Translations under genes and position numbers: made by a program | From: Gemmatimonadota bacterium | GTDB taxonomy: Bacteria > Gemmatimonadota > Gemmatimonadetes > Longimicrobiales > RSA9 | Length of the DNA: 13,683 bases | Direction: 5' to 3' | Assembly (NCBI GenBank): GCA_040905425.1 | Contig: JBBDRO010000081.1 | Coordinates: 32,022-45,704, forward strand | Notes under the pieces: model-generated | The model's database searches: none | What the model was told of the DNA's origin: nothing | The model's input: the letters and a program-made list of their open reading frames with translations, nothing else | In this document: positions 1-13,683 of the stretch, piece after piece | Position numbering within the stretch: the stretch's first letter is position 1 | How the letters are laid out: the number at the start of each line of letters is the position of its first letter

Positions 1-90
1 CTCCGAAGCGGGCGCTGGCTCCGAGGCGGGCGCTGCCTCCGAGGCGAGCGCTGCCTCCGAGGCGAGCGCTGCCTCCGAGGCGGGCGCTGC
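1..90 (+). repeat. In-frame 18-bp tandem repeat, at least 5 copies, encoding SEA(G/S)A(A/G)
   Basis: Units at 1-18, 19-36, 37-54, 55-72, 73-90; consensus CTCCGAGGCG(G/A)GCGCTGC. May continue left of the window. Confidence 0.95.
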
Positions 91-172
91 CGCGGCGGGC
101 ATGCAGGAGAAGGCGCGGGAATTCAGGGAAGCGGGCGGGGAGATCTACGTGCCGGAGATCTCGAACTCCTGA
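1..172 (+). CDS. thiC: 3' end (partial) of probable phosphomethylpyrimidine synthase ThiC
   Basis: Frame from base 2 reads SEAGAGSEAGAASEASAASEASAASEAGAAAAGMQEKAREFREAGGEIYVPEISNS, stop TGA 170-172. GMxEKxxEFRxxGGEIY resembles the ThiC C-terminal signature (E. coli ...GMADMSENFRARGGEIY..., from memory). Only the tail is visible. Confidence 0.72.
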   Translation, partial: SEAGAGSEAGAASEASAASEASAASEAGAAAAGMQEKAREFREAGGEIYVPEISNS

Positions 173-309
173 GACCTAACATGCAAGGCGGTAGAAGTTA
201 GCCTTGCAGGCTATCCCTAACTTTGACCCTTTCCTCCGGGACGTCACAAGGCTTGCATCACAGTCTGGACGGGCAATCGGTGGCGTGGGTTGAGAATTCC
301 TCTCGGGCT

Positions 310-1716
310 CTATGGAGCGGCGGGGAGCGGCGTGGCCACCAGGACTGCCGTGACGGCCAGCACCGCCAGCGCGACCACCAGCTCGACGACCGCGGAACGC
401 CGCAGCCGCCCGGCTGCGGCTTCGCGCCCGAGCGTCGGTCGGACTTTCAGCCAGTTGTAGGCCCCGGTCCCGAACACCAGCGAGGCCACGCCGAGCTTGA
501 GCAGGAGCGTGCGTCCGTAGCCCGTGCTCCACAGCGCGGACACTTCTCCAAGATGCAGCCAGGCGGAGAACACGCCCGTCGCCACCACCACGCCGGCGAA
601 CACAAGCGCGGTAGGTGAAAACGCGTTGATCAGCGCGGCGGTCGCGGCTTCTGGCCTGGTGGGCTGCCGGAGTGCGACCGGGATACCGGCCGTAACGACC
701 ACCAGCAGTCCCCCCATCCAGCCGCCGGCTCCCAGCACGTGGAACCCGTCCGCCACGATGGCGAGCCAGCCCACGCCCTGCACACCCGCCGCGTGACCTG
801 ACAGGGCGGGTGTGAAGCCCAGGATGCTCGCGCCCACGGCGGCCAAGGTCCAGCCAGCGCGCCCGCGGCTGCCGGTAAGGGCGAGTCCGAAAGCCACCAC
901 CACGATCCCACCGGCCTGCAGCAACCAGCCCAGGCCCCACGTCGTGCCGGCCAGGAGCCACCCGACCCCCGCCGTGTCGAAGGTCTGCACGGGTCCATGC
1001 AGCGCGTACAGTTGGGCGCAGAGTCGGAGAACCAGCGCCACAACCAGCACAACCACCGCCCCGAGGCCGATACGGGCCGCCCGCGAGCTGGCCTTCGCGA
1101 GCAGGGCCGCACGGTTCGACAGGGAGCCGGACCGGTCCACGAGCGGCACCACGAACACCCGGAAGGCCACCACGCCGATCACCCCCAGCAGCCCCACGAA
1201 GGTGAGCCAGCGCACAACCACGTACAGCGGCGACTCGCTGTCGAATTCCGAGAGCGGCACGGCCACGTTCCCGGCGCCGGTGGCTGCCCGCTCCTCCGGC
1301 GCCGTGACCTCCCCCTGACTCGGTGCGGGAGCAAGGCCTGCCGCGTCCGGCCGGATGGTGAAGGTGTACTCGCCGCGTACCGGGTGACCATCCGGGCCGG
1401 CGACCTGCCAGCGGACGGTGTAGGTGCCGGCAACCAGGCGGCCACGCACGGGAGCCACGAGCACCTCGGCCACGCCCGATGCCCGTCGTAGCTCACCAAG
1501 GTCGACCGTCCCCCGGGGCCCGATAAGGGTAAGGTGCGCCAGGCCGAGCTGGACCGGATTGACGAAGGTGAGGCGGAGCTGATCCGGAGCCGCGGCCAGC
1601 GTGTCGCCGCTCGCCGGCATGGCACCCCTCAGCTCTTCATGCGCCGCCGCGCCCGCCGGCAGCGCCAGGAGGCCGAGGATCGATGCGAGCAGCAAGGCGG
1701 TTCGCAACGGGCTCAC
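310..1716 (-). CDS. Copper resistance/uptake CopC-CopD fusion protein (YcnJ-like), 468 aa
   Basis: GTG at 1716 overlaps the ATPase stop (GTGA). Signal peptide ...AGAAA|HEEL gives an N-terminal His; CopC motif YTVRWQVAGPDGHPVRGEYTF; Pro/Ala linker; multi-TM CopD domain with ALSGHAAG, DGFHVLGAGGWMGGL, FSPTA, YGRTLLLK. The ORF-track start at 1872 lies inside the ATPase gene. Confidence 0.9.
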   Translation of the reverse strand: MSPLRTALLLASILGLLALPAGAAAHEELRGAMPASGDTLAAAPDQLRLTFVNPVQLGLAHLTLIGPRGTVDLGELRRASGVAEVLVAPVRGRLVAGTYTVRWQVAGPDGHPVRGEYTFTIRPDAAGLAPAPSQGEVTAPEERAATGAGNVAVPLSEFDSESPLYVVVRWLTFVGLLGVIGVVAFRVFVVPLVDRSGSLSNRAALLAKASSRAARIGLGAVVVLVVALVLRLCAQLYALHGPVQTFDTAGVGWLLAGTTWGLGWLLQAGGIVVVAFGLALTGSRGRAGWTLAAVGASILGFTPALSGHAAGVQGVGWLAIVADGFHVLGAGGWMGGLLVVVTAGIPVALRQPTRPEAATAALINAFSPTALVFAGVVVATGVFSAWLHLGEVSALWSTGYGRTLLLKLGVASLVFGTGAYNWLKVRPTLGREAAAGRLRRSAVVELVVALAVLAVTAVLVATPLPAAP

Positions 1717-3740
1717 AGCTCGACCCGCTTCAGAAGCTGGGCGTTGAAGGCAACGATCACCGTGCTGGCCGACATGAGCACGGCGCCCACGGCCGGCGTG
1801 AGCAGGATCCCCCAGCCGGCCAGGACACCCGCCGCCAACGGAATCGCGAGAATGTTGTAGCCCGCGGCCCACCAGAGGTTCTGCACCATCTTCCGGTAGG
1901 TGGCGCTGGAGAGTGAGATGATGCGCGGGATGTCGCGGGGGTCAGACCGGACCAGGACGATGTGGCCCGCCTCCACGGCCACGTCGGTGCCCGCGCCGAT
2001 GGCGATCCCGATGTCGGCGGTAGCCAGGGCGGGGGCGTCATTGACGCCGTCGCCCACCATGGCCACCCGCTTCCCCTGCTGCTGAAGCTCACGCACCTTC
2101 GACGCCTTGTCCTCGGGCAGCACCTGCGCGAAGACGGTGTCGATGCCCAGCTCCTCGGCCACCGCGTCGGCCACCGCCTGCGCGTCGCCGGTGAGCATGG
2201 CTACCTCAACGCCACGTTCGTGCAGGGCGTCGATGGCCTGCCTGCTCTCCTCCCGGATGGCGTCGGCCACGGCGAAGACCGCCAGCGCCTCACCATTGCG
2301 GAGCAGGTAGATGGCCGCCTGACCCCGCTCCGCCGCGCGGTCGGCCGCCTCACGCACGGCCTGCGGTACCGATGCGTCCTCCGCCTCCAGCAGCGCCGGG
2401 CCGCCCATGTGGTACTCGGCGCCGTCCACGCTCGCGGCCACGCCCTTTCCCGTGATCGCACGGAACCCGTCCGCGCCCGGAATCTCGAGCTCCCGATCCT
2501 CCGCCGTCTTCACGATTCCGCGGGCGATGGGGTGCTCCGACTCCGTCTCCACCCCGGCGGCGATCCGCAGCGCCTCCTCTTCGGACAGGTCCCCGGCCAC
2601 GGCCAGGTCCACCACCCGGAACTCCCCGAGGGTGAGCGTGCCGGTCTTGTCGAATACCACGACATCCAGGTTCCGCGCTTCCTCGAGGCCGCGCCGGTCC
2701 CGCACCAGCAGCCCGTTCTGAGCGCCCAGGGTGGTGGAGATGGCCACCACCAGCGGGACCGCCAGACCCAGCGCGTGGGGGCAGGCAATCACCAGCACCG
2801 TGACCGTGCGAATGATGGAGAAGTCGATGGGTGCGCCGATGAGCTGCCAGACCACCAGTGTGATGAGCGCCGCGGATACGGCCACGCCGGTCAACATCTG
2901 GGCTGCGCGGTCCGCCAGGTGCTGGGCGCGGGACTTCGACTGCTGGGCGTCGGAGACGAGGCGCATGATCCCGGACAGCGCCGTCTCGTCCCCCGTTCCC
3001 GTCACCTCCAGCCGCAGCGACCCCTCGCCGTTGATGGTGCCGGCGATCACCTCGTCGCCCGCGCCCTTCTTCACCGGTCGCGACTCGCCGGTGATCATGG
3101 CCTCGTTCAGGGCGCTCTCGCCCTTTCGCACCACGCCGTCCACGGGAACGCTCTCGCCAGGGCGGACCAGCACCAGGTCGCCCCGGCTCAGCTCGCCCAC
3201 GGGCACCTCCTCCTCCTCCCCGTCTTCGCCGATCCGGCGCGCCGTGTCGGGGAGCAGCTTTGCCAGCTCCTGCAGTGCCCCCTGGGCCTGGTTGATCGAG
3301 CGCATCTCGATCCAGTGGCCCAGTAGCATGATGGTCACCAGCGTCGCCAGCTCCCACCAGAGCGGCTCCGCCTCCAGCAGCCCCAGCTCGACCACCCAGG
3401 AGAAGACGAACGCCACCACGATGGCCAGCGAGATGAGCGTCATCATGCCGGGCAGCTTTGCCCGGAGCTCGCCCATGGCGCCCCGGATGAAGACCCAGCC
3501 GCCGTAGAAGAAGATCACCGTGGAGAGGACGGGGCCGATCCAGTCCGCGCCGGGAAACGACGGGGCCGTGTAGCCGAGCAGCATCTGGACGTGCTCGGCC
3601 CAGAAGACCACCGGGACCGTCAGGATCAGCGACAGCCAGAACTTGCTCCGGAACATGCCCACGCTATGCCCGGCATGGGCGTCATGGTCACCGTGGTCCT
3701 GGTGGCCGTGATCGCGACCAGTGTGGCGATGTTCACTCAT
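1713..3740 (-). CDS. copB: Heavy-metal-translocating P1B-3 type ATPase (CopB-like copper exporter), 675 aa
   Basis: His-rich N-terminus (HRH...DHGHQDHGDHDAHAGH), TGES, transmembrane CPH (IACPHALGL), DKTGTLT, SEHPIA, GDGVNDAP, GYN and MSAST metal-site motifs typical of P1B-3 ATPases. Confidence 0.95.
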   Translation of the reverse strand: MSEHRHTGRDHGHQDHGDHDAHAGHSVGMFRSKFWLSLILTVPVVFWAEHVQMLLGYTAPSFPGADWIGPVLSTVIFFYGGWVFIRGAMGELRAKLPGMMTLISLAIVVAFVFSWVVELGLLEAEPLWWELATLVTIMLLGHWIEMRSINQAQGALQELAKLLPDTARRIGEDGEEEEVPVGELSRGDLVLVRPGESVPVDGVVRKGESALNEAMITGESRPVKKGAGDEVIAGTINGEGSLRLEVTGTGDETALSGIMRLVSDAQQSKSRAQHLADRAAQMLTGVAVSAALITLVVWQLIGAPIDFSIIRTVTVLVIACPHALGLAVPLVVAISTTLGAQNGLLVRDRRGLEEARNLDVVVFDKTGTLTLGEFRVVDLAVAGDLSEEEALRIAAGVETESEHPIARGIVKTAEDRELEIPGADGFRAITGKGVAASVDGAEYHMGGPALLEAEDASVPQAVREAADRAAERGQAAIYLLRNGEALAVFAVADAIREESRQAIDALHERGVEVAMLTGDAQAVADAVAEELGIDTVFAQVLPEDKASKVRELQQQGKRVAMVGDGVNDAPALATADIGIAIGAGTDVAVEAGHIVLVRSDPRDIPRIISLSSATYRKMVQNLWWAAGYNILAIPLAAGVLAGWGILLTPAVGAVLMSASTVIVAFNAQLLKRVEL

Positions 3741-3781
3741 TGGCTTGAGCCTCTATGGATGGGCAGCGTCCCGCTCGCGCT

Positions 3782-3943
3782 TCAGGCTCCTGAGTCTTCA
3801 TCCAACGGACACTTCCCGCAACCGAACCCCAATTGTTTCTTCCAGCAACCTCCGCCGCTGCAGCCCGCCTGCCGCTCCCGCTTGATGAACGGGAAGAGCA
3901 GGAAGAGGGCAATGAGGACGATGATTCCGATGACAGTCGTCAT
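3782..3943 (-). CDS. Small single-TM Cys-rich membrane protein, 53 aa, resembling FeoB-associated Cys-rich peptides
   Basis: Hand translation: MTTVIGIIVLIALFLLFPFIKRERQAGCSGGGCWKKQLGFGCGKCPLDEDSGA*. ATG lies 2 nt after the SHOCT gene stop; fills the operon gap; TM helix, basic patch, C-x4-C and C-x2-C. Absent from the ORF track. Confidence 0.8.
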   Translation of the reverse strand: MTTVIGIIVLIALFLLFPFIKRERQAGCSGGGCWKKQLGFGCGKCPLDEDSGA

Positions 3944-3945
3944 GA

Positions 3946-4230
3946 TCAGGAACGCGAAGAGCGAAGTGCCTGCATAGCATCCGCGAACTCGGCTTCATCG
4001 ATCTCTCCACGGGCAAAGCGCTCCCGGAGCACTTCCTCGGCCGCCAGGATGTCATGCGTCCGGCGCCGACCCTCCTTCCGCTCGGCCGCCAGCCGCCAGA
4101 ACGCCCAGAGCACCACGGCCGCGGCACCGAGCCAGAAGAGCCACCACGCCCAGTGCATCCCCATGTGTAGCCCCTGACGGTGCCAGGGCCCGCTCTGCTG
4201 CAGCATAAGGTTCATGTATGTTGTCAGCAT
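3946..4230 (-). CDS. SHOCT domain-containing membrane protein, 94 aa
   Basis: GGAGG 6 nt before ATG; His/Met segment HMGMH, Trp-rich TM helix, C-terminal AEEVLRERFARGEIDEAEF SHOCT motif. Confidence 0.9.
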   Translation of the reverse strand: MLTTYMNLMLQQSGPWHRQGLHMGMHWAWWLFWLGAAAVVLWAFWRLAAERKEGRRRTHDILAAEEVLRERFARGEIDEAEFADAMQALRSSRS

Positions 4231-4241
4231 GCTCGCCTCCG

Positions 4242-4583
4242 TTACGCGAGAGCCATGACGCCTTCGTCGCCGGTCCGGACCTGCAGCACCCGCTCGAGAT
4301 CAGTGACAACGATGATCCCGTCACCCGGATGGCCGGTCCTGGCCGCGGCCGACAGAGCGGAGAGAATTCCGTCCACGGACTCGTCCCTGCAAACGACCTC
4401 CACCTTCGATTTCTCCGTGTAGGTCGCCCCTTCCTCGAACGAGACGCGATAGTCTTCCGGATCGACTCCCGCCCCGAGCGAGTGGACATGGCAGATCAGG
4501 ATCCGTACGGCCCCTATCTCCTCGATGGCCTTCACCACCGCCTGGACCCGCTCCGTTCTCACGATCGCCTTGATTTCCTTCAT
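4242..4583 (-). CDS. PII-family (GlnB-like) signal protein, non-canonical, heavy-metal-operon type, 113 aa
   Basis: MKEIKAIVR...KSKVEVV...ARTGHPGDGII...RVLQVRTG aligns without gaps to GlnB, but several effector-binding residues and Tyr51 are substituted. Confidence 0.9.
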   Translation of the reverse strand: MKEIKAIVRTERVQAVVKAIEEIGAVRILICHVHSLGAGVDPEDYRVSFEEGATYTEKSKVEVVCRDESVDGILSALSAAARTGHPGDGIIVVTDLERVLQVRTGDEGVMALA

Positions 4584-4642
4584 GGCCTGCTCGCTGGTTG
4601 CGGGAGCGTCCTGTGCCCGTGCTGCAATGTGGCAGGCCGGCC

Positions 4643-4680
4643 ATGAATCGGGAGTGAACTCCGCATGAAGGCGGATTCAT
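4643..4680 (-). promoter_or_regulatory. Putative OmpR/PhoB-family (CopR-like) response-regulator binding site
   Basis: Plus strand ATGAA (4643), GTGAA (4654), ATGAA (4665) at exact 11-bp spacing, i.e. TTCAT-N6-TTCAC-N6-TTCAT toward the copper operon; an inverted TTCAT at 4676-4680. Confidence 0.5.
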
Positions 4681-4875
4681 CTCCGGAAGCGGCTGCATCG
4701 CATCGATGTGCGGATGCACGTCATCCCTACCGCACCGCTCCCAGCGCACTCCCGCGTTGAACGCGCGCCCCTCCAGCAGCGCCTACACATCGTGGACGCC
4801 GTCGCGAATGTAATGCCTGAGCGAACGGTCCTGGAATTGCACCCGCCGCGCGCCACACACGCACATAGGAGAAGC

Positions 4876-6231
4876 ATGCCAACATACATGAAGCACGCGG
4901 CGCTCCCGGGCGCCTTCATCCTGGCCCTGGCCACCACGCCCGCGGCCGGGCAGCACGAACAGCACGGCGCCATGGCCGGGCAGGAAGCCGACGCCATGGC
5001 CCACACCATGTGGTCCACGGAACTCGGCGCCGGATGGCGCCTGCTCGGCATGGCGCAGGCCTTTCCCATCGTCACCTTCGGGGCGCCGGGCCAGAAGGAG
5101 GGCAGCGCGCTGCGGGAGACGGCGTTCTACCTCACACAGCCGGCCACGATGTTCAACGTCGAGAGCCCGGACTCGCGCCTCTCGCTCCGCACCACCCTCA
5201 ACTTTGAGGGTCTCACGCTGGAGAACGGCGAGCTGACGTTCGGCGGCTGGGGTGAGGGCTTCATCGACAAGCGCCACCCCCACACCCTGCTGCACGAGCT
5301 CATGCTCAGCGTGAATCTCTGGAACGTGGCGGGTGGCCAGGCCTCGATCTCGGGAGGGAAGGGTTTCGCGCCCTACGGCACGGATGACCCCATGGCCCGC
5401 CCCGGCCTGAAATACCCCACCAACCACCATCTCTCCCAGCTGCTGGAACGCTGGACGCTGAACGGCGTCTTCCTGCACAGTGGCTGGAGCGTGGAAGCGG
5501 GTCTCTTCGGCGGCACGGAGCCGGAAGGACCCTACGACCTCAGCAACATCGAAAGCTTCGGAGACAGCTGGTCGGCGCGCGTGGCGCGGCGGTGGGGCGC
5601 CGGCCACGGCCCCGGCGCTGCGTGGGAGGCCACCGCCAGCTACGCCTCGGTCACCGAGGAGCACCACGACGAGGAGGTCACGACGGAGCTCTGGAACGTG
5701 GCGCTGCGGCACGCCTCCGCGTACGCCTTCGGTGACCTCTACACGCTGGCCGAATATTCCCGCGGTCTGGGCGAGCATGACGAGGATTACTTCAGCGCAC
5801 TGGGCGAGGCGCAGCTCCTGCTGGGTCGCCATCAGCCCTACCTGCGCGTGGAACACGCCACCCGGCCCGAGTACCCGCGGGACGGGACGCCGGGCAGCGC
5901 CGATTTCTTTCGCTACGACCACGACGAGGAGGCCATCGGTGCCACGCGCTGGACCATCCTCAATCTGGGGTACAACTACCTGGCCACGCGCGGTGCGGTG
6001 AGTATCCGCCCCTTCGTCAATACGCAGTTCCACGCCGTCAGCAGGGAGCGCGGCCCCGCCACGCTCGAGCCGGACGCCCTCTTCGACGCGGACCGCTTCT
6101 GGAGCGTGTCGCTGGGCGCGCGCGTCTTCCTGGGCGGTGACCCCATGCGCATGGGGTCCTACGGCATCCTCGACGCCATGACCTCGATGAGCCGCATGAT
6201 GGAGGACAACGCCGGCATGCAGCACAACTGA
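4876..6231 (+). CDS. Putative outer-membrane beta-barrel protein with His/Met-rich termini, likely metal related, 451 aa
   Basis: AGGAG at 4867-4871 before ATG 4876; signal peptide ...ALATTPAAG|QHEQHGAM; motifs DKRHPHTLLHELM, PTNHHLSQ, FGGTEPE; alternating aromatic strands; Met-rich tail. Confidence 0.75.
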   Translation: MPTYMKHAALPGAFILALATTPAAGQHEQHGAMAGQEADAMAHTMWSTELGAGWRLLGMAQAFPIVTFGAPGQKEGSALRETAFYLTQPATMFNVESPDSRLSLRTTLNFEGLTLENGELTFGGWGEGFIDKRHPHTLLHELMLSVNLWNVAGGQASISGGKGFAPYGTDDPMARPGLKYPTNHHLSQLLERWTLNGVFLHSGWSVEAGLFGGTEPEGPYDLSNIESFGDSWSARVARRWGAGHGPGAAWEATASYASVTEEHHDEEVTTELWNVALRHASAYAFGDLYTLAEYSRGLGEHDEDYFSALGEAQLLLGRHQPYLRVEHATRPEYPRDGTPGSADFFRYDHDEEAIGATRWTILNLGYNYLATRGAVSIRPFVNTQFHAVSRERGPATLEPDALFDADRFWSVSLGARVFLGGDPMRMGSYGILDAMTSMSRMMEDNAGMQHN

Positions 6232-6234
6232 CCC

Positions 6235-7143
6235 GTGATAAGCCGCGTTCCTGAAGCCGGCTTCGCCGCGCTCGTTGAACTGCTACGCGGCCGCCGGATC
6301 GTGGTCCTGGCGGGCGCGGGGTGCAGTACGGAGTCGGGCATTCCCGACTACCGCGGGCCCGCGGGGAGCCTGCGCCGCCGTGCGCCCATCCAGTACCAGG
6401 AGTTCGTACGCAGCTTGGAGGGACGGCAGCGCTACTGGGCACGCAGCGCCGTCGGCTGGCCGCGCTTCACCGCGGCCCGGCCCAACGCCGCACACCGGGC
6501 ACTGGCGCAGCTCGAGGCGGTGGGCGCGTTGCGCGGCGTCATCACGCAGAACGTGGACGGGCTGCACCACGCCGCCGGCAGCCGCCGGGTGGTCGAGTTG
6601 CACGGCTCGCTGGCGTGGGTGCGCTGCCTGGAGTGCGGCAGCCGGGTGCGGCGGGCCGCCCTGCAGCAGCGGCTCCTGGCCATGAACGTGGGGTGGACGG
6701 AGCGGCTGCGGAGCGCCGCGGACGCGGTGCGGATCGAAAGCGCTCCGGATGGTGATGCCGAACTGCCGCCCGCCGCGCTCACGAGCTTCCGCGTGCCCGA
6801 CTGCGCGGACTGCCGCGGCCTGCTGAAGCCGGACGTGGTGTTCTTCGGGGAAAACGTCCCCCGGGAACGGGTGGACGAGGCGTGGCGGCTCTTCCACGAG
6901 GCCGATGTACTGCTGGTAGTGGGCTCCTCGCTGGCCGTCTACTCGGGCCGCCGTTTCGTCTACATGGCGCGGGACACGGGGCTCCCCGTGGCGGTGGTCA
7001 ACCTGGGGCCCACGCGCGCGGATGAGATGGCCGCCGTCAAGGTGGAGGGGTCGGTAGGCGTGCTTCTGCCCCGCCTCGCGGAGGAACTCGGTGCACCCCA
7101 CACCGCCACCCTGCCCGCGCCCCGGCCATTTTCAAAAATGTGA
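6235..7143 (+). CDS. cobB: NAD-dependent protein deacylase, Sir2 family class II (SIRT4-like), 302 aa
   Basis: GAGCSTESGIPDYRG, RQRYWARS, ITQNVDGLH, VELHG, Zn ligands CLEC/CADC, APDGD, LKPDVVFFGE, VGSSL, NLGPTRAD. Confidence 0.95.
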   Translation: MISRVPEAGFAALVELLRGRRIVVLAGAGCSTESGIPDYRGPAGSLRRRAPIQYQEFVRSLEGRQRYWARSAVGWPRFTAARPNAAHRALAQLEAVGALRGVITQNVDGLHHAAGSRRVVELHGSLAWVRCLECGSRVRRAALQQRLLAMNVGWTERLRSAADAVRIESAPDGDAELPPAALTSFRVPDCADCRGLLKPDVVFFGENVPRERVDEAWRLFHEADVLLVVGSSLAVYSGRRFVYMARDTGLPVAVVNLGPTRADEMAAVKVEGSVGVLLPRLAEELGAPHTATLPAPRPFSKM

Positions 7144-7214
7144 GGTGCGCAGGCCGGGAGCGGGCGAGTGCACGCCGCTCGGAGCTTTCGGACAGTCCGT
7201 CGCGTGGTTGAGCC

Positions 7215-7236
7215 AAAATATTCTATAGAATATTTT
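7215..7236. promoter_or_regulatory. Perfect 22-bp AT-rich palindrome, probable operator of an unknown dimeric regulator
   Basis: AAAATATTCTATAGAATATTTT is its own reverse complement; 20 of 22 bases are A/T in a GC-rich context. The palindrome is certain, the function is inferred. Confidence 0.55.
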
Positions 7237-7362
7237 CGCGGCAGATCGGGCCGGACCGTGGTTCTGTGCCGAGCGTTCCAGCTCCTACCTCCCGGCGCTC
7301 CATCTCCCCACGAGGCGGCGGCCATGGAAGCGGGGACCGACTCTTGTGGCGGCCGAACCTGC

Positions 7363-7391
7363 TTGACGCCGCGCCACGCGAGCCTTATGCT
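7363..7391 (+). promoter_or_regulatory. Sigma70-type promoter for the SAM-II leader / sulfur operon
   Basis: TTGACG (7363-7368), 17-bp spacer, TATGCT (7386-7391); predicted start near 7398, just upstream of the aptamer. Confidence 0.8.
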
Positions 7392-7404
7392 GGCGGTTCG
7401 ACAA

Positions 7405-7458
7405 TCCGTCGTGGTGATTTGCCGCCGCTTGCCGCCACGTAAAACAAGGTGCTAAAAC
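7405..7458 (+). ncRNA. SAM-II (SAM_alpha-type) riboswitch aptamer
   Basis: CGTGGTGATTTG-CCGCCG-CTTGC-CGCCACG-TAAAA-CAAG-GT-GCTAAAA follows the alphaproteobacterial SAM-II pattern (CGUGGUGAUUUG...GCUUGCAGCCACGUUAAACAAGUCGCUAAA). P1 is 7410-7415/7434-7439; pseudoknot CTTG 7428-7431 / CAAG 7445-7448; precedes sulfur genes. Confidence 0.85.
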
Positions 7459-7464
7459 GCGACT

Positions 7465-7499
7465 GCCCGGCGGCTGTTTTCGCCGGGCTTTTCGTTTTT
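7465..7499 (+). terminator. Intrinsic terminator 1 (riboswitch expression platform)
   Basis: Stem GCCCGGCG (7465-7472) / CGCCGGGC (7481-7488), followed by TTTTCGTTTTT. Confidence 0.85.
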
Positions 7500-7526
7500 C
7501 CGGGACCCACACGCCGAAGGCGCACG

Positions 7527-7598
7527 ATGCCGTTCTGCCACCTGATGTGCATGTGCCGCGAGTGTACGGCTCTTCCACGCGGAGAGGCCGCCCCGTAG
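7527..7598 (+). CDS. Putative Cys/Met-rich attenuator leader peptide, 23 aa (MPFCHLMCMCRECTALPRGEAAP)
   Basis: GAAGG (7516-7520) 6 nt before ATG; 4 Cys and 2 internal Met codons within codons 4-13; TAG 7596-7598; followed by mutually exclusive hairpins and a terminator. Confidence 0.72.
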   Translation: MPFCHLMCMCRECTALPRGEAAP

Positions 7599-7645
7599 AC
7601 GTGCGCGCCCTGGTGGCGCACCGGCCCAGAGCCGGCACGATGCGC

Positions 7646-7678
7646 GGGCTCCTCTCCATGCGAGAGGGGCCCTTTTTT
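7646..7678 (+). terminator. Intrinsic terminator 2 (attenuator 3:4 hairpin)
   Basis: 11-bp stem GGGCTCCTCTC (7646-7656) / GAGAGGGGCCC (7662-7672) with one G-U pair, loop CATGC, then TTTTTT; ends 21 nt before the start codon at 7700. Confidence 0.88.
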
Positions 7679-7699
7679 ATTGCACCCGGAGGAAAGGTC

Positions 7700-8686
7700 A
7701 TGAGCAGACTCGGCATCTACTACGAGCACCCCGACTGGTTCGAGCCGCTGTTCCAGGAGTTGGAGCGGCGCGACGTGCCCCACGCCCGCATCGACGCGCG
7801 GTCGCATGGGTTCGATCCCACCGGGGAGGTGGAATGGGACGTCGCTTTCAACCGTATGAGTCCCTCTTCGTGGCTGCGCGGTGCGGGACACGCCATCAGC
7901 TACACCGGGGAATTCCTGGCGCATCTGGAGCGGCGCGGCGTACGGGTGATCAACGGTACGCGCGCCTGGCGGACGGAGGTTTCGAAGGCGGCGCAGATCG
8001 CGCTGCTCGAGCGGCTGGGACTGCCCCATCCGCGCACGCGCGTGTGCAACAATCCGGCGGCGCTTGCGGACAAGGCGGAGGGGCTACGCTACCCCGTGAT
8101 CGTGAAGCCCAACGTGGGTGGCAGCGGCGCCGGCGTCCGCCGCTTCGACGATCCGGTGGCGCTGGCCGCCTGGGCATCCCGTGGCGGCCCGGACGCGGGG
8201 GTGGATGGCACCCTGCTGGTGCAGGAGTACGTGCCACCGGAGGCCGGCCGCATCGTGCGCGTGGAGGTGCTGAACGGCCGCTTCCTTTACGCCATCCGCA
8301 TCTACGCGCCGGCGGACAGCTTCAACCTGTGCCCCGCCGACGTGTGCCAGGGGGTGGACGGCGCCGAACTCAGCCGCTCCGCCTGCGCGGTGGACGCCCC
8401 GCGCAACGGTCTGCGGGTCGAGGCATACGTGCCGCCGAGAGGAATCATCGCCGAGGTGGAGCGCATCACGGCCGCCGCGGGCATCGAGATCGGCGGCGTG
8501 GAGTACGTCGTGCACGAGCGGGCCGGCGGGCACGTCTTCTACGACGTGAACGCGCTGTCCAACTTCGTGGCGGACGGCCCGCGGGTGCTGGGCTTCGATC
8601 CGTTCGCCCGGCTGGCCGACTGGCTGGAGGCGGAGCTGGACGGCGCCGCGCGTGCTCCGCGCGCCTCCGGACTGGAGGTGGCGTGA
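7700..8686 (+). CDS. ATP-grasp ligase, RimK / glutathione-synthetase-like, 328 aa
   Basis: GGAGGAAAGG before ATG 7700; MSRLGIYYEHPDWF, FNRMSPSS, VING, SKAAQ, YPVIVKPNVGGSGAGV, LVQEYV, GGVEY, YDVNALSNF. The ORF-track start at 7547 runs through the leader RNA. Confidence 0.88.
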   Translation: MSRLGIYYEHPDWFEPLFQELERRDVPHARIDARSHGFDPTGEVEWDVAFNRMSPSSWLRGAGHAISYTGEFLAHLERRGVRVINGTRAWRTEVSKAAQIALLERLGLPHPRTRVCNNPAALADKAEGLRYPVIVKPNVGGSGAGVRRFDDPVALAAWASRGGPDAGVDGTLLVQEYVPPEAGRIVRVEVLNGRFLYAIRIYAPADSFNLCPADVCQGVDGAELSRSACAVDAPRNGLRVEAYVPPRGIIAEVERITAAAGIEIGGVEYVVHERAGGHVFYDVNALSNFVADGPRVLGFDPFARLADWLEAELDGAARAPRASGLEVA

Positions 8687-9732
8687 TGCGCTTCGGTTAT
8701 TGGCTCCCCGTCTTCGGTGGCTGGCTGCGCAACGTGGAGGACGAGCGCATGGAGGTGTCCTGGCCCTACGTGAGCCGCCTGGCCCGGCGCAGTGAGGAGA
8801 TCGGCTTCGACCTGACGCTCATCGCCGAGCTGAACCTGAATGACATCAAGGGGGAGGAGGCGCCCTCGCTGGACGCGTGGAGCACGGCGGCGGCGCTGGC
8901 CGCCGTGACCGAGCGCCTGGAGCTCATGGTGGCGGTTCGCCCCACCTTCCACCACCCCGCCACGTTCGCCAAGCAGGCCGCCAATATCGACCACATCAGC
9001 GGCGGCCGGCTGTCCATCAACGTGGTCTCCGCGTGGTGGGCCACCGAGGCGCGGCGCTACGGCATCCGCTTCGACCCCCACGACGAGCGCTACGCGCGCA
9101 CCGCCGAGTGGCTGCGGGTGGTGAACGGCATGTGGACCGAGCCCGTCTTCACCCACCGCGGCCACTACTACACGGTGGAGGAGGCCATCCTGGAGCCCAA
9201 ACCGCTCCGTCGGCCCCGGCCGACGGTCTATGCCGGCGGCGAGTCACCCGCTGGCAAGGCGCTCATTGCCGAGCACTGTGACGCGTGGCTGACGCACGGG
9301 GATCCGCCCGAGGTGATCGCCCCGAAGCTGGCCGACATGCGGGAGCGGCGCGCGCGGCATACGGGCGCACCCCCCATGCCCTTCGGCGTGGCGGGCTACG
9401 CCATCGTGCGGGACAGTGAGCGTGCGGCACAGAGGGAGCTGGAGCGCATCACGGACGTGCGCCAGAGCGCACGCGGCTTTGCCAACTACCAGGACTGGAT
9501 CGGCAACACGCAGCTCGAACGCAAGGTCAGCCTGGCCGACTACTCCGTCTCGAACCGCGGGCTGCGCGCGAGGCTGGTGGGCACCCCCGAGCAGGTGGCC
9601 GAGCGGATCCTGGCCTTCGAAGCGGCGGGCGTGGAGTTGCTGCTGCTCCAGTTCAGTCCCCAGTACGAGGAGATGGAACGCTTCGCGGCCGAGGTGATGC
9701 CGCTCGTGCGGCGCGAGTCGGCCGCCGCGTGA
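8686..9732 (+). CDS. Luciferase-like (LLM) flavin-dependent monooxygenase, SsuD/SfnG-like, 348 aa
   Basis: ATG overlaps the upstream TGA (TGATG); MRFGYWLPVFGGW, GFDLTLIAE, ELMVAVRP, DHISGGRLSINVVSAW, EPKP, VYAGGES, LVGTPEQVAE. Substrate not determinable from sequence. Confidence 0.92.
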   Translation: MRFGYWLPVFGGWLRNVEDERMEVSWPYVSRLARRSEEIGFDLTLIAELNLNDIKGEEAPSLDAWSTAAALAAVTERLELMVAVRPTFHHPATFAKQAANIDHISGGRLSINVVSAWWATEARRYGIRFDPHDERYARTAEWLRVVNGMWTEPVFTHRGHYYTVEEAILEPKPLRRPRPTVYAGGESPAGKALIAEHCDAWLTHGDPPEVIAPKLADMRERRARHTGAPPMPFGVAGYAIVRDSERAAQRELERITDVRQSARGFANYQDWIGNTQLERKVSLADYSVSNRGLRARLVGTPEQVAERILAFEAAGVELLLLQFSPQYEEMERFAAEVMPLVRRESAAA

Positions 9733-9735
9733 GCC

Positions 9736-9789
9736 GCGATTCGTACCTTCGGCACGGCGTTTCGTACCAGCGCTCAGGCAATCCGTGGC
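9736..9789 (+). promoter_or_regulatory. Direct repeats with 21-bp period, LytTR-family-like binding site
   Basis: GCGATTCGTACC (9736-9747) and GCGTTTCGTACC (9757-9768), 11/12 identical; weaker third copy GCAATCCGTGGC (9778-9789). Confidence 0.45.
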
Positions 9790-9904
9790 TGAAGCGAAAC
9801 CATCCCCCCGCCCGCTCCGTCCAAGTCAGCGTGCGGGGAAGGCAGACCATGCAGACCACATGTTCTCTCCCCCGCGAAAACCCGAGGCAAACGGAGAGAC
9901 GACC

Positions 9905-10408
9905 ATGAGGACCAAGCGAGTGATCACGACGGCGGCGGCGGCGCTGATGCTGGCCTTCCAGGCCAACCCGGCCGCGGCTGGCGAGCCCGATATCAAGAAG
10001 GCCGACGAGCTGAAGGCCCAGGCCGTCCAGCTCTTCGACCAGCCGGACCGCTGGCTGGAGGCGGCGCGGCTGCTGGAGAAGTCGGTGGAGTACCGGGACG
10101 CCGCCGATGCGGAGACCCACGCCAGTCTCATGACGGCCGCCGGCATCTGGATGAGTGCCGGGGAGTACAACCGGGCCTACAGCGCAGCACGGCGGGCGGG
10201 CGAGAGCGCCCATGCCCGCGGCGCCGTCCAGGACGCGGCCCACAGCTTCATCAGCGCGGCCGCGGTGGCCGCCCAGTTGGGCCGGACCGGAGACGCCGAG
10301 CAGCTCATGGAACGCGCGCGTGTGCTGGCCGCCTCGCCGCTGCTGAATCAGCAGCAGCGGGACCGCATCCTGGCTCGTGACATGCAGTTCGTGGCCGTGC
10401 GCGGCTAG
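9905..10408 (+). CDS. Secreted alpha-helical (TPR-like) hypothetical protein, 167 aa
   Basis: GGAGA before ATG 9905; signal peptide MRTKRVITTAAAALMLAFQANPAAA|GE; Ala-rich helices such as WLEAARLLEKS, GEYNRAYSAARRAGE, LGRTGDAEQLMERA. Confidence 0.75.
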   Translation: MRTKRVITTAAAALMLAFQANPAAAGEPDIKKADELKAQAVQLFDQPDRWLEAARLLEKSVEYRDAADAETHASLMTAAGIWMSAGEYNRAYSAARRAGESAHARGAVQDAAHSFISAAAVAAQLGRTGDAEQLMERARVLAASPLLNQQQRDRILARDMQFVAVRG

Positions 10409-10433
10409 CCTTTCGCGCCGGCTCGCCCATGAA

Positions 10434-10468
10434 GCGGGGCCGCCTTCCCTGGGGAGGCGGCCCCGTTC
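10434..10468 (+). terminator. GC-rich hairpin, probable terminator after the secreted protein gene
   Basis: CGGGGCCGCCTTCC / GGGAGGCGGCCCCG stem of about 14 bp; U-tract is weak (TTC). Confidence 0.55.
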
Positions 10469-10542
10469 GCGTCCAGCCTTCCGCCGCGCACACGCGGAAT
10501 TCCCCCCGCCACGATCGCGGAGGTATCCCCACGACACGGCCA

Positions 10543-10570
10543 TTGACTCTGGTGACCTGGCATGTAACTT
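10543..10570 (+). promoter_or_regulatory. Sigma70-type promoter of the apbE operon
   Basis: TTGACT (10543-10548), 16-bp spacer, TAACTT (10565-10570). Confidence 0.55.
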
Positions 10571-10573
10571 AGT

Positions 10574-10594
10574 TGCGAACGATTCTCAATCGCA
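10574..10594 (+). promoter_or_regulatory. Putative Fur box
   Basis: TGCGAACGATTCTCAATCGCA: TGCGA/TCGCA dyad; inner 19 bp match GATAATGATAATCATTATC at 11/19 by hand; overlaps the predicted transcription start. Confidence 0.65.
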
Positions 10595-10606
10595 TTCTAA
10601 GCGACG

Positions 10607-11746
10607 ATGAACGGCATGCCCCAACGCTGCACCTCACGCTCCACGCCACGCCCGCTCCGGCGGGCGGTGACGATCGTGACCGTGCCCCTCCTGCTCGCGG
10701 GCGGTGGCCTGGTGGGGGGCGGTGGCGTGTTCGCGGGCGCTGCAGTGGCGGCCGAGCGGCAGCCGGCACCCGGCGCCGAACGGGCGGACGTGTGGCTGGC
10801 GCGCGAGAGCTTCGTCATGGGCACGCTCCTCCGCCTGGAGGTTGCGGCGCCGACCCGGGCGGCGGCGGCGGAGGCCAGCGAGCATGCGCTGGCGGCGGTG
10901 CATCGGCTGGATGGCCTGCTCTCCACCTGGGACGGGAGCGCCGAGATGGCACGGCTGAATGCGGCATCCGCGGGCAGCTCCGCCGCGGTGTCGGCCGCGC
11001 TACTGGCGCTCCTGCTGGAGGCGGAGGTGTGGTCCAAGCGCACCGGCCGGGCGTTCGAGCCGGCCGTGGGACCTCTGATCGACGCCTGGGAGCTGCGCGG
11101 GGAGGGCCGCGTGCCTGACGGGGCGGCGTTGCGCGCTGCGCTGCGCGCCGTGCGGGCCGGCGTGACGCTGGACGCCGCGGCCGGGACTCTCACGCGCAAC
11201 GACCCGGCCGGGTGGATCGACACGGGCGCGTTCGGCAAGGGCGCCGCGCTCGCCGCCGCGGCCGACGCGCTGCGCACGGCGGGCGTGGCTGACGCGGTGC
11301 TCGATTTCGGCGGCCAGATCATGGCCCTTGGCCGGCCGGCGGACGGCGGCGGGTGGCGGGTTCCCGTAGCCCACCCGCGCCACCGGCACCAGGCCGTGGG
11401 AGAGCTTCTGCTGAGGGACGTATCGGCCGCCACGAGCGGCGCCTCGGAGCGCTTCATCGAGGTGGACGGCCAGCGCTACGGGCACCTGCTCGATCCCCGC
11501 ACTGGCCAGCCGGTACCCGCATGGGGGAGCGTGACCGTGGTGGCCGCTGACCCCCTGGCCGCGGACGCCCTGTCCACGGCGCTGTTCGTCCTCGGCCCCC
11601 GCGCCGGCATGGCCTGGGCGCGGGACCGGGAGGATGTGGCGGTCCTCTTCCTGGAGGATACGCCCCGGGGCCTCGTGCCCCACTGGAACCCCGCAATGGA
11701 GCGGTGGTTGACCCGAACGATCCAAACCGAGAGGACGCTACGATGA
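10607..11746 (+). CDS. apbE: FAD:protein FMN transferase (ApbE)
   Basis: FVMGT, LSTWDGSAEMARLN, AFEPAVGPLIDAW, IDTGAFGKG, VLDFGGQI, ATSGASERF, YGHLLDPRTG, ADALSTALFVLG; N-terminal hydrophobic export signal. Start uncertain (10607 or 10616). Confidence 0.92.
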   Translation: MNGMPQRCTSRSTPRPLRRAVTIVTVPLLLAGGGLVGGGGVFAGAAVAAERQPAPGAERADVWLARESFVMGTLLRLEVAAPTRAAAAEASEHALAAVHRLDGLLSTWDGSAEMARLNAASAGSSAAVSAALLALLLEAEVWSKRTGRAFEPAVGPLIDAWELRGEGRVPDGAALRAALRAVRAGVTLDAAAGTLTRNDPAGWIDTGAFGKGAALAAAADALRTAGVADAVLDFGGQIMALGRPADGGGWRVPVAHPRHRHQAVGELLLRDVSAATSGASERFIEVDGQRYGHLLDPRTGQPVPAWGSVTVVAADPLAADALSTALFVLGPRAGMAWARDREDVAVLFLEDTPRGLVPHWNPAMERWLTRTIQTERTLR

Positions 11747-13011
11747 GCGTATCGAGATGGGCGGTGGTGGTGCTGGGCGCCGCGCTGCTATGGACCCCCA
11801 CGGAGGCGGCGGCGCAGGAGCGGCCCGACTCGGTGAAACTGGCGGAGCTGGAGCGGCGCATGGACGCCATGACGCGCGAGCTGGAGCAACTCCGGTTGGG
11901 GCGTGAGGTGGTGCAGGCCGATACGTCCATCCTGGGGCTGGGGCCGGCCGCGTCCAAGGTCTACAAAGTAGGCCAGGGCGTCTCGCTTGGCGGCTACGGG
12001 GAGATCCTGTACGAGAACTATTCCGGCGAGCGCCAGGACGGCTCTCCCGCCAGCGCGCGTGACCAGGTGGACGCCCTGCGCGCCATCCTGTACGTGGGCT
12101 ACAAGTTCAACGACCGTTTGCTCTTCAACTCCGAGATCGAGATCGAGCACGTGGACGAGATCTTCCTGGAATTTGCCTACGTGGACTACCTGCTGAACGA
12201 CCACGTGGGTCTGCGTACGGGGCTGCTGTTGGCCCCCATGGGTATCGTCAACGAACTGCACGAGCCGCCCACGTTCCTGGGCACCGAGCGGGCCGTGACC
12301 GAGAACGCCATCATCCCCACCACCTGGCGGGAGAACGGCATCGGTCTGTTCGGCGGAGTGGGAGACTTTGCCTGGCGGGGGTACGTCATGAACGGGCTTG
12401 ACGGCGCGGGCTTCAGCGGCTCGGGGCTGCGCGGCGGGCGGCAGAAGGGCGCCCGGGCGCTGGCGGAGGACTTCGGTGTGGCCGCGCGCCTGGACTACCA
12501 GGGCATTCTCGGCCTGCTGGCCGGCGGCTCCGTCTACTACGGCCAGTCGGGCCAGAACGCGGAGCTGGACGGGCAGGAGGTGGACGCCGGCACGCTCATC
12601 TGGGACGGGCACCTGGACTACAATGTGGGTGCGTTGGACCTGCGGGCGCTGGTGGCGGGCGCGCACGTGAACGACGCGCGCGAGCTCAGCGCCCTCAACG
12701 GCCTCACGGGCGCCAACGGCATCGCGGAGTCCATGCTGGGCTGGTACGTGCAGGCCGGCTATGACGTGCTGCGCGGCACCGACATGGCCGACCAGCTCAT
12801 CCCGCACGTCCGCTACGAGCAGGTGAACACGCAGCGGAGCGTACTCGAAGGCTTCGCGGCCAACCCCGCGAACGACCGGACCATCCTCACCGTGGGCGCG
12901 TCCTGGAAACCCATCAGCAACGTGGTGTGGAAGACGGACTACCAGATCCACTCCAACGAGGCCGACCTGGGTACGAACCAGTTCAACATGGCGCTCGGAT
13001 GGATCTTCTGA
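11743..13011 (+). CDS. Outer-membrane porin-like beta-barrel with N-terminal coiled coil, 422 aa
   Basis: ATGA overlap with the apbE stop, GAGGA upstream; signal peptide ...TEAAA|QE; coiled coil KLAELERRMDAMTRELEQLR; motifs FNSEIEIEH, EFAYVDY, NELHEPPTF, IIPTTWRENG; C-terminal LGWIF barrel signature. Confidence 0.85.
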   Translation: MSVSRWAVVVLGAALLWTPTEAAAQERPDSVKLAELERRMDAMTRELEQLRLGREVVQADTSILGLGPAASKVYKVGQGVSLGGYGEILYENYSGERQDGSPASARDQVDALRAILYVGYKFNDRLLFNSEIEIEHVDEIFLEFAYVDYLLNDHVGLRTGLLLAPMGIVNELHEPPTFLGTERAVTENAIIPTTWRENGIGLFGGVGDFAWRGYVMNGLDGAGFSGSGLRGGRQKGARALAEDFGVAARLDYQGILGLLAGGSVYYGQSGQNAELDGQEVDAGTLIWDGHLDYNVGALDLRALVAGAHVNDARELSALNGLTGANGIAESMLGWYVQAGYDVLRGTDMADQLIPHVRYEQVNTQRSVLEGFAANPANDRTILTVGASWKPISNVVWKTDYQIHSNEADLGTNQFNMALGWIF

Positions 13012-13583
13012 GCCCGCTACGGGCGGCGGCGGCGCGGGGGCTCCTCCTGGGAGCCCTCGCGGCGCTCGCGCTGCCGGGCGCCGCGGCCGCCCAGCTGTTC
13101 ATGAGCCAGGAGGAAGCGCTCCGCCTGGCCTTTCCGGCACCGGCCACCATCGAGCGGAAGACGGCGTACCTCACGGACGCCGAACTCGCCCGGGCCAGGG
13201 AGCTGGCCGGCGATCGCGTTGAGGTGGAGCAGGGCATCGTCACCCACTACGTGGGTCGGCGCGGCGGAGCTGCGGTGGGCGTGGCCTACTTCGACGCGCA
13301 CCGGGTGCGCACGCTCCCCGAGGTGCTGATGATCGTGGTGGGGCCCGACGGGCGCGTGCAGCGGGTGGAGGTGATCAAGTTCACGGAGCCGCCCGACTAC
13401 GTGGCACCGGACGGGTGGCTGGCGCAGTTCCTGGATCGGCGCCTGGATGGCCGGCTCTCCACGAAGGCTGACATCGTGAACATGACGGGCGCCACGCTCA
13501 CGTCGCGCGCCGTCACCGACGCGGTCCGGCGGGTGCTCGCCCTGCATCAGGTGATCGGGCCGCTGGAGGACCGGGGGCGGTGA
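12999..13583 (+). CDS. Extracytoplasmic FMN-binding protein (ApbE substrate), 194 aa
   Basis: ATG 12999 overlaps the porin end by 13 bp; signal peptide ...LPGAAAA|QLFMSQEEALRLAFP; HRVRT, FTEPPDY, WLAQF; flavinylation motif IVNMTGATLTS ([S/T]GA[S/T]). Confidence 0.88.
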   Translation: MDLLSPLRAAAARGLLLGALAALALPGAAAAQLFMSQEEALRLAFPAPATIERKTAYLTDAELARARELAGDRVEVEQGIVTHYVGRRGGAAVGVAYFDAHRVRTLPEVLMIVVGPDGRVQRVEVIKFTEPPDYVAPDGWLAQFLDRRLDGRLSTKADIVNMTGATLTSRAVTDAVRRVLALHQVIGPLEDRGR

Positions 13584-13683
13584 ACGCCTTCCAGAAGTGG
13601 CTCCTGCTGGGCAGCTCGGTGGCCACCGCGCTCACGGGCATCGTGTACGCGTGGATGAAGTACCTGATGACGCCCACCGAACC
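13580..13683 (+). CDS. 5' end (partial) of a membrane protein, possibly cytochrome-b-like electron donor
   Basis: GTG overlaps the upstream TGA (GTGA); MNAFQKWLLLGSSVATALTGIVYAWMKYLMTPTE...; one TM helix visible. Cytochrome role is inferred from context only. Confidence 0.7.
   Translation, partial: MNAFQKWLLLGSSVATALTGIVYAWMKYLMTPTE

Follow-up and report, generated by a model that had tools for sequence, protein, structure and literature searches.

The leader at positions 7363-7699 of the window (the whole 13,683-nucleotide stretch of Gemmatimonadota DNA that was analyzed) is likely to gate transcription through two sensors and two intrinsic terminators placed one behind the other. From 5' to 3', region 7363-7702 contained a promoter-like site, a SAM-II aptamer, a first intrinsic terminator (T1), a short Cys/Met-rich open reading frame (sORF), a second intrinsic terminator (T2), a ribosome-binding site (RBS), and the ATG of an ATP-grasp gene. 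An earlier note, made from the DNA letters alone, had listed a promoter, SAM-II, T1, a 23-codon ORF, T2, and an RBS for this region. Every one of these elements was present and the anatomy was correct, and comparative evidence supports the view that both sensors are functional, conserved elements arranged in series. With a single promoter-like site and two terminators, the two sensors would share one transcript, and the same series was found in five ATP-grasp loci and in all 13 SAM-II loci fetched from the window's family. As judged from this arrangement, expression of the sulfur-related enzyme operon probably requires a shortage signal from both sensors, and the second stop is most likely set by ribosome stalling at Cys/Met codons.

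The promoter-like site (7363-7391, forward strand) consisted of a -35 hexamer TTGACG (7363-7368), a 17-nt spacer, and a -10 hexamer TATGCT (7386-7391), with 9 of 12 matches. In a scan based on the sigma-70 consensus, it was the sole such site in 6900-8000, where 0.1 was expected from shuffled sequences; a promoter of another type may lie between T1 and the sORF. Hexamers resembling TTGAC(G/A)-N17-TAnnnT were observed by eye at the equivalent relative position in the four further orthologous leaders that carry SAM-II; in orthologous leaders without SAM-II, a promoter was located directly 5' of the sORF. Transcription from the site in the window would start near 7398.

Positions 7401-7475 (forward strand) matched the SAM-II family (Rfam SAM_alpha, RF00521) over the full model (1-79 of 79) with 41.3 bits, above the gathering score of 36 (E 1.5e-6), in agreement with the aptamer assignment made previously. 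No second SAM_alpha match was present anywhere in the genome. The aptamer was situated in the 5' leader of a sulfur-related operon, with P1 formed by about 7410-7415 and 7434-7439, and extended into the 5' arm of T1, whose hairpin and U-tract followed immediately 3'. At relaxed thresholds, no further Rfam family was detected in 7140-7760: RF01726, which overlapped the aptamer, scored 21 bits (cut-off 44), and the remaining matches were at chance level (E > 0.6).

T1 (7465-7499, forward strand) comprised a GC-rich stem of nine pairs (7465-7488; -17.8 kcal/mol for the hairpin by itself) and the U-tract TTTTCGTTTTT (7489-7499). Three terminator-like sites, representing two distinct hairpins and a nested variant of T2, were detected against 0.8 expected from shuffles, and the U-tracts of T1 and T2 coincided with transcript 3' ends that had been predicted near 7495 and 7678. 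The motif GCCGCC in the aptamer (7431-7436) can alternatively pair with GGCGGC in T1 (7469-7474), which makes it a candidate antiterminator; in folds of the nascent RNA, this pairing was present in three of five leaders (the window, L003, and L007). T1 is predicted to be the expression platform of a SAM-II riboswitch with putative SAM binding. Sensor 1 would then be an OFF-type switch: with SAM bound, the aptamer would retain the P1/pseudoknot strand, allowing the T1 hairpin to form and stopping the polymerase near 7495, while without SAM the pairing of GCCGCC with GGCGGC would block T1.

The sORF (MPFCHLMCMCRECTALPRGEAAP) occupied 7527-7598 on the forward strand, with its ATG at 7527-7529 and a TAG at 7596-7598; the 23 codons read previously were confirmed, and their position had to be shifted by one base. 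Its sensor codons (Cys4, Met7, Cys8, Met9, Cys10, and Cys13; 7536-7565) included four Cys and two internal Met. At five of eight codons, Cys/Met density was sparser than in relatives, in which it reached eight of eight. Stretches of eight codons with at least five Cys/Met occurred 101 times among 8,241,214 frame positions in the whole genome, a rate that corresponds to about 0.002 chance occurrences over the 147 nt separating T1 from T2. A crude scan of the same genome for a Cys/Met sORF with a terminator yielded ten candidates, with a strong terminator only at the window locus, and model R1 had a single match in this genome.

Four segments, all on the forward strand, define the second stop. 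Segment 1 (CGGCTCTTCC, 7567-7576), the 5' arm of hairpin 1:2, began 2 nt past the last Cys codon. Segment 2 (GGAGAGGCCGCCCC, 7581-7594), which can pair with either segment 1 or the 5' arm of T2, ended directly 5' of the stop codon. T2 (7646-7678) consisted of segment 3 (GGGCTCCTCTC, 7646-7656), a loop (7657-7661), segment 4 (GAGAGGGGCCC, 7662-7672), and the U-tract TTTTTT (7673-7678), with 11 pairs in its stem (7646-7672). Folding energies in the window were -14.3 kcal/mol for helix 1:2 and -17.1 kcal/mol for helix 2:3.

Conservation of these helices was evaluated in a 25-sequence alignment for which a covariance model was fitted to the terminator conformation (helices 1:2 and 3:4), with helix 2:3 left out of the fit. 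Helix 1:2 was 91.3% paired with five compensatory pairs, and helix 3:4 was 97.2% paired with compensatory changes in 11 of 13 pairs. Taken together, they were 95% paired, with compensatory changes in 16 pairs and 60 cells, which was matched by none of 500 shuffles. The seven pairs of antiterminator 2:3 were 91.1% paired, against 54-75% after a slide of one to three columns, and four of them had changed on both sides (matched by 3 of 500 shuffles). This alignment replaced the MAFFT alignments A2 and A3, in which the terminators were out of register; when RNAalifold was applied to A3, only hairpin 1:2 and one central hairpin emerged. Alignment A5 held antisense and partial matches and was kept out of the counts.

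The thermodynamic specificity of the antiterminator was weak. When the window was folded with a stalled ribosome, 0.91 of the T2 5'-arm bases paired with segment 2, versus 0.63 for shuffled arms. Across stalled folds of 58 loci, 0.63 of the terminator 5'-arm bases paired with positions +13 to +44, versus 0.57 after shuffling (Wilcoxon p 0.003, with related loci that are not independent). Since the terminator arm is C-rich and its partner G-rich, much of the antiterminator pairing is compositional. Duplex z-scores relative to shuffled arms were mostly between 0 and -2 and therefore not decisive. A long-range 2:3 helix was seen by eye in the folds of 19 relatives, the window excluded, and shuffled arms did nearly as well. 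An 8-mer swap test gave 28/45 for own arms and 520/1660 for foreign arms; a swap test based on the longest common substring was uninformative, because GC-rich outer stems pooled 43 of the 45 terminators into one group. Segment 2 began at most 25 nt past the last Cys/Met codon in 44 of 45 leaders, against 36 expected with shuffled arms.

In the proposed mechanism, sensor 2 would be a classical ribosome-mediated attenuator, and transcripts extending past T1 would be translated from the ATG at 7527. When Cys-tRNA or Met-tRNA is scarce, a ribosome would stall in codons 4-13 and cover segment 1; segment 2 would then be free to pair with the T2 5' arm, resulting in read-through into the ATP-grasp and monooxygenase genes. 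With good charging, the ribosome would reach the stop codon at 7596 and occupy segment 2, so that T2 forms, and with no ribosome on the sORF, formation of hairpin 1:2 would likewise lead to T2. In both cases, transcription would end near 7679. Because the two terminators are in series, read-through would be expected only when SAM and Cys/Met-tRNA charging are both low, with an output approximating the product of the two read-through probabilities. What the data show are the elements in the sequence, how far they are conserved, and how they pair; that SAM is bound, that the sORF is translated, that ribosomes stall, that transcription terminates, and that the two steps are independent is inferred. 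A search for sequencing runs that contain the stretch listed no RNA run and 22 DNA rows, of which three had at least half of the searched words, all from one study.

A rather unlikely alternative is a hierarchical arrangement, in which SAM-II acts mainly on the sORF, via its translation start or transcript supply, and T2 is the single decisive stop. Hairpin 1:2 would then form on an untranslated sORF and T2 would terminate (super-attenuation), with T1 as a pause site or weak stop. Such an arrangement is consistent with the weak T1 U-tracts of two of the leaders (L003 and L032), with an sORF start located just 22-38 nt downstream of T1 in the five ATP-grasp loci that carry SAM-II, and with the Sinorhizobium meliloti metA SAM-II element, for which the available text of PMC9373788 describes a second terminator that is seemingly not controlled by the switch. 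However, T1 of the window is canonical in its stem and U-tract, a hairpin with a U-rich tail was kept in most of 14 related SAM-II leaders inspected by eye, and the 3' strand of the aptamer is complementary to the 5' arm of T1, as it would be in a termination platform. No base pairing of the aptamer with the region around the sORF start was seen.

Conservation of the second sensor was investigated in 400-nt leaders of orthologous ATP-grasp genes from 101 loci, of which four were dropped (short or N-containing) and 97 were scored; the scored set contained the window, one duplicate contig (L033, identical to L003), and three near-identical loci (L019-L021). The best eight-codon stretch held at least five Cys/Met codons in 38 of the 97 leaders and in none of the 97 reverse-complement controls, and at least four in 52 and 8, respectively. 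The Cys/Met-rich ORFs had the same location in orthologous leaders as in the window and were followed by a terminator there as well. Judged by record titles, positive leaders came from Gemmatimonadota, Acidobacteriota, Methylomirabilota, Limnocylindria, and Eisenbacteria, with segment 1 missing from Acidobacteriota variants. The source organism of the window is a bacterium from soil or sediment. Among 60 ATP-grasp loci searched with Rfam, SAM_alpha preceded the sORF in the window and in L003, L005, L007, and L032, which extends the co-occurrence of aptamer and sORF to four further genomes; no other riboswitch class reached its gathering score ahead of the sORF in other phyla among these 60 loci.

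At the level of the order, 29 SAM_alpha loci were fetched, 27 of them with enough downstream DNA. An sORF with at least four Cys/Met in eight codons and a second terminator were present in 13 of these 27, and addition of L112 (3/8) and L123 (via model R1) brought the tandem arrangement to 15 of 27. In the window's family, aptamer, T1, Met/Cys ORF, and T2 were found in 13 of 13 fetched SAM-II loci. Genes located behind tandem leaders were metY, homoserine dehydrogenase, thrC-like (zinc-ribbon), metX, and ATP-grasp genes, and SAM-II relatives precede metY, metX, metH, and hom. The codons varied with the gene: two of three homoserine dehydrogenase leaders contained Met only (MMMMMMRM and PMMMRRMMM), and the other leaders contained Cys and Met.

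These data bear on a further, very unlikely reading, according to which the second element senses no ribosomes. In that case, 7500-7680 would form some other, unrelated RNA structure, either another riboswitch or an attenuator to which a protein binds, or else a terminator that leaks constitutively, and no translation of the ORF would take place. The Shine-Dalgarno sequence of the window sORF is indeed weak (GAAGG, 7516-7520) and, as seen by eye, missing or badly spaced in several relatives, the antiterminator has the low specificity described above, and (ATGTGC)n-like repeats might be an RNA or protein-binding motif. However, behind the ATG, codon identity rather than nucleotide sequence was conserved in one frame, with variable codon order and use of both TGC and TGT, and was restricted to Met in homoserine dehydrogenase leaders. 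Moreover, the enrichment was lacking on the reverse complement, the Cys/Met run stopped just 5' of hairpin 1:2 every time, and a relaxed Rfam scan of 7500-7680 yielded no credible second riboswitch. Attenuation by a translating ribosome is the reading retained here.

For the window's family of Gemmatimonadota (Longimicrobiales), we lean, with little better than even confidence, towards a methionine/sulfur regulon run by an undescribed modular grammar. SAM-II with a terminator would be followed by a leader peptide with a terminator, its codons being adjusted to each operon (exclusively Met for homoserine dehydrogenase; Cys and Met for metY, thrC-like, and ATP-grasp/monooxygenase operons), and each leader would evaluate the condition that SAM is low AND charged tRNA is low; the leader module alone would have spread with the ATP-grasp operon over at least five phyla.

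Each part of the leader is of a known kind, and no description of a SAM riboswitch in series with a Cys/Met leader attenuator was found in the literature searched. The statement in the earlier note that no example was known stood for this combination, but not for the mixing of metabolite and ribosome sensing as such, which is known from Salmonella mgtA and mgtCBR (Lee and Groisman, 2012; PMC3641672). As far as described in the available text of that source, these leaders likewise combine RNA sensing (Mg2+, ATP) with a codon-rich ORF that senses proline tRNA charging, but their structures are interleaved, Rho-dependent, and devoid of intrinsic terminators, and their signals are mutually unrelated, whereas the window has two separate modules, two intrinsic terminators, and two readouts of one pathway. 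The Bacillus clausii metE leader carries tandem SAM and AdoCbl riboswitches, according to the same text (PMC3641672). It shares with the window the placement of two sensors in series in one leader; in the window, the role of the second sensor would fall to a ribosome that responds to tRNA charging as it translates, instead of to a second aptamer. In B. clausii metE, each riboswitch has its own intrinsic terminator, and expression requires that both ligands are low (NOR logic).

Alphaproteobacterial SAM-II elements (Corbino et al., 2005, PMC1273637; Scheuer et al., 2022, PMC9373788) belong to the same aptamer family. According to the accessible sections of the latter source, the S. meliloti metZ element has a similar predicted termination platform, and that of metA shares with the window a second terminator 3' of the aptamer, to which its authors were unable to assign an input. 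In contrast to metA, the second terminator in this Gemmatimonadota host is located behind a Cys/Met ORF with alternative pairing, which is a plausible input, and the Cys/Met leader may suggest an input for the metA terminator.

Attenuators of the trpL (Escherichia coli) and hisL (Salmonella) type, in the summary given by Canestrari et al. (10.1101/834739), have in common with the window a short ORF rich in sensed codons, competing 1:2, 2:3, and 3:4 helices, and an intrinsic terminator ahead of the first structural gene. They differ in that the codons here are Cys and Met, the hosts are Gemmatimonadota, Acidobacteriota, and others, and the attenuator lies behind a riboswitch with its own terminator. 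Runs of Cys codons in a small upstream ORF are also known from mycobacterial polycysteine leaderless sORFs (Canestrari et al., 2020; 10.1101/834739) and from Cys leaders of Actinobacteria (Seliverstov et al., 2005; PMC1262725), which, in the available parts of these sources, as a group sense Cys-tRNA charging and control sulfur/cysteine genes. The mycobacterial sORFs are described as acting on translation via RBS sequestration (10.1101/834739), and the Actinobacteria leaders appear without terminator hairpins in the available part of the 2005 survey (PMC1262725), whereas the sORF of the window has Met codons among its Cys codons and stands between a SAM riboswitch on its 5' side and a canonical intrinsic terminator on its 3' side. 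For the uORFC-8-2 motif, located upstream of cysS in Rhodobacterales (Brewer et al., 2021; PMC8632094), ribosome-mediated attenuation is likewise predicted, and this motif also combines Cys codons in a uORF with a terminator stem and a run of U. As presented in the accessible text, its uORF has just two Cys codons in tandem, Met codons and a riboswitch in series are lacking, and the gene under its control encodes an aminoacyl-tRNA synthetase and does not belong to a biosynthetic or scavenging operon.

Control by a riboswitch and control by a leader-peptide attenuator are commonly regarded as two alternative answers to one problem; here the two apparently occur together as a routine, one behind the other in a single leader. 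A cell equipped in this way would weigh its SAM pool against Cys/Met translational supply before ATP, reduced flavin, and oxygen go into sulfur chemistry. If confirmed, the leader would represent a compact RNA logic gate of natural origin, with two inputs, in which ligand sensing is joined to ribosome sensing, and the first terminator-based Cys/Met attenuator family beyond Proteobacteria and Actinobacteria. It would also provide a regulatory signature that places the ATP-grasp and SsuD/SfnG-like pair and the zinc-ribbon thrC-like gene in methionine/sulfur metabolism.

The first gene of the operon (7688-8686 including its RBS, GGAGGA, at 7688-7693; forward strand) starts with an ATG at 7700 and encodes a RimK-like ATP-grasp protein of 328 aa. 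Its product matched RimK PF08443 with 21.6 bits and TIGR00768 with 69.9 bits, the latter under its cut-off, and a PDB search returned RimK and LysX as the nearest solved structures, both as weak matches. It is extremely improbable that the sORF encodes a functional Cys-rich peptide (a substrate or precursor of the ATP-grasp ligase, or a metal-binding peptide) and that T2 is a leaky stop between genes: ATP-grasp enzymes are able to modify ribosomal peptides, precursor genes often have leaky terminators behind them, and the product showed a weak match to the ATP-grasp peptide maturase model TIGR04187 (NCBIfam; 29 bits against a cut-off of 350), but a RiPP precursor was rejected because like sORFs precede metY, homoserine dehydrogenase, thrC-like, and metX genes without an ATP-grasp gene, LPxGEA-like peptide conservation outside the Cys/Met run coincides with RNA helix 1:2 and its compensatory changes, and the position of the stop codon varies from +12 to +78 nt among leaders. 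For the ATP-grasp protein itself, an identity as an Asp-Met ligase resembling LdmS, as outlined in the available text of PMC9486568, was considered and rejected; the PDB search detected no similarity to any such chain, and LdmS therefore serves as a functional analogy only.

The second gene (8689-9732, forward strand; 347 aa) starts 3 nt past the ATP-grasp stop codon and encodes a luciferase-like flavin monooxygenase of the SsuD/SfnG group. The protein matched PF00296 with 216 bits and the SfnG model TIGR04021 with 253.6 bits, under the cut-off of 383; structure matches included 3rao (1e-129) and the alkanesulfonate monooxygenase 8vw6 (8e-100). The ATP-grasp and monooxygenase genes were adjacent in 18 of 20 orthologous loci.

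On the + strand, all elements listed in the earlier note (promoter, SAM-II aptamer, two terminators, Cys/Met-rich leader ORF and RBS) were found by reading of positions 7100-7900 and by scans. The sigma-70-like promoter (TTGACG-17-TATGCT, 7363-7391) was the sole such site in 6900-8000, against 0.1 from shuffles. An Rfam search with SAM_alpha, the check suggested for the aptamer, returned a full-length match at 7401-7475 (41.3 bits vs a gathering score of 36), the only one in the 4.1-Mb genome; as judged from this match, the aptamer is a member of the SAM-II class. A terminator scan detected two terminator-like hairpins, T1 (stem 7465-7488, followed by TTTTCGTTTTT) and T2 (11-pair stem 7646-7672, followed by TTTTTT). 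Sequence reading placed a 23-codon sORF (MPFCHLMCMCRECTALPRGEAAP, 7527-7598) between them and, behind T2, the RBS GGAGGA and the ATG (7700) of an ATP-grasp gene. At least five Cys/Met codons in eight occurred in 101 windows among 8.24 million frame positions of the whole genome and, at this rarity, about 0.002 would be expected within the 147 nt interval from T1 to T2. A relaxed Rfam scan of the leader found no second known RNA family.

The model best supported for this arrangement is a single transcript that carries two successive terminators. T1 would be closed by SAM; T2 would be closed when the leader ORF is translated unhindered and opened by ribosome stalling at Cys/Met codons. Stalling in codons 4-13 would place the ribosome over segment 1 (7567-7576), and arrival at the stop codon would place it over segment 2 (7581-7594), which can pair either with segment 1 (helix 1:2) or, as an antiterminator (helix 2:3), with the 5' arm of T2. 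With these inputs, the serial terminators would permit expression only when SAM and Cys/Met-tRNA charging are both low, a NOR logic on two abundance signals that in practice would be the product of two read-through probabilities.

Comparative sequence evidence supported the earlier interpretation of SAM-II and a Cys/Met attenuator in series as a two-input gate. Application of Rfam at gathering score to 60 ATP-grasp orthologue loci revealed SAM_alpha 5' of the sORF in four of these (L003, L005, L007, L032), and the proposed co-occurrence was thereby seen in five genomes, counting the window. A SAM_alpha search of 121 genomes from the order yielded matches in 57 genomes, above cut-off in 22. The best 29 loci were fetched and 27 of these had sufficient downstream DNA. 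An sORF (at least four Cys/Met codons in eight) and, 176-227 nt 3' of the aptamer, another terminator were present in 13 of the 27, and in 15 when L112 (three of eight codons) and L123 (via R1, a covariance model of the sORF-attenuator) were counted. All 13 SAM_alpha loci fetched from the window's family were tandem-positive, and in sister families the aptamer mostly stood right before metH or metX without an sORF. As far as these loci tell, the tandem is conserved and recurrent in the window's family. In a sister family (L127, L128, L131, L135-L140), SAM_alpha lay directly 5' of metH with no leader ORF, which indicated that the tandem layout is family-specific within the order. In 26 of 46 genomes from the family, R1 matched one to three attenuators each, with one in the window's own genome, which points to a small ribosome-read regulon.

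By eye, the T1 hairpin (GCCCGGCGGC ... GCCGGGC) and its U-rich tail were retained in most of 14 tandem leaders, the tail being weak in L003 and L032. In nascent-RNA folds of T1, the aptamer strand GCCGCC paired with the GGCGGC stretch in the 5' arm of T1 in three of five cases (window, L003, L007), a modelled pattern that would be expected of a termination platform. Alternatively, the gate could be hierarchical, with the riboswitch acting mainly on the leader ORF; this arrangement was considered unlikely relative to two terminators in series.

Leaders of ATP-grasp orthologues were scored for Cys/Met codons in 101 loci, 21 from relatives and 80 from named genome records. Exclusion of four (too short or with N) left 97 leaders, each of 400 nt; among them are the window's own, that of a contig present twice (L033 = L003) and those of L019-L021, three loci that are nearly identical. 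Some counts in the analysis, here and for SAM_alpha, include loci from genomes flagged unpublished (L008, L009, L016, L124, L130, L136), and no conclusion rests on these. At least five Cys/Met codons in the best open 8-codon window were found in 38 of 97 leaders vs 0 of 97 reverse complements; with a threshold of four, the numbers were 52 and 8. The runs (MMMCMCC and MCACCMCM in Gemmatimonadota, MAMCCCMCMC in Acidobacteriota and Limnocylindria, MCMCAC in Methylomirabilota) varied in order, length and codon choice, were always in frame after an ATG, and lay mostly upstream of a hairpin and U-tract 40-100 nt ahead of the ATP-grasp start. Across the compared sequences, the Cys/Met sORF is a conserved feature at the codon level. 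In four loci without SAM-II (L015, L016, L018, L019), the sORF ATG lay, by eye, ~7-10 nt past a -10-like hexamer, so that these leader ORFs may be leaderless, like mycobacterial ones. Other loci from Acidobacteriota and Limnocylindria (L047, L054, L055, L057, L063, L065, L070, L071) showed an attenuator variant without segment 1, in which an exact copy of the terminator 3' arm (GAGCGGCC) lay 3-7 nt past the final Cys codon in leaders of the MAMCCCMCMC type; here, ribosome position alone would set antiterminator vs terminator.

In the window, hairpin 1:2 (7567-7576 with 7581-7590, -14.3 kcal/mol) starts 2 nt past the last Cys codon, and segment 2, immediately followed by the stop codon, alternatively pairs with the T2 5' arm (-17.1 kcal/mol). 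R1 was built on 14 leaders with only helices 1:2 and 3:4 (the two arms of T2), and 25 full-length matches were aligned to it (A6). In this alignment, which was fitted to that structure, the two helices taken together were 95% paired, with compensatory changes in 16 pairs and 60 cells, equalled by 0 of 500 shuffles. Antiterminator 2:3, which lay outside the fit, was 91.1% paired vs 54-75% with the partner slid by 1-3 columns; both sides had changed in four of seven pairs (for example A-U to C-G and G-C to A-U in L119), which 3 of 500 shuffles reached. The distance from the final Cys/Met codon to the start of segment 2 was at most 25 nt in 44 of 45 leaders vs 36 with shuffled arms. In stalled-ribosome folds of 58 loci, the 5' arm of the terminator paired with positions +13 to +44 at a mean of 0.63 vs 0.57 for shuffled arms (window, 0.91 vs 0.63), and an ungapped 8-mer swap test gave 28/45 for own arms vs 520/1660 for foreign arms. 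The small margin over shuffled arms and the swap result indicated that much of the 2:3 complementarity is compositional, G-rich against C-rich. Antiterminator 2:3 is rated likely, not proven. A conserved small hairpin (CCGAG...CTCGG type; window ~7625-7641, columns 86-104 of the MAFFT alignment A3) between segment 2 and T2, directly 3' of the sORF stop codon in most relatives, showed compensatory changes in four of five pairs and may be a pause site or spacer.

Tandem leaders preceded metY (O-acetylhomoserine sulfhydrylase; L114, L121, L125), homoserine dehydrogenase (L116, L120, L123), a thrC-like gene (L112, L119, L122, L124), metX (L132) and the ATP-grasp gene (L118, same place as L007). 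Ahead of homoserine dehydrogenase, the sORF was Met-only in L116 (MMMMMMRM) and L120 (PMMMRRMMM) and was mixed and poorly defined in L123, the third such locus; tandem leaders of all other operons mixed Cys and Met. This distribution suggests a ribosome sensor tuned operon by operon. It speaks against an RNA or protein-binding motif as well as against the sORF peptide as substrate of the ATP-grasp enzyme. A non-ribosomal second element was judged improbable, and a functional peptide seems scarcely plausible. The thrC-like gene product matched TIGR00260 above cut-off, has an N-terminal CxxC...CxxC stretch, and may function in methionine or homocysteine biosynthesis instead of that of threonine.

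Components of such a gate are known separately. Mycobacterial Cys-codon leader ORFs have been experimentally shown to be translational attenuators (10.1101/834739), whereas the attenuator proposed here would act on transcription via T2. Actinobacterial Cys-codon leader ORFs without terminators (PMC1262725) and a Cys-codon leader ORF with a terminator 5' of Rhodobacterales cysS (PMC8632094) have been predicted. Tandem riboswitches with two terminators occur at B. clausii metE, and Salmonella mgtA and mgtCBR leaders mix RNA sensing with codon-rich ORFs (PMC3641672); at S. meliloti metA, a second terminator behind the SAM-II switch is left unexplained in that text (PMC9373788). In the openly accessible full-text literature searched, no description was found of SAM-II in Gemmatimonadota or, in keeping with the earlier note, of a Cys/Met leader peptide placed in series behind a SAM riboswitch. 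The series, assembled from known kinds of element and recurrent among sequences of the window's family, is apparently undescribed.

The first ORF behind the leader (7700-8686, +) encodes a divergent RimK-like ATP-grasp protein (Pfam RimK 21.6 bits; TIGR00768 69.9 bits, below its cut-off), with RimK and LysX as closest solved structures (E 1e-6 or weaker). Starting 3 nt past its stop, ORF 8689-9732 (+) encodes a luciferase-like flavin monooxygenase of the sulfonate/sulfone group (PF00296, 216 bits; SfnG model 253.6 bits, below the cut-off of 383), with structure matches to 3rao (1e-129), alkanesulfonate monooxygenase 8vw6 (8e-100) and SfnG (7e-53). The two genes lay side by side in 18 of 20 orthologous loci. 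From family names and regulation, we infer a putative role in sulfur scavenging or salvage. Upstream, a Sir2-family deacetylase gene (6235-7143) ends ~220 nt before the promoter; a sequence scan found no terminator or promoter in 9600-10700, and genes for an ApbE flavin transferase (10607-11746) and an FMN_bind domain protein (12927-13583) lie downstream. On the - strand (310-3740), the translations of two large ORFs resemble a copper resistance protein of the CopC/CopD type and a P-type ATPase for heavy metals, the latter with a DKTGTLT motif.

Follow-up and report, generated by a model that had tools for sequence, protein, structure and literature searches.

A SAM-II riboswitch and a putative cysteine/methionine leader-peptide attenuator in series ahead of an ATP-grasp/monooxygenase operon in a Gemmatimonadota bacterium

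The forward strand of a 13,683-nt stretch from a Gemmatimonadota bacterium (assembly GCA_040905425.1, contig JBBDRO010000081.1, positions 32,022-45,704; hereafter the window, numbered from its first base) carries at 7363-7700 what is, judging from the sequence, very probably one extended regulatory leader in which two conditional terminators follow one another, the first belonging to a SAM-II riboswitch and the second to a ribosome-mediated attenuator. The attenuator reading is supported by comparison across homologues. In this soil or sediment bacterium, the leader most likely switches on a two-enzyme sulfur operon only at a shortage of sulfur amino acids; with the riboswitch and its own terminator lying directly upstream of the leader-peptide region, the operon would be under two gates, one set by SAM and the other by tRNA charging, and would be on only if SAM is low and sulfur aminoacyl-tRNA is short as well. 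The mechanism itself is classical attenuation, and the new elements are the mixed run of Cys and Met codons, the tandem with a riboswitch, the phyla concerned, and the regulated pair of ATP-grasp and monooxygenase genes.

The first stage opens with a promoter-like site, TTGACG-17-TATGCT (7363-7391, forward strand, as are all features below), which is a consensus match only (nine of 12 positions; one site found against 0.1 expected in shuffles) and would place the transcript start a few bases 5' of the riboswitch. The SAM-II (SAM_alpha, RF00521) aptamer was matched by the covariance model at 7401-7475, across the full model (1-79 of 79) and with 41.3 bits (gathering score 36), and is the only RF00521 hit in the genome. 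Terminator 1 (7465-7500), the candidate expression platform of the riboswitch, has a stem of nine pairs, eight of them G-C, at 7465-7488, followed by TTTTCGTTTTT. When the RNA is cut at 7478, the 5' arm of this terminator (7469-7474) can pair with aptamer positions 7431-7436 in a single-sequence fold, the pseudoknot being outside the folding model. With SAM bound, the aptamer would hold 7431-7436, the stem of terminator 1 would form and transcription would stop; with no SAM, 7431-7436 would pair with the terminator 5' arm and RNA polymerase would continue. A preliminary description of this DNA overlooked both the SAM-II riboswitch and the first terminator (7401-7500), with which the leader becomes a two-stage one.

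The second stage is built around a predicted leader-peptide ORF of 23 codons plus TAG (7527-7598; ATG at 7527-7529, TAG at 7596-7598), which encodes MPFCHLMCMCRECTALPRGEAAP, is preceded by a Shine-Dalgarno-like GAAGG (7516-7520) with a 6-nt spacer, and sits 101 nt upstream of the ATP-grasp start. Among its 23 codons are four for Cys and two for internal Met, which form a control-codon run at 7536-7565: Cys at 7536, 7548, 7554 (TGC) and 7563 (TGT), and Met at 7545 and 7551. Both the ORF and this run had been put forward in the preliminary description, and they agree base for base with the sequence once the coordinates are checked. A leaderless start does not apply at this locus, where the ORF lies about 130 nt inside the predicted transcript, behind the riboswitch and with its SD-like GAAGG. 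The whole genome (4.12 Mb, both strands, all frames) was scanned for short ORFs with a comparable Cys/Met run; 76 were found, and a strong terminator follows only two of these, the present locus and one unconvincing case. The locus is the sole copy in its own genome, where no second operon with a SAM-II riboswitch or such a leader was found.

Around the end of the ORF, the RNA can adopt mutually exclusive structures. The core of segment 1, the 5' strand of the anti-antiterminator (7567-7576), includes GGCTCTTCC (7568-7576), and segment 2 (7581-7597), which begins with GGAGAGGCC (7581-7589), may take as its partner either segment 1 or segment 3 together with the bases preceding it, the latter being the antiterminator. 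Within segment 2, GGAGAGG (7581-7587) is the exact complement of CCTCTCC (7651-7657), and the folded antiterminator comprises the helices 7581-7587:7651-7657, 7590-7593:7646-7649 and 7594-7597:7641-7644. Between these strands lies a linker domain (7600-7639) with hairpins at 7605-7619 and 7622-7634, closed by 7600-7604:7635-7639; ViennaRNA places the inner hairpins (7605-7609:7615-7619 and 7622-7625:7631-7634) inside the 2:3 helix, and the second of them is conserved in relatives with G-C/A-U covariation. Terminator 2 (7646-7678) is composed of segment 3 (7646-7656), a loop, segment 4 (7662-7672) and a T tract (7673-7678), its stem (7646-7672) having 11 pairs, eight of them G-C, ahead of TTTTTT, with a local hairpin energy of -22.7 kcal/mol. 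The four segments, the two inner hairpins and the terminator were all recovered, by sequence check and by ViennaRNA, where the preliminary description had located them. Its segment 1 was correct in the position of GGCTCTTCC but too short in extent, since in the full-length fold segment 1 reaches back across the ORF to 7520, the pairs 7567-7571:7586-7590 and 7573-7576:7581-7584 capping a helix of 7520-7565 with 7592-7645. The control codons are themselves paired in this fold, so a stall at any one of them should act. The footprint reach of the segment 1 core includes the last Cys codon only, and the earlier codons rely on the extended helix, which is found by minimum free energy in 12 of 18 relatives. 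The Shine-Dalgarno sequence GGAGGAAAGG (7688-7697) lies outside every predicted helix, and the read-out structure is the intrinsic terminator.

Ribosome-masked folding, which the preliminary description had named as a check of its model, switches in the proposed manner: a footprint mask on TGT 7563 or TGC 7554 yields the 2:3 domain (-48.5 kcal/mol locally), and a mask at the stop codon leaves the terminator in place. In stepwise folds, segment 2 is bound to segment 1 at all transcript lengths tested except 7661; for an RNA cut at that point, the 2:3 pairing is favoured at equilibrium even without a ribosome (-72.3 vs -66.8 kcal/mol), so the role of the 1:2 pairing rests on folding order. According to the proposed mechanism, the 23-codon ORF would be translated co-transcriptionally. 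When charged tRNA-Cys (and probably tRNA-Met too) is ample, the ribosome would reach TAG 7596 and cover segment 2, upon which segments 3 and 4 would pair as terminator 2 and transcription would stop. A ribosome stalled within the Cys/Met run would keep the ORF region and segment 1 off segment 2; the freed segment 2 (7581-7597) would pair with segment 3 and its preceding bases (7641-7657) as these emerge, the terminator would not form, and the genes for the ATP-grasp enzyme and the SsuD/SfnG-like monooxygenase would be transcribed. If no ribosome is present, formation of the long 1:2 helix would come first and that of the terminator next.

A DNA search of 61 related genomes returned similarity confined to the riboswitch part, and the leader, being invisible to such a search, had to be located via the downstream protein. 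Orthologues of the ATP-grasp enzyme were found in 26 of the 61 related genomes and, in a species-wide collection estimated to hold about 4,300 orthologous stretches, in 592 of the 600 stretches that were scanned. Among 103 upstream regions, 54 carry a Cys/Met-run ORF with a terminator after its stop, four the run only, six the terminator only, and 39 neither; under the thresholds used, the element is thus absent from 49 of the 103 loci. Judged by record titles, its carriers belong to Gemmatimonadota, Acidobacteriota, Methylomirabilota, Limnocylindrales and Eisenbacteria, and the Cys/Met codon enrichment that the preliminary description would have expected of homologous leaders is accordingly kept in several phyla. 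The homologous peptides are 19-55 aa long and vary in their N-termini and stop positions, and all that they have in common is the Cys/Met run and whatever residues segment 2 dictates. Measured from the start of segment 2, the stop codon begins at 15 nt and ends at 18 nt in the present locus, whereas its end lies some 36-53 nt downstream in most close relatives. AUG codons might also serve pairing.

The 2:3 complementarity of the present locus alone was matched by 11 of 100 dinucleotide shuffles and is not exceptional in such G+C-rich sequence, so the weight of the case lies with the homologues; in the same test applied locus by locus, only 20 of 54 loci fell at or below 5/100. The best partner of the terminator 5' arm begins 0-25 nt past the last Cys codon in 48 of the 54 loci, and the arm itself differs in sequence by clade (CCTCTCC, GGCCGCTC, GGCTCCC, ACCCGC and others). 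When the longest word common to the post-run window and the terminator 3' arm of the same locus was summed over 51 loci, a value of 324 was obtained, against 266.7 +/- 7.5 with permuted arms, none of 10,000 permutations reaching 324. Segment 2 therefore tracks its own terminator, which answers to the 2:3 covariation sought in homologues by the preliminary description, and three-way compensatory cases are seen at four loci (L102, L134, L035 and L031). In 18 Gemmatimonadota-type leaders, 90.7% of cells are paired against 80.5% in shuffled sequences and 13 pairs are changed on both sides against 7.0 (0/500 shuffles as high; RNAalifold was also run), these counts referring to the terminated-state structure only, with alignments fitted to structure. 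Helix 1 (1:2) has eight pairs, four of them changed on both sides, with 91.6% of cells paired in the 18 sequences.

Two other approaches were set aside. A cross-clade duplex-energy test, for which clades were crudely defined from the arms themselves, was noisy (the own arm averaged -14.15 vs -11.47 kcal/mol, yet gave the best value at just 14 of 51 loci) and was replaced by the permutation test. In MAFFT and covariance-model alignments (A2, A3 and A4), the terminator arms were out of register in several rows, and the 2:3 pairs were for that reason left out of the column-wise counts.

Leaders with a Cys/Met run and the same hairpin plan also precede genes for homocysteine synthase (L130, L131 and L132) and a ThrC-family gene (L133) in the same class, and another ThrC-family gene is preceded by a leader (L134) with three Met codons and one for Cys. 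In sister leaders the run is of Phe, Leu or Met codons and suits the gene that follows, the identity of this gene being confirmed for the Phe and Met leaders. The leader is immediately preceded by a SAM-II riboswitch here and at six other loci (L024, L026, L028, L049, L133 and L137), with three gene types in all. Only four of 20 scanned run-bearing loci have the riboswitch, most being without any. Some hits of search model R1 in 151 genomes of the class (L135, L138, L139, L142 and L144) were plain terminators after cold-shock genes and were discarded as false positives.

Of the mixed control by Cys and Met that the preliminary description proposed, the Cys half is the more secure; the Met half is plausible, Met being enriched in 41 of the 51 runs and L137, a Met-rich sister leader with five internal Met and a single Cys, being found behind a SAM-II riboswitch and before an aspartate kinase gene. 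The alternative is an attenuator that senses Cys only, with the AUG codons kept for pairing with a conserved downstream GYGYG box or as alternative starts; as a sub-variant it is compatible with attenuation, and an appreciable though minor likelihood is assigned to it. It fits the pairing of the run (7546-7554) with 7599-7607 in the full fold, a pairing with the downstream box that recurs in 12 of 18 relatives, and it fits the number of Met per run (at least one in 41 of 51, at least two in 24, none in 10) in so far as ten runs are Met-free. Leaders of a distant ATP-grasp clade (L045-L047) use Thr/Cys repeats with little Met, and the sulfur amino-acid leader-peptide systems found in the literature are all Cys-only in the parts of those sources that were accessible. 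The Met-rich leader L137 argues against it, as does the composition of the runs, in which Cys and Met make up 46.1% and 14.7% of 503 residues against 0.74% and 1.62% in the long ORFs of the genome, although the Met figure is partly circular because Met was counted half when the window for the run was chosen.

It is improbable that the second stage works as an RNA switch without translation, be it another riboswitch or a leader bound by a protein, with the conserved UGY/AUG-rich strand as a structural element and the frame incidental. At about 68% G+C open frames are indeed frequent, the full fold has the run base-paired, and a simple scan of 51 leaders gave no in-frame ATG in five and neither an SD-like nor a -10-like signal in 27. 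The same scan, however, gave an in-frame ATG in 46, an SD-like signal in seven, and in 17 a -10-like hexamer that lies 5-10 nt upstream of an in-frame ATG. With one exception, these 17 also have a TTGNNN -35, which is the leaderless arrangement seen in mycobacteria. Moreover, the number and spacing of the Cys codons vary freely while their identity is kept (103 TGC and 129 TGT against four TGG at run positions), and the amino acid of the run follows the downstream gene in the sister leaders. In Rfam, no family matches 7500-7700; the best hit, ncS037 (7544-7678), reaches 14.2 bits (E 8.9) where the gathering score is 112.

Peptide natural-product clusters typically contain a short Cys-rich ORF beside an ATP-grasp enzyme, with a terminator between the precursor and enzyme genes, and this layout would suit a functional small product at the present locus, whether a metal-binding micropeptide or a Cys-rich ribosomal precursor on which the ATP-grasp ligase and the monooxygenase act, with the hairpin setting only the ratio of peptide to enzyme mRNA. 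This is nonetheless highly unlikely. The match of the ligase to the ATP-grasp peptide maturase model TIGR04187 is weak (29 bits against a cut-off of 350), which places it outside that family; a conserved leader and core are missing from the homologous peptides, in which only the Cys/Met run and the segment-2-forced residues recur; and segment 2 is conserved at wobble positions while the Cys codons alternate between TGC and TGT. The same leader type precedes homocysteine synthase and ThrC-family genes with no ATP-grasp partner, the next ORF downstream of the operon is on the opposite strand with no protease or exporter gene there, and a SAM riboswitch in front suits metabolism rather than a peptide product. 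Least credible is a chance ORF with a constitutive or leaky terminator that ends a riboswitch-derived small RNA and involves no amino-acid sensing, for although further unexplained terminators behind SAM-II are documented for S. meliloti metA in the accessible part of PMC9373788 and the complementarity of the present locus is insignificant by itself, run and terminator occur together far more often than apart among the orthologous loci, most run-bearing loci are riboswitch-free, and segment 2 follows the terminator sequence across loci.

Ribosome-mediated attenuation, the preferred reading, has its closest general likeness in the enterobacterial attenuators (trpL, hisL, pheL, leuL and thrL), which share the short ORF with a run of the relevant codons, the four segments with exclusive 1:2, 2:3 and 3:4 helices where ribosome position decides the outcome, and the intrinsic terminator just 5' of the first structural gene. 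Unlike in these, the present leader would sense Cys and probably Met, its host is of the Gemmatimonadota type, a riboswitch stands in series upstream, many of its relatives look leaderless, and the regulated genes lie outside biosynthetic pathways of known function; we know of no such leader for Cys or Met in enterobacteria. The Salmonella mgtA leader (an Mg2+ riboswitch with the proline-codon ORF mgtL) and the tandem attenuators of mgtCBR likewise integrate two signals through a ligand-sensing RNA and short ORFs in one mRNA leader, the ORFs sensing an amino acid or its tRNA. In the mgt leaders a single set of alternative stems serves all the elements, and the effect is exerted mainly via Rho or one attenuator, whereas here two complete modules follow one another, each with an intrinsic terminator and both predicted to report sulfur amino acids.

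Three systems are closer in what they sense. The polycysteine leaderless short ORFs of mycobacteria (the "Cys ribulon"; bioRxiv 10.1101/834739) sense cysteine by ribosome pausing at a Cys run and, as far as the accessible part of that report describes, are a device common to several sulfur-metabolism operons; 17 of 51 relatives of the present leader look leaderless too. The mycobacterial run is there described as pure poly-Cys at the ORF end with the intrinsic terminator absent, whereas the present locus has an intrinsic-terminator read-out, a run interspersed with Met and an SD-led copy behind a riboswitch. The uORFC-8-2 motif upstream of cysS in Rhodobacterales (PMC8632094) is likewise a predicted ribosome-mediated transcription attenuator, in which Cys codons are conserved (as UGC, with some UGU) and a terminator with a U run follows. 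Judged by its description in the text, it differs in having two Cys codons in tandem (positions 14-15) and neither Met codons nor a riboswitch, and it is confined to cysS in a single alphaproteobacterial order. The available part of PMC9373788 gives S. meliloti SAM-II a predicted intrinsic terminator at metZ and, at metA, a second terminator further downstream. The present aptamer, above the Rfam cut-off, is similarly followed by an intrinsic terminator (as at metZ) and a second one downstream (as at metA); unlike in the cases described there, the second terminator is coupled to a predicted sensor of its own (the leader peptide), in a host outside the proteobacteria and before a gene other than metA, metZ or metX.

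As to the regulated genes, the first encodes an ATP-grasp ligase of 328 aa (7700-8686), placed behind GGAGGAAAGG and outside the named families, being RimK-like at best and below family cut-offs; a search of the structure database found no close structure for it, the best being RimK at 45 bits. The second (8686-9732), whose start overlaps the stop of the first (ATGA), encodes an FMN-dependent luciferase-like monooxygenase of the SsuD/SfnG (sulfonate/sulfone) group, and a homologue of it is present in 89 of 105 fetched loci. For the operon as a whole, we infer a role in sulfur scavenging. LdmS, the S-box-controlled Asp-Met ligase of staphylococci (PMC9486568), offers an analogy only to the ATP-grasp ligase. 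In the literature searched, which mostly excluded subscription journals and supplementary motif lists such as that of PMC8632094, neither an ATP-grasp or LLM gene with a Cys/Met leader, nor a tandem of SAM-II and leader peptide, nor the present leader was found, and the literature searched yielded no mention of PDB code 8VW6.

Taken in its broadest form, which is offered tentatively and at clearly less than even confidence, the locus would be a natural two-input AND gate for sulfur status, in which SAM-II and a dual Cys and Met attenuator act in series, the Met codons are true sensors, and the module has been put to use again ahead of three or more gene types in Gemmatimonadota, with the Cys/Met leader marking the widespread ATP-grasp/monooxygenase pair as an undescribed route of sulfur amino-acid salvage in soil phyla. 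If so, the present leader and the Met-rich leader of aspartate kinase would be the first methionine-sensing leader peptides, and the locus allows one to ask whether methionine codons can act as control codons of an attenuator. Leader-peptide attenuation is a textbook mechanism that, to our knowledge, is documented almost only in proteobacteria and some actinobacteria, and for Cys in mycobacteria; the comparison given here lends support to sulfur-keyed attenuation in Gemmatimonadota, Acidobacteriota and other little-studied soil phyla. A riboswitch and a putative sensor of tRNA charging, placed in series before three gene types, would exemplify the integration of several signals on one mRNA and may serve as a template for synthetic gates, while for the very widespread yet uncharacterised pair of an ATP-grasp enzyme and an SsuD/SfnG-like monooxygenase, the leader hints through its regulation at what the two enzymes do.

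The intergenic region under study lies between a Sir2-type deacetylase gene (6235-7143) and the ATP-grasp gene starting at 7700. Its plus-strand leader ORF of 23 codons, encoding MPFCHLMCMCRECTALPRGEAAP, runs from 7527 to TAG 7596-7598, with an SD-like GAAGG 6 nt before the ATG at 7527, and carries four Cys codons (7536, 7548, 7554 and 7563) and two internal Met codons (7545 and 7551). It is followed by the alternating strands of a putative attenuator, namely the core of segment 1, GGCTCTTCC (7568-7576), segment 2, GGAGAGGCC (7581-7589), and a terminator-like hairpin (terminator 2, formed by segments 3 and 4; 7646-7672) of 11 pairs, 8 of them G-C, ending in TTTTTT. In its 5' arm, CCTCTCC (7651-7657) is the exact complement of 7581-7587. 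The ORF, control codons, segments and complementarity read as claimed in the preliminary description, and the two small hairpins that it had placed between segments 2 and 3, with their closing CGUGC/GCACG helix, were recovered when RNA ending ahead of segment 4 was folded without constraints. A small hairpin (CCGR-loop-YCGG; 7622-7634, columns 108-160 of the covariance-model-based leader alignment A4) is conserved at or just after the leader stop codon, showing a G-C/A-U exchange in 6-7 sequences of that alignment, and may serve as a pause site, a spacer or part of the antiterminator junction.

Upstream, a full-length SAM-II aptamer (SAM_alpha, RF00521) was identified with Rfam at 7401-7475 (41.3 bits against a cut-off of 36), the single match to this family in the 4.12-Mb assembly, while the motif scan that gave terminator 2 also placed a promoter-like site at 7363-7391 and terminator 1 at 7465-7488. 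This riboswitch and terminator (7401-7500) had gone unnoticed in the earlier sequence-only reading, and their position implies that the leader ORF lies within a transcript already past a SAM riboswitch. When the RNA was folded as a single sequence, truncated ahead of the 3' arm of terminator 1 and with the pseudoknot left out, bases 7431-7436 of the aptamer paired with 7469-7474 in the 5' arm of that terminator; such pairing is the usual construction of this kind of expression platform. An above-cut-off SAM-II aptamer also directly precedes the leader in six further loci from other genomes (L024, L026, L028, L049, L133 and L137), so that the riboswitch-plus-leader tandem is found before three different gene types.

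A DNA-level match to the query region was obtained in 20 of 61 related genomes, nearly always over the riboswitch part. As only the riboswitch is conserved at this level, relatives were traced via the ATP-grasp protein, orthologues of which occur in 26 of the 61 (59-69% identity, plus a distant clade at about 33%). Upstream regions of 400 nt were then surveyed for 103 ATP-grasp genes (three loci being too short or masked, L050 a duplicate of L024, and L029, L030 and L037 from unpublished genomes). The Cys/Met codon conservation expected of homologous leaders was found: 54 of the 103 regions hold an ORF with a Cys/Met run together with a strong terminator, 4 a run only, 6 a terminator only, and 39 neither. 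L026 and L038, with two and one Cys codons, fall below the run threshold, yet the same element is plainly there, and in L065 it lies further upstream, before an extra gene. Typical runs are MCMC, MMCCCMC and AMCCCMCMC. Cys is kept through TGC/TGT changes (103 TGC and 129 TGT at run positions), TGT accounting for 0.197 of Cys codons in the long frames of this genome. Across 503 run residues in 51 loci, Cys makes up 46.1% and Met 14.7%, against 0.74% and 1.62% in the long ORFs of this genome, the Met enrichment being partly circular because the run window was chosen by Cys plus half-weighted Met. A Cys-only sensor in which the AUG codons serve structure, itself a sub-variant of attenuation, is a serious alternative to mixed Cys/Met sensing.

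The N-termini, lengths (19-55 aa) and stop positions of the leader peptides are all variable. Several from distant ATP-grasp clades (L025, L046 and L047, similarly L038 and L048) start alike, with MIHAT, the rest of the N-terminus not being conserved; this shared start may stem from some constraint at initiation or on the nascent chain. L038 has a -10-like hexamer 6 nt before the ATG, whereas the start-signal scan returned no such hexamer for L046-L048 and an SD-like word for L025. Among 51 relatives, a -10-like hexamer sits 5-10 nt before an in-frame ATG in 17, 16 of these with a TTGNNN -35, a placement pointing to leaderless transcripts; another 7 carry an SD-like word, 27 neither by this crude scan, and 5 lack an in-frame ATG.

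Since segments 2 and 4 both pair with segment 3, segment 2 is expected to copy the 3' arm of its own locus. In 48 of 54 loci the best upstream partner of the terminator 5' arm lies 0-25 nt past the final Cys codon, and the position of segment 2 is kept while the arm sequences differ by clade: GGAGAGG/CCTCTCC in the clade of this locus, GAGCGGCC/GGCCGCTC in Acidobacteriota, GGGAGCC/GGCTCCC in L054 and L073, and CGCGGGT/ACCCGCG-type in Thermoanaerobaculia. The longest words common to the segment 2 region and its own 3' arm sum to 324 over 51 loci, as compared with 266.7 +/- 7.5 when arms are permuted among loci; none of 10,000 permutations reached 324, in a test rendered conservative by the relatedness of the loci. 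Three-way compensation was seen in L102 (AGCC/GGCT/GGCT), L134 (CTTCCCC/GGGGAAGG/CCTTCCCC), L035 and L031, so the 2:3 pairing put forward earlier does covary in homologues. Applied to 13 Gemmatimonadota leaders, RNAalifold predicted a terminated-state structure made up of the 1:2 hairpin, the terminator and, between them, a conserved hairpin with a G-C/A-U exchange. In 18 leaders aligned to the covariance model, and hence fitted to the very structure tested, 90.7% of cells are paired (80.5% in shuffles) and 13 pairs are changed on both sides (7.0 in shuffles), support matched by none of 500 shuffles and by no slid register.

In folds of this copy with no ribosome present, the partner of segment 2 is segment 1 for transcripts ending at 7595-7650 and once more from 7672 on. 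The 1:2 pairing then caps a long helix between the control codons (7520-7565) and 7592-7645, and the terminator is formed; this long run-to-box helix recurs in the minimum-free-energy structures of 12 of 18 relatives. Equilibrium favours 2:3 only at length 7661, by 5.5 kcal/mol, so the no-translation outcome rests on folding order. The predicted response to ribosome position was reproduced: when a 31-nt footprint was masked so that TGT 7563 or TGC 7554 occupied the A site, the complete 2:3 domain resulted (-48.5 kcal/mol locally), and masking at the stop codon left the terminator. The 4.12-Mb genome contains 76 short frames with a comparable run, two of them with a strong terminator behind, this locus alone being convincing; the leader covariance model likewise matches once. 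The 2:3 complementarity of this locus is equalled by 11 of 100 shuffles. Judged from sequence, its credibility would depend on the relatives, the complementarity alone being insufficient.

A covariance-model search of 151 genomes of the class gave matches in 21, some of which were false positives at terminators of cold-shock genes. Cys/Met leaders of the same build precede O-acetylhomoserine sulfhydrylase/homocysteine synthase genes in L130, L131 and L132 (TIGR01326 above cut-off for the first two, the L132 translation being near-identical to that of L131) and ThrC-family genes in L133 (a strong Cys/Met run) and L134 (one Cys and three Met). A Met-rich leader with five internal Met and one Cys lies behind a SAM-II riboswitch before aspartate kinase (L137:1501-1643), a Phe-rich one before prephenate dehydratase (L136:1501-1613), and a Leu-rich one before a gene leuA-like from its translation only (L152:1501-1683). 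Further matches precede glutamate-synthase-like genes (L145 and L148). The fit of the Cys/Met, Met, Phe and Leu leaders to their downstream genes indicates that attenuation by leader peptides is generally used across this class. These amino-acid-matched runs, together with the codon-level pattern of the runs, make an untranslated RNA switch unlikely. That the small ORF makes a peptide product is also unlikely, as the peptides have in common only what is imposed by RNA and run, the score with the peptide-maturase model is 29 bits where the cut-off is 350, and the same leaders precede genes without an ATP-grasp partner.

The leader-peptide attenuator reading is accordingly judged correct on its conservation, own-arm match and masked folds, and the element appears from comparative sequence evidence to be a real and well-conserved regulatory one. 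From the sequence elements observed, their conservation and the feasibility of the switch, we propose a model whereby two terminators in series would control the operon; its translation and stalling steps, the binding of ligand and the signal sensed in the cell are inferred. High SAM would halt transcription at 7488-7500, and at low SAM the leader would be transcribed and translated. With tRNA-Cys and tRNA-Met fully charged, the ribosome would reach TAG 7596 and cover segment 2, allowing terminator 2 to form; a stall within 7536-7565 would leave segment 2 available to segment 3, and the operon would be read.

The mechanism is ordinary, being that of trpL/hisL-type attenuators; its novelty lies in which amino acids would be sensed, in the riboswitch with which it is paired, in the phyla that carry it and in the enzyme pair to which it points. 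Salmonella mgtA and mgtCBR leaders also join a riboswitch to sensing ORFs. In mycobacteria, short ORFs that sense Cys are established; these act at the level of translation and have no terminator (10.1101/834739), in contrast to the predicted intrinsic terminator here. Other reports describe candidate Cys leader peptides without terminators in Actinobacteria (PMC1262725), a predicted terminator-type uORF with two Cys codons upstream of Rhodobacterales cysS (PMC8632094), and SAM-II riboswitches with terminators plus an unexplained second terminator in S. meliloti (PMC9373788). The literature searched, incomplete in coverage and limited to main texts, yielded no account of this leader, of control codons mixing Cys and Met, or of a tandem of SAM-II and leader peptide.

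Elsewhere in the window, 310-3740 on the minus strand encodes a CopC/CopD fusion protein and a heavy-metal P-type ATPase; this copper-resistance neighbourhood has no relation to the leader. The long frames 4708-6231, 9653-10543 (minus strand) and 11704-13011 gave no Pfam or NCBIfam match, each having a long frame open on the opposite strand too; near them lie ApbE (10607-11746) and an FMN-binding-domain protein (12927-13583).

The regulated genes encode an ATP-grasp protein of 328 aa (7700-8686), for which RimK-type ligases are the best matches, none reaching a family cut-off, and, overlapping it by ATGA, a luciferase-like FMN monooxygenase (8686-9732). The nearest named relatives of the latter are dimethylsulfone and alkanesulfonate monooxygenases (TIGR04021, 252 bits, below the cut-off of 383; PDB matches 3rao, 8vw6 and 8t0u). 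An ATP-grasp relative is encoded in 592 of 600 scanned stretches of a species-wide collection (about 4,300 estimated in all), its carriers, by record title, being Gemmatimonadota, Acidobacteriota, Methylomirabilota, Limnocylindria, Eisenbacteria and others. A monooxygenase homologue is present in 89 of 105 fetched loci, following the ATP-grasp gene in most, with 62-82% identity across phyla. Immediately before the ATP-grasp gene, some Gemmatimonadales loci (L055, for example) have a frame that resembles an FMN-reductase gene, from translation alone. The ATP-grasp ligase without a named family and the SsuD/SfnG-like monooxygenase are a conserved pair over many soil phyla (loci L024-L128), and their predicted regulation points to a role of this pair in sulfur amino-acid economy.
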